From Entomortierella parvispora E1425 (taxonomy: Eukaryota > Fungi > Mortierellomycota): a stretch of 64,000 bases of DNA. The notes under the pieces are model-generated. The model saw only the letters and a program-made list of their open reading frames with translations, searched no databases and had not been told where the DNA came from. The stretch spans positions 1,488,001 to 1,552,000 of the forward strand of contig BQFW01000014.1 in the NCBI GenBank assembly GCA_020891255.1, written 5' to 3'. Below, piece after piece: positions 1-64,000 of this stretch (positions are counted from its first letter, which is position 1; each line of letters begins with the position of its first letter). The translations under genes were made by a program, and so were the position numbers.

Positions 1-571
1 AGGTCTAAAGCAAAAGGTAAGGGCGAAGTTCGACAACTGCATTCTTTGCCATGCAGCGTTGAGTCCCAAGAGAGAATACTCATTGTTTACTATTTTAATT
101 GCAAAATAGGCCAAGCAGCTGGCTCAATTGAAGGAGGAGGCAATCGCCCTAAAGAAGAAGAATCTCAGCCTGTCCAATACGCGAGACTCTCTTCGACTCA
201 AGTGCCTTCAAGTGGAGCGCGAACTTGAGGCCTACAAGGCGGCATCGTGCGTGGCTGCACCTTCTCCAAGGAGCAATAGACAATCCAGGGCATCTTCCGT
301 CACCTCCGCAAGTTCTGTAATCTTGAGCGGCACATCTTCCTTGAATATCGTCGCCAATTCAAGTCCTGAGTCCTCTCCTGTCCCGGGTGCAAGACTTCAG
401 CTGCAAGGCCTGGTATCATCTGATGCCTTTGCGCCAACTCAAGTATCACCACCACCACCGCAAAAGATTTCTCCGAAGCCAACATCAAAGGCAACCTCTT
501 CATCTTCCCGTCCAGTTCTTCAGTCTAGAGCAGCACGCACTGTTCTTGCTATCCAGTCCACAGCTCGATAA
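1..571 (+). CDS. 3' end of an unidentified coiled-coil protein with Ser/Pro-rich tail (truncated by window edge)
   Basis: GTAAG donor near 17 and AG acceptor at 108-109; exon reads AKQLAQLKEEAIALKKKNLSLSNTRDSLRLKCLQVERELEAYK (heptad-like), then low-complexity S/P tail to TAA at 571. Confidence 0.6.
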
Positions 572-677
572 AATAAACTCCTCTCCCTGTCATTAAGCCG
601 CGGCAGCAAACAACAGCAAACAACAACAACCAAAAAAAAAACCGGAAAACCTCTTCTGCACCAAAAGCAAAAGAAAA

Positions 678-751
678 CGCTCCCGGGTGGGCTTGAACCA
701 CCAACCTCCTGATTAACAGTCAGACGCGCTAACCAATTGCGCCACGGAAGC
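678..751 (-). tRNA. tRNA-Asn (GTT)
   Basis: Reverse complement GCTTCCGTGGCGCAATTGGTTAGCGCGTCTGACTGTTAATCAGGAGGTTGGTGGTTCAAGCCCACCCGGGAGCG: acceptor stem, D arm, anticodon loop CTGTTAA, T-loop GGTTCAAGCCC; A-run on + strand beyond the 3' end gives a Pol III T-terminator. Confidence 0.96.
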
Positions 752-1093
752 TACCAAGTTGATGTTGTCTTGTGACTTCATCCATTTTTGTGCCTGAGAC
801 TCGAATCTCATATCACGTGATCACACATAGCAGAGCTTTGTGACTGTTGTTCGCGTGGACCTGCCACTGCCAGTGAGGTTGGAGGCGTGGCCCTGCTTCG
901 CCATCCCCTTCGTTTCTTCGTTCACTTCATTCCTACTGCCCGTCTCTCGACTCTGTCCAAGGAGCAACCTATTGACCGCACCCACCGACACTGCACCTCA
1001 TCTCTCCCAGTCTCTAACCCCAACGGGTCGCTTCCTCAGGACCATCACCACTCATAAGCAGGAACAAAAAAAAAAGCGAGCTCTATCTCCGCC

Positions 1094-2837
1094 ATGGACG
1101 CCATTAATGCACGAAAGAACTTTGAGTTCATCAACAGCATCAGGTCTGTCAACCCCGAGACCGACAAGATTTTCTTTTATGACGAGGCCGAGCAAAAGCG
1201 TATCCTGAACGAGTCTCCTGCCCCCTGGAAGAAAGAGTGAGTTTTGTTACTAGTTCTTTTTTTTATCTCCGTCGCGCGTCTATTTCGCTTGCATGGGTGT
1301 TGAAGCTGGCGCAGCAGCCGTGTTGAAAAGTTGTCAAAAGACAACTGTTGTGTTTCTGACAGTCTGTCTCCTTTTTTTTCTATCCTCTTTTTTATACGAT
1401 GACAGTCCTCACTACTTTACAGATGTCAAAATCTCGGCTGTTGCCTTGATCAAGATGGTATGAAAAAATGACGCGTCATTGGGTTTACTATCAGTGGACA
1501 GTGCAAGTTCGCCAGTTTGTTTGAATATGTCACTCATCGTAGTTTTTCACTTTGGTTCTCTCTATAGGTGATGCATGCTCGTTCAGGAGGAAGCATCGAA
1601 GTCATGGGAGTGATGCAAGGAAAGATTCAGGGCAACACCATTATTATCATGGACGCCTTTGCGCTCCCTGTCGAAGGAACGGAAACCCGTGTCAATGCTC
1701 AAGCGGAGGGTTACGAATACATGGTCCAGTACATGACAAAGATCAAGGAGGTATGTACATAGAGCGCAGTCAAGGCTTGTATAGTCATCATAATTTGTTT
1801 CTCCTTCCTCTGACCAGTTTATTTCTTTCTAGGTGGGTCGACTTGAGAACGCTATTGGGTGGTACCATTCTCACCCTGGATATGGGTGCTGGCTTTCGGG
1901 TATCGATGTCAATACCCAGATGCAGAACCAGCAGTTCCAGGATCCTTGGGTTGCTGTGGTTGTAAGTTGAATAGTCGTGTCGAAATCTGGTTTAAAATGC
2001 ATCCTGTGGATGGAACTCCTGAATTGACTTGCGTACACTATTTATGCGATAGATTGACCCCAACAGAACTATCTCGGCAGGCAAGGTTGAAATCGGTGCC
2101 TTCCGTACCTACCCTGAAGTAAGTTGTTAATATCCGCCTTCAGGAGAAGCAGACGCGGAGCTCATTGTTTTAACAGAATGCTGTTTTCGTTCCTAGGGAT
2201 ATAAAGCACCTGATGAGGGGCCATCAGAATACCAGACAATTCCCCTGAGCAAAATCGAGGATTTCGGTGTGCACTGCAAGCAGTATTACCCCTTGGAAAT
2301 CTCTCACTTCAAATCAACCTTGGATACCCAACTCTTGGATCAGCTCTGGAACAAGTACTGGGTGAACACGTTGTCCCAGTCTCCATTGCTCTCTGTAAGA
2401 AGACTCTTGATATTGAGCCTCATGATTTACATTTAGTATGGAATAGTAGCTAATATCTTGCATTTAATTAGAACCGAGAATACGCAGCGAGACAAATGTC
2501 GGATTTGGCTGAAAAGTTGCAAATGACCGCATCAGCGGCATCGCGTGTGACCCCAGGAGGATTCGGTGGACCGATGGGCATGGGACTCCCGTCTTCATCT
2601 GGTTCCAAGGATAAAAAGAAGAAGCAGGAGGAGAGTCAGCTGAGCAAGATCACACGCGATTCCAACAAGATTTCGGTCGAGGCTACTCATGGACTGATCT
2701 CCCAGGTCTTGAAGAACGTTCTTTTTACAGCCAACCCACATGAGCAAAATCAAGAGTCAAGTAGTGTTGCTGGATCTCAGGCTCATGGAGGTTCTGCCCT
2801 GGGAGTTTCCGCCGCGGGATCCAGCTCAACCGCATGA
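1094..2837 (+). CDS. CSN5: COP9 signalosome subunit 5 (JAMM/MPN+ deneddylase), multi-exon
   Basis: Exons encode [56 protein letters not shown] (JAMM motif), [29 protein letters not shown]. Confidence 0.95.
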
Positions 2838-3066
2838 GGACCATGATTTTCGATAAAAAAAACACAGCTTGGACCCTAGGCCAAAGGTGTGGCCCGGGAT
2901 GAAGGACTGTTTGAGAAACAATGACAAATATAAGACGTTGGCATCCTTCGTGAACACAACACACACATTCCTTTCTGGGGCTTTTTTGTGATGATACAAT
3001 TTTTTTTAATTCTTGGAAATGCTTTTGCTTTTTGCGAGGAATCAATGAGAATGGACAAAGGCAACA

Positions 3067-6000
3067 TTAAACCTTGACCAAGACCAAGGCAGTGCGATTA
3101 GGGATATAGACCTGAATGTACTGATCGCGGCCAGCCCAGTGCTCTGGGGTTGAAAAGTACCGGCTCTCGTTGCTAACGCGAGCGTGACCTCCAAAGCGTT
3201 CCTCGTCCGAGTTGAGAAGGATCTTGTACTGACCAGGCTCAGGAACCGCAATACGGTAGTCGGTGAAGGACTTTGTGGAGTTGAAGTTGAAGATGAAGAC
3301 AGCTCCTGCACGGTCAAATGACAAGACCTTGTCACCCTCATGCTTCAGTGAAACGTAGGCCTGGAGAAAGAGGGAAGGGGAGGGGGTTCATTTAGCGACA
3401 GCACAGATAAAGATAGTAGTTACTAATAACAACAACCAATTGAAAAAAAAAAAAAAAAAAAAAAAACATACCTGAGGGGCAGCGAGCCATCCGACCTGGG
3501 ACTCTGCATTGTTCATAGCACCATCAAAGTCACTCAAGAACTTGTAGCGGAGCAAATGATCGTCCACAACGTTCCACTGACGACGGGCATAGTGGAAGGA
3601 CGAGTTGTTGCCGGCTCGGGGGAAATCGAGCCATTCGGGATGACCAAACTCATTTCCGATAAAGGTCAAGTAACCCTCACCTCCAAGACTGTGGGTCACC
3701 AAGCGAATCATCTTGTGCAGAGCCAAACCGCGGTCAATGATGGGCGTCAACTCTGTCAAGATGCTCATGTGCGTGTACATCTCCTTGTCCATGAGCCAGA
3801 AAGCAATCGTCTTGTCACCGACCAAAGCCTGGTCATGCGACTCGCAATAAGCAATCGAGGGTTCCTAAAACGAAGTAGAAATGAGAAAAAATCAGTTAAT
3901 CAATAGGTTTTGATCCAAAGAATCGGTTATACTATAGGGTCAGTACTGTCGTTGTCCTTACCATGTATCTTCTATTGGTAAGAGTAAAGACAATGTTGCC
4001 GATATCCCACTCATCATCAGACTTCTCCTTGAGCAACTTGATCCACATATCAGGGATAGCCATCGACAGACGGTAGTCGAATCCAATACCTCCATCTGCA
4101 ACAGGTCTGCAAAGTGTTGGCATACCAGAAACATCTGTAGTTTTGAATGAGCCACAAAAAAGCAAGTAATGTCGATTAGATCGCAGTGCGCAAAGTTGAG
4201 TAATCATCAACAAAGTAGCAAGCGGGTGTTACCTTCAGCAATTGTGATGCAGTCGGGATACAACTTGTGCAACATGTCGTTGGCGAGCATGAGGTATACC
4301 ACAGCCTCCAGATCGACACCACCACCAAAGTACTCATGGTAGTTGCCCGAGAAGCCAAAGCCAATGCCGTGGTGGACATACATCATAGAGGTCACACCAT
4401 CGAATCGGAAGCCGTCAAACTTGTACTCTTCCATGTAGAACCGCAAGTTGCTCAACAGGAAGCGCATGGTCTCGTAGCTTCCATAGTTGAATAATCTCGA
4501 GTCCCAGAGCTCATGGCGACCCTTGGGGCCCTCGTGGAAGTACTGGTGGTCGCTTCCATCAAAGTTGTTGAGTCCATCGAGGACGTTCTTGCAGGCATGG
4601 GAGTGCACGACATCAAGAAGGACGGTGATGCCGAGTCCGTGCGCGGTGTCAATCAACTCCTTGAGCTGCTCAGGGGTGCCTGAAAGACCAAAAAAGAATA
4701 AAAAAAAAGAATAGTTAAAATTTCAAGCTCCACTCCCCACAGGGTGAGATTCCGCAGGTCTTGGAATCGTCTCACTCCAATGTTTCTTCTCTATCGTCTT
4801 TGTTCGGTCTTCGTTGTTTCTGCACCACACAGGCGCCGTCCTTCTCGGCCCCTGTGGCGAGTCTGTTCCTCTGTTCCATATATCAGATTCACTTTTGGGT
4901 GCCCTTTTGTATGTGTCCGTTTCCTTACCGTAACGACTGCTGGCGGCAAAAAAGTTGGTGACCTGATAACCGAACGAGGCATAGTAGGCGTGCTCCATAA
5001 TGGCCATCAGCTGGATCGTGTTATACCCCAGCTTCTTGATACGGGGCAATACATTCGCCGTGAATTCTGTAAACAAACCCACACGTCCCTCTGTCGTAGC
5101 AATGCCAACTAATATTGAAGAAAAATCACAGCGCCGTTAGAATTGCGTTTCCTCGGATGTTCAAGGGAAAAAAAAGGAACCACTCCCTAATCGTGTCGTT
5201 ACCATGAGCTTCATAAACTTTGAGACTGGTGGGCTTAGGAGGGGCCTTGTTCTTCCATTGGTAGGCCTCGGGAGGGTTCCAAAACACGGCATCGTACACG
5301 GGAGAAACACTGAGGTCCTGGGTGACTCGATGGATCCATGCGGGCAAGCGGTCGATTCTGGTGCCATCAGGCTTGATCATGGTGATCTGCATTGTACCAA
5401 GCGAAGCCGAGAGTTAGCGCATGCCCGATCTGCAGTGAAAACGTGAGATCTGTTCGGTGTAGAGTCGACCACTTTTTCTTCTCTCTCTCTCCCTGTCCCT
5501 GCTTCCTTTTCATACCTTGACTTTGGTGTTGTGCTCGATGGCGGGGGTGCCGTCAGGCTTGTTGGGCAAAAAGATCTCGTACACTCCGTACTCATCCTTC
5601 TTCATGGGATGGCTGGTAGGGTTCCATTGATCTATTGACAAACAAACAGCGAAAAGAAGGAAAAAAATGTTCCCAGGATGCAAACACAATCAAGGCGATA
5701 TATAGCGAGAAGAGGGGGGCATATTGTGCCTGTTCTCTCTTTTTGGGGGTGATTGAATTGAAAATGACACACACCATTCTTTGAAAAAGCAAGCAAGTGT
5801 ACAAGCATGAACAAAAGCAAAAGCAACAAAAAGCAGAAATGCAACAAAAAAATAATGGGGACACGGTCGTTGATACTGAACTCTCCGAATAGGAAGGCCT
5901 TGGTGGCATTAGGTGCCCATTCACGGTAAGTGATGCCGGTCTTTGAGATCTGGAAACCGAAGCGTTCGTATCCTCGAGTGAAAGCTTCATATCCACCCTC

Positions 6001-6256
6001 TTTGGCAATGGTCTGCTCCCAAGTCTTGTAGGCCGAGTATCTGGACAGATCAGGGAGTGAGAGAGCATTAGTATCCAAAGAAACATGAGAGGAAGATCGC
6101 GAGCCAGGGGTAAAATGAGAAAGTAGCGGGTGGATGGCCAGTCTTTTGTAACTACCTCTCCTGAAGAGCAGTCTTGTAAGGGGCGAGGTAGGGATCAAGC
6201 TGGATGACACCAGTGCCGTCCTGGGCAACAGGTTCGCTGTTCCTTGCAGTGGTCAT
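3067..6256 (-). CDS. GBE1: 1,4-alpha-glucan (glycogen) branching enzyme, GH13, multi-exon
   Basis: [69 protein letters not shown]; stop at 3067. Confidence 0.96.
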
Positions 6257-6899
6257 GGTGAATGGAAGTGAGAAAGAGTATGCAGTCAGTCGTGGGATGA
6301 AATGATGAAATGAAGAAATGAGAAATGAGAACGAACGGATGGAATGGAGAGAGGGGAAGGAGAGGGAGAAAAAAAAGGTGAAGGAGCAAAGGAAGAAAAG
6401 AAAGAAGAAAAGAGAGGCAAAGAAAAGAAGACGAGCAAGCCGGCAAGCAATGACCTCGCCATGAGCACACACCGAACAGGCCGACCTTTCTCCATCCACA
6501 CCTTTCTCCGACCACTATCTTCTTTTGCTCGGGACAGAGAGCGGCCGTGCGGAGTGAAGGGCGAATCGTGTTTTGTGGGGGAGGGCGGGTGAGTGAGGAT
6601 CTCTTTGTTCTGGTTCAATGTCTTTATTTCCTTATCGTGCACTCTGCCCCGTTCTGTTCTGTTCTGCTCTCTGCTTCTTCTTCGGCATCCATCCTCCTAT
6701 TTACATCGGTGCATTCGCCGACTCTGGGCGAATGCCTCCTCACTCTCCGCCTTCCCTCGCTGATTGATTTCCTTATCTCGCGATGAATTTCGTAGCATAA
6801 AAAAAAGGTTCACCAGTGCCCAAAGCTCTCACGCAAGCACCAGGTGGCCCCCATCCTCCGCTCGATATCATATCTGAGATCGTCATTATCTTTGCTGGT

Positions 6900-9395
6900 T
6901 TACTCCTCATCCTCTGTCTCAACCACCACAAAGTCATCGTCGTCATCTTCGACTTCTTTTGTCTCCTTGACTTCTTCTTCTGGTGTGGCGGTAACGGTTA
7001 CAGCCTCCGTGGTTTCCATGACCACCTTCTCATTCTCGACTGTCTTTGTTTCCTCCATGGCCTTGGATGGGGCCTTTTGTGCATCCTCAATCATAATACT
7101 AAGTAGGAAGGGTAGGCGTGAGAAGTAATCCTTATGAGCCAAGGGATTCAAGGACAGCAAAAATAATAATAATGAATCGTCAACTTACTCGCACCAGACC
7201 CGGTGGCCAAAGCGCTCTCCGTTAGGAGCGACCAAGCGCCAGTATCTATGGGTAACAAACGGTTAGCAATTATGATCAGGCTAGGCTATTTTAAACATGT
7301 TATTTCTGCCCTAGCGCATCAACGTACGAGATATAACGACCGGGAACCTTTGGTGCAACAAGATCAAGTGTCAAGCACACGTATCCGCCGACAGGGGCTG
7401 AAGTAACCACTCGCTCAGGAGCCTTAGCCCCCTCGGCAAACATACGGTCACCTCCAACAAACTGCAACACGGTGCCTTCAGGCCATTGGCCTGGTCCAGT
7501 GTTCTTCAATTCCCAAACCTTGGAAAACTCTTTGCCAGGAGTGAGAACAGAGCCGTCAAGGACAGTAACGTCCTTTACAAATGACGCGCTCCATTCTTCT
7601 TGAAGCAGGCTAGATCACAAAAAAAAAAAAAGAAAAAAAAAAGTTAGCGCCTATCGCTGCTAGCTAGCGTTGCAGATTGAAGGAAACATCACTCGCAAAA
7701 GGTCTCGTTCTCACCGAGGGATCGAGGCAGGTGAGGTATCGGCTGTAGTTTGTCTACGGCCAGAGTCAGCAGCGGGGCACATCTGACCAGTTTGCTGGAC
7801 GTGGTGACATCTGGTACGACCCCAACCCTTCTCGTACATGTTGGGTAGGATAGCTGCCGCAGGGGCCATCCGTGTAGAAATGGGCTTTCGGATCTTCAAA
7901 AAGATATGGGTGGGATCGTGAATAGGTTCAGGTAGCGCCTCACAGTTACCGCACAGATCATAGTCCGCACAGTTTCCGCACTTTATCAAATAAAACGACA
8001 CTTGGTTAGCCCTAGATCCTTTGATAGACACAGGCGAAAGAGCAGAATGGAGGCACATGTTTGTTTACCTTGTAGCGGACGCCATAGATGTCTTCATTGC
8101 AGCCATCGCAAACGACACCATACTGACGAGTATGGTCGACCTTGACATCGATTTGACCTGGATACGAGATTGGAATGAAGGTATGGCCTTTGTGAAGATC
8201 TTTAGAGAGAGGAAGGCATCTCTGGCACAGATCATAATCTGGGCATTGGAAGCACTTGTGCCGGACACCCACGATAGCGTTCAGGCACATATCACACGAC
8301 GCTAAATGGCAGGGTCCATCCGAGCCAAGCGTGCTCTTGAACAGACTCTCGTATTTTTCAGCCTGCTTCACAGGGCTGGTGAAGGGCTTGAAGGTGTGGT
8401 GAGGGTGACGGACACCAGCAACATGGTGGCAGTCCTGGCAAAGGTCGTAGTTGTTGCACTCCTGACACTTCCAGCGAGTTCCACGGATCGTGTTCAAACA
8501 GACATCACAATAGACGTTGGAATGGACAGTCTCTACCGATTTCATAGACAAAACGCACAGGCAACAGTCTTCGTCAGCTCTTGGGTGTTGCGTAACAGGC
8601 CCATAAACGGAAATGTAATCGAAACAGTCAATCTGCACGAGGAGGAAATTGGCGGGTGGCAGAGGGGGGAGAGGGAGAGAGAGAATAAAGAGAGCAGAGG
8701 AGACTTGACTTACCTTCAGTATCGTGGCAGTCAGAGAGAGCTGCCTTAGACTGCGTATTCAAGGTGACAGCAGGCGCTAACGAGTCCCGGCTAGGAGTGG
8801 TACCTTCATTGCAGCAGAGCTTCTCCAGAGACTGGATCGCGTCGAGAACTGTGTCCTTGGCTGCGGTCGCTAGAAAGAGCAGAGGATAGAGGATCAGATA
8901 ATTTGCCTTTCCAAACACAACTTGTTTAACGTTTCCCGTAGGAAGCACTTTTGGGTGCTATGGGCCTCCCACAGTGGTTGACTGTGTTACCGTTATCACA
9001 GGGTTCGACGTCAAGACGGACGACCATGATCGCGGGGCCAGGCTGGTTCTGGGAGCTAAAGTACACAATAGCCTGCAGAACGTCGGCATCGGTCTTGATG
9101 AACTGACGGATGCCCTTGCTGTCCTCGTAAGAGATGTTCATCTTTGACTCTTTGAACAATTCGCAAATCTAGTGTTCACATGCAACAGCTTCTTTGGTGA
9201 GCCTTCACAAGGGTCAAGCATAGAGCACAGCCAAGAGAGGCTTGAAATAGGTGGATCTATTAGCCAACTCACCTTGCGGTGAAGCGCCTCGTAGGACAGT
9301 TTGGAGGCATCCTTCTCGAGATTATCCAGGTGGATATTGGCCAACGTGAAGCGGCGGAACTCCGCCAAGAACGTTGCTTTCACGACGCAGAACAT
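6900..9395 (-). CDS. NBR1-like selective autophagy receptor (PB1 - 3x ZZ zinc finger - FW/NBR1 domain - acidic AIM tail)
   Basis: PB1-like N-terminus (VVKATFLAEFRRF ... ISYEDSKG); three CxxC..(W/H/Y)KCxxCxxYDLCxxC ZZ motifs; FW signature FVKDVTVLDGSVLTPGKEFSKVWELKNTGPGQWPEG; C-terminal DDDDDFVVV. Confidence 0.85.
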
Positions 9396-9854
9396 AGTGT
9401 TTTATGTGGAGGGGGGAGTAGGGTGGGGCGGGTTGGTTTCTGTAGGTGATTCTGGTGCTGTTGCAGTGCAGGGAAAGACGGGCAAGTGAAAAAGGAGCTG
9501 TCCTAGTCAAAACTGTGAAGGGAAGGTCAAAAAAAAAAAAAAGTTGGGCGAGGTGGGCACGAAGCAAGAGTCTTTTTTCTTCTTTTTTTTCTGCCTTTCC
9601 TTTCCCTTGGCAAAGTGAGGAGAAGGAAGTGAGAAAAAAAAAAAAAAAAAAAAGGTCACATGATTTCTGACTTGGTCAGAGCGCACGTGACCGAATGCTC
9701 GATCCATGCGATGTGATGCGATGCACAATCGACGCAATTGGATGGCATTGCATCCCCTTTCCCTTTGATCGCTCTCATCAGCTACGCCTGACCTGCCACT
9801 TCCTCTCTTCATCCCCTTCCACTCACTGCCACCCGCAAGCAACGGACGCACACC

Positions 9855-12800
9855 ATGGACATGGATCTGGAGCAGTTTGAGCTCCTCGAGTTGGTCAACA
9901 AGATTAACAATGAGCTCATGAACCACACTGGTGTTGACGACAAGACTGTCGGTAAGTCAGCACGCTGTTCTGTGGATCACAAGCTGCCATCCAAAGTTCA
10001 ACTCACTCTCTTAATACTTTTGCAACCATTCTTGTCACTCTAGCTGAATTTGTAATCCATCTTCATGAAGAATCGCCCGACTACTCTACTTTCAAGGCAG
10101 AGGTCCAGGAAGTCGGCGACTTTTCTGATTCGTTTGTTGGAAACCTGGATCGACTCATCAGGACAATGCATCCCAAAAATAAGAAGGTCGCCGAGCCCGC
10201 CCCCGTAGACAAGGCCGCCATTGCAGACGAGAAGAAACATCGATTCCCAGGATTGGCACTCCCCAACAACACCGAGTGGTCTGGCAAGGAGGATGTCAAA
10301 GACAAGGCCGTCGTCAACGACATCATGTCTGAATTCGAAAATATGCTCGAGTCGACAAAACAAGAGGCCAGGAAGAGAAGCCGTAGCAGAAGCCCAGACA
10401 GGAGACGAGTTCGTTCCCGATCAAGAGAGGACTATAGTCGGGATAGCTATGGGCGTGGACGTGGACGTGGGCGCAGCCGCAGCCGTAGTCGCAGTCCTTA
10501 TCGACGAGGGGACGATAGAAGACGAGACAACGGCAGAGATAATGGCAGATCGTCCATGGACGACTCACCTCTACTTTACAAGATCTACTCAGGCAGAGTC
10601 GCCAACATCAAACCCTTTGGTGCCTTTGTAACCTTGGACGGCGTACGAGGAAAGGTTGAAGGAATGGTGCATATTTCCATGATGCAAAACACCCGTGTCA
10701 ACGACGTCTCAGAAGTTGTCAAGAGGAATGATGTTGTCAAGGTCAAGGTCATGTCTGTGACCTCAACAAAGGTGTCGCTTTCTATGAAGGATGTAGATCA
10801 AAGGACTGGCAAGGATCTGTCACCTCATTTGCGCATCAGGACAAAGGAAGAGATGGAGCAAGATGCTGCCCGCAACCCAGATAGACCTTCTTCGACTACT
10901 GTGCCCATTATCGAGGACGACGAGCCAAAGTCGTCTAAATGGAAACGCCTGTCTTCTCCTGATCGATTCGAAATCAAACAACTGATTGCATCCGGCGCCC
11001 TGAGTGCCGCCGACCATCCAGGTATCGACGAGGACATTGGAAGGATAGACAACATGGAGGCAGAAGAGGAGCTTGATATTGAATTGGTTGAGGATGAGCC
11101 ACTGTTCTTGAAGGGACAAGCTAGGCACGCCTTGGATCTGAGTCCAGTCAAGGTCGTCAAGGCTCCCGATGGTACCCTGAATAGAGCGGCTCTTTCTGGA
11201 GCAGCTTTGGCGAAGGAGAGAAAGGAGCTGAAGCAATCTGAGGTCAATGCAGAGTACGACTCTGTTCCAAAGGATATCAACAAGCCATGGCTGGATCCTA
11301 TGCCCGAGCCAGGAGAGCGCAATTTCGCCCAGGATCTGAGAGGAAGCGCAGCCAGCGGTAAAGCCGGACAGATGCCAGAGTGGAAGATGAACACCTTTGG
11401 CAAGGCCACCACCTACGGTAGGATCACCGATATGAGCATGCAGCAGCAGCGCGAGTCGCTTCCCATTTTCAAACTTCGCGAGCAACTTGTCAAGGCTGTC
11501 AGGGACAATCAAATTCTGGTCGTCATCGGAGAAACTGGTTCTGGAAAAACGACACAGCTGACACAGTACCTTGCAGAAGAAGGGTTCACCACGAACGGCC
11601 GTATTGGATGCACACAGCCCCGTCGAGTGGCCGCCATGTCTGTTGCCAAGCGTGTGGCAGAGGAGGTTGGTTGTCGTCTGGGTCAGGAAGTTGGATATAC
11701 TATTCGTTTCGAGGACTGTACCAGCCCAGACACAAGGATCAAGTACATGACAGACGGAATGTTGATGAGAGAGTGTCTCGTGGATTCTGCCATGTCAGCG
11801 TACTCTGTTATTATTCTGGACGAGGCTCACGAACGCACAGTCAGCACCGACGTTCTTTTTGGACTTTTGAAACAGGCAACCAAAAAGAGAAGGGACTTGA
11901 AGATCATTGTCACTTCCGCCACCATGGACGCCGAAAAGTTCTCTTCCTACTTTTTCGACTGCCCCATTTTCACCATCCCTGGTCGCACCTACCCTGTGGA
12001 AATCTTGTACACCAAAGACCCGGAATCTGACTACTTGGATGCTTCCCTTATTACCGTCATGCAAATTCACTTGTCGGAGCCAGCTGGAGATATTCTTTTG
12101 TTTTTGACTGGTCAAGAGGAGATTGATACCGCCGCCGAGATTCTATACGAGCGTATGAAAGCTCTAGGACCAATGGTGCCCGAGTTGATTATCCTGCCCG
12201 TGTACAGTGCCCTTCCATCAGAGATGCAATCAAGGATTTTCGAGCCTACACCACCCGGAGCCCGTAAAGTCGTTATCGCTACCAACGTTGCCGAGACAAG
12301 TATTACCATCGATGGTATTTACTATGTGGTCGATCCTGGATTTGTGAAGCAGAATGCTTATGACGCCAAGCTAGGAATGGATTCTTTGATTGTGACGCCT
12401 ATTTCACAAGCACAGGCTCGCCAGCGCTCTGGACGTGCTGGACGCACAGGTCCAGGAAAGTGCTATCGTCTTTACACCGAAGCTGCCTACCGAAACGAGA
12501 TGATGCCCAACCCAGTGCCCGAAATCCAGCGCACCAATTTGGCCATGATTGTCTTGACCCTCAAGGCTATGGGTATCAACGATCTGATCAATTTTGATTT
12601 CATGGACCCTCCACCTGTCCAGACCTTGTTGACGGCTTTGGAACAGCTATTTGCACTCTCTGCATTGGATTCTGAGGGTCTTCTCACTCGTCTCGGCCGT
12701 AAGATGGCGGTCTTCCCCATGGAGCCCCCACTTGCAAAGATGTTGATTCTGTCTGCAGACCTCAACTGCTCGGAGGAAATCTTGACGATTGTTTCCATGC

Positions 12801-13539
12801 TCAGTGTCCAAAACGTATTCCATCGACCCAAGGAAAAGCAAGCACAGGCTGACAGCAAAAAGGCCAAGTTCCACCAGCCTGAAGGAGATCATTTGACGTT
12901 GCTCACAGTGTACAATGCTTGGAAGGCATCCAAGTTTTCCAACCCATGGTGCGTGGATAACTTTATTCAGGCTCGAGGCATGAAGCGGGCAGCGGATGTC
13001 AGGAAACAGCTTTTGGGATACATGGATCGTTATAATCAAGATGTGGTTTCTTGCGGAAAGAACTACACAAAGGTCAGGAGAGCGCTCTGTGGAGGCTTCT
13101 TCCGTCATGCGGCCAAGAAGGATCCCCAAGAAGGCTACAAGACTCTGGTAGAGGGCACGCCAGTGTATATTCACCCAAGCAGTTCATTATTCAACAAGAA
13201 CCCTGAATGGTATGTTGGAGTCAAAGCGTGTCCAGGATTGTGGATGAGCAATATGACTGAGGAGCTTTTCAACTGACAAGTGCTATGTTTTATTGCAATA
13301 GGGTGATCTACCATGAACTGGTTATGACAACAAAGGAATACATGCGAGAGGTGACAGCGATTGAGCCTAAGTGGCTCACTGAGGCTGCGCCTACGTTCTT
13401 CAAGGTCGCTGATGCCAACAAAATTTCACGCCGCAAGCGCCAAGAAAAGATTGAGCCGCTCTTCAACCGCTACGAGAAGCCAAACGAGTGGCGTCTCAGT
13501 CGCCTCAAGACAGGCAGTCGTGCGTCACAGACGTTCTAA
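9855..13539 (+). CDS. PRP22: Pre-mRNA splicing DEAH-box helicase Prp22/DHX8
   Basis: RS-rich region, S1 domain ([13 protein letters not shown]), [28 protein letters not shown], conserved C-terminus WRLSR. Confidence 0.96.
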
Positions 13540-13788
13540 AGACTCTTTTTGCAATATACTATTATACACATTTGTTTGTTTGCAGTGTTCATGCATGTCT
13601 CCTTTTTTTTGTTCTTTGAGACACCTTGACTTCTTGAGTTCTGACTGACAATGACAGAAAAAAAAAAAAAAAAAAAAAAAACGTCACGTGATATGCTTAT
13701 TTTTTGGCAACATAAAACCGTTCCTGTGCCTTCGCAATTCATCTTCATCTCTACTCAACCAACCCAACTTGACGCAACTGAACTAAAC

Positions 13789-15873
13789 ATGTCAGCCGAA
13801 CAACAGGACATCGTGGCGTACGTGGACCCTTGCCAGGACTTTGGCTGGAAAACTTTGTCTTTGGCTTTACCAACGAGACAACGCCTTCAATGACAAGGAA
13901 GACTGATTATCTCCTTTTTTTTACTTTACTCATGAATTTAGGCCCATGGAGAACGCATCCATCTCTACTGGACAAGCTGAGCAGATTGGTACTTGACTAA
14001 AAATAGCCAAAGAATACTGAAGGCAAAATTCATGGATCGACTGGCTGACCCATGCTTCTTTCGGTATTTTTTTTCGCTTTTCAAATTTTAGTCGATCCTT
14101 GGAACGTCCAAGGAGCTGTCGTGGATGGCAAGCAGGTCGGAATTGACTATGATAGATTGATTGCTGCTTTCGGAACCCAACCTATCGACAATGCCGTTCT
14201 TGAGCGTTTGGAGAGATTGACTGGACGCAAGCCCCATGCCTTCCTCCGTCGTGGCGTCTTTTTCTCGCACAGGTAAAAAATCAACATCCACGGCTGATCC
14301 ACGATATTAGAAAGCAGATCAGGACTCATTGCTCTGATGGTATATGGATATATGGAACGGAAAAGAGGCGAAAGGACCAAGGGTGACATGACCTGTATCC
14401 TCGGTGGCTTGAGGGGGCTCTCGATCCTTGATCGATCTTGATACTAACGCTCTTCCATTTATGTCTTGTATCACAGAGAGTTGAACCGAATTCTTGATCG
14501 ATTTGAGCAAAAGAAGCCATTCTACTTGTACACTGGACGTGGACCCTCTTCAGACAGCATGCATCTGGGACATATGATTCCCTTCATCTTCTGTCAATAC
14601 CTTCAGGAGGTCTTTGACTGCCCTTTGGTTATTCAGTTGACTGGTACTAAATGATTTGCTGACAAATCGATCGGGCAACCTCTACGCGAAATCAAGGTGA
14701 TCCTAATGGGCTCTTTTACTTTTTGAATCATTAGACGACGAAAAGTTCTTGTTCAAGCCTAACCTCAAGCTCGAGGAGTGCATCAAGTTCTCAAGACAGA
14801 ACGCCAGGGATATCATTGCTTGCGGATTCATCCCCGAGAAGACCTTTATCTTTTCCAACCTCTTGCATGTCGGGTAAGGAGATTTTTTTTATCGCTTAAT
14901 TGATTCCTTCTGATCCCACGTTAAACGCATGTCTTTTTTTTTTGCTAATGTTTCCATCTTCGTGTTCATTGTAGAGGTGCTTTCTACCAGAATGTTGTTC
15001 GCATCTCTCGCTGCATCACCTACAGCGCCTCAAAGTCGACCTTTGGATTTGTGGACAGTGATAACGTGGGCAAGTCTCACTTTGTGTCTGTTCAGGCTGC
15101 ACCCTCTTTCTCCAACACTTTCCCCGAGATTTTCGGAACTCGCTCGGATATTCCCTGCTTGATCCCCTGCGCGATTGATCAGGATCCTTACTTCCGTCTC
15201 ACGCGCGATGTGGCCCACAAGCTCAAGTACCCTAAGCCCGCCTTGATCCATGCCAAGTTCTTCCCTGCTCTCCAGGGACCTGGTACCAAGATGAGTGCCT
15301 CGGTCGACAGCTCGGCCATCTTCATGACGGATACCCAAGCCCAGATCAAGAACAAGATCAACCGTCATGCCTACTCTGGCGGTGGAGCCACCATGGAGTT
15401 GCACAAGGAGCATGGAGGACGCCCCGAGGATGATATCCCCTTCCAGTACCTGTCCTTCTTCTTGGACAACGATGAGGAGATCAGCGAAATCGAGAAGGTA
15501 GGCTGTCCTTTCTGCGTCTCTTGAAAGGAATCGAGAAACATGTTCAGGATTGGATTGTTAATTTTCTCTATTTTATTTCTTTTCAACCCAGACTTATCGC
15601 GCTGGAACCCTCTCGACCGGTGAGCTGAAGAAGCGCTGCATTGAGGTTCTTCAGAAGTTTGTTGCCGACTTCCAGGCTGTAAGTACACTCGAGAAAGACA
15701 TCAAATATTGAAGGAAAACAAGGAGTATTCTCAATGATATAGAGATCGTAGAGTCGACTGACATTTTTCTTTTGTTCTTTTTTCTTCTTTAGCGCAAGGC
15801 TGCTGTGACGGAAGAGATCTTGGACCAATACATGACTCCTCGCTCCATGGGAGTTGATCTTTCTGCCAAATAG
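13789..15873 (+). CDS. WRS1: Cytoplasmic tryptophanyl-tRNA synthetase, multi-exon
   Basis: [27 protein letters not shown] (HIGH motif), [19 protein letters not shown] motif. Confidence 0.95.
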
Positions 15874-16277
15874 AACGATCCATGCTGCAGAACCACAAAT
15901 GAGCAAGGGTGCATGAAGACGATGCATTGTTGCCCAAATATTCCATACCGACGTATACGAAGAAATAAAATTGAATCTACGAGGAAAATCATAGGTCACG
16001 ACTCTTTCTTTCTTTCTAATGTTTTCGAGGCCATCATGACAAGTACCCTTTTGATATCAACTCTTGCAATCCAAATGGAATCGAACGATGGTAAAAAAAT
16101 GTACAAATTTTGTTTGTTTGTATTTTTGGGTAGAGAGAAAAAATATGCATCTATTCCACTCGATTCGATCCACGGGAGGTGGGGGGTTCTGTTGTAAGGA
16201 CCGAAAAGCGCGCCTCATTCATCGGGGTTTGGGGGGGGGGGGGGGGGTCCACTTTTTGGGGGTTGTAGAGGACATCT

Positions 16278-16495
16278 TCACTTTTGCAACTCGCCGACAG
16301 CAAACAGCTTTCCTAATGTTGGTCCAGCAAATTCGTTGATCTGTTTGCAGTAGTTGTCGATCTGTCCAGAGATCAAGAGGTGGTCCAGACGGCTAGGCTC
16401 AGCAGGGAGCTTGAACAAGGCATCGACATCCTCGTTGGGGAGAGGAGCCTGACCAGCCTGAGCACGGCGAGCGTTCTCAGTTTTCTAAAAATGGA

Positions 16496-16584
<89 letters not shown>

Positions 16585-18232
16585 GAACAATTAGAACATT
16601 GTTGGCAAATACATCTTCATCACAAGGCCATCCTTGACAACTGGAGTAAAGGGGTAGGTAGAGGGGGGAAAGGAAAGAAAGACGTTTCCACTTACTCTGT
16701 TGAGGATGTGAGCGGCCTTCTTCTTGTTCTCACGCTCGACGCTGCGCTGCCAGTAAGCATAGTTGCCCTGCTCCTGGGTGTGATCGTCAATGGTATCCAT
16801 CAAGTTCTCCAAGTTCTTGGCAACGAAGGGATCCATGCTCAAGTCCAACATATCAAAGCTGGGGGTCAAGACGGAGCTCTTGGCGGGGGTGTTGTTCTTG
16901 TAGGTGTTCAAGTGCGAGGTCGAGACCTCGAGGGTCTCGTCCGAGGTCTCGAGCTCGTAAAGGAGGGCGCTCAAGAGGGCGGTGTTGCGGATGGTGATGG
17001 GGAGCTCCTCAAAGATGTTGGAGAAGGTCAACTTGGCCTTGGCCAAAGCCTCGCTCGTGAACTTCTTCTCCTTGTACAACTTCATGAAGGCGGGGGTGAG
17101 GCGAAGGGCACGAAGGTTGAGGTTGCCCATGGAGGAGCGAGCGACATCTATGAGCGAAAAAAGAAGAAAAAAAAAATAATCAAGAGTCAGATCAAAAAAT
17201 GTTTCCTGGAAAAGAATGCGAAGTGATCCCAATGCCAATGTTCTTTGTTTGTTCCCGATCCAGTATGATGAACAAAAGTAAAAGGAGGAGGATGTATCCC
17301 TTACCGTGGATGATGAGGACAGACTTGCTCAAAGCCTGCTGGAACTCGAACTGGTGGTCGATCAAGGACTGGTTCATGAAGTTGCCCATGTTGGTCGACT
17401 GGTACCATCCGACAGAGTTGTCATCAACGTTCACCTCGCGCAAGCAGTGCATCATCTGCAACTGGTACTGGGAACCTATATCCATAATTCAATTCAAAAA
17501 AGATGCGAGGGTCAGCCTTTTTTTTTCACTGATCGTTCCTGAATTGCCTGGATAAATTCTCGTCCTTGGAACGAGTCCAAAAGAAAAACACAAAGAATTC
17601 GCACCCTCAAAGTCCTCAGAGTCCTGGTTCTTGGGCATGGGGAAGGAGTGGGTGACCTCAAGAACTCCGTTGACATCCAAACCCATCAACTGTCCGGTGA
17701 CTGTGGTGGGGACAGACTCGCGGCAGTGCTTGACAATCTTGAGAACGACCTGTGAGATGGATGCAAAGAGGATGGTTTAGATTGAAGAGCTCGTCATGTG
17801 TTTGAGACGTGACAGAGAGCAATAGATGAGTCGAGATGGAGTAAAGGAGGGCAGGGGTGTGTCCATATTGTCCATGATCCTGTTGCTGTTCGCCTTTGGC
17901 AGTCAATGGATGTAAGTTGACTTTAACGAGGCGTTCTTTTTGTTTCTCTATGTTGCCATGTATATGTCCCTCCTTGGGAGTCAAAAGGGGCGCGCAATCA
18001 AGAAGAGTGTGCCGCGAGTCAAGCGGTGGCCTCGAGTGTGCCAATATGTGTCGAGTGTGCAGAGTCGAAATCGTTTGTCGCAGTGTGAGGTGTGCCTGTC
18101 TGGTTGGCGGGTCGTTGGATTGGCTGATGAAGTAGGGGGGTGTCATTGTACCATGGCATCAAGCTGGACGCTGTGGATGGGGGCAGTGCCCTCAATGTCC
18201 AGGGCGGCAGACAGCTCCTTGTTGGCGGGCAT
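16278..18232 (-). CDS. eIF3h: Translation initiation factor 3 subunit H (MPN family), multi-exon
   Basis: VQLDAMVVLKIVKHC, GLDVNGVLEVTHSFP, YQLQMMHCLREVNVDDNSVGWYQST, C-terminal PAEPSRLDHLLISGQIDNYCKQINEF. Confidence 0.92.
16498..16578. repeat. Perfect (AAT)27 microsatellite in the last eIF3h intron
   Basis: 27 uninterrupted AAT units read directly. Confidence 0.97.
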
Positions 18233-18692
18233 GATGTGTAAGAATGGGGGATGGGTGGATGGAAGAGAAGGAGAGGAGAGGATGAAAAAAAAAGAGAAGG
18301 GATCCAGTGAGCGAGCGATGCAGTGGCAAATCTCCAATCTGCCAGGTGTGAGTTTGCTCTGATGTCTTTTGCACGCTGTGGGTCCACTTTTGCCCTCTTC
18401 CTGTGCCCTGGAAGCAAAGAAAAAAAACACGGTTCACGCCACCGATTGAGATGCAATCGCACGGGCTGCGAGCCATATGTCCCCTTGGGTCCTTTCAATG
18501 AGGCAGTCACAGTGTTTACTTGCTCTTTTTTCTTTTTTTTTGTGCACGCAGAGAACACACACCGCCTCACAGACACACACCAGCTCAGTGGCCCCATTGA
18601 CCTTCATTCATTCTTCATCCCATCTCTCCTCCTCACCTCCATCCATTTATTCCCCCCATCTCCCTTCCCCCCCTGTTCATATATACTCTACA

Positions 18693-19858
18693 ATGGATGT
18701 CTCCGAGGTTCTCGCCGCTCACAAGCAAAAGTTGTATGTCACACTTTTCACTGGTGCACACTTGCACACTTGCACACTTGCATATTAGCACTATCTCGGA
18801 CAACCATCCTTCCCTTGGACTTTTTGGTCTTTCAGAAATTGTAGAAGCAGCTTACTAAAGACCTCTCCTCCCATCCTAATGGTCTAATAGCAAGTCAGTG
18901 TCAGTAGAGGGAAAGATCATTCCCCTCGAGTTTGATCTCGGCCTTCTCACCGCATACGATCAGAACCCTGTCGACGAGGCTGCACTCAAGTAAGAAAAGG
19001 CTCTATGGACCTTTCAGTGTCTACTGTCCAGGATACTGGATAACCCACAGGAACCGTGCACTAACCACCTTGTCTACAATTTGAATTTGCTCAATCTGCA
19101 GGAAGAACAAGGATGAATACCTTCACGAGCTCTCTAGAGACAACGCCCAACTCTTGTTCAACGAAATCTTTCAACTTCAGACGATATCCGATGACAACGG
19201 CGTGATGGCCATGCTCCCCAACCCCACCACATTGCTTCCCCGTGAGAAGCCTTTGCCCAAGCCCAAGCCCGAGACCCGCTGGGAGAAGTTTGCCAAGGCC
19301 AAGGGCATTGTCAACCGCAAGAAGGAGAGAATGGTCTACGACGACAACTCTGGAGAATACAAGCCCCGCTGGGGTTACAAGGGCATCAACGACGACGGTT
19401 CCAAGGACTGGATCATTGAGGTCCCTGCTGGCGCCAACCCCATGGAGGATCAGTATGAGGCCAGAAGAGAGGCCAAGAAGGAGCGTATCGAGCGTAACGA
19501 CAAGCGTCACCAGCGCAACTTGGAGGAGGCTGCTGTCGCCACAAAGATGGATCAGAAGGCTGTCAACAAGGGTGATCGCCCCAACATGGACAATGTTCGC
19601 TCATTGAAGCGCAAGGAGATTGAGAACCAGATCCTCATCAGCAAAAACTCGACCGCCAGTGCAGGCAAATTCGACACTGCGATCAAGGGTGACTTGAAGC
19701 CCAAGGGTATCAAGCGTCAGTTCGAGCCCAACGTCGCTGCTGATCTTTCAAAGGAGAAGGCCGGCAACATGAGCATCTTGGACAGAGTCGTCGGAAAGAA
19801 CGGAGAGGACCTCGTGAACGTCCGCAAGGCCATCAAGGCAACAAAGGCTCGTCGTTAA
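18693..19858 (+). CDS. RRS1: Ribosome biogenesis regulatory protein Rrs1
   Basis: FDLGLLTAYDQNP, RDNAQLLFNEIF, LPREKPLPKPKPETRWEKFAKAKGI, PRWGYK. Confidence 0.93.
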
Positions 19859-20159
19859 GAAAAAAGATTCCTTTTTCGAATTTTCTTTTTTGGCCCTCCC
19901 AACAATGTCGAGAGGAAAGGAAAAACAGAAACGAGACAGAACCAAAAAAACCAAGGTCATCGATTCGTATCGGGGAGGGAAACAAGGACCCCCCTTTGTA
20001 ACACAACCATTCTTGCCATCGCATAATAAATATATCATTTGCATTTATCGAGCCGCATGTTGAACAACTGAGAAGCAGCATCACCTGAAGTAACACAGTG
20101 TCTAAATGTATCTTCATTTTTTATTCTAGTTGGAAAGAGAGAAAAGTGTTGAGTGTAGC

Positions 20160-21790
20160 TTAGAGAACAGACGATCCCGCCGCCAATGCTCCTGCCAACC
20201 CAATCGATAGAACGATAAATGCCGCATAGCGCCACGTTTGGGACTGATCTGGGTTTCCAATCTCAAAGGTGTGTTCCAGTGACCGCCGGACGAGTTTCTT
20301 CTCTGCTTCCTTTGAGCTGTTATCCAAGGCAGCTGTTTCATCGGGATAAAGAGGTTCCGAATCTGGCAAGGGCGCATCGATCGACGACGGTGAGGGAGAT
20401 GATTCTACTGTGTCTGTCAGCTGGATATTTTGAACACTGCCGAAGAAGTCTGTCAGCAATGCTTGATCCAGAGGCCTATTGAACAGATCTTTCCGCACGC
20501 CTGGTGTCGAATGCAACAAATTAAAGTCGTAGGTATTGAACTGATAAAAGAGGCGAAGCAGGTATTAGTAGAGGTGAATTGCGTGAAAATTGACATGTTT
20601 TGGAAAGGAGAACATACCAGGTCCTGGAGGGTGGCCTTGGACTGCATGTCAATCTTTTCCAGAACCTCGAGAACATAATAGGTATATCGATCCACCACAG
20701 CCACACCAATGTCAAAGTCCTCGTGATGCTATCATGCATAATAGTGCCAACAAAGCAGGAGATCTATTAGCGACTTGGTGGGAGACAGAAAGCGCCGTTT
20801 CAAAAGACGAAGCGACACTTACAGAGTAGGAGCTCTCCTTGAGCTTACTGCTTCCGGTGGCAAGAATATTGGGCGAGTGGATCTTTGTGTACATGGTATT
20901 GGCTTGGCAGGTGTCGATCATAAAGAGGATCTCGTTGTATCTCTTCTTCTCGTACATTTGTTGGAAAGCGTCTCCTAGATCGTAGGCGCTAATTTCTTCC
21001 GCATCCTGAAACTTCAAAAACTCATCGCCTCCATGGCCCGTCATATACACAAAGATGTTGGACTGGTCATCTGTCAAAAGTCGTTTGGAGCGTGGGGTAT
21101 CCTTTGCAACGCGACCTATCAATAATTCGAGGCATCAGTACTAAATAGATCGGTTCCTGTTGTCTTTTCAGTTGCTTCCAGTGATTCCCTGATCCGACTG
21201 TAACTCACCAGTCAAAAGACGAATGAAATTCTCGACTGTCACTTCGTAACCTCTGTAGTCGACCTCGACATTCTCGCCATAGAGATCAAGAGGTTGTCCC
21301 TTGTTATTGTACACGGTTGCTGGAAAGATGTTTCGAGAGTTGCACGCAACATCATCTGCAAGCATCATGATGATGTTGGAGTCTGGAATGCCGAGGCGTT
21401 TGACTGTCCTGTACATGGAGAGTGTGTTGGCGATATGGCGGTAGTTGAACCAGAAGCGTGATGTACACACCTAAAAGGTTAGAAAGGACATGGTATCGTT
21501 AGAGTGGCAAAACTGCGCATCGCGTTGCTGCAGTGGTTCAGCAACTAAAGAATAGCACAGCCGAGGAGCATTATTGACAGTCGGTGTAATGTCAAGCCGG
21601 TGCAAAGGAATGGGATGCTCATCGAGTTCATTCATACCAAGACTGCCCAGTTGTTCGTGTGGCCACTTTTGCTCTTGCTCTTTTCAAAGAAGCCCTCGAC
21701 GTCGTTGGGGTTGCTGGTGACAGTGACAGCCAGGGCGGTAGCGGCGCAGAGAGCTGCGACGATGCCCCGAAGAAGCATTCCTGGCTTCAT
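20160..21790 (-). CDS. GPI8: GPI-anchor transamidase catalytic subunit Gpi8/PIG-K
   Basis: Signal peptide, [27 protein letters not shown] (catalytic His), IDTCQA (catalytic Cys), C-terminal TM helix. Confidence 0.96.
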
Positions 21791-22019
21791 GATAGATGCT
21801 GGCGAGGGAGATGAGGGCGGGGATGATGATACGTGGAGCGACAGCAGATGTCCTTTCTGAAATGCATGCATCAGGAGAGCGGCAGGGCGAAAGTGAATCA
21901 CGTGAGTCGAATTTAGTGGCGGTTTTTTGCTGCACATTGTGCATCGTCGTGCATTGTTTCTTTGTTCCCAAGCATCAAACAGCATCAGGACCGACCGACA
22001 GGAGCGCCAAAGCCGCGTC

Positions 22020-23797
22020 ATGAATAAGGGATTACTGGGACTAGGACTGGTCGCATATGGAGATTCAGACTCGGAGGGTTCAGACTCTGAGGCTGCCCGT
22101 AGTGTAAAGCCCAATGTGCAGGAATCAGGTAACATCATGACTGAAAACAGCTTCTGTGGGCGATCAACTCGAAGCATGCACGGCTAAACTGACTCTCCTA
22201 TTCTGTTTCCTGGCAGTAGAAAAGGAATCCACCTCAGAAACAGGATCAATACAGGCCACAGACAAGGTAGAACATTAGAGAGTGCTGTGGTCACGTATGA
22301 CAGTAATCGACGAGAAGAAAACATGACTGAAGAATACTACCTTCTACTCTTGGAACTTTAGGGATCAGGTACTACAGGGACGACAATGGATAGAGTGAGA
22401 TTTTATAATGCAAGGATTATTAATCGTCATTTTACAACAACAAATGCGGACACCGCTAGCATCCGACAGACCATTGCCGCAGGATACGATATCGGCGCGA
22501 ACATTGGTAGCTAATGCGCGACCTTCAGCCAATGATTCCCTAGGCAAGATTGCCATCACAAACTCGCTCAAGCAGGGCATCATTCCTGCTTCTTCAACAT
22601 CAGACCAAGAGATGCCTCAGAGAGAGGACCGATCTCCATCAGGAACGCCTTTGCCAGCAGATCACAGTGCAGCTGCCGAGGTGATGAACACTCCTACAAC
22701 AGGAATGAGTCCCAAGGCTATGAAAACCACCAGTCTGTCCATTGACGAGGAGCGCGTAGAGACCACTCCAAAGCAAGGAGAACATACGACTCATAGCACT
22801 CGCTCTTCGCTAATGAGATCTCTGCTTCGTCCCAGGCCGATTTCAGGGGTTGAAAACTTTGGTATCCCACCGGAGCCCGAGGGAGAAGTGGATCCTGATG
22901 TCCAGGTATAGGAGAAAAGGGAATGCACTTTGTTTTAAAGATTCCCTCTATTTTTTCAATTGATACCCGTATTCTGATTGCGAATTATCTTTCGTTACTT
23001 GTAGGCAAAAATCGAGGGATTTCAAAAAGTGAAAGAGCAGCGCGGGATCCATTTCAATCAATCGCTCATGAAGAACAAGAATTTCAGAAATCCGCACATC
23101 TATACCAGTTTGGTCGAGTTTGTTGCTCTGAATGAGTTTGGAACCAATTTCGAAAAGTCGGAATTTTTTGATTTTGAGGGTTATGGCCCGGAATCCTATG
23201 CGACAGGTCTAGGTAAGAAAAATCGTCCTCTTGGGCTCAGAGGCTGTTGTTTTTGCCCCGCCCATTCTGTGCAACACGCTTCCTTTAAGTTTCCTCCTCG
23301 GAGACAAGTCCTTGATCTCCTACAGCCCAATTGCCACATTGTGGAATGGGAGACGTCATGTTCCACAGCTTGCGCCTTTCTTCCTGATGTCTGTGTTTTG
23401 TTTGCCAAGAAGGGCCAATACTGCTCTCATTCAGTGAACAGATGCAAGGCTCTGGAGGTGCCTCTGCACAGCGAATGCTCATCTAACATCCCACGTTTTC
23501 TGTGTGTCCATCTGCCCTAAAAAAATCATAGCCGAGGCTCAAAAGTTGGCGGCAGAGCGACTAGCCCAGCAGCAGAGCTTTGCAAGATCACATCTGCAGT
23601 TTGTTCCTGGCCAGACCACGGTCTCAGGAGGAGGTGCTCTTGGGTTGATCCCAAGAGTTTCACAAGTTGCCTCAGTTGGATCCATAGCCTCCTCGTCCTT
23701 GGCCGCGCCTGCGGGAGGGCTGCAACGTGGAGGGAGAAAGAGCAAATGGGATACGCAAGTATCAGATGATCCCAGTACAAAACGCGCTCGTCATTAA
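22020..23797 (+). CDS. SAP30-binding protein / HCNGP-like protein, multi-exon
   Basis: N-terminal LVAYGDSDSE; core FNQSLMKNKNFRNPHIYTSLVEFVALNEFGTNF; C-terminal RKSKWD. Confidence 0.85.
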
Positions 23798-26071
23798 AAA
23801 AAGTAACAAGAACGGTAAAGACTAATAAACCCCCTTTGACGCATGGACAGATAACCTCAAAAACGGCTCAATTGTCCAGCGGGAATGAGGAAAGAAAAAG
23901 GAAAAGAAGGAAAAAGGAGCTTTCACTTGCGTGGCCCAACAGATCGAACGCTTACAAAGAAGGTGCAGTCTCTAATGTGACGAGCGGCCATTTTTTTTGA
24001 ACGTATACTTTACGTTGCACGGGCCAGCACAAGAGTCTCATTGGCTTTTCATGCGGCAGGAATGAATGGGTGTTGATCGAGACTTGGAGACTTGGGGCTT
24101 GGACGCGATCTAGATCCGGGGGTTTTTTTCATCCTTGTGTTATTTCAGTCGTGTATGACGAGGGGCGATCGAAGTGCAATTGAAACCCCTGCTGTGGGAG
24201 AGCCGAGGGAGAGGCAAAGCGAGAGAGACAGAGAGAGAGAAAGAGGGAGGCACAGTGCCCGCTGCGCTGAAGAGGTGGGCTGGGTCAGTGTGTGGACATT
24301 GATTCGAGGGCCTTTGGTGCCCCATGCCATCCCATCTCTTCCCATCCCGAGAGCAAGGATAGGAGGGGTTTTTCATTTCGCGCTCAACTAACAGAGTGGG
24401 CCAGGGTGTTTCTGCGAGTGTAAAAATAACGACGGGAGGCAGTAAGCAATTGCGAACGAGGTCGGGTTTTCTACCAGCCTTCCGTCTCTCCTCGAATACT
24501 GGTGTGCTGCAGAAATCAAGCAAGCTGGTGTCCCCTGCGTGGATGGGCATTAACCACAAGCGCACTGGGCACCTTTTCCAAGGAAAGCACAAATGCTCAG
24601 GCACTCCTTCGACATGAACATTATGAAAAATGCAACATTTCCGAGCGAGCAATAAAGTCCGGAAGCGGGATCAAAGGGAACAATGAAAAAAAAGAAACGA
24701 GAACGAGAAAAAGAAAAAGAAAAAAAAGGATCCGCATCTATGCAATCTATTTTGGGGCGTCGCATCTCCGGTCAAAGTCAGTCTTTGTCAACTTGTGCGA
24801 CCAAAGGAACAGAGTTACTGTGGCAGAGATGAGGACCGATGTCCGTTCGTGAAGGAAAAGACCCGTCCGTCTATTCATTTATGTCATTCTGTCCAATTCA
24901 GTCAGACGGACGGACGCGTTGTTATCGCGCTCTCAGGGCAGAGTCGACAGGCGAATTGGGTTTTCTGGTTCACCTCGCCCGGACCCAGGCTGTTGTGCGA
25001 TGGTCGACTCTTGAAGCGGAAGGGGATGGGATGGGATCGGGCGTGGTCCACTCTTTTCTGTTCTTCCTGCTTCCATTTTTCTCCTTTCTCTCTTTCGTTT
25101 CCACACTCACCTTGTCGACGACAGAGGGTCCACGCGTGCTTTTGCTCTCTTCTCATTCACCTTTGCTTTGCTCATTCAGTCATTCCCCCGTTGGTTCATC
25201 CATTCAAATCGTTTTTCCTTTTTCATTCACCCAGCTTGACTCTTACTCCCAAAGTCCTTTGTCTTCCCCTTGAATTTTATTTTATTTTATTTTTTTGTCT
25301 CTCTTTTTCGTTCTCGATCTGGCATTGTTGGCTAGAAACAGGATCCAGACATCCTCCACACGTTCCCTGGTCCCTGGTCCAGTCCCTCCTTCGATCGCCT
25401 CCATCCCTGACCCTGTCTGTCCGCATCCATCCCCTGAGTCCTCCCTCTTTTGCTTCTTTTTCGTCCTTCTGGCCTTCTGGCGCTGGCTCTGCAGACATAT
25501 AAAGACATTGACATCTCCCCGTCCTAGTCGCTGCATCTATCTGCACTCTGCACTGGCACTGCATTCCGCCCGTTCAATTCCTGTCTATCTCTCTCGCACC
25601 TTGGACGCGTCCACTCGCTCTCACCCTGCGTCCTCGCCTTGCCTTCACTTCAAACCTGAACAAAAAAAGGAAGAAAGAGGCCCCGGAAGCTGGCCCCGAA
25701 CGCCCCTCCTTGCTCTCTCCTGATCGTTGTTCTCTCAATCAAAACATTCCCCTTTTCGACCTCTTTTTCTTTCTTTTTGCCTTCTCTCCTCTTTCTGTCG
25801 GGTGTATCCCCCTCTCTGTCTCTTTTTCCTCTTTTTTTTTTTTTTTTTTTTTCATCTTATTTTACCCGATACATTGGCCTTGTACAGTATATTGTCCAAC
25901 ATATAAAAAACAAAGTCCGGCTCATTCATCATCATCATCATGCTATCGCTATCAACCACCGATCATCCTCTGCCTCAGCCCGAGGAGTGCCAAGTCCTCC
26001 CCACCACTCCTGAAATCAGTTGCGCAACAATAGCGTCCCAGCCTGATGAAGCAATAGCCACAGGAACAGCC

Positions 26072-28866
26072 ATGACCGCCACACTCCCAACCAACCAAAA
26101 GCACGACACTGAGTCCACGACGACGCGCATTGAATGCGAGTATGCCGAGGAGAGCGATTCCGTCCCTGAGACCTCCGCCGTAAGCACTGCCCAGGACAGC
26201 CACGATCAAATCCAAGAGCAGACACACATGGCCTCCATTTCTTTTCTTTCTTCTTCTTCTCCCTTCTCTGCTCCTCCTTTACCTCCTCCTGCTCAGTTGT
26301 CTTTTCCATCCTCAACTACACCCGCCTCTACACCATCTTCATTCCCAATGGACATCATCTCTCCCTCCTCTCCAATGCCTCCTGTGGTCACTGACAGCCA
26401 CGAGGCTCTCTCGCAAGACCATTCCATTCTCCCAGAACTCGAAATAGACCTACAAGAAATTTCTTTTACAATGATGGATAGGAGCGTTGTTGTCGCGTCA
26501 CACGAAGGTTCCACAGAGAGCGATCCGATCGTGCACGCCAAAGATCAACAACAACCGCAGCAGAGCAGCAACTACGAATCACAAATCCCCTCTCCACAGC
26601 AACAAGAACAACCGCTGCATCAAAGCTACCATCAACATGTCCAAGGCTCATCAACAGACCGAGCGACATACCATCCTAATCCCCATCAGCGCCCTCAGCC
26701 TTCCTATCGACACAGCCAGCCACCCCCACAACGACAGGAACATAGTCTTTACCCTTATCCCACTGTCCCCAAGGCGAACCAGTCAATGCCTACGGACGCC
26801 TCTGGTATGTCCATCAACGATGACCGTTGGGTAGAGCCATCAGCAACGCCCTTTTTGGTCTTCCCTATATAATGCCTGTTCATTTCTCACTCCATGTCCT
26901 CACCCCTGCTTACAACATTTTCCTCTCCCCTAGAAATGATGCACTCCAACGGTCCCTCCTCAGGATCAAGTAACCGCAGAAATCAGGGCAATCGCCGATC
27001 TTGGTCTCCCAATGATGTCCTGCACTCGTCTCCTGGGGGTTCTGTGGGCTATCAGCATACACATGGCTACCTGACCCCCCCTAGACAGCTCTCAGATGGC
27101 ATTCCGTCCAACACGTCATCCTCTTCCAACTCAAGACAATCCTCTGTGGCAACCTCCATCTCACTCCTCACGGACGCGGCCATCCTGGCCAAGTACCGCG
27201 AATCGGCCAACAAGACCAACGATGCATCGACCCAGATTTCGTTCGCAAAGTACCTCCTGGAGATCGGAGAGTCATCCAGTGAATTCGAGGCTTCCACTCG
27301 TCTATTGATCTCCACGCCTCCACCCTCCCGCCCTTCTTCGGCCACGGGGTCAACGGACCGGCGACCATCCTGCTCCCTGTCGGATACCGGCAGTAACGGC
27401 TCACCCCCGGGGCCAAGCGCCAGCCATGCAGGCCATGCAGGCCTTCAAAATCATGCAGCTACCGCAATTACTGCTGGTGCTGCAGCACCTCCTCCCTTGA
27501 AGCCATTGCCTTCACAGTCGTCGCCATTGTTGGCAGAGAGTACGGAGAAGGCTGGTAAGAGGCAATTGACAATCGAAGCCATGTATTGGATCGACCGGTT
27601 GGCCAAGGAGGGGCACCCCGAGGCTCAATTCATCAAGGGCTCTTGGTATGAGGATGGTCTTTATCTGTGCAAGAAGAGCACCGATAAGGCCTTTCGTTGG
27701 TACCAGTCTTCCTCCAAGGGCGAGTACGGTCCAGCCCATTACAAGGTTGGGTACTATTGCGAAAAACGCAAGGACCACAACAAGGCTGTGATGCTCTACA
27801 AGAAAGCTGCCACCCACAACGATGTTCCCGCGAGTCATGTAAGAACACGAACGAATACCTCCCCCCCCCCCTCCCTCTCGTTGTCGCGTTACCACCTGCC
27901 TTTCCCTACTTTTCTAATGATTTCATCGCATTTTTATTTCTTCATCTTTCTTAGCGCCTTGCCATGATCTATTTCTATGGCGAATTGGGTCAGCAAAAGA
28001 ACATGAAGGCCGGACTCCAATATCTCAAGCGTGCAGCCATGTTGGCCACCGAGTCTGCTCCCATGGCACCCTATGTCCTGGGATTGATCTTGGCGCGCGA
28101 GTACGACCACTTGAACCAGACGCAGCAGCAGCGTCCGAGCCCCAAGAAGAACAACAAGAACAAACGACCACCACTCAACATCCCAGACGACATTGCGTTC
28201 CCAGACGACAGCGAAGCTCTTCTCTGGTTCCGACGCTCCGCCGAGCTCGGGTATGGTCCTGCCAACTACAAGTTGGGTTATTGTCACGAATACGGCGCCT
28301 TGGGTTGTCCCATCGACCCCTTCCTGTCCGTCCAGCATTACGAACGCGCGACGTGGAGCCCCTTTAAGGAGCATCGTCGGCGTTACAGCATGGGTGCCGG
28401 AGAGGAAGACGAGTCTTCAATGGCCGGTGATGGCTCTGATAGCAGTTACGGTGGTCATGGAGAGGCCGAGATGGCTCTAAGTGGTTGGTACTTGAGCGGG
28501 GCCGAAGGTTACTTCCCCGCGAATGATGTCCTGGCCTTTCACTATGGATCCAAGGCCGCGTCCAAGGGGTTGGCCAAGGCCCAGTACGCCGTGGGGTATT
28601 ACTATGAAGTGGGCGTATCTGTCCCGGCTGATATGGACAAAGCCTTGGAATACTATCGACTGGCGGCAGCCCAGGGGAACAAGGATGCCTTGGACAGGTT
28701 GGAGCAGCACAAGATTGAGATGGAAAAGACCACGGAGCCTGAACAGGGTTCGAAGGAGCAAGGGGCGGCTTCCCTTGCCGTGGACAAGAAGAAAAAGAAG
28801 CGTCAAAGCACCGGAAAGTCCAAGCAAGGCGGTGATTCGGACAAGCAGGGATGCACCATCATGTAA
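26072..28866 (+). CDS. SEL1-repeat chitin synthase activator (Chs4/Skt5-like) with C-terminal CaaX
   Basis: Long disordered N-terminus; AILAKYRESANKTND..QISFAKYLLE; SEL1 repeats (GPAHYKVGYYCE, GPANYKLGYCHEYG, AKAQYAVGYYYEVG); ends CTIM; start codon uncertain. Confidence 0.82.
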
Positions 28867-29193
28867 AATACACCTCAATAATCAAAAATAATAATAATAA
28901 TCAGCTTTTCAAGTACCAGTGCGTGATCATCAGTAATGTACATCTTGGGTGAGAAAGCGGCCATTTCGGTTCTCCCCTCTTGTATCAATCTTTGTAGATC
29001 TGGACACCAAGGGGTAAAGGCACCTGGCTTATCTGCAGCACGGACCCGGGATCCCATCTCGAAAACCACACCTCCCCCGGGATCTCCTCATCAGTGACCT
29101 ACATCAGTTTGGCCAACTTACTTTTTTGTGGGTATCATACAGGCTTTTTTTAATGAGGAAAACAATTAGTAGTGTATACGACCATGGACCCGA

Positions 29194-31119
29194 TCATGGA
29201 TGGGCCTTCATGATTCTATCTAGAGTTTCGGTAACCAGGAACGAAATGTCGTTCCTCGTCTTTGCAATCTGGATCACGTCTTTCACATCACAGCCCGCGT
29301 TCTCAATGCTGACCGACAACAACCGCCCACTTTGAGGATGGAGTCGGATCAAGAACTGGGTTAGGATCGCTTTCCGGTGACTACCGCTCTTCTTGGACTG
29401 GGGTACTTTGTTCGAGTTTCCAGAAGTCAATCCAGGGACGGTATGAACCGTGGCCGATCCAGGGGTGATTCTGTATTCCAACAGCAAGGAACTGGATTCG
29501 TTCAGAAATTGGATTGACTCGAGTCCTACACCATCCTGGTACCGTTTTGTGATCTCTAGGCACTCTTTGTAAGCTGCCTCGATTTCTGGTTGCCGGAACG
29601 CACTCATTTTGACGGCTTCCTTGGCCCGTGCTTCGGTTTGGATCCGTTGAGCGGCTAGTTTTTGGTTTCTCTCCTGAAGTTGACTCTCTTGCCATTTCAG
29701 ATCCTGGATATTAGAGGTCACTTCGTCCTTCTCCTGGTGAACCTGGTGCAACTCCCGTGTCTATAGGATGAATGAATGGAAGGGATAAGGAAAAAAAAAA
29801 GAGTCAAAATAGGTATTTCTCATGTTGAGCCACACTTTCGACATTGAGCGACAAAAAGGTTGAGCCGTTTCTTACCAGGTTCTCAAGGACATTTTGTGAA
29901 TCGCTTATCGTCATTCCCTATTCAACAGCAATCACGAAAAAAAAAAGTTAGGCTCGACTCGTTTCCAGATTGACTGCCATCTGCGCATTCTCATGCCATA
30001 CCATGTATTTGTCCTCCAACGTTTTCAGCTGCGCCAGTTCTGCCTCCTACTCGGGTAATCGATAAAGGTAGAATCAAGAAAGTTAACTAAGCAAGAAGCG
30101 AGGTCTACGTCTAGTACTCTTCCTTTCAAATGAGCTTGCGTTTACCATTTCTTGCATCTCATGAAGCATCTTGGTCATCTGCACATGATCCTTCCCCATG
30201 CCGTCGTAGTCTATGATGAAGGAATGAGGTGGGTTCCGTTATTGAGTCTCTGTTTTCTTCCTTTGGGAAGTTCGCTTTGAGACAAGCTCATATCCTGCTG
30301 TACCTTGATAAACAAGACCAACAGCCTCGTTCAGTTCTCCTGCAAAGTTTGCAATCTCCAGTTCCAGCTCTTCCAGGTACCGCCTATGCTCGTCATTTCT
30401 GGTTGCTTTTGAGGAGGAATTAAATGGAAGATATTAGTCAGAATATCCGATGTGTTGAGAGTAAAACGATGCATGTGTTGCTGTCCATCCTATGCCAGGG
30501 ACATACACAGTTCCTGGACGTCGGCATTGGTGAGAGCCATAGGTTCATCCGCCAAAAGCTGCTTTAGAAACTTTTCCTTGGTAGCATGTTCGAGATAGTT
30601 GAACCTGTATTTCTCAAACAGTTCCTGATAGGAAAAAAAAAAGAGATAAAAAGAGAGATGAAGGACGCCTGGTTAACATGGTAGAATAGCACTCCTTCTA
30701 CTGATCCCACCGATCAATTCTTGATTTCCAGACTGCAGGGTTTGTCGTTTTGGTCCTTACTTGGTAATAGAGCTGGTCACTTTGCTGCTGAGTCAGGGCA
30801 ATGGCAGCTCCTCCTGCCTGAGCTTCCAGTTTGCTGAGTTTGTTGTTCTCCAGGAACTGGTTGTGCAGTCCATGGAGATACAGCTGCATTGTCCTGTATT
30901 CCTCCTTAAGCCTGCAGGAGGTAAGAGAGTCAAGGTTCCATATCAGTTGAATGAATGATGTCCATTGAAGCAACCATGTAGAAAAAAAGGTAAAGAAAAA
31001 AAAAAAAAAAGGGAATCCAGCATGCGCACGTACTCATTGTTCCTCTCAGTAGCTCTCCTAGTCTCATCCTGATTGAGGGCAGACCATGGCGCGGCCGGAG
31101 TCTTTGCGAGCGAGTCCAT
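29194..31119 (-). CDS. Kinetochore Spc7/KNL1-complex subunit Sos7/Kre28/Zwint-like, multi-exon
   Basis: Exon ELFEKYRFNYLEHATKEKFLKQLLADEPM resembles the Sos7 core (ELFxKxxFxYxEQxTKEKF), followed by coiled coil and a compact C-terminal domain. Confidence 0.7.
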
Positions 31120-31301
31120 GTGTGGGTGTCCTGGGTCGAGTCCTGGGGTCGAGATGAGATGCAAAGAATACAAAAGACCAGCGCGTGTCCACCGAGGGTA
31201 CGCGCTGGAGGGAAAGGGACAAAAAGAGAGATGACAACGGCCAAGCCACCGTTGGCATGGAGATTGGTGGCGTCCCTTTTTTGGATGTGTCCCTTTCCCG
31301 T

Positions 31302-31347
31302 CCTTGCTTCCTTGCTTCCTTCCTTCCTTCCTTCCTTCCTTCCTTCC
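31302..31347. repeat. (CTTC)n tetranucleotide microsatellite in the Sos7/TSTD2 bidirectional spacer
   Basis: ccttgcttccttgcttccttccttccttccttcc... read directly. Confidence 0.85.
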
Positions 31348-31383
31348 GTCCTCCCTTCCTCTTCTTTTCCTACTTCTATAGCC

Positions 31384-32918
31384 ATGACCAACACGGCCGA
31401 TGCCCGATGGATGGCCAAGAAGCGTGCTCAGAATCGCATGGTCCAAGACAGGAAAGCAGGCGCTCATTCATGGACCTGCTGTGACCTCTGCCTCACCGAG
31501 GCATCGGCCATGTACCGTCATGTCGCCGACGCCCATGCAGCCGAACTGGATAAGCAAGCAGATAACGAGCTCCTGAAGCAGTCTGCACGATCCTTGGAGA
31601 AGAAAGAGCGGCAAACCAAGGTTGACGCAGAATTCAAAGCTCGTCGAGCTGAAAAATATGCCAGTGACCCCATCAGCATGGATTGCACCTGCGACCCAAC
31701 CAAAGGAACCGTGATCCTGTTCTATGCCTATCTCCCCATACCCGATCCGTCAGCCCTGGCCATACAACATAGAGCTTGGTCACAGGACCTTGGCCTCTGC
31801 GGAAAAGTCAAGCTGGCACAGGAGGGCATTAATGCCACTCTCGCTGGTTCGGTCGCATCCATCACTCAATACATCGACCTCATCTCGGAACTACCAGAGC
31901 TGGAATCCCTCCAGCTTTCTCGCCATTCATCGTCTGCTGCATCAGGATCAGAATCGTTGAACAGGAAGCGATACAATTTCTTCAAGCCTACACCGGGATG
32001 CATCCATGTTTTTGGCGGGACAATTTCGATCAAGGTCGTAGAAGAGATTTGTCCTCTTGGTGCACCCGAGATGAGTGTCTTTCAGGATCCAAAAAACAAG
32101 ACGGGAAAGCTTCCACCGGCTGAATTCCATGAAAAGTTGAAAGAGTTGCAACATCAGGAAGATGTGGTGGTTCTGGATGTACGAAACTACTACGAGTCCT
32201 TGATCGGTCATTTCCCAGGCGCCGTCATGCCTCCGATCCGAAAGTTTTCGTCTTTTCGGGACTATGTCGACCGTAACAAGGACCGATTTGCGGGCAAGAC
32301 AATCCTGTCTTATTGCACAGGCGGGATCCGCTGGTAAGAGAAGAGTATCAGATGTCATGGTCTCCCACGTGTGCTTGAATCTCTAATATCATCTTGGGTC
32401 TTCTTTTCACTAGCGAAAAGGCAACAACATATCTGCGACAATCTTTGGAAACTGTGGAGGGTTCTAAACCTCCAAATGTGTTGATGCTGGAGGGAGGAAT
32501 TCACAACTATCTGGAGTGGATCAAGCTGGAAAATAACCCCAAAGAATCACTTTGGCTCGGGAAAAACTATGTGTTTGATGCACGACAATCCCTTGGACTC
32601 GCTGGCTCACAGTCGTCTGCAGACAGCGACCAACTAGTGTCCTTCTGTCAAGGCTGCAAAGCAGCTTGTGCACGCTATGTAAAATGTGATGGATTTGGAT
32701 GCCATCGACTGATTATTGCCTGCGAGACTTGTTCTCCTACGATACCAAGCGGCCAGAGCGGGATGTGTTGTTGTGAGGATTGCAAAGAAATGGGCGAGCG
32801 CGTTCTTGAGTATGTGGATTCGGCCATAGTCCCTGCACCCGGAGAGACAAGGGTAAAACGGGGTATTTGTTCGTGTGAACGTGCACGACGGATAGCCCTG
32901 GGTGTAGAAGAGAAATAA
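31384..32918 (+). CDS. Rhodanese-domain protein, TSTD2 / bacterial TrhO (YceA, UPF0176) family
   Basis: ILFYAY, GKVKLAQEGINATLAG, LDVRNYYESLIGHF, spliced active-site loop YCTGGIRCEKA, LEGGIHNYL, GKNYVFDARQ, Cys-rich C-terminus; one intron near 32335-32413. Confidence 0.88.
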
Positions 32919-33255
32919 ACATTGTTTACGTGTGCAATTAGTTTGTATGCCGCTGTGCTTGCCGAAGAGCAGAGATCCAAAAGGACGGAGCGAGAATGGT
33001 CAACAAGGGGAAGAACAGGAGCAAAGCCCCTCTGTCATTACACTCCAATTTAACACTCCCGACCCAGTATGCGCAACCGCTTGTCTTTTTCAATCCAAGC
33101 ACTCAGTTGACGATTAACGTTGGAGCGTTTCAGTGGAAAGAAACGTCGGCCGCGTATGGAGGCTATCTTGGAGTCGCAGGGACCTCTGATTATTTTGTGA
33201 TGGGGATATCTAGCACATGCAACAAAGTCACGAGTAGGGAAAAAAAAGACAGGTT

Positions 33256-35494
33256 TTATTTGCCACCGCTGTTTCCAGCTTCGGCTTCTTCCAATGATTG
33301 TGTCCAATCCCACGGTTTCCATGACTTTTGGAAATCTTTTACGCGTCTTGGGTTCTCGGACGCTGGAATGCGCTTGCCGTTGCGTCGCTGCCATTGCGTT
33401 GAATCCATTTCGCAGATGGAGGCCAGGACTTCTTTAGCAAAGTAATCACTGAACTGATCAGCGTCCTCAATGACGTGACCATATCCCTTGTCAGGAGAGC
33501 CAAGCCAGACATGGAAGAACGGCATCTTGGGTGTCAGTCTTCGACGGAACCCTCCATTGCTTGCCAGTTTTGCGTCTGTCTCAATCAACTTTTTGTGCTG
33601 CGACCATTCTTCATCGGCACTCAAGATGGCCTCCTGTTTTTACAGATATGATATAAAAAATAAAGAAGGTCAGTGGTCAGATTAATGCGTGAAATGACGC
33701 AGCAACTTTCGTATGACCTAATGAGGGACGTTACTTGCCTTGAAATATCCAGGGGCTGCGCGACCAGCCTCCCAGGGTATAGGGATACACTCGATAACAG
33801 TGTGTTTTTGCCACTTGAGGTTAATAACGGTTTCGGTAAAAATCATGGCCTTGTCCTGGGCAGCGTTCATCTGGATCAAACATTTCATAAAGTTGCGGAT
33901 CTCGTCCCAAGCATCATCATCCAGCTCCAGAGTTGATGTGACATGTTGGGCGGGAACAATGAGACAATGGCCAGGCAAAAACTCCTTGTATAAAGGCAGG
34001 CCCAAGTAAACACGATTTCCCATGGATACGACAGCCATCTGAGGTTGAACTCGCCCTTCATCCTTGAAACACATGGCACAATTGTCCAGTGCAGTTTGAG
34101 TCTTTCGATGGTCAAAGATGGCCGCATTCTTGAGCTGTTCGTCCGTCTTCTTCACTGTCCTGGCAATTTTGTCCGCATTATCATCCATATAATCGTTATC
34201 GTCCTAAAATTAAAGACTTTAAGGTTAATATTTCCTGCAACGGCCTCTTCAATCAAGAATTCCCGTGGGGTATAACAGCATCAAGAAACTTGCCTTGAAA
34301 ACAGTATCCCGGGTGATCCTGCGAGCCAGCTCTTGGTCCATGTCTTCGCCCAAGCCCATTTTCTCTCGTCTCAGCATCTCTTGCAGATCCAAGTCGCCCT
34401 CTTCTCCTTGGTAAGCGACTCTGTTTCCTTGTTCGTCGTGTGTTGCCTCCTTTTTGGGCTTTCCGTGCTGCTTGCTGTTTCCGGGGCCAGGGCGTAATCC
34501 ATAAACCGGCGAGGCTGATCCACTGGAGGGGCGTCCCATGGTTTGTACTACTACAACTCGCTGAGGCTCTGGTGGTGGTCTGGATACAGCCTCAGCGATT
34601 GTCTTTTGTGCATCCTCATATTCCTTCTCCAGTGCATCCGCATCCGGTAAGCCCATCATCTTTGCGCGGATCGCCTTTGCCTTCACCTTGTTGAGCTGAG
34701 CAGGAGTGATGGTGGGTTCTGGTGTTTGACTGTGTGCTGGTGACGACACGTGGGTGGCAAAAGGCGAAGGGATCGGGGTATATCTCTTTTCTTGCTCCTT
34801 CTCCCGTTCCTTTTCTTTGGCTCTCCTTGCCAGCTCCTTTGCCTGGCGCTCTTGTTCGTCCATGGGTCTTTGGAAAGGAGAAGAGGCAGCAGAGCTGAAC
34901 TCTGAGAGACGACCGCTCTTGGATCGTGGTTTTTCGTCGCGATCGCGATGGGTGCTTTCATATGGCGAGTCACCATCGCGACTACTGCTGCTGCCTGTAT
35001 TCCGACGCTTATCACGATCATCGCGGTCTTCCCGATCACGCCGGTGTTTGTCATCGTGGTGCCGACTCTCCTTGTGGCGTTTGTCTCTGTCATCACGACG
35101 GTCGCGTTCATCGCGGTCCTTGCGCTTGTGATCGTCCCGTCGCCTGTCATCCCTGCGAGAATCCCGATCGTCTCTCTTGTCACTTCGTCTGTCGCTCTTC
35201 CTGCTCATTCTCCGATCGAGCTCCTTCTTTTCTGCTAAAGCCTCCTTGTACTTCTCTATTGACTAAGTCAGAGTGAATGGGCCGTCAGTCAGAGAGAAGC
35301 AACGATTTTCACTGGCATGATTTTAATATAAAATAATATCGACTTACCCCGAAGCGCTCTTCGCCAATGACCTCCTCTGGGACACCTTCCTCTGCGGCAG
35401 TTTCCTTGACACGCTTCAGCTTGGCCATTCTCCAGCTCGATCCGGCATCGCCGAAGGTGTGATTCGATGACTGTGGGCTGTCTGCAGTGTCCAT
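33256..35494 (-). CDS. CWF19: CWF19-like protein 2 (CwfJ C-terminal domains), spliceosome disassembly factor
   Basis: GDAGSSWRMAKLKR, RD-rich tract, LDNCAMCF, GHCLIVPAQHV, HTVIECIP, FRRRLTPKMPFFHVW, FQKSWKPWDWT; true start may lie further upstream. Confidence 0.9.
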
Positions 35495-37036
35495 GGCTGA
35501 TGGTGTTGGGTGATGCAGAAAGGAATTAATGTTTGTGGCAATCCACATACTGGCAGGCGAGAAATAACTGTTCTCTAATTGCACATATATATTTGAACCC
35601 TCTATATTTGCACACTGAAATACACACCCTTTTTACGCGCCACCAAGAAGAGACAATGTCGCGTACCTCTTGATGGCCTGCATGCACATGGCATTTTCGT
35701 TACTTTTCTCACTCACGCTCTCCCACCCTGACCACATACTCAAGGCTCTGAGGAAGAAATTTACATTGAACGATGAGTTAATATGAGCTGGCCAGCAGAC
35801 AAGCAGAAGGCGAAGGCAATCTGACAAGACACGGAGGAAGTGGAGGCCAAAGGGCGACATCTTCATGCTCTTCATGTGGGGGTTTACAAACAGGGGACAG
35901 CAGTATTGAAATCGCAACGAAGGGTACTCTTGCTCACTTTGCAGGTAAGATTTGATTCGGGCGATTCGTAGCATGTAGTCAATCGATTCTATGCTTGTCA
36001 ATGGTATCCTTATAACCTTCTTTTGCTGTAGGCTCCCTAAAGCATCCACGCGACCCCATTGATGACAACGCTGTCCACATGACGGCCGCGAGGAGTAAAA
36101 GTAGGTACATTTAGGAAGCTTTTTTTAATGTCCTGTGATGCCGTTACAATAATATTTTTTATATCCTTACCCATAGTTTGTACCGAGAAAGACCAGTCTC
36201 TGAATGAGAAAGACGACTGGGAATGACGGGGACAATACTTCCCTGGCACCAGCTTGTGTGCTCAACCTGGTTCGGCCAGACCAGCCATTCACGTATGGGA
36301 GAAGAGCAGCGCTTGCAGATTATGCGTCCGTTTCTGCCATGCATCATCAGCAAAACCTGGAATCGAGAGGCACACCAGTCTTTGTCTGGACGACATCAAA
36401 GTACCAAGTACGGATGACATCTCTATTGCAGGTCAACCCATCCGTAAGATCATCAAACTTTTTCCACCAAGATCCCAAACACTGACAATAACTGAGAATA
36501 AGGAGGCCGAGAGAGCTCTCATGAGTCTTGCGAACCATTAATCAGGAATAATATCCGAGAAAGACCTGGCCATTCAAAGTAGGATCAAGAGGAGAATTCT
36601 CCGTTGACATGACCCCTCTCTACAATCGTCGTGGAGGCTGCTTCGGTATTCTTTTCGTAGCCAATAAATACTGAGCTCGCCACCTCCGCACTCAAGGATC
36701 AATGCAAGATAGGCTCTGTAGAGCAAGAAGAGGGTTTCCTAGGATCTTGAATGTGCCTCGATCAAAATGTTACACGAGCACTACGAAATTTACCGTGACG
36801 TGACATTAAGAATCACGTGCAAAGTGTGGCGCGTACAGCTCTCCCTTCGCTCCCAGTACGCGTCCCTCCATTCATCCACTTATTCATTCATTCTCCCCTA
36901 CTCCCTTGACCTTTCACCCTCCATCTCTCAGGACGACCAGGACAACCCACCTCCAGGACACACCAACGAAACAGACGGCTCGACCTAGACACACCCGCCC
37001 ACATACAAAGACACATCCATCCATCCTACAGCCATC

Positions 37037-38830
37037 ATGGAGATTGACTCGGACATTCCTCAGTTTTTGGCTGCTCAGAAGCAGCATGCCCCAGCCTCGC
37101 TCCAGAACTACTACAACACCTTTGAGGATCTCTATGAGCGCAAGTACGTTGCGTTTGATTGTCTGTGTCACCCTCTTTAGTTTTTCTAAGAGACGACTTG
37201 AGAAACTGGTCTCTTGAAGACAAAGGTAGAAAAGAAAGTCTCACTGTGGATCCGTCTTTTTGTAGATTGTGGCACCAGTTGACATTGTCTGTCCAGGAGT
37301 TTGTATCAAAGCCAGAGTCAGGACCCTTCCAGGTGGCACTCTACCACCAATTTATCTCGGACTGGGCAGGAAAAATGAGCCAGCTCAAGCTGGTGACGTT
37401 GGGCGTTTCTGCTGCTCGTCAGATTCCTGGTAAGCAAGGGAGAACACAGGACGAAGGATGTTTCTTCTTACGAGGATCGTTTATTTCTCAACAGGCGACA
37501 TCTTATCGATGGCTGACCAGCATTTCTTTGTTCTGGATCTTTCTCAAAAATAGATCATAAGGAGGCAAGAGAGTTTTTGAAGACTTTGACAGAGAAGGTC
37601 AACAAGGACGAGACAAGAGACGCCTATGTGTTGGCAAAGATGGAGACGACTCATTTTGGATTGCTTCTTGGAGATCTCGACTCGACCAAGAGTGACCTGG
37701 AAGAGTGCTCAAAGTATCTGGACAGCTTTGATTCAGTCGATCCTCAGATCAATGCCAGCTTCCTCCGTGTGTCTGCAGACTATTACAAGGTAAACGAATC
37801 GACTCGTGGAGAAGGAGGAATACACCAGGATGGAGGTCATTTGCTTAACTGAAGACATATCTTTGTCCTTGAAACAAACAGATCAAGGCAGATTACGCCA
37901 AATATTACAAGCATGCGCTGCTTTACTTGGCATGTGTGAACATTGATGATCTTTCAACTGCAGAAAAGGCGAGCCGTGCCAATGATCTCGCCCTTTCAGC
38001 ATTGTTGGGCGACTCTATCTATAACTTTGGAGAGCTGGTAAGAATCCGTCCGATGTCTTTTATTCTGCAATGTCCCTTCTGAGTGTGGGATCAGATGTGC
38101 TCAATGCTAATATACATCGTGTTTTTTGATATTCGTCCTGATATAGTTGATGCACCCTATTCTGGAGTCTTTGGTCGGAACGGAGCGTGAGTGGCTCAAG
38201 AATCTTCTTTATGCCTTCAACAGTGGCGATATTGGAAAGTTTGAGGCTTTGGCGCCTCATTTCTCTCAGGAGGTAGGAACGCATACTCAGTTTCTTTGCA
38301 AACGGAGACTGACGGACAGTCGCTATTGATTTGTCCAGCAAGTGCGCAGTATGGACTAACAAACTCCCCTTTTTTCTCTTAGCAAATTCTTCAAAACAAC
38401 ATCACATCTCTCCGCCAAAAGATTTGTCTGATGTCGTTGACAGAGACAGTCTTCAAGCGCAATTCTGATAACCGATCGATCCCTTTCAGCACCATTTCAT
38501 CAGAGACCAAGCTGCCATTGGAGGAGGTAAAGATTCATACCAGAAGATACCAATGGATATTTTAGAGCGACGTCTTATTAACTGAACTGGATGACTTGCT
38601 TCAATTTTTTTTTCTAGGTTGAAATTTTGGTGATGAAGGCACTGTCGCTTGGATTGATCAAGGGAACAATTGACCAAGTAGATGAGGTGGTCAGAGTCCA
38701 CTGGGTCCAACCCCGTGTCTTGGACAGACAGCAAATCCAGGGCATGCAGGAGCGTTTGACAGCCTGGAATGAAAATGTCAAGAAGACTGCCATTGTCATG
38801 GAGGCCGAGGCCGTGGATGTTTACGCTTAA
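37037..38830 (+). CDS. RPN9: 26S proteasome lid subunit Rpn9/PSMD13 (PCI domain), multi-exon
   Basis: FEDLYERKLWHQLT, LSALLGDSIYNFGELLMHPIL, EILVMKALSLGLIKGTIDQVDEVVRVHWVQPRVL. Confidence 0.94.
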
Positions 38831-39016
38831 AAGGGTCTTTCAAAAAATAAAGTAAAAAAGTGGATCTATGGTGAAAAAAAAACTGACCAACATAAAGTCG
38901 CGGAGGATTTTTTTTTATGTATGATTTCAAAGCCCATTATTACACTGTGTCATCATCAGGGCAGATTTTTTTTATTATTCCTTCATCTTGAGAGGGGGGG
39001 GGGGGGGGTCGAACGA

Positions 39017-42000
39017 TTAGGGATATCCTCCAGAGCTCCAAGTTGTTGCATGCTGGCCCTGGTATTGCTGCTGCTGCTGCTGGTACTGCTGTTGATGTTG
39101 ATGTTGATGCTGCTCCTGACTATCTTGGTCCTCGCTCTCATCCAAAGGCACCTGAACCTGAGGATAAGGCTGAGTGGAAGGTGAGTATGGATGCGTTGGG
39201 TATGCTGGGTAAATTTGCTGATGGGAGAATCGAGGGGAAGGTCTCTGAGGAATGGGCGGCGCTTGCTGGTGCTGAGGCGACGCTGTTTGCTGCCAAGGTG
39301 GCGGGACACCCTGACTAAAGTGCAGATCCACAGGAGTACCAGAGGGGCTCAACGGTGACCCTGCTATGGCAGTGTTTGGATGCGTATGACTGGCGAGCAC
39401 TGCAGGTCCCGAACCATTGGTGGACAGGACAGGCTGCAAGACCGGGGACATCAGATGCGTCGAAGATGAAGGCGATTGGGGGTAAATCTGAGAGTGGGGG
39501 CGTTGACCCAAACCCAGCTTGCTGCTCAGGTTGTACTCTTTCGGGTCCAAAAGCCCGTTGCCGGTCTTGACCGTGGGAGTGGGAGCACACTGCTGCAACT
39601 TGACAATCTGACGGACCTCGCCATTGTTGGGATCGGACATCAAGAGCTGAATGACAGCATTGCCATTAAAGTCCACTGAGGAGTAGAGCTTTCGGATATT
39701 GTCACCCAAGATTAATTGCTCCAGAGCACCGGTTTCGATATGTCGAATCTCGATCAACCCCGTCTCAAACGCCACAATGTAAGGATACGCCAGTGCAAAC
39801 GACTCTGGGCGACCCTCCCATTCAATTAGTTCCTTCTTGGCCAACTCGCCCTTCTTGGTCATCAAGAATGCGAAGTCTATACCATAAAAACAGAACCAGG
39901 GTCAGTCAGGTTACTTTGGAAATAAAGAAAAGAAAATTATTGTTTCATAATGCACTTCAAACTTACCCCGATAGCACATCAAGAAGCCATCTGCTTTGAT
40001 CCTGAACATGCTCACTGGAGTACTGGGGCGCGAGTCCAAGAAGGCATAGCTGGGGTCTCCCTTCAGAGGGAACACCTGGGTATTGTTCAGGTTCTCCAGC
40101 ATCAAGACTTCGAAACCCTTTTGGCAGACGACACAGACCATCTTGGCCAACATCAACAACTGAGACGAGTCGGTGCCCACGTAGAATCGCTTGTACAGTT
40201 TGAACCATTCAGACTTGTTGGACTTTCCGAACGAAAGACTGAACCCTCCGCGATGACTACCACCCAAGACAGCATTCTCCACTGGCTCAAAGGCCGAGAA
40301 GTGACTCTCGCCAGCATTCTTCTTCTTCATGGTGATGACCAAGGTCTTGCCTACACATGTACCAGCGGAAAAGTACTGGACGCTCTTGCCCAGTTGTTGG
40401 CCAATCTGAAGCGATTTTTCAGAATTGGGATCCAAACAGCTCAAGTTGAACGCCTTCAGGACCTTGCCACTCAGGACAAGCAAGATGTGGTACGCCTCCA
40501 AGACACTGACTTGACTGACCATCAACTCGTTCAATGCCAGTCGGAAACTGTATGGGTCATCCTCCATACCTACAAAGACGCCATCCTCTGTTCCAATCAC
40601 GACTCGTCGCTTGCCATCCAAGACGTTCAAGTAAGGTGCAGAGCAAGTGACACGTCGGCCATCCAAAGGATTATGAACCAAGTTGGCGGCGGGGATAGGT
40701 GGGGCTGCGTTCATATGTGTAATGACGCCAGTCTTGAACAGGTGGGATCCAGATACGGCCTCCTGGCGACGCGCCTGCGCAATCTCCATTTGCTCCAAAA
40801 ACTGGTCCCTGTCTGCAGATGTCATGTAGAGGGTATAGACACCTCCACGACGGCCTCGATGCTCAATTGTCACAGGCGCAGTATATTTCGTGTCCTGGAA
40901 TCCCAATCGATAAGCAGCCTCATGTTGATGACCACCGACGATGGACTGACGATGTCCAGAACCCGTTGATTTCGTGGAATTGGACAACTTCTTGCCCTGA
41001 ACTGGCTCTCGTCCATTCAAAACCGACACGGGCTTGCCATCATCAGGCCAGACATGGATGAGCTCGAGCGGAATAGGCTAAGAAGGCGATCGTAATACAG
41101 TTTGCGGTTAGTTCACTGTTTTGAAATACAATACTATTAGAGCCATTCTCAAAGCTAATTTCTTTTCCCTTACATTTTTCGATATTTGATACACAGACCC
41201 GTCCTCGCCGCTCAGCTTGTCTCGCTTTTCCTTGGTCATTAATAGTAAATGATCAAAAAGAAAGACGCGGAGTTCGATAATTTGGACATCAAAGTTCGCT
41301 CGTCTCTTGACCAAGCACTCAAAGTGCAGCTTTCTCGATTTCTCAGAGAGCTTCAGGTCTTGGTGGCATTCTCCAGACTTCCAATAGATTTTGTCTTGAA
41401 CTGAGAGCAATCGAACATGACGGTGTCCCTCCGGAATGCCAGCATCCACTTTCTTTCCAAGCTCTGTACAAACTCGAATGACCTCCTGGACGGTCTCCCT
41501 GTCCGGAACGTCCTCATCGGTTCTCTTGACAATCTCGCTGAGCAAAAGCGGGTAGCGAGGAACGCGCTGGTAGGGCTGTCCAATAAAGTGGCGAAGACCA
41601 AGACGACGGGCCTCGGGATGGCGTGTGCAATCCTTGAGGAACTGGGCAAACCTGGGGTTTCTGGCTTCCTCTCTCTTGTAGGTAAACTCTGAGATCACAA
41701 TTCTGGAGATGAATCGAATGTACGCCCGCTCAAATCCAGCGATATGGGCAAGCAGGACATCACCAATAGACTCGACCAAGGGCTGCTCCTCTTGACGGAC
41801 GCGTAAATCCGCGAGAAGTCTTTTGTTCAGGGCCAAGAGTTCCTGAAAGTTCAAGAAGACATCCTCGATCAATTCCTCCAAGCGCTCCGGTTCAATAATG
41901 TCACTAGCACGCAGTGGAGTGATGAAAATCTAGATCAATCCAAAGAAAGAGTCGTAAACAGGTCAGCTTTCAGGTCATTGGGGTCTAATCTTGTGTATGA

Positions 42001-43909
42001 TCCAAACACACACGTACCTCCTCCAGCAACTCCAGGTCGCGGACATAGTTGTGCTCAGTCTGGATAACCTCAAAGATAGCCTCCTGTCGGTTGCGTTCCT
42101 TCTTGGACGCGGCAGCGACAACGCTTGCAGGGACAGAGTTGGCCCAGACCTTCTCCTGAGAGCTCAAAGCGGACATTTCACTATTGTGCCTGCCCAGCAC
42201 CTGCGACTGTTTCATGAAACGAGAGGCAAAAAATTTGTCAGTGTGCAGTCTGCAGTGTGCTATCCGCGATCCGCATTGCGCTGATTGCAGCAATACATTA
42301 GCTGCATGATGTCACATGTCGGTCAATTTCAGTCAAGGCACACGTACGATATTCTGGCGATTGGGACACAGGTACGAGTAACAGGGGGTTCCACCTGGTT
42401 GGCAGTTGTAACTGTAGCAAGGGGTGGTGTAGGGGAACACACCGACCGGTGCAGATGGAAACTCTGTCCTGCCAGGGATAAATGCCAATGTCGCCTCCGT
42501 GAAAAAGTACTGGTCATTGTTGGAGTCGAACATTGCATTGATACCACCTCCAAAGAAGAGGCCCTGCTGCTCCATCGACCGGGCAATGGCAAGGGCATGT
42601 CTCCTATCGTCGAGCTTGGTCAGTTCCACAATCACATCCTATTGACAAGAGAACGGTCAGTCAATGATGATCCGTGGTAAATGACAAATCAAAACAAACA
42701 AAAGAAAAAGAAAAAGAAAAAAAAAAAAAAGGCGCAAGTCGACTCTGACAGGGCAGTGCCACCTACCACAGCCTCCTTTCCTGTGAATGTGACAGGAAAC
42801 TCGAGTCCATAACTTGCAGATTCCAAGCGCTTGGACTCGTTCTGCAGCATCTTTTCGCGGAAGGCGACGGCGATGGTCGAGAGAATACCGCCGTTGAAGT
42901 CTATCAAGAGTCGGGCCGCCTCTGATAATGAGCCGCTGTCTTGACTGTCGAAATCTCCATTCTCGTGGATGGCGCCTTGGTGGGCAGTGTAGGGTGAAGG
43001 TGGGAATCCTGGAGAAGAGGGTTGACTCCATGCAGTTTGAACAGTCGAAGAGCCGGTCGAGGTCCTGTAGAGCTGGCTCACAGAGCTAGCAGAAGGCGAC
43101 TGTTGAGGAAAGCCATGACCTTCTGCAAAGGGGTACTGAGGTTGCTGTAGCTGGGGAAGATGCTCATGCGACTGGTACGCCTGGTACGCCTGTGCATTCG
43201 GGGTATAGCTTCCTGATGATTGAGGAGGGTACTGCTGCTGCTGTTGTTGATGCTGATGCTGATAACCAACAGAAGATTGATCCTGCTGCCTTTGCCGAGG
43301 AGGGGAGGCAATGTTGAGACTTGAGACGTCGTTTTGGAGATCCTGGTTCGAAAGGTTCATATCTTGCCTATAGTTGGATTGAAATGATCTTCTGGGCTCG
43401 CCCTCCTCCTCGTTGACCTGAGCAAGCTTGTAAACAGACGAAGGCTGTTGTGTCGGTGTTCTGTACATGATCGAGTCCCTTGAAGAAACTGAGCCAATGC
43501 TGCCCACGGAAGAAAGCTGGTCCGTCGACCGTCTTGCAGCTGCAGATGAACCTACTGCTGCTCCAGCTGACCCTTGAGCGTACTGTGGTTGATATGATTG
43601 CGAGTGTGGCGACGGTTGGAAAGACGACGGCTGATACTCCTGTTGCATGGGTGATGGGTGTTGGTGCTGGATAGGAGGCAGGGGGTACAAATTGGATCCG
43701 TTCAAACTGTGAGCAAGTCCCTGGTCGTCTGCAGAGGTGCCGTTGGTGGCCGGTCTGCGGATGCTCTGCATCCTGTCTTTCTTTGAGGCCGAGGGCACGT
43801 ATGAGCTGGTGGGTTTGTATGCGACAGGGGCCAGGGGATTGATCCGGTTGGAACCGTTGCCGTTGGGGCCTGGGCCACCCTGGGTGGGTGGGGTCGTGTA
43901 TGAAGCCAT
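39017..43909 (-). CDS. Rho1 GEF Rom1/Rom2-like (DEP-DH-PH-CNH), multi-exon
   Basis: DEP (FTGKEAV ... ARSMEQQGLF), DH (ERNRQEAIFEVIQTEHNYVRDLE; PYQRVPRYPLLL), PH (VFLFDHLLLMTK), CNH (VVIGTEDGVF; PESFALAYPYIVAFE). Confidence 0.92.
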
Positions 43910-45505
43910 GAAATGAAGAGAGCACACGAAAGGGAAGGAAAGGAAGGGCGACTCTTTGGGTCCCGGGTCGGTCAGGTTTAGTTTACGCTAGTCTATCAGT
44001 CTGTCAGGCTGCTCAGAGGGAGAAAAGGAAAAAAGAACGGATGGGTTAGATGCGGCAGAATTGAAGAGAGGCACGGATGGGAAAGAATGTGTAGAGAAAG
44101 AGAGAGCCTACAAGGACCAGCGGAGAAGGGCAAGGAGGGAGGGATGAGAAGGCAATGCTAGCAATGCCATGCAAGACGAGAAAGAGAAGACGAAAAAAAG
44201 AACAATGGGATGGAGAGACACAAGGTTGGGGGAGCGGGAAAATACAGCAAAGGCCGAGATGTGCGGGGGACTATATAGCTGGCTGGAGAAGGACGGATGT
44301 TTCGGTTGTGTTTCTGGAGCAAGAGAGATGGATGCAGACAGGAAGGAAGGAGGAAGAGATGTGGCATGCGCACAATGCAGCAGCCATATAATGATGACAA
44401 AAAAAAAAAAAAAATAAAAAAAAAAGTATTCACAAACACAGCGCAAAAACAAAAGCAAAAGCAAGAGGAAAAGCACGAGCACGAGCACGAGCAAAGCGCA
44501 GTTGTGGAGTCATCAGTCAGTTTCAGTACCTCTGTTGGAGGAAAGGATGCAGTGCGAGTAGAGGGAATGGATGGAGGAGAGAAGAGAAGAGAAGAAAAGA
44601 GAGAGAAGAGAAGAGAGAGCGAGAGAGGGAGGATGGCGAGAATGGAGAGTAGACAAGAATGAAGGAAGCAGGGAGGAGTGAGTGAGAGAGAGAGAGAGAA
44701 AGAGAGAGAAAGAGGAGAGGAGAGAGAAGAGAGAAGGGAAGAGAGCAAAGGGAAAAGGAAAAGAGAGAAAGGACAAAGACGACCCTCCCAGAGACAAGAC
44801 TAGAGTAGAGATGCACACAAACAGACAACAATCGATGCAACAATCTGGTCCCATGGGGGGTGGGTGCCACGAGAAGAGAGAGAGGGGAGGGGAGTGGAGT
44901 GGAGTGGGACACACCCAAAGTGAGACTCTGCAGCCTTGGATGCATGTATGAATGTAGAATGTAGACTATGAATGTATGAATGAATGAATGACGGCCACGC
45001 ACAAAAGACACAGCCCTGCCCCTGGCTTCTTTTTTTTTTTTTTTTTTTTTTTTTTTTGATTCTTCTTTCCTCCGCGGAAGAGACGGTGTGTGTGTCCATG
45101 GCTCATGGCTGTGTTGTTTCTAGGGCGTCTTTCCTGTCGCAATGCAATGTCCTTCTTCTTAATTGTCGATACTTCTTACTCGCTAGAGTCAGTTCTGTTC
45201 AGTTCAGTTCCCTTGTCGATCGACCGATCCCATCCATCCCCATGGTCCCTTGTCGGGAACAAACACAACACCGACCAAAAGAGAGAAGCAGCAAGCGACA
45301 CCACCACGGTGACTGGCTGGATCAGACTCTTTTTTTTTTTTTTTTTTTCGTTCTTTCTCTGTCCTTCCTTCTCCTTCTCCCTTCTCCTTGTCTCTCTACT
45401 CTACCTACAGCCACCCCCTCCCGTCTCTTTTTCTCTCATTCTCTCATTCTCGCTCATCCTCATCCTCATCTGCATCCTCATCTGCATCCTCATCTGCATC
45501 CAGCC

Positions 45506-46662
45506 ATGGCAAACAACCACGACGAAGACACCGAATGGAACGACATCCTCCGCGCAAAGGGCATCATCCCTCAGAAGGAGGGCCAGATTACAGAGGCCGA
45601 CATCATCGACATGATTGACGAGGCCATCCTCAAACGCGATGCTAAAAACTATGAACAAAAGACTGTCGACGAGCTGGACGAACTGTTGGAAGAGGGCGGC
45701 GAGGAAGAGGAGCGCATGTTGATGGAATACAGGTACTGGACGGGAATGGATACATTCATGTCTCGTCTCCCCATGGGAAGGCACAAGCTCCTGGACTGAC
45801 CTTCCTTTCCCTTTTTTTTTTTTACACTACGACAGACAACAACGCTTGAACCAGATGCGTCAGGAAATGTCCGAAGACAAGTTTGGAGAGATTCAACATA
45901 TCTACAAGACTGACTTTATTCGGGAAGTATCTGACGCCAGCAAGGACGTCTGGGTCGTCGCCTTTCTCTACAAGGAATCGTATGTTTTTGTTTGTGTCGT
46001 TTTCAATGTCGCGTCGTGTCGCTTTCATGTTGTTGGTATGTCCTCTGACTGGGGGTATGCTTCCCTCCCTCCTTACCATGTCGACCTTTTAGAATCCCCG
46101 TGTGCAAGCTGATGGGTGCCCATTTGGCAACGGTGGCGGCCAGGAACAAATCGACAAAGTTTGTCAAGATCATTGGCGATCAGTGCATTCCCAACTATCC
46201 CGATCGCAACTTGCCCACGCTACTGATCTATGGCCACGGAGACGTCAAAGCTCAGCTCGTGGGCGCTTCTCAATTAGGAGGCTTGAACATGAAGCCCGAA
46301 GGTAAAAAATAGAAAAAAGAATATGCATATGGGAAAAAATAGGATTGCATGGATCGACCCATAATTAACCTTCTTGACTGATAAATTAATTTTGTGTTAT
46401 TCCCTTTCTCGCCCTGCCAGATATCGAGGCCTACCTTCGTCGCGTGGGTGCAATCAAGCTTCCCGAGTCAAGGTCATCGAAAACAGAAGAGGTATGAGAG
46501 TCTGTGTGCCGGAGCCAGTAGATCTTGGGAATATATGATGTTGACTTCAGTACCCCTGACGCGCGTACTATCTTTTCGTTATAGGTCAAGCAGTCTTCCA
46601 TTCGAAGCTCTGCTATTGCAGCTCTCAGTGACGACGATGAATACGATAGCGATGAATACTAG
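45506..46662 (+). CDS. PLP2: Phosducin-like protein 2 (PhLP2/PDCL3), CCT co-chaperone
   Basis: EDTEWNDILRAKGIIP, KFGEIQHI, CIPNYPDRNLPTLLIY, acidic C-terminus DDDEYDSDEY. Confidence 0.92.
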
Positions 46663-47539
46663 AATAATACAGCTCAATCTACTTTACCTTACTCAAATGA
46701 TCTGGATCGATTTTGGCGTTGTTCTCTCTTTCTTTTTCACCTGGTACATGGACGTGATTGTGAGAAAAGGCTCGGATTGGATTGGTTAGCCTCTTCATTT
46801 GTCTGTTGGAGCTACGGGGCGATCTGGACAGACTGCTCAGTCCCTGCTCTTCGTGGATAAAGTGAGCACGAGTTTGATCCGCAAACACCATCATTAAAGA
46901 TATGAAGAGTGTGTTTGTCTCCAATTTAGTGGGACACAAAACACCCTGCTGAAAGGATATGTTTGAGACTCCAGCAATAGTAGATATCGACAAGCGAGCT
47001 CTAGCACCCTTATCTCATAGTTTCTCAATCGGGGTATCTGGGGTCCTAAGGGTAAAAGGCTCATGTGGGACATGGACAGCTTTTGGGCACTCGATTTTTT
47101 TTCCCAAAACGAAAAGCAAGCGTCTGTGTACGCTTGGTGATATTGCTCTTGGATGAAAAGCAGGAGAGAAAGGCATAGGGTAAACCACATACTTGTATCC
47201 AACTGAGGCCGAGAGGGATGGTGTATTGACCTTGTCTGTGATACATGTCAGCCACTGAAAAGATATAAGAAAGCAAAATGCAACTTCAAATTTGAACCAC
47301 TGGCAAATTCTGTGAAATTTGCACCTCTGAATACGTGTAACAAACACAGTGGGAGAAGAGAAACTCGATGGCTTCTATCAGTGAGCTTGAAACAAGCGAG
47401 TGGCAACCACACAGGGGGATGTCAAGAGGATTTAGGATAAATACCCTCCCCTCTTTCCGTTCCTCTTTCATTCTCACCCACCTCTTCCAACTGCCGCCCA
47501 TCTTCCCGTCTCCTCTCCTCAATCTATCCATATCATACC

Positions 47540-48745
47540 ATGGTGCAAACTCAATTTCACCATTACATCCCAAGATTCATTCTCAAAACCTTTGCGGACA
47601 ACTTTTCGCTTAGCAACAGTGGGTTCACTTTGGACACTACGGGCCCCTACCCCTCATCGTTCAAGGAGGGAAAACCTAGCAAACTCAGGCGCAAAGAGCG
47701 GCCCAGATACGCTATCAATGTGTACCGAGTCAAGGACCTTACCAGCAGTCTGGTTGACGTCTCCAAAGTGTACGGTGTCGATGACATGTACCGGGATGTG
47801 AACGAGGCAGACTGCATGAAGTTTGAGAAGCTTCTTGGCCGTCACGAATGCGCTTCTGCAGCATTTATACGACAGATGTGGGATAAGGACCAGGACCTTT
47901 CGTTGACTCGAGCTTAACTTGGGGACATAAAGAAGTTTCTTATTGTGATGATGTTCCGCAACGATCAGCGTAGACTTCAATACTCCAGCAACACATTCGA
48001 TTTCATAACCGCGATTTCTGTCAAAAAGCATATGGAGCGCAACAACATCCCGAACACTCAAACCCTCTGGTTCAAGGACCTCAAATGGATCATCCAAGCT
48101 TCTTCTCAGGACATCGCCACGGAATATGTAGAGATGGTTAAGGCAGTAGGCACTTCGGGACAGTTAACATCATACCAGGGACCGATCCTCAGCGCCTCGA
48201 TGCAGGACTTTGGATACTTGGTGGCATCCACAATTACTTGCATGTGGCAAGCGGAAGAGGGATCGGAATTTATTTTATCGGACAGTTGCTTTGGATCTTG
48301 GGAAGGCGGTCCTGGCTACTGGCTACACAACTTCTTTATCGTCTCGCCCCGAATGGCGATCGTTTTGGTCAGTAAAATGTACATGGAAGGGAGATATCTA
48401 GGTAACTCTCCCGGGACCTCAATGTTTGAGGATAGCCTTCACGATTTCCCAGAGACCGACTACAAGAACGGACCTCCTCCCAGGGGTTTCGATCGCGCGA
48501 CCCATTTCACGCCGGATGACGTATTTAAATACAAGAGGATTATCGTCCCCAAGAAAACCGTTTACAAGGTCAACTCGATCATATTGGACAATGCACGCGA
48601 GTCATTGACGTACAAGTGTAGCGCTTCCATGTTGAAGACCCTGCGCTATTACGACAAAGTCAAGGCAGAGCTATTTCATGAATTTCGCGAATACCCCAAG
48701 CTTCGACGTAAACTCTTTATGGAACTCAATAGGACCCATTCGTAA
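47540..48745 (+). pseudogene. Intronless DUF4238-family gene interrupted by one in-frame TAA (47915-47917)
   Basis: N-terminal motif FHHYIPRFILKTF matches the DUF4238 H-Y-[IV]-P-x-F-x-L start; ORFs 47540..47917 and 47945..48745 share one frame (LSLTRA*LGDIKKFLIVMMFRN). Confidence 0.72.
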
Positions 48746-48766
48746 ACCAAGGAACATGATCACTCC

Positions 48767-48798
<32 letters not shown>

Positions 48799-49112
48799 TG
48801 ACAAAAAGCTCTCTGGAACCCTCGGTCGTCTCCTTTACATTGTAGAGATAGGGTCGAGCAAAACGAGTCATTTCTTATTCCCTTTAATACGAGTTTCTTT
48901 AATTGCGATGCCTCCTCGGTTGGCTCGAGAGTGGGAACACAATGGCCGCAGCCGGTGCACCCGATCTGAAGAAGATGTTCGTTGGGTCCGCATGGCTGTC
49001 TACTGCAAGGCTGGAGAGTGCTACACAATGCGGCGCATGGTATGGCGTCAACAGCGTAGAGTCCAATGAGGACGATGAGCATCGCGCATACAGAGAGGAT
49101 CTGGAGCTTCAT
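48726..49112 (-). CDS. Small secreted cysteine-rich protein (3' end uncertain)
   Basis: ATG at 49112; signal peptide MKLQILSVCAMLIVLIGLYAVDA; mature IPCAALCSTLQPCSRQPCGPNEHLLQIGCTGCGHCVP with 7 Cys in about 35 aa. Confidence 0.6.
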
Positions 49113-49481
49113 TCTGCAAGTCAATTATGGGGAAAAAAAACTGCACGCTATTACCTTGACAGAGATAAGGATGTGTTACTTGGGGATAAGCATGGCAGCG
49201 CCGATCGACATCAATATATGTGTACAAGATCAACCACAACGACTGACAATCATTCCTGTTCCTCCTTCTCCGGTTGAGAAAAAAAGATCTTCGTTTCGCG
49301 TTTTTTTTTTTGTAAGGGGACTCGTGAAGGGGAGCGAGGAGGGTATAAGGACTTGGGTCATTGAGCTTGGAGTGGAATACAAGACCGGCTTGATTCTGCT
49401 TCGATGTTGCTTCTGAGAGATAGGTGTACATGGAAGGAACAAGAAGAAGGAAGAAGAGAAGGAGGGGGAGGGAATCCGCGA

Positions 49482-50974
49482 CTATTGTCCATTGCCATTC
49501 AAGATCAGATCCTGGATCATCTTTGTTCGTTGTTTCTTGTCTGCCAGCGATATAGAGTTCTGAGAGCCGTGGTGACCCTGGCGTGGACACGTCAAGACAG
49601 CAGGTAGGGGTGCAGGCATTATTTTGCTCCCGTACGCGTACGCGGCTGATGCAGCAGGAGGTCGGGTTGGGGCAATGTCGACGTTGGCGTTGACCGCCGA
49701 AGCAGCTGTTATCGGGGAAATAGGTGATGGACTCAATGCAGAGGATCCTGTGTTGGAAGAAAAGGCCAAGACCGCCGTCTTGGATGGATTCGATGCTGCC
49801 CTCAATCGCCCGGCTGTTGCATCTGTGGCATTAGCACTTGGAGGCTCATGATCCTCTGGTAACACCGAGGACTCAAAGCCAGCGAACGGATCTGGATGAG
49901 CTACCATGTTCAGCTCTAGGTCATGGTCGTAGGCTCCATATCCTCTTTTCTTGTCATAGTTGTTCTGTCCTGATCGAGGAAACCAACTCCGGCTAGATTT
50001 GGCGACTTGCGAGGACCGGTCTTCTTCCTTGAACATGCCATGATGGTGGGCCAAGGAATCCATGCCTGGTACATTCCTGTTCTTTCTCGCCCTGTACATG
50101 ATAAACAAGACAAGACCTATAACCACCACCGCCAAAGCCGCCAAACCGCTCGAGATCAGAGTGATCTTGTTTGTCGAAGGTGAGGTAGGATTGGAAGCTC
50201 CATCGGGCAGAGGGATTGCCTTTGGGCCACGGATTCCTTCGTTAGGAGGAGTGGGAGGAGGAGGCGGATCCCCCCAAGAACCAGTATCCAGATCGTAGGA
50301 TTCTTTCAAGCCTCCTTTTTCTCATTGTCCGGCTTCCGCTGGAACACCCCTTTCTCCCCGATGAGGACCTGGACTCGGGAGACCAGGGGCAGCGCTTTCT
50401 GGCGGTAGTGACCGGTTCAACGTCATGGAAGGCGAAGGAGATGGTGAAGGAGATGGTGAAAGAGATGGCGGAAGAGATGGTGAAAGAGGTTGTGAAGGCA
50501 AATGGACTTTGTAGAGAGAGTTGTGGGTTCGTCCACCGCAGTCGGCGTGGATGCTTTGAGTTGGAGTGCATTTTGTGGAGCAGGCCTCCTCAGAGTCAGC
50601 TGGGCCATGCTTATTGCTGCTGACATAGAAAAGAAGGTGAAGAGGAGGTAGGAGAGCGAGAGAAAGAGATCGATAGAGAGTGAAGTAGAGAGGAAGTGAA
50701 AGAGATGATTGTTGTGAGTCTCCAGTCCTTTTTTTTTTCTTTTTTTTTTTTGGTCAATCCCTCTGATGGGGGTGAGCAAAAGGACTTACAACGAGTCTCC
50801 GCAAGTGCAGATGCTCCCGTTCCGAATGGCTGCATTTGTCCGTCCACGAAGAGCACAGTGGGATAGACAGGATTCTGCCGAGGTGATTGTCAAGGGCGCT
50901 TCTCCATACAGATCCGGGTCCAAGGACTTTTCCAGGAAGCAACCCAGGTAAAGAGATGGACGCCCAGCTGCCAT
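49482..50974 (-). pseudogene. WSC-domain single-pass cell-wall sensor-like gene with one in-frame TGA (50322-50324)
   Basis: WSC motif YLGCF...AESCLSHC...AAIRNGSICTCG, GTAAGT..CAG intron (50789-50620), then SEEACSTKC...DCGGRTHNSLY; S/P stalk; TGA; continues in the same frame to TM helix LAALAVVVIGLVLFIMYRARK and cytoplasmic tail. Confidence 0.7.
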
Positions 50975-51974
50975 TCTCGGAGGTTTTTTTGTTAGCTTTT
51001 TTTTCAATTCACTCTTGCTTTCCGCTTGCTTTGACAGTTTGATGATGTCGTTGTTGAGATGGATTGTGGAAAAAGGGAAGAGGGAGAGAGGGGTATAGAA
51101 TAATGGCGGAAACCGAACGAAGAGGTTGAACGAGGAGAAGGCGAGAAGTACGAGAAAGAGACGAAGGGAGAAAGAGAGAGATAGCGAGGGAAAAAGAAGA
51201 GGGTTGTTCAACTCAACTCAATGTCTTCCATCCCAGCAGATGTTTCTCTTTCACAACGACGACACCACATCTCAGTGCGGCGGCCAATGAGTGCACATGT
51301 AGAACACACAGGCAGTGGCCAGAAAAGAGGCCGATGGTGCAAGCCAGCAGGTCCACAGGAGAACGAGGCCAGACGCCTTTGTTTTTGCTTTTTACCTTTG
51401 TCCTCACATCAAAATCAAATAGAAATTTCTGGCTGTTCCTCAGACATCTTGACTTGGGTCTTGCTGAGAGTGAGTGGCGGGCAAGATCGATTTGTTGCGT
51501 TGTGTAAGTTTAACAACAAGCGAAACCGCCGGGAAACGATTGTCGCAGATCTGGTTCCTGGATCAAAGACCTTTTTTTTTTTGGGCGACGATCCTTCAAT
51601 AATGCCCTTAAGTGGCTACGATTCACTTCCCTGGGATTTTGGAGACGCGACAAGATGAAATGAGATGTACCGAGGCCCATGCTGCAGCACAAATAAAAGA
51701 CAACCCCCTTTTCCCCTGGCATTTCACTTTTTTCTTGCTCCATGGCTTGCTTGCGAACATGTCGCAACCCCTCCCCCCCTTGTTGGGAAAATTTTAGAGT
51801 GCCAATCGTTCATTAGGCTATGATATTATTTTCAACACTTGACGAAAATTGGGAGGCCGGAGGCTATGATACAGGAAATAACTATGGAGATGGGGTGTGT
51901 ATATAATATGACGTTTTTTGTGTGGCGTGTAAATGTAGAGGAATAGATGGAATGTATCTTTTCTTTTTTCTTTT

Positions 51975-53405
51975 TTAGAACAAGGCGACAGCAGCGGCCA
52001 AGGCCACCACAAACGTGGCCTTGGCGAGTCCGCTCTTGGAAGCCGAGTTGGAGCCAGCCTTGCCACCGGCACCGGTCGAGGGCTGAGAGCCAGCACCGCC
52101 AGTGGGGGTCGAGGAAGACACGGAGGTGGTCGTGCCGGCCACACCCGCCGTGGTACCGTTCATGGTCGCAAGGGTGATGTTCTTTTCCTTGTAAGGGTGG
52201 GGGTCGTTCATGCAGGCCGAGACGGGCATGGTCTTCCAGGTGGCTTGGAGCTTAGGCAAGTTGGCAATGGCGGCATCGACCGTGTTCTGGTAGAGCTCGT
52301 GCTCAAGGGTAATGTGACCAGTGGTATCGTTGTGGGCATTGGCGATCCAACCAGCAAAGGCGGCATCGACCTGGGCCATGGTGCGGGTACCACCGGGAGC
52401 CATCATCCAATCGTTGGTATCATAATCTGAGAGGGAGAGAGAGAGAAAGAAAGAAAAAAAGATAAACGTTAGCTTAGAGTTGGAATGGTTTACCCAGAGA
52501 GTTGGAAAATAAATGTCTAGCAAGTTAAATAATAGAGTGTAAACCTACCCCAGATGACGGAGGTGTAGCCCATCTGCCACAAGAGTCCACGAATACGGTT
52601 GTCGATATCACCGTAAGGAGGCTGAAATAGGAAGAGAAAAGAGAGAAGGGCAAAAAAAAAAAAAGAGCCGATCGTTAGTTTACAGGTTCATGTTGGATTG
52701 CACGAAACAAAAGACAAATAGACAAAAGGGCTCTCCACTTTTGAAGGGCTCACTTACGCGGAAGTAGGTGGGGGTGAATCCACAGAGCTCCTTGATAGCC
52801 ATCTCTGTGTATTTGACCTCGGCCACGAACTGCTCGTCGGTCAACGACGTGGAGGGCTGGTGAGACCAAGTGTGGACGGCGATTTGATGACCAGCACCGC
52901 AGGCACGGCGTGCTGCCTGCCAGTTCTGGATGACATTGGATCCAATGTAGAACAAGGTGGCCTTTTGGTTCGTGGTGTCCAAGAAGTCGTACAACTGTTC
53001 ACTGAACGTGGTAGGACCATCATCGTAGGTCAAACCCCAGACGCCAAGAGGGCAGGTAGTCAAATCCTTGTTGATGCAGTTGGTCTCGGTCCAGTCGCAG
53101 GAATCGGCGGGGATGCTGGTGGGGTTCTGAGGGTCGCCAGAGGCGGTGAAGGGCACAACGGGGAAGTCAGGAACGGCGGTCAAGTTGAGAGCAGCCAACC
53201 AAGCCTTGACCAAAGGAGTGTCGGTGGGGGCAATGGCGTCCTGGGGAGGGTACGCGTTAGCAAAAGTGCCGTTGAAGGGAGGGATGGGGATGATTGGGGC
53301 GGCGACGGGTGCTCCTGAAGCCTTGGGGGCAGGAGAAGCAGAAGGGCTTGGAGCCGCAGCCGCGAAGGCGACCAATGCAGCGATCAAGGAGATTTTGGCG
53401 AGCAT
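51975..53405 (-). CDS. CDA: GPI-anchored chitin deacetylase (CE4/NodB)
   Basis: Signal peptide; CE4 motifs TYDDGP, HTWSH, spliced RPPYG, DTNDW, LEHE; S/T/G linker and hydrophobic C-terminal GPI signal (ATFVVALAAAVALF). Confidence 0.93.
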
Positions 53406-55581
53406 TGCGAGTTACTGTTGGGTGGTGGCAGCGAAAAGAGATGGGAAGCTGAGGGGGAAAAAAGAAGTGAGGACCTCAACTGGAGAGTCTTTATAGAAAA
53501 TGGCGGGCAGTGCAGACACGACGGCGACAAGAGCCGTTTTGAGGGCGGATGGACAGTAAACAGACAAAAAAGGGACAGGGGAGCAAAGCGCAGAGCGAAC
53601 GAAAAGATAAAAATAAATAAAAGCGCGCGCCCACTGAATCTGACAATAATGGCGGTGCTTTGAACTTTACGGAAACGACAGCCAAGGAAGAGAAGGGGGC
53701 GAACCGGGGACATCAACATCGGCAAACCCAGGGCAATGAGAGGCAGCAAGGGCAAACAGACAACCCGGCAAAACTCGAAGTAAATAAAGGGTCAATCCCG
53801 CGTGCGATCATTTATCTTTCTGTCTTATTTCGCTTAGCGTCTGTCAATGGAACCAACTCAACCTTCGACCATGATCTTGTTCACATTTCGGAAATCGAAG
53901 CGCTCCTACAGTAAGGGTAAGGCTAGCTTGATCACACGAGTAAGGAATAGCCGACTCTAGGAAAAAATATGAGCCAAGGACATGGTTTTCTTGCCCTTCC
54001 ATAGAAGAGAGCGCCGCCTTGTCCATGAGCGCGGTTGAGCAAATAGACCATCTTGCTTATGAACCTCGTGGTTTTGCTTTCCTCTTGAGAGTATAAAGTG
54101 GCACAAACCTGTTTTTCCTTCCATGCTTTTCTTCCAGGGTTGACAGTGGTCCTCTTGAACCCAGGCACTCTACACTTTTAGGTCTCTGGAAATAGAAAGC
54201 AGACATTCCTGACCGACCTGTACGCCCCACCAAAAATCCGTCCCTCCTTTACTCTCCCTCTCACTTGCACCCCCACCCCTTTGTACCTGTTACTGTACCG
54301 TACTTGTGAATAACCAAAAAAAAGTGGGCCTCCCGTCTGTTATTTACTCATTCAACAAAAATCTTTCAATTGCATTTTCCTCCTCTCCCGCCTGTCACTG
54401 GGCGGAGGATATGGCTCTGAGTATTGCCCCTCTCCCAAATTGGATAGAAATCTCCTGGTGGACCACAACAACGCAAAAACAATTGCTCAGGCAGCCAAAT
54501 TTTGTCCGCTCGCTATTTTTACTGTCAGTGCGACCTTGTCTTATTTTTATGCCCGGGCGCGTGTCCTGATATGTCTCGCTTATTAGTCGTCCATCGAAAA
54601 TACCCTGCCTCACCAGGTCATCGTCAGCCCGATTCGAAAGCACATGTTGTCCTCCCCCCAGCCAAGCTCCTGCGCAGAAAAAACGAGAAGTATGAGTGAA
54701 AAAACAAAGATGATAGGATCCCCTCCTTTTCCGGGCAGTCTAAGTCCATCCCCCTGCTTCCCCTATATCCCTAGCCCGGTCTAGGCATGTTCCCCCCCGC
54801 TGACTCCCTCGGGTTGCACGGGTTGCAAACGTTGTGGGATGAACGAATTGTCGGAATCGTCCACCTGCAAGGAACCAGACCGCGAAAGATTTTTCTTTTT
54901 TTCTTTTTTTTTTAAATCTCATCTGCGCCCATCGGTTTCACGGTGAGGGATACGTCTCCCTGTTCTTTCTCCCCAAATAACCACAACCATTGTTCCAGGT
55001 CCCACTTTTTGGAGGGGGACCATGGACCGTGGGTTTTGAGATTGAGCCTCCAAAGAAAAAAAGATACCTGCTCTCAGATATATTGTTGTCATCATCATCT
55101 CCCTCCAACCAACTTGTGAGCTTCATTGACCCAAGCCCAATTGTCCTCATCGAGATGCAGAATTTTTAAAAGTTTACCCAGAACCTAGGAGAGGCAAAAA
55201 AACCCCTCCCCCTCTCCCCCTCTCCCCCAATGTTGAATGAAACGCCGGGCTGACGCCGACAGTGAGGGTTTACACAAGGTTGGCGCCTACCGTACAAGAG
55301 CAATTTTGAGACGTCCGAGGGATGCACTTTGGAGTGAACGTCTGCCCGCAGAAGCACTAGTGCAGAGCATCGTCGGCATTGCAGATGTTTTGAGCGATTG
55401 AACACGTTCATGAGCATTTTTTTCCCTTCAAACAATCAGCGAGGTTGGCGTCAACAATGGATCCGAGCACAAACACCAAATAGAATCGCACTAGTGTAAA
55501 CCCTTTACTGAACTATTGCTGCATGGTATGGAGATTCTGGAGATAGCCGGGAATGTGTCGAGGCCTGAATCCCCGGATTGT

Positions 55582-57731
55582 CTAGTGCTTGGTCCCAGAA
55601 GCAGTAGACGCCGAGTAAACCTTGGGAGTCCGTTGTGGAAGCGGTGCTGTGCTACCACGGTTAGGGATCAACGGCAAGAACGCTGCCTGGGGCCGATCCG
55701 CCAGAGTCTTTGCGTCACTAAAATGTTGATAAACCTTGGATAGATATCGGACCATCAACTTTCGCATCCAAGAGTCGGTCCAACTTCCATGTCCCGAAGG
55801 TGGGGAGGACGACGTAGGAGGTGACGAGGACAAGACTGAGCTGCCAAATGGTCCAGATCCAAGAGGGGAGGATGGAGAGGTCGGCGAGGACAGTAAAACC
55901 TTGTTCACGCGATGACTGAGATCCATTTGCACTTTGGCAAATGGCAGTCGATCGGCCTGGAAGGCCTTGAAGAGCTCCACAACGTGCTCAGGTGAGGCCG
56001 AGGGCAGATCATGCAAGAGATTGGCAAGGATGACAGAATCAAGCATCGCGCTGGCTGCTCCCTGTCCGGCATTGGGCAAAAGTCCGTGGCAGGCTACATG
56101 AATAAAGAGTGATAACGATAACGTCAATAGGCTTTTCTCCTGCAAATCATCCTTCTGCCCTTTCCCCCCGTGTTCTTTACCGTCGCCAATTAGCACGGTT
56201 CTACCGTGATGCCAAGTCTCGCATAAAAACTCTTCTGAGACGGTGCGGGTTACTGACTGAGGTGGAGTGGCGTTCATCAAATCTCGGAACAAACCTCCGA
56301 TGGGCAATTTCAAGTGCTGGTACTCTTCTGATAAAAGTTCTCCGACAGTCGCCAACCCTTTGACTTTTTCTTCGGGCTCCCATCCACCAGGTATGTATGA
56401 AACGGTGGACGCATAGGACGCAGTGGTGGATGAAGACGCGTAAGACATCGTAGAAGGCGTGGGCGAGGGGGGGCGTTGTAACTGCTGTGGTTGGGCGTAA
56501 TGCTCCCTCAGAGCAGGATCCTCCAAATGCATATGGACAGTCCACGCTATCCGGTCACCAGGCAAGGTATAGTATCCAAACTATGTGCAACCGACCGTCA
56601 ACAAGGGTCAATACACAATGCATATTCATAGATCGATCGGCGGGCGAATACAGTAGCTGACTTACTGTGATATGATCGACAACAATAGTATCACAACGAC
56701 TCTCCGCATCCTGTAATCCTGGATACCGATTCCGGTCCAATGGGTCCGTGACTCCGACTAACGAGAAATGACTACCTGTAGGTTGAAAAACGCCCTCTTC
56801 TAAACCCCCATTGTCGGCGATTGAAGGGAGAGCAGAAAACAACGCAGCATCGTGGCGGGGCAATATCCCTTTCTTGGCCACCTGCTTGTACAGGCAAGTT
56901 CGTATCCTTGAGAAGGCACCGTCACTCCCAACCAGAATGTCGCCTTTGTAGGTGGTGTGATCTGCACATCGGATCTCGGCCGAATCCTTGTTTTGAGAAA
57001 AGGAAACGATTTGTTTTGAAAAGTGCACTCTTTTTGGGTCCAATTGAGAGATCAGGAGCGACAAGAGATCTGTTCTGGTCGAGACCCTAGATGCGTAACC
57101 GGTTCTAGGATGTGCAAAAAAGCAGTAAAGAGAACTCGGCATCAGTCCTGGTCCCAGTGCACAGACGACCACAGCAAGCGGGAAGCAGGCGGGATCTTCT
57201 GCCTCGAATGATCCTCCCTCCCCCTCACCCCTGCCTACATCCTGGAGAGGTGACCTCGACGGGAAGGGGAAAGAGAGCACTTCCGGACATTCTTCCACAG
57301 ACGCACACACACACACACAAAAAAACACAACATACCTATCTTTGTGATCCGAAAGGTCCAACTCCCCTATCCGCTTCAAGTTGTCTTGAACAAGGTGAAT
57401 AGTCTGGACGGGCTTTGAGATCTTGTCGACTTTGTCGAGGAGACCAAGCTGTTCTAATAGAGGAAAAATACTCGGACCAAGCACAATGGCGCTTCCTAAA
57501 CGTTTTTGACACAGACAGGTTAATCTTTTTTTACTTTTCATTTGGGTTTGCAAAGGTCGAGTTTGACAAGGGACCTTTCAGGTTGCCATGTCGTTTAGAC
57601 ATACCCAGAGGGGACACTTGGGGCGAGCTCTCAAAAAGGTCGTAGTCGATTTGTGCCTTCTCCAGAAGGATAGCGAGGGTGATGCCTCCGAGACCAGCAC
57701 CTGCGATAAGAACTTTGAAGGTAGGGGCCAT
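55582..57731 (-). CDS. FAD-dependent monooxygenase (group A flavoprotein hydroxylase), multi-exon
   Basis: KVLIAGAGLGG (GxGxxG), LVGSDGAFS (DG motif), VLIGD/ACHGLLPNAGQGA (GD motif). Confidence 0.9.
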
Positions 57732-58269
57732 AGATTTGTTTTCAGCGGTCTTGAGAAACGAGAGAGGTGTGGATGCACGAGTGTTGGTAATGTGAAAATG
57801 AATGTGGAATTGAATGCAATGCAATGCAATGCAATCGCCAAGAGAAAAAAGGAGAAAGGAAAGGAAAGAAAAGGAAAAACAACAAAGAAGGCCAAGAGAT
57901 TACATATTCAGCCGTTTGCCTCGTCCCTATGCGGGAAGCTGAAGAGGGCTTTTTTGCTTTTTTTTCGTCTTGGGGCTTTGGTGCAACGCTTCTTTTCCTT
58001 TTAAAGGTTTTTTAGCATGCGGGATTTTCAAGCAGCGAATTGCCGGCCAGAGAACGACGCGTTTTTCACTTCCGTCTTCCCACCATCGTCATTTTTCGAT
58101 CCTTTAACGAGAACAAGTGCGGATCTGGACTGCAGCTGACGCGTGCGTGATGAGGCAATTGCGACTCATGCAGGGATTGTGTTCACGTTCCGGGAAATGC
58201 TTCTCTAGTGCCATTTTTTTATTTTGTTGTGGGTTGTTCATGCTCTAGCAGCACTCTATCTCCTCCTCC

Positions 58270-59824
58270 TCAGAACCGACTGAGATTCGACTGGTCTGCG
58301 TGATATTCATCTGCAAAGGGAGACTCCGCTGCCTTCATGGAGCTCTTTTCTAGGTTGGCGACCCTTGCGCACGCATCCCAATCCAGCCATGTCGTGCAGT
58401 TGGCACATCGAACTGCGTTGATAGGGATACCCTTCAAACAATAGTCGCACTTCTTCTCTGTCACCTCTGTCTTTGTGTTTCTTCCCATTTGATAAACTAA
58501 TGAAAAATAACAAGTTGGTCATTGTTAGATACTGTGAGATGACAAAGAGACGGGGTGCGAGATGACAGACGAAGCGATAATCGTGTTTCTTACTTTTCAC
58601 AACGATAAAAACGCATCCAGAGATGATGATAAAGTTGATAACAGTCTGAACAAAGTTGCCCCAGTTCCAAGTGATGTCGCCTGCATTTTTGGCTTGGAGT
58701 CGAGTAGCGTACTATGATTTTGTCAAGGATAGTAGATCTGTCAGCTTCTTTTGCTCTCTTAGCTTGAACCGCATAAAACTGGGACATGAGGCCTTTACAT
58801 TTTCAGGAGGGTTTGCAGCGTTTCGGCGCAGGGTGATGAAGTTCTCATCCAAGTTCTTTCTCGAGGCCAGCGCAATCACTGGGGTGATGATATCGGTCAC
58901 CAAGCTTGTAACAATCTAAAAAATCCAAGTGTTGTCAGCTGTCTGTTCGAGATGATCTTTATCTACATCCTTCTCTTCACTTGTTCCAAGTCAAGGCGCT
59001 GAAAGTAGACCAACCCAGAAAAAAGACTTACAGCGGTAAAAGCAGCACCTGTTGTGGTTGACCATGATGATTGTGAGGTGGGGCAAAATAACGGGATTGA
59101 GAGCAAAAAACATAAATCAGGTCAACAACGTTTTCCTGTGGTTCTTTTTGTCCCTCCGACCGCTCTCTTTTTGTGCGTTCAGTCCTCTTTCGTCCAAATG
59201 AACGACAGCCGACAGAGGCACCGAAGGACTTACCGACAACAACGGCCACGGCCAAATCAACAACGTTGCCTCGATCCATGAACTTGCGGTAGTCTGCAAA
59301 GAATCCTGTGCCGTACCTGACCACAGCCACGTTGTTTAGCTTGGTACCCACTGCCGCCACTCCGTTCCCGGCTAGATACACAACAATAAAAGAAGACTCG
59401 TTGAGAGGCTGCAAGTCGACGACCACTTTTTTCACCTTTTTTTTTGGTATGTGTGTGATGACTCGGCCAAGACAGGCTGGCTCTTACCACGAGTGTATCC
59501 TCCCTTGACAGCCTGAGCTCCATGAGTGACTCCACCGACGACGGCCTGAGTACCGTGAGTGACTCCACCAACGACGGCCTGAGTGCCGTGGGCGATGCCT
59601 CCAACCACGGCTCTGGCGGGGTTCAAGTTCCTCTTCTTGGGCCGCGTAGGGTCCTGCTGTTTCTCAAAGCTATCGGTATAGTCCTGATGGTCGTAGGCCT
59701 GCTGCGAGTTTTGGAGAGGATGATAGTCTTCCTCTCTGTTCTGTGGACGGTAAGAGGACGAAGGAGGGGCGATTCCGCTTGGCTGTCCTCTGGCGGACTG
59801 GTCGTAGTTGTTGTAGTTGCTCAT
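58270..59824 (-). CDS. mscL: Large-conductance mechanosensitive channel MscL homolog, spliced, with N-terminal repeats and C-terminal zinc ribbon
   Basis: Spliced product [43 protein letters not shown] (S1 helix and TM1), WNWGNFVQTVINFIIISGCVFIVVK (TM2), then KKCDYCLKGIPINAVRCANCTTWL. Confidence 0.9.
59511..59609 (-). repeat. Three 33-bp tandem coding repeats (11 aa) in the MscL N-terminus
   Basis: Units 59511-59543, 59544-59576, 59577-59609 encode VVGGIAHGTQA / VVGGVTHGTQA / VVGGVTHGAQA. Confidence 0.9.
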
Positions 59825-60226
59825 GGGTGGGTGTTTCCCTATTTTCGTTGAATCCGAGAAAGGGAGAATGAGGGGCAGGATGAAGACGAGTGATGAGATG
59901 AGATGAGACGAGAGAGGATGAGCAATGAGGCCATGAAGCCATGAAGCAGTGCAAAGCAAACGCCCATGAGAAACAACACAGTGGTGGGCGTTGGATGGTC
60001 TTGTATTATTAAAAATAAGCTCGATGGGGCCGTTTGATTGGCTGGACCTGGTGCCTGGGCGTGCGCCCTCTTCCCCGGGTTTCCCTGCCTGATTTGCCAC
60101 CAAGAGAGGCAATGCGCACTGGCAACAAATCGGCTATTGTAGAGAACTGAAGAAGAAATGCAAGGAATCATCCTCTGGAAGTCCTTCGATTTATTTCTCT
60201 TGTTGTGCCACAGGCGATGAGGGAAT

Positions 60227-60976
60227 CTATCGGCGAGACGTCAGCATCGGAGCCAGTACACTTTTCACACGCTCCAGAATACCCTTTCCTGCATTCAAAA
60301 ACTTTTCCAAGCTGCTTGAAAACGTTTGCAGGGCCGCCTCGGTGGTAGTTTCCTTCATGGACAGCACTGGAAGAAGGGGTGATCTAGGTAGGGCCATCAA
60401 TTGTGCCTCCAACTTTGACAAGGATTCTAGTCGCTCCTTCCTCCGGTAGGAAGTATCATCAGCATCGAAAGGGAAATCACAGGTGATGACGGGGATGTCC
60501 CCAAAGGTCTGCTTGATGATCTCTTGGTAGCGGGTGGCCCACATGGGGTTGGGACAGTGAGTCACCACCAGGACAAAGTTGGCTTCCGCGCCTTGGAATG
60601 TTGACTTGAAGAGTTTAAAGAGTTCATCCTGCTCCATAGTCTTCAGACGTCCCTGTTGAACAACGTAGGCAATGTAATGAAATCCACGTTGGCCCTCTTC
60701 GAGAACGCGGCCGAGTAGTCCCATGGCAGAATCTACGGAACGGTCACCTTTTCCTTGCAGTTCACCAAGACCGACGGTGTCGCAAGCTGTCCAGTCGCGA
60801 CCGTCGACAACCTTGACTTCAGATGTGACGCTGGCGGCGCTGTCACTGACCTCACGGATGTTCTTGACAAAAAGATCGCCCTGAACAAGCATGTTGGTAA
60901 GTGAAGACTTTCCAGTGCCCATTTTCCCGACAAATATAATCTTCTTGTTGTAGAGGTTTTGTTCGTTTGGAGTCAT
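60227..60976 (-). CDS. Intronless small AIG1/GIMAP-like TRAFAC GTPase (about 249 aa)
   Basis: G1 GKMGTGKS, G2 SAASVT, G3 DTVG, YVVQQGRL, G4-like VVTHC; short amphipathic C-terminal helix. Confidence 0.8.
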   Translation of the reverse strand: MTPNEQNLYNKKIIFVGKMGTGKSSLTNMLVQGDLFVKNIREVSDSAASVTSEVKVVDGRDWTACDTVGLGELQGKGDRSVDSAMGLLGRVLEEGQRGFHYIAYVVQQGRLKTMEQDELFKLFKSTFQGAEANFVLVVTHCPNPMWATRYQEIIKQTFGDIPVITCDFPFDADDTSYRRKERLESLSKLEAQLMALPRSPLLPVLSMKETTTEAALQTFSSSLEKFLNAGKGILERVKSVLAPMLTSRR

Positions 60977-61131
60977 GGTTATTCGGTGGGTGCTGGGACG
61001 TTCTTTCGAAAAGAGGAAGGGAGGAGAGAACAAGAGGAGCCACCGACACCTGCGAGCAACAAGCCATGACAACATGTTGTGGGAAAGCTCAACTTTTGTT
61101 GTTGCACGCCCGCGCCCTGACTGTCCCGAGG

Positions 61132-61163
<32 letters not shown>

Positions 61164-61335
61164 GGCAAAGCAAAGGACAAGTTTTTGTTTTCTGTTTTTT
61201 TTCTGTTCCTCACTCTTACTTCCCACACTAAAAATGTACGCCCTGCCCCCATCATCTGTAAGCCCAGCGCGATGCTCTTGAGATTATATTACCTGCCTGT
61301 TCACAACTCTTCAACTCATCTACCAAATAGCAGTT

Positions 61336-62919
61336 ATGACACGAACCCCTTCCTCAAAGTCCCATTTGGCTGATTTTCCAATTGCATGTAACGTGTTGCT
61401 CATCGGTGAGACTCAGGCTGGCAAGAGCACTTTCGTTGAAGCTGTCAGGCAATATGCCAACCTGAATCACGTCATCGACAGGACCAGAATCGGCCATGGC
61501 AATGTCTCCTTTACAACGGAGGTCACCTGCACTCGCGTTGAGACTGACCTCCCAAGCTACGAGGTCACGGAAGATCTGGAAGAATATCTGCAGCCGGAGG
61601 TTATCAACATAGATTCTCTCCTGGACGAGAAAGGTGACTGGGAGGACTATCAAGAAAGGATTAATAGGCGCAGGGACTTGAGGCTGAAGCATGTAGCTCC
61701 TGATTCTAGTGCGGTGTACCATTTCAACTTGTTTGATACCCCGGGACTCAATGACACGAATGGAGAGGACGAAACCCATGTAAACACCATATTTAGAGCA
61801 TTGAGAACCTTGGACCAGATTCACTTGGTCCTCGTCATGGTGGGCCCCAGCGCTTTCACATCTGGCTTCAGGGCTGCCCTTAAGTGTTACATAGACGTTT
61901 TCCCAGAGTTTCAAGGCGCAATTGCATTTGTACACACCAAAATTGATTACGCCGACCTTCATCCTGACCGAAAGGACTTTCACAGCATGTTCCAAGAAAA
62001 GAAGGAAATCCTTCACACCATCATGGGCCGCGGCAGCTGTCAGCACTTCATGATCAATTGCGATTTTGAGTCCACCAAACCCATCCGGGCTAATATCACT
62101 CTCAACACAATCCGACAAATCTTGTCCTTGGCCCCGTACAACGAGCCCATCGCCATCAACAAACTTTCTTTGCACAAGACAGAAAGGATGTTGGTCTTGG
62201 ACAGGATTATTATCAACAAGTACACCGCTATGATCGACGCCATTGTACAGACCCTTGGAACGAAGAATGTTTTACAATCAAGCGTTTTGAGGCAATCCTA
62301 TGAGCTCAAGAAACTACTGAACAACCTGCGGGCCGAGAAGTTGGAGGGAGAACAATTCATTGCTGAACACGACACGCAAAATCTTGTCATGATCTACGAG
62401 AATCGATTCGACGAGCACTGGAGATTGATACACGTCAACCGCCCCCACTCTATGGCCTTCCCTAGCCAGCATCTTACCATACGGAAAGTAATGCTGCTGC
62501 AAGAATTCACAGAGATCTCATCGGAGAAAGGAGGAAAAGACCATGCATTCTGGACGATCGATTTCAAGCGCGCATCATACAAAAATGGTGTTCTTCACGC
62601 CAAACTTTATACTACAAGTGCGGACAAGTACCGATGGGCCATCTCGACAAGGAAAACTCGAGCTGTTTGCCTGGAGTCAGAGATTCCAGAGGCTGAGGAT
62701 AGTTTGAAACGGCACAACGAGTTGTACGGGAGTCAACAAGAAGACATTGATCAGCTAATTAAGCAAAACAGCTTATACACGCAAATGCTGTCCTTGGCCA
62801 GAAAGGACAGGCTGCATCCGGACATCTTTGCTCAGATGGTTGACCAAAGAGCATACATAGGAGAAGTCGACGAAAATGCCCTCAGTGTGGAAAGGGTCTA
62901 TTTGCAAATCGTTCAATAA
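61336..62919 (+). CDS. Intronless 527-aa TRAFAC GTPase with C-terminal helical hairpin and beta-rich insert
   Basis: G1 GETQAGKS, G2 SFTT, G3 DTPG, G4 HTKID; C-terminal half has two coiled-coil-like segments flanking a W/F/Y-rich block. Confidence 0.85.
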   Translation: MTRTPSSKSHLADFPIACNVLLIGETQAGKSTFVEAVRQYANLNHVIDRTRIGHGNVSFTTEVTCTRVETDLPSYEVTEDLEEYLQPEVINIDSLLDEKGDWEDYQERINRRRDLRLKHVAPDSSAVYHFNLFDTPGLNDTNGEDETHVNTIFRALRTLDQIHLVLVMVGPSAFTSGFRAALKCYIDVFPEFQGAIAFVHTKIDYADLHPDRKDFHSMFQEKKEILHTIMGRGSCQHFMINCDFESTKPIRANITLNTIRQILSLAPYNEPIAINKLSLHKTERMLVLDRIIINKYTAMIDAIVQTLGTKNVLQSSVLRQSYELKKLLNNLRAEKLEGEQFIAEHDTQNLVMIYENRFDEHWRLIHVNRPHSMAFPSQHLTIRKVMLLQEFTEISSEKGGKDHAFWTIDFKRASYKNGVLHAKLYTTSADKYRWAISTRKTRAVCLESEIPEAEDSLKRHNELYGSQQEDIDQLIKQNSLYTQMLSLARKDRLHPDIFAQMVDQRAYIGEVDENALSVERVYLQIVQ

Positions 62920-63046
62920 AAATTCGATAACTTGATAAGTGGTATTCCCCCCCCCTAAAAAAAAAGGCCAGGGAGGAATGAGAACCAAAACACCATGTGA
63001 GTGGTGCCCTCTAACTCCTCATCATCAGGCGGAAGGGTATGGTTTA

Positions 63047-64000
63047 TTATTCCTCACGCTGACTCTGCAGTTCTAACAAAGAGAATCCATGCACCACTTC
63101 TTGCAAATAAACCTTCTCGACGACCTCTTGCAAATAAATTTTCTCGATCTCTATGGCTGCCTCAGCGTGGTCTTTGGAGTAAACCCCACTCGATACTAGA
63201 GCCAGGAATCGAGCGATACTCACAGAAGGTTCCTCCGCCTTGGCTGTCATATCGGTTCCGAGTTTACTCGTTTGCTGGAGCACCTTGATCTCTTGAAGCA
63301 GAGATGAGTTCGTCTCTTTATAATCGTTTAAATCCTGCAAAATCATCGGACGATCGCGTACTGCAGCATCAAGCCTTTCCCGGGCCCTTGAGATATCGTC
63401 TTTGTACCTCTCCAGAGACATTGTATAGTATTTGGCGGTTAGCAATCCGTTTCGGTAGGCGTCCCGTTTGAAGTCAATCTCGCAGAAATTGAAGCCAAGT
63501 CCACCTCTAATGCCTTCAATCTTCATGTTGTCGTTTGTAATGACCAGGTAACGAATGGGGTATGCTTGAGCGGGAAACGTTAAGGTTTTACGACGAAACC
63601 AATCAATAGCCCTCCAAACACCGGGAAACGCCTGTTCGTCAATGAGGACAGGTTCTGTCGTGCACACTGCTTTGGTATAGGCTAGCTCCCGAACTATAGT
63701 TGCCTCGATTGTGTTGATTGCCGTGTTGAGAACGGCAATGTCTTGCAAGGCATGGCCCTGCAGGGTGTTCTTGGATTCTAGAGTCCGGTTGCCGGCATCT
63801 AAGGTTGCCCTGTACTTGTTGTAGATAATCCTGTCGACGGTCTTCATTTTTGAAGTTTTGAAAACTCTCTCAGCGTCCATGAATACTGGCAGGTTCGTTC
63901 GTGCCTGCAATAGAATTTGTCGGATGGTGTTCAGGGTAATGTATCTTCTTATAGGCTTTGTCGTCTCAAAGTCGCAGTCAATCACGATGTGCCTACAGCT
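63047..64000 (-). CDS. Paralog of the 61336 GTPase, C-terminal half (5' part beyond window)
   Basis: Collinear shared blocks: IDCDFETTKPIRRYITLNTIRQIL vs INCDFESTKPIRANITLNTIRQIL; DRIIYNKY vs DRIIINKY; IDFKRDAYRNGLLTAK vs IDFKRASYKNGVLHAK; EKIYLQ vs ERVYLQ. Confidence 0.85.
   Translation of the reverse strand, partial: SCRHIVIDCDFETTKPIRRYITLNTIRQILLQARTNLPVFMDAERVFKTSKMKTVDRIIYNKYRATLDAGNRTLESKNTLQGHALQDIAVLNTAINTIEATIVRELAYTKAVCTTEPVLIDEQAFPGVWRAIDWFRRKTLTFPAQAYPIRYLVITNDNMKIEGIRGGLGFNFCEIDFKRDAYRNGLLTAKYYTMSLERYKDDISRARERLDAAVRDRPMILQDLNDYKETNSSLLQEIKVLQQTSKLGTDMTAKAEEPSVSIARFLALVSSGVYSKDHAEAAIEIEKIYLQEVVEKVYLQEVVHGFSLLELQSQREE

Follow-up and report, generated by a model that had tools for sequence, protein, structure and literature searches.

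Gene model and genomic context

The window analysed here is a stretch of 64,000 nt from an Entomortierella parvispora E1425 contig, and its minus strand carries, at 59824..58270, a gene of six exons and five GT-AG introns with a predicted product of 317 aa. The gene begins with an ATG at 59824, ends with a TGA stop at 58272-58270 and has a coding sequence of 954 nt whose frame is intact. Its introns are 116, 185, 116, 87 and 97 nt long, in phases 1, 1, 0, 0 and 1, and all five have GTAAG or GTAAA donors and TAG or CAG (YAG) acceptors. The positions of the features are collected in Table 1.

The gene is already represented in the protein databases. A word search with the exon-1 part of the open reading frame led to P0001, the 317-aa GenBank/UniProt entry 'large conductance mechanosensitive channel [Entomortierella parvispora]', at 100% identity over exon 1, and exact spliced mapping of P0001 onto the window returned the same six exons. 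Our exon model equals this entry residue for residue, so the gene already carries an MscL annotation. The splicing is a prediction, made from homology and from the GenBank model, which is itself predicted. The initial annotation had described an S1-TM1-TM2 signature spread over five GT-AG introns. A complete MscL and five introns are indeed present, but only introns 2-4 split the MscL core; intron 1 lies outside it, in the N-terminal extension, and intron 5 falls at the boundary between TM2 and the tail.

The E. parvispora genome contains at least three MscL paralogues (P0001, P0010 and P0080), which agree in the position and phase of all five introns and have the 17-nt micro-exon in common. 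The other two paralogues lie on different contigs of megabase size, where their neighbours are eukaryotic genes, for example GATA and cyclin; the annotated end of the P0080 gene is at L083:4423. The earlier claim of a resident nuclear gene is borne out by the five spliceosomal introns and by the conservation of their positions in two paralogues of the same genome that adjoin eukaryotic genes. In an ungapped comparison of P0001 with P0010, the summed exons give pS = 0.74, which is saturated, and pN = 0.18, and the tail exon alone gives pS = 0.80 and pN = 0.17. These values indicate that the core and the tail are both under purifying selection. The tail exons of P0001 and P0080 differ by a 2-residue indel. 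Taken at the level of sequence, the comparisons confirm the locus as a real, intron-containing gene; within an old fungal clade of MscLs it is an ordinary case that is already annotated.

Table 1. Features of the MscL gene in the window, listed from its start to its stop (aa, residues of the predicted product)
Feature	Position in window	Strand	Basis or remark
Whole coding region	58270..59824	-	Exon model, identity to P0001
Exon 1: N-terminal extension, aa 1-112 plus one base	59488..59824	-	Predicted disordered; no Pfam match
33-bp tandem repeat, 3.2 copies, within exon 1	59507..59611	-	Encodes Gly-rich 11-residue repeat AVVGG(I/V)(A/T)HG(T/A)Q
Exon 2: end of extension, S1 helix, start of TM1	59234..59371	-	Pfam MscL match
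S1 amphipathic N-terminal helix, aa 131-145	59274..59318	-	Model and E. coli MscL alignment
TM1 pore-lining helix, aa 149-181, cut by introns 2 and 3	58865..59264	-	Alignment and model
Exon 3: 17-nt micro-exon, (G)AAFTA of TM1	59032..59048	-	Same exon in both paralogues
Exon 4: end of TM1 and first half of extracytoplasmic loop	58799..58915	-	Pfam MscL match
Exon 5: second half of loop and most of TM2	58594..58711	-	Pfam MscL match
TM2, aa 220-248, cut by intron 5	58480..58663	-	Model
Intron 5, 97 nt, phase 1, just past TM2 '..VVK'	58497..58593	-	Position and phase recur in the MscL genes of Bifiguratus adelaidae and Spizellomyces punctatus
Exon 6: basic linker, zinc ribbon, extra helix, disordered end, stop	58270..58496	-	Exon model and structure model
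Zinc-ribbon module, aa 257-280, KKCDYCLKGIPINAVRCANCTTWL	58384..58455	-	Cys conservation; model pLDDT ~94
Post-ribbon predicted helix, aa 282-299, DWDACARVANLEK...	58327..58380	-	Model; specific to Mortierellaceae

The channel core

By profile, alignment and predicted structure the product is a member of the MscL family (PF01741, TIGR00220, TCDB 1.A.22) with an intact S1-TM1-loop-TM2 core. P0001 scores 111.7 bits against the Pfam MscL profile (PF01741; cut-off 27.4, E = 3.7e-32) and 83 against TIGR00220 (cut-off 71), and in its match to solved E. coli-type MscL chains (E = 2.8e-13) the alignment runs through TM1 without a gap. When the exons are scanned singly, exons 2, 4 and 5 match colinear positions of the Pfam MscL profile (1-23, 30-60 and 59-93, respectively) as well as several NCBIfam MscL equivalogs; exon 1 scanned alone gives no family match. 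The conserved pore and gate motif of TM1 (R13-G14-N15...L19...V23...G26-A-A-F29 in E. coli numbering) is present and free of gaps relative to E. coli. At the gate itself the protein retains the counterparts of E. coli L19 and V23 and has Ala for E. coli G22.

An AlphaFold2 model of the gene product, built on an alignment of 73 relatives, has residues 1-111 disordered, followed by S1 (131-145), TM1 (149-181), a strand-bearing loop and TM2 (220-248), with pLDDT values of 76-94. A Foldseek search with this model returned the MscL structures of M. tuberculosis (2oar) and M. acetivorans (4y7k), both at probability 1.00. The helix that forms the canonical cytoplasmic five-helix bundle at the C-terminus is absent at its usual place, where the ribbon stands, and a different helix follows. 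The helical bundle of MscL is dispensable for gating and is not part of the definition of the family, so its absence does not exclude membership.

The cysteine tail

The tail quoted in the initial annotation is present and reads CDYC-x10-CANC, that is, with the spacing CxxC-x10-CxxC. In the alignment with E. coli MscL it fills the place of the C-terminal helix, after a homologous Pro/Ala-rich linker that ends in TKE. The suggestion that a cysteine ribbon stands where the helical bundle is usually found therefore holds for its position, but the C-terminus consists of the ribbon together with a further predicted helix and not of the ribbon alone. A fifth cysteine, within this helix, is conserved in 55 of 94 relatives, and the disordered end encoded by exon 6 closes with a conserved C-terminus ...L(S/A/N)RF.

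The four cysteines of the ribbon (C259, C262, C273 and C276) are invariant in the 73 aligned relatives. Conservation extends beyond them: K257, A270 and T277 each reach at least 90% conservation in the joint alignment, and the other strongly conserved non-ligand residues are an aromatic at 261, I/V-P at 266-267, R272 and L280. Such conservation outside the ligands suggests a surface for a specific interaction, and this would be as compatible with a regulatory as with a structural role. In the AlphaFold2 model of the ribbon (about 256-280; pLDDT ~94), residues 256-258 and 265-267 form short strands, and bridges are seen at 272 and 279.

Structural comparison of the tail points to small zinc-binding folds. 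Foldseek aligns it with the zinc ribbons of RadD and of RanBP2/NZF proteins at an rmsd of 0.7-1.6 A over 24-27 columns; the E-values are weak (0.7-4 for RanBP2/NZF), owing to the small size of the module. The ESM-Atlas neighbours of residues 250-317, which we treat as leads only, include DZANK/Zn_ribbon_3/DZR clusters and one cluster of bacterial MscL. Profile searches are less telling: the fungal tail matches no zinc-ribbon family at E <= 0.1, and exon 6 gave faint zinc-finger noise. The tail of a short bacterial-type relative (P0120:110-143) stays below threshold against Zn_Ribbon_1 (PF13240; 22.0 vs 25), DZR (PF12773; 21.9 vs 27.3) and DUF7577 (24 vs 28). These sub-threshold scores are probably the reason why databases annotate the MscL domain alone. 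Membership in the RanBP2/NZF finger family was considered and rejected. The signature of these fingers is W-x-C-x2-C-x3-N-x6-C-x2-C, and the tails of the present family have the same cysteine spacing but K/E and I/P at the signature Trp and Asn positions. On the conservation of the cysteines and the predicted fold, the four-cysteine tail is most likely a zinc ribbon with a predicted Zn(Cys)4 site.

Distribution and descent of ribbon-tailed MscLs

A CxxC-x(6-16)-CxxC motif follows TM2 in 115 of the 121 best relatives of core plus tail. The tailed relatives come from every listed genus of the Mortierellaceae, whose genomes usually carry several MscL paralogues, from Bifiguratus, from more than 12 chytrid genera and from the tardigrade Hypsibius exemplaris. 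There are also short tailed relatives of 143-162 aa, which begin at S1 like bacterial MscLs. One of these short proteins, P0120, was used to probe bacterial and archaeal contigs with one genome per species, which gave 566 confirmed relatives, from which 80 loci were kept. All 78 bacterial MscL proteins extracted from these loci carry the tail, nearly always in the form CPxC-x10-CPxC-T-S-x-L. The initial annotation had mentioned similar cysteine tails in some bacterial MscLs, and they prove to be numerous. The loci belong to about a dozen phyla, among them Chloroflexota, Acidobacteriota, Nitrospirota, Myxococcota, Thermodesulfobacteriota, Pseudomonadota, Bacillota (Clostridium puniceum and Selenomonas ruminis), Gemmatimonadota, WOR-3, Omnitrophota and Zixibacteria. 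As judged from these sequences, the four-cysteine tail is not a fungal invention and marks a large MscL subtype that is common to many bacteria and early-branching fungi.

The relationships of the fungal proteins were examined with a quick maximum-likelihood tree of 145 columns and 118 rows, with E. coli as outgroup and Mortierellaceae, Bifiguratus and chytrids as the fungi covered, in which the key branches are not starred. All eukaryotic sequences fall into one group (SH-aLRT 86-94, unstarred), which is nested among the bacterial ribbon-tailed MscLs. Within it, the support is 96 (starred) for Mortierellaceae plus Bifiguratus, 90 for the chytrids and 87 for the fungi as a whole. The sister of the eukaryotic group is P0115, a metagenome protein of 148 aa. 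Phylogeny had been proposed as a means of finding the donor lineage, and it places the eukaryotic clade within the bacterial ribbon-tailed MscLs, with this metagenome protein as the nearest neighbour. Intron positions add to this picture. The last intron splits, after its first base, the codon that follows '..VK', where TM2 ends, and the genes of Bifiguratus adelaidae and the chytrid Spizellomyces punctatus have an intron of identical phase in this alignment column; the Batrachochytrium MscL gene is intronless and the tardigrade gene has two introns elsewhere. The single eukaryotic group and the shared intron argue for one old transfer into early fungi, after which the gene was passed on vertically and duplicated. 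The sequence evidence thus favours a single old bacterial transfer in which the tail was inherited with the gene. This does not agree with the label 'domesticated' in the sense of a recent or fungus-specific acquisition: the gene appears to be old, it is present in several copies and occurs widely among early-diverging fungi, and it brought the tail with it.

Membrane location

Both termini of MscL are cytoplasmic, and the residues before TM1 and after TM2 of the fungal protein are basic. Reading of the N-terminus of P0001 revealed no signal peptide and no presequence-like start; its first 60 residues are rich in Asn, Gln, Ser and Pro and include acidic residues. More can be learned from the loop between TM1 and TM2 in the relatives. 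N-x-S/T sequons occur in 60 of 85 loops from Mortierellaceae and in all 18 chytrid-like loops, and each of these 18 also has at least two cysteines. Among bacterial sequences, sequons are found in 20 of 65 loops from genome loci and in 4 of 117 from bacterial-type metagenome proteins; two or more cysteines are found in none of these and in none of the 85 Mortierellaceae loops. The loop of P0001 has lost both sequons that its nearest orthologues keep. Sequons and paired cysteines in the loops of eukaryotic relatives would place the loop in the ER lumen or outside the cell, and thus the channel in a membrane of the secretory pathway rather than in the mitochondrion. The pattern of the eukaryotic loops therefore fits a secretory-pathway location.

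Discussion

We consider it likely that the gene encodes a tension-gated, large-pore channel of an MscL subtype in which a zinc ribbon replaces the C-terminal helix, and that this channel resides in a membrane of the secretory pathway. As the TM1 gate is intact, a tension-gated pore is the default reading. The subunits would assemble into a pentamer in the plasma membrane, the ER or the vacuole, with both termini in the cytosol. Hypo-osmotic swelling would stretch the membrane and open the TM1 gate. Five Zn(Cys)4 modules would hang under the pore as a stand-in for the helical bundle, stabilising the assembly and pre-filtering its cytoplasmic mouth. The long disordered N-terminus with its Gly repeats would be a eukaryotic addition. 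The ribbon itself is most simply read as a predicted structural Zn(Cys)4 module that takes the place of the helical bundle.

One different possibility, raised in the initial annotation as a metal- or redox-modulated channel, is that the ribbon acts as a sensor. The cytoplasmic module would change its fold, and with it the gating threshold, when the zinc thiolates are oxidised, when zinc is lost or taken up, or by way of an Fe(Cys)4 centre like that of rubredoxin. Four invariant cysteines in a predicted cytosolic module directly below the pore would suit such a role, and so would the conservation of non-ligand residues beyond the needs of a bare metal clip and the frequency of the ribbon-tailed subtype in anaerobes and soil bacteria. 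Redox switches of the Zn(Cys)4 type do exist, as in Hsp33 and RsrA. However, a switch and a structural site fit the computed data alike, and most CxxC-x10-CxxC ribbons are structural. Furthermore, canonical MscL still gates after deletion of its C-terminal domain, which makes a strong allosteric link unexpected, and overall we judge a sensor to be rather unlikely. The same low expectation applies to a broader version of the idea, on which we would put little weight, in which ribbon-tailed MscLs form a functionally distinct class where redox conditions or the supply of metal determine the state of a Zn(Cys)4 or Fe(Cys)4 centre, which in turn tunes or locks the nanometre-wide pore above it, and in which fungi, after one transfer, added the Gly-repeat N-terminus and duplicated the gene for new roles.

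It is also conceivable that the ribbon is a docking site for a partner, such as a protein, ubiquitin, nucleic acid or lipid head groups, which would tether or regulate the channel in the manner of RanBP2/NZF-type fingers. Among small solved structures it is these fingers, equal in their C-x2-C-x10-C-x2-C spacing, that match the ribbon best, and the surface of the ribbon is conserved. Those matches lie at E-values of 0.7-4, however, and the ribbon lacks the Trp before the first cysteine and the Asn after the second that define such fingers. The same tail is moreover found in bacteria, which are without ubiquitin and Ran, and docking as the purpose of the ribbon therefore seems improbable to us.

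The initial annotation had further proposed an organellar channel or a function in regulated lysis. Such a channel would sit in an endosymbiont-derived organelle, the mitochondrion, or would serve regulated lysis or cell death, and nothing beyond the bacterial ancestry of the family speaks for it. The N-terminus, by reading, has no presequence-like features, and the sequons and cysteine pairs of related proteins speak for a loop that faces the ER lumen or the cell exterior and fit a secretory-pathway membrane, so that we regard this proposal as very improbable. Gating by redox state or metals, residence in an organelle and participation in lysis are all speculation. That the gene is not fungal, and is a contaminant, a gene of a Mortierella endosymbiont or a decaying pseudogene, has a negligible probability: MscL is a bacterial family and Mortierellaceae often carry endobacteria, but this origin is ruled out by five canonical spliceosomal introns, by paralogues with the same intron positions beside eukaryotic genes, by a pN far below pS and by the intact frame.

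We return to the reading of a tension-gated MscL with a structural ribbon. MscL serves as the textbook example of a tension-gated channel, and there is still debate about what its cytoplasmic C-terminal domain does. A natural and widespread subtype that has a predicted metal-binding ribbon for that domain, with the four cysteines kept in every member seen, offers a ready comparison for the function of the domain. The fungal clade is in addition a clean case of an old transfer from bacterium to fungus in which the gene gained introns, paralogues, glycosylation sites and a new N-terminus. The broader significance lies in the subtype and not in the E. parvispora locus itself. In full-text searches, with most subscription journals outside their coverage, we found no description of a zinc-ribbon or CxxC tail of MscL, nor of the function of a fungal MscL. 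The ribbon-tailed subtype is thus apparently unstudied.

Comparison with known systems

Compared with canonical MscL, as known from E. coli and from M. tuberculosis (2oar), the fungal protein aligns in S1, the TM1 gate motif, the loop, TM2 and the basic, Pro/Ala-rich linker. The Ala found at the E. coli G22 position is also that of M. tuberculosis MscL. Unlike the canonical channels, the fungal protein has a four-cysteine ribbon for the C-terminal helix, an N-terminal extension of 130 residues, five introns and a longer loop.

The bacterial ribbon-tailed MscLs have the same architecture, for example in Clostridium puniceum (L077), Selenomonas ruminis (L066) and members of the Anaerolineae, Acidobacteriota, Nitrospirota, Myxococcota and WOR-3. 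Bacterial and fungal proteins have in common the tail consensus TK-C-P-[YF]-C-x3-[IV]-P-x2-A-[TV]-R-C-P-x-C-T-S-x-L, in which the Mortierellaceae have Asp for the Pro of the first knuckle. As extracted, the bacterial proteins have 141-175 aa, begin with S1 and for the most part stop no more than about 10 residues after the ribbon, whereas the fungal protein adds the N-terminal extension, the post-ribbon helix and a further tail. Closer to E. parvispora, the MscL homologues of Spizellomyces, Batrachochytrium and Bifiguratus belong to the same subtype and are already named MscL in GenBank/UniProt, and the intron at the boundary of TM2 and tail is common to Mortierellomycota, Bifiguratus and Spizellomyces. 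The chytrid MscLs are shorter, at about 200-235 aa, have a loop with two cysteines and a sequon, and are without the Gly-rich 11-residue repeats.

Other mechanosensitive channels of bacterial type have been characterised in fungi, namely the MSL of nematode-trapping fungi (PMC13463886) and Msy1 and Msy2 of fission yeast. These channels are MscS-like; the MscS fold and family, with heptameric channels, are unrelated to MscL. The existence of fungal MscL homologues is itself already known, and according to a 2026 mBio paper an MscL-like gene of Drechslerella has been knocked out, in unpublished work, without effect on trap formation (PMC13463886). Within the fungal cell, the MscS-like channels are probably, by analogy, the nearest functional analogues of the ribbon-tailed MscLs.

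Gene architecture and additions to the MscL core

Only one intron of the MscL gene is common to different fungal phyla, and its site is the exact junction between the end of TM2 and the linker and ribbon. Channel core and ribbon tail already form a single fused, intronless gene in bacteria, despite the fungal intron at that junction.

Both ends of the protein carry further sequence. The 33-bp repeat of exon 1 encodes an 11-residue Gly-rich unit, AVVGG(I/V)(A/T)HG(T/A)Q, which is present three times in E. parvispora as against twice in orthologues such as P0002 and P0005, and the region is disordered in the predicted structure. Related 'AV.GG' motifs lie upstream of S1 in chytrids and the tardigrade. 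C-terminal to the ribbon, Mortierellaceae add a conserved 'W-L-D-W-D-A-C', with a fifth cysteine in 55 of 94, and 34 of 94 proteins end in L-x-R-F, on sequence a possible sorting or binding motif.

The ORF immediately downstream of the gene has a start that looks like the dinucleotide-binding beginning of an FAD-dependent monooxygenase. Two terminal micro-exons that exact spliced mapping gave for the paralogue P0080 (L083:4134-4423) were spurious, arising from trying introns first near the stop, and the annotated end is correct.

Coordinates of the features discussed
Feature	Location	Strand	Details
Downstream ORF	window 57531-57824	-	same strand as MscL gene; starts MAPTFKVLIAGAGLGGITLAILLEK...
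Post-ribbon stretch	window 58270-58380		aa 282-317; compared with P0002-P0091
Intron shared between fungal phyla	window 58497-58593		A1 (joint alignment) column 346; also L081, L084
33-bp tandem repeat	window 59507-59611		exon 1; 3.2 copies, 83% matches
Ribbon-tailed MscL P0109, Hypsibius exemplaris	L085:5001-6034		907-kb contig

Homologues in tardigrades and chytrids

The tardigrade protein P0109 adjoins the fungal clade in the tree on a long branch. Its gene has two introns, neither at a position common to fungi, and an ANF_receptor gene lies nearby on the contig. P0109 may have reached tardigrades through a separate transfer; P0114 is apparently a truncated relative.

In the chytrid-like homologues (among P0093-P0113) the TM1-TM2 loop is lengthened. 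Because all 18 examined have at least two cysteines and an N-x-S/T sequon in this loop, their sequences suggest that it is extracellular, glycosylated and disulfide-stabilised, a feature absent from bacterial MscLs.

Follow-up and report, generated by a model that had tools for sequence, protein, structure and literature searches.

The stretch of DNA analysed (the window, 64,000 nucleotides of Entomortierella parvispora) ends, at positions 60227-64000, in a group of GTPase genes, three of which have exactly the positions and orientations given in the original prediction. The first of them, s1, encodes a small AIG1/GIMAP-type GTPase of 249 aa (P0042; called CDS at 60227-60976, minus strand), and its open reading frame covers 60227-61255 (-), where the first 93 codons are upstream read-through located outside the called CDS. 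This gene stands head-to-head with A, which encodes a large GTPase of 527 aa (P0001) in an intron-free CDS at 61336-62919 on the plus strand, across a divergent intergenic region of 359 bp (60977-61335). In turn, A is arranged tail-to-tail with its paralog B (P0020, 560 aa, minus strand), from which it is separated by a 127-bp spacer (62920-63046), and both spacers have the predicted lengths. The CDS of B occupies 63047-64000 and continues to ~64729 beyond the window, which contains only its C-terminal 317 codons. Reading past the window edge, a step proposed earlier to count paralogs, revealed two further genes on the plus strand (locus L001), namely C, a large paralog of 733 aa (~65149-67350), and s2, a second small GTPase of 246 aa (~68336-69076). 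The cluster thus comprises five genes in the order s1-A-B-C-s2, two small and three large, so that the three genes first described are all present, whereas the count was short of C and s2, which lie just past the window end.

The genomic span of each of these genes equals three times the product length plus three nucleotides and, thus, the coding regions of all five are free of introns. The flanking genes differ in this respect, as had been claimed, since introns are present both in the MscL gene (1555 bp for 317 aa) and in the FAD_binding_3 gene (2150 bp for 545 aa) beside the cluster. A GTAAG...ATAG element located directly upstream of the ATG of A is conserved in four species, with the form GTAAGT...ATAG in Linnemannia and Podila, and may represent a 5'-UTR intron; in E. 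parvispora, this candidate, read from the sequence and its conserved layout, extends over 61258-61330 (+, GTAAGC...AAATAG) and ends 5 nt before the ATG. Therefore, the claim that the cluster is intronless holds for the coding regions and has to be restricted to them. A search for RNA runs covering the cluster or gene A gave none. Four sequencing runs considered as RNA support were discarded, since they are DNA contigs of 80-90%-identical strains in which introns are replaced rather than removed; these contigs give coverage only over MscL and part of one small GTPase gene.

The product of s1 matches the Pfam AIG1 family (PF04548) with 32.1 bits against a cut-off of 27, as expected for the AIG1-like GTPase originally proposed, and its score with the Pfam Septin model (11.8 bits, E 0.14) does not support membership of the septins. 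Its G1 and G3 motifs are GKMGTGKS and DTVG, and G4 is degenerate (THCPN); throughout the small proteins, this last motif consists of THC followed by variable residues, with no acidic residue conserved. The small-family profile matches GIMAP7 with an E-value of 1.9e-9 (HMMER) in an alignment that spans G1, G3, and the conserved box (GfhYiayV versus GPHAIVLV). Sequence alignment pairs R110 of the small protein with the GIMAP7 residue mapped to the catalytic R103, and an Arg is kept at this position in 12 of the 12 stand-alone small proteins. The large family was aligned to the same segment (G1, G3, and conserved box) by hhalign and carries a non-Arg residue at the position of the GIMAP7 finger, at a probability of 59% and with alignment A2, which excludes the two natural fusions. 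A match of the small family to alignment A1 was rejected as spurious because A1 contained these two fusions. The C-terminal helix of s1 is amphipathic, and the C-terminal tail is hydrophobic in most orthologues of the small proteins (Kyte–Doolittle 18-mer mean 1.4-2.0).

In the large protein A, the G domain, delimited from motifs, predicted structure, and alignments, comprises residues 16-270 (61381-62145, +) and contains the motifs GETQAGKS (G1), DTPGLND (G3), and HTKID (G4), together with an acidic insert of ~68 aa between G2 and G3 (residues 61-128 in the model). G1, G3, and the conserved box are invariant across the family alignments A1 and A2; G4 reads HTKxD in A and B and HTRVD in the orthologues of C, but HTRVN in C of E. 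parvispora itself. The Pfam match of A to Dynamin_N is borderline (28.2 bits, cut-off 27), that to AIG1 falls below the cut-off (18.6 bits versus 27), and the Septin model is not among its listed matches. The AF2 model of A is confident (pLDDT 86, pTM 0.83), and the solved folds nearest to its G domain are those of Toc33 (Z 16.6) and GIMAP7 (Z 15.3) according to VIA-align. Foldseek searches of the PDB with A rank BDLP first (E 8.6e-8) and also give GIMAP7 (3.5e-6) and Toc34 (8e-6), and the best ten clusters in the ESM Atlas are all AIG1. All five products are best explained as divergent GTPases of the septin-like/AIG1-GIMAP-Toc group, with GTPase activity as a predicted property.

The model of A also bears out the architecture of a GTPase followed by a hairpin that had been proposed for the large paralogs. 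The C-terminal module (residues 272-527; 62149-62916, +) is predicted to form a helical hairpin (283-345 and 433-489) that bears a module of six beta strands at its tip and gives way to closing helices. The other large proteins, B and C, are assigned the same dynamin-like build of a G domain with a long G2-G3 insert, a hairpin stalk, and a beta module at the stalk tip. The beta tip itself, defined from model and alignment as residues 350-427 (62383-62616, +), is basic and aromatic-rich, and its GG, W, R, K, and Y positions are conserved family-wide. The module has no match in Pfam and none by sequence in the PDB, and searches with its model (Foldseek against the PDB, VIA-align wide) returned generic coiled coils and hairpins only (Z ≤9.1) and no dynamin-family chain. 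The tip weakly resembles insect Hdd1/MBF2 domains (E about 0.005-0.02), a similarity that was rejected as fold-level at best. The same combination of hairpin and tip was found in three AFDB proteins only, all of them uncharacterised and with an identity of only 11-21%: G1X972 (536 aa; TM of 0.65 from either side across residues 1-526, and E 9.4e-11 when the module is searched by itself), A0A7C8P0U4, and B3ERE7 (E 3.5e-6 against the module), the latter with an added RING-type E3 annotation. The first two we take to belong to nematode-trapping fungi of the Orbiliomycetes, and B3ERE7 is presumably the GIMAP-like RING protein of Amoebophilus. As the module has no solved or named relative, it would constitute a new domain to characterise.

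Several known systems share parts of this design. GIMAP2 and GIMAP7 (3zjc, 2xtn) have an AIG1-type G domain with G1, a DTxG G3, and the conserved box, helices that in GIMAP7 pack back on the G domain, clustered paralogous genes, and an Arg at the finger position in one partner (here the small) that is missing in the other (here the large). However, the large proteins add the 68-aa insert and the 255-aa hairpin/beta-tip module and remain under the AIG1 cut-off, and the small protein differs in its degenerate G4. Toc33/34 and Toc159 (2j3e, 3bb1, 1h65), which provide the best structural match to the G domain of A, form heterotypic G-domain dimers with an arginine finger, have a small partner anchored by its tail, and deviate from the canonical G4, yet fungi have no plastid, no sequence-level match to Toc GTPases was found, and the C-terminal modules are not related. 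Bacterial dynamin-like pairs (BDLP, 2j68/2j69; Campylobacter DLP1/DLP2, 5oxf; IniA, 6j72; LeoA/LeoBC) are encoded by adjacent paralogous genes and combine a G domain bearing a long G2-G3 insert with a hairpin and tip element. Nevertheless, A is much shorter, with no predicted paddle or transmembrane segment, its full-length TM to BDLP, DLP1/2, and IniA is only 0.19-0.24, and its hairpin and tip have no match in BDLP, IniA, or other dynamins, with no homology to a dynamin-type stalk found. A scan of bacterial genomes gave two G-domain-level matches only, both to ordinary dynamin-like pairs, and no bacterial pairing of small and large genes of the kind envisaged earlier was found.

The arrangement s1(-) A(+) B(-) C(+) is kept in the same order and orientation in Linnemannia zychae, L. 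hyalina, and Podila minutissima, and all five orthologue groups occur in each of the Linnemannia and Podila clusters. The small-large linkage, on whose preservation in relatives the original prediction depended, is therefore retained in two species of Linnemannia and in Podila. Products A and B are 36% identical over 288 aa (BLASTP E 5e-49), or 42% over 520 aa with the full 560-aa product of B, and their clades are sisters with one copy of each per genome (SH-aLRT 99, 100, and 98). The duplication is older than the split of Entomortierella, Linnemannia, and Podila, and dN/dS values of 0.22 (A), 0.35 (B), and 0.11 (small), at dS of 0.41-0.47, indicate purifying selection, the G core being the most constrained part of the proteins; the suggestion of an old and maintained duplication is thus upheld. 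A different outcome applies to the large-pore channel noted next door to the GTPases, since MscL does not adjoin the cluster in Linnemannia or Podila and, with this adjacency not conserved outside Entomortierella, a functional link was rejected.

It is an evenly balanced proposition, in our judgement, that the five-gene cluster conserved across Mortierellaceae encodes one hetero-oligomeric GTPase machine, a reading favoured because the small proteins have the finger Arg and the large ones do not, and because in Podila a single 1719-bp ORF joins a G domain of the large type with a GTPase of the small type. In such a machine, contacts between G domains would bring the five products together in GTP-dependent hetero-oligomers, where the small subunits, with a C-terminal tail that is hydrophobic in most species and a GIMAP7-type Arg, would sit on a membrane. 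They would dock on the Arg-less large subunits and trigger GTP hydrolysis by these, and the large subunits would reach out and contact a target or membrane through their hairpin and tip. Action at a membrane is inferred only from this tail and the basic, aromatic-rich tip; organelle or lipid-droplet membrane dynamics and the control of intracellular bacteria are candidate processes. Some observations weigh against the machine: the arginine finger is assigned by sequence alignment, with the hhalign probability given above, the fused Podila proteins lack the Arg at the finger position, and s1 of E. parvispora itself has an only weakly hydrophobic tail. Moreover, the A and B copies of Podila minutissima contain stops in its draft assembly, and clustering could persist simply from an origin by tandem duplication.

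A possible though rather doubtful alternative is that the cluster serves as an immune or conflict module for cell-autonomous defence, for instance against endohyphal bacteria, mycoviruses, mycoparasites, or non-self hyphae, and works at membranes in the manner of GIMAP, IRG, GBP, and bacterial dynamin defence proteins. Besides the AIG1/GIMAP-type G domains, this is suggested by a huge expansion of the family in Mortierellaceae (256 clusters at 50% identity with E<1e-30 in a profile search), where it occurs as tandem arrays and multi-G chains, and by C-terminal regions that vary more than the G domains. A Mycoavidus endobacterium lives in E. parvispora E1425 (PMC8759367), and the GIMAP-like protein of Amoebophilus (PMC3417536) has the same C-terminal module. 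AIG1-type GTPases are also greatly expanded in Glomeromycotina, a neighbouring early-diverging fungal lineage in which one such gene is induced in non-self co-inoculation, although the architecture there is a different one (AIG1 plus Hint) and no conserved five-gene cluster has been described (PMC8778642, PMC7490403). Weak PADLOC matches point in the same direction, but they cover only the P-loop (LeoBC, 32.9 bits over residues 18-64) and the G3-G4 segment (LeoA, 20.2 bits over 129-223), and no full-length match to the LeoA/LeoBC 'Dynamins' anti-phage system was found. Furthermore, this locus consists of stable 1:1 orthologues with preserved synteny and the low dN/dS values given above, with no positive selection or turnover seen, and no sensor or effector domains attached to these GTPases were seen in Pfam searches or in the long family members, whose extra domains turned out to be only further G domains in series or the result of gene models that merge tandem genes. 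The earlier label 'immune-type' would thus reflect family resemblance rather than the fast turnover of a conflict locus.

It is unlikely that the cluster encodes a Mortierellaceae-specific septin- or Toc-like hetero-oligomer that, in these oleaginous fungi, serves the ordinary dynamics of organelles, vacuoles, or lipid droplets and has no role in conflict. Single-copy orthologue groups conserved under purifying selection across genera would fit such housekeeping, divergent promoter pairs suggest co-regulation, and GIMAP2 is located on lipid droplets while Toc33/34 are tail-anchored. Nevertheless, all named sequence relatives among the best 150 profile matches listed, beyond which some 1,500 weaker ones lie, belong to Mortierellaceae, and the massive expansion of the surrounding family is atypical of this kind of function. 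It is also improbable that there is no system at all and that the genes are independent paralogs, each acting alone, whose order reflects inertia or shared chromatin. A, B, and C evidently arose by tandem duplication, the same genome has other arrays of the family (EMPS_03628), and in Linnemannia s2 is rearranged and extra copies have been gained. However, the small and large genes are too diverged for recent duplicates and yet stand adjacent and divergent in four genomes, and both the natural fusion and the distribution of the finger Arg speak against independent action. Acquisition from a bacterium (as a dynamin-like pair) or a giant virus is very improbable, since the intron-free CDSs amid intron-rich genes, the BDLP match, and the 27% identity (BLASTP, G2-G3 insert spanned) between the G domain of A and a protein from a clostridial dynamin-like pair are opposed by the lack of any full-length bacterial or viral match (nothing close in the viral structures of BFVD), by closest G-domain folds that are eukaryotic, by a GC content like that of neighbouring genes, and by G1X972 as the nearest full-length structural relative, and synteny across genera would make any transfer ancient.

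The preferred hetero-oligomeric machine could, in its most far-reaching form, be a novel device of two tail-anchored arginine-finger activators and three hairpin subunits, with the beta tip as a new target- or membrane-binding domain, used in immunity or housekeeping towards intracellular bacteria and representing an independent fungal counterpart of GIMAP/GBP/IRG, a proposal that we regard as decidedly speculative. AIG1/GIMAP GTPases expand repeatedly in microbe-facing eukaryotes, but their mechanism is poorly understood and knowledge of them in fungi is almost nil; no publication in the literature library searched joins Mortierell* with GIMAP, in line with the view that the system is undescribed. 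The cluster is a compact and conserved example amenable to genetics, in which the natural fusion points to subunits in contact and an Arg in one partner only predicts which activates which. Since Mortierellaceae can be cultured, some species can be transformed, and their endobacteria can be cured, both the machine and an immune or symbiotic role are directly testable. The five distinct subunits of the cluster are served by divergent promoter pairs, and the region between s1 and A includes ~30 nt of poly(T) (61135-61165) as well as a C/T-rich stretch that is conserved in four species.

The GTPase genes at the end of the window belong to a conserved set of five, which encodes AIG1/GIMAP–Toc-like GTPases built like dynamins, with a C-terminal module not described before. 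The original prediction comprised three intronless GTPase genes, all of which were recovered by ORF, CDS, Pfam and BLASTP analysis where they had been placed, with spacers of 359 bp and 127 bp; reading the 2.26-Mb contig past the window edge extends the cluster to five consecutive GTPase genes, in the order s1–A–B–C–s2. The small gene s1 (60227–60976, minus strand) encodes 249 aa and matches Pfam AIG1 at 32.1 bits (cut-off 27), and the ORF around it spans 60227–61255 (minus strand), of which only 60227–60976 is called as CDS. The large gene A (61336–62919, plus strand; 527 aa) barely passes the Pfam Dynamin_N cut-off (28.2 vs. 27), its MMR_HSR1 and AIG1 matches being weaker. The next large gene, B (63047–64729, minus strand; 560 aa), extends past the window end, and the part of its product encoded inside the window is 36% identical to A over 288 residues (BLASTP, E 5e-49). 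The third large gene, C (about 65149–67350, plus strand; 733 aa), corresponds to EMPS_10466 at L001:7380–9581, a locus on the same contig converted as window position = 74730 minus L001 position, and is followed by the second small gene, s2 (about 68336–69076, plus strand; 246 aa). Both s1/A and B/C are divergently transcribed pairs. In E. parvispora, the C protein ends in about 190 aa of low-complexity sequence with EEVKR-like repeats, and the gene just past s2 (L001:1–5408) encodes 1837 aa or more, with no Pfam match on record.

The span of each of the five genes equals three times its product length plus 3 and, therefore, all five CDSs are intron-free, while introns are present in the MscL and FAD-binding genes flanking the cluster. 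The predicted absence of introns thus holds for the coding sequences only; in front of A, a GTAAG(T/C)...ATAG element of about 73–80 nt ends a few bases 5' of the ATG in all four species compared (window 61258–61330; in loci L002, L003 and L004, immediately ahead of position 10001/9829). To judge from its sequence, this element may be a 5'-UTR intron of an otherwise intron-free gene. A run of about 30 T at 61135–61165, in the middle of the divergent s1/A intergenic region, has shorter counterparts at the matching place in Linnemannia; it probably serves a bidirectional promoter by excluding nucleosomes.

The AlphaFold2 model of A, built from a 34-sequence alignment, is confident (pLDDT 86, pTM 0.83) and places a G domain at residues 16–270, with an acidic sub-domain inserted between G2 and G3 (residues 61–128). 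A and B keep G1 (GETQAGKS), G3 (DTPGLND) and G4 (HTKxD); G4 of C reads HTRVD in the Linnemannia and Podila orthologues and HTRVN in E. parvispora. In VIA-align comparisons, Toc33 (Z 16.6) and GIMAP7 (Z 15.3) come closest to the G domain of A, with Mitofusin, Fzo1 and SynDLP at Z about 12.5; Foldseek on A returns BDLP first (E 8.6e-8, TM only 0.22), followed by GIMAP7, DLP1/2, IniA and Toc34, and the ESM Atlas neighbours are AIG1-family clusters throughout. On the basis of these three comparisons, the G domain of the large proteins is, as modelled, of the septin-like AIG1/Toc type with a dynamin-like insert. It is acidic in A (net −14), and outside the G core the large proteins are free of hydrophobic segments.

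Beyond the G domain, the model of A shows a long helical hairpin (residues 283–345 and 433–489) carrying at its tip a six-strand beta module (residues 350–427; window 62383–62616), and closing helices (residues 495–526). The C-terminal 256 residues, which reach pLDDT 87 when modelled alone, have no Pfam match and no PDB match by sequence, and their comparison with PDB folds yields generic hairpins and otherwise no meaningful match. Within the AlphaFold DB clusters, the module is common to three entries only, namely G1X972 and A0A7C8P0U4, which we take to be from Orbiliomycetes fungi, and B3ERE7, presumably from Amoebophilus asiaticus. GIMAP-like effectors of the latter organism have been noted by Aravind and colleagues (PMC3417536). 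G1X972 shares the module at E 9.4e-11, with a full-length TM of 0.65 on both sides. The tip of A is basic (net +3) and rich in aromatic residues (10 of 78). The tips of A and B weakly resemble two kinds of small beta-sheet protein from insects: in sequence, Pfam MBF2 (E 0.005–0.007), and in fold, Hdd1-like proteins (E about 0.02; TM about 0.6 by hit). The likeness is probably at the level of the fold only.

The profile of the small family aligns with GIMAP7 (E 1.9e-9) along nearly the whole G domain, including G1, G3 and the AIG1 conserved box. G4 is degenerate, with THC followed by variable residues and without a conserved acidic residue. All 12 stand-alone small proteins have an arginine (R110 in s1) at the position aligned with R103, the catalytic finger of GIMAP7, with residue numbers counted from the L100Q substitution of chain 3zjc. 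In the large family, this position is occupied by a non-arginine residue, according to a profile–profile alignment (probability 59%) anchored at G3 and the conserved box. A hydrophobic stretch (Kyte–Doolittle 18-mer mean 1.4–2.0) closes most small orthologues, s2 included, and the tail of E. parvispora s1 is amphipathic only.

Small and large proteins lack recognisable similarity by BLASTP and, thus, their linkage is not an artefact of recent duplication. Moreover, Podila minutissima (GCA_016098005.1) encodes, at a locus apart from the cluster (L005:8001–9719), one uninterrupted, intron-free ORF of 1719 bp whose 572-aa product combines a large-type G domain that lacks the hairpin and tip with an entire small-type GTPase, hydrophobic tail included. 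A Logan assembly supplies a second fusion of large G domain and small protein (P0038), and the small halves of both fusions have lost the GIMAP7-finger arginine. The presence of this arginine in the small proteins and its absence from the large ones mirrors the GIMAP7/GIMAP2 and Toc pairs. Since the BLASTP dissimilarity, the natural fusion and the arginine pattern add to adjacency and divergent orientation, we infer from these sequence features that small and large subunits may join through their G interfaces as hetero-oligomers, in which the small subunits would activate the large ones and perhaps also anchor them. This partnership hypothesis is specific and open to testing.

The order and orientation s1(−) A(+) B(−) C(+) are shared by Linnemannia zychae, L. 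hyalina and P. minutissima, so the predicted linkage of small and large genes is borne out in these relatives; s2 follows C in Podila and E. parvispora and lies on the opposite side of the cluster in Linnemannia. The best tblastn match is in each case the corresponding E. parvispora protein (A 61–64%, B 51–56%, C 57–66%, s1 71–74%). In a maximum-likelihood tree, the orthologues of A group together (SH-aLRT 99), as do those of B (100), and the two clades are sisters (98); the duplication therefore predates Entomortierella, Linnemannia and Podila. Comparison of the two Linnemannia species (dS 0.41–0.47) gives dN/dS ratios of 0.22 in A, 0.35 in B and 0.11 in the small gene. Constraint is tightest in the G core (0.12–0.15) and looser in the G2–G3 insert and hairpin (up to 0.70 in B), with no value above 1. 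Sister clades across genera and ratios below 1 agree with the old, maintained A/B duplication originally proposed. The P. minutissima orthologues of A and B (L004:9829–11433 and 11939–13360) contain internal stops on straight translation and C is split over two frames, owing either to mistakes in the draft assembly or to decay of these copies in that strain.

Word-based and profile searches with the large and small proteins found no named matches outside Mortierellaceae, the genera being Mortierella, Entomortierella, Linnemannia, Podila, Dissophora, Gamsiella, Haplosporangium, Actinomortierella, Benniella and Lunasporangiospora. An exhaustive profile search shows the family to be very large: 1660 representatives score E<1e-3, of which 503 reach E<1e-10 and 256 reach E<1e-30, and the 10 sampled from the best 150 of the 1660 matches were all from Mortierellaceae. 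Long members are nothing but G-domain chains, and a further member, EMPS_03628, sits on another E. parvispora contig. Shared synteny, tree and dN/dS thus define a stable set of five orthologue groups within a far larger, expanding family.

As to function, the GTPase cluster and its linkage stand, while the immune role proposed with them rests on analogy, and the data fit a housekeeping role at membranes just as well. Defence would accord with the AIG1/GIMAP ancestry, the expanded family, the variable C-termini, the endobacterium living in strain E1425 (PMC8759367), the AIG1 expansions and non-self induction of Glomeromycotina (PMC8778642, PMC7490403), and weak PADLOC matches to LeoBC/LeoA confined to G motifs. 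However, the cluster locus evolves conservatively and its proteins lack a sensor or effector domain. Within the literature library searched, no paper mentions Mortierella together with GIMAP, and neither work on AIG1 GTPases in Mortierella nor work on GTPases with Mycoavidus yielded anything about this family. In L. hyalina, about 7 kb separate the GTPase cluster from a Crinkler-domain gene (PF20147; L003:929–1759).

The suggested connection with the intron-bearing MscL gene beside s1 (59028–60112) is not supported, its adjacency not being kept in Linnemannia or Podila. One DNA contig of a related strain holds MscL exons together with a small-GTPase piece. Foreign origins are not supported: the sole bacterial matches are at the 26–27% G-domain level, to ordinary clostridial dynamin-like pairs, and BFVD contains nothing close of viral origin. 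In one bacterial dynamin-like pair, from an uncultured Ruminiclostridium MAG (L007:5806–10514), the genes for the 606- and 681-aa proteins flank a gene for a 257-aa multi-zinc-ribbon protein.
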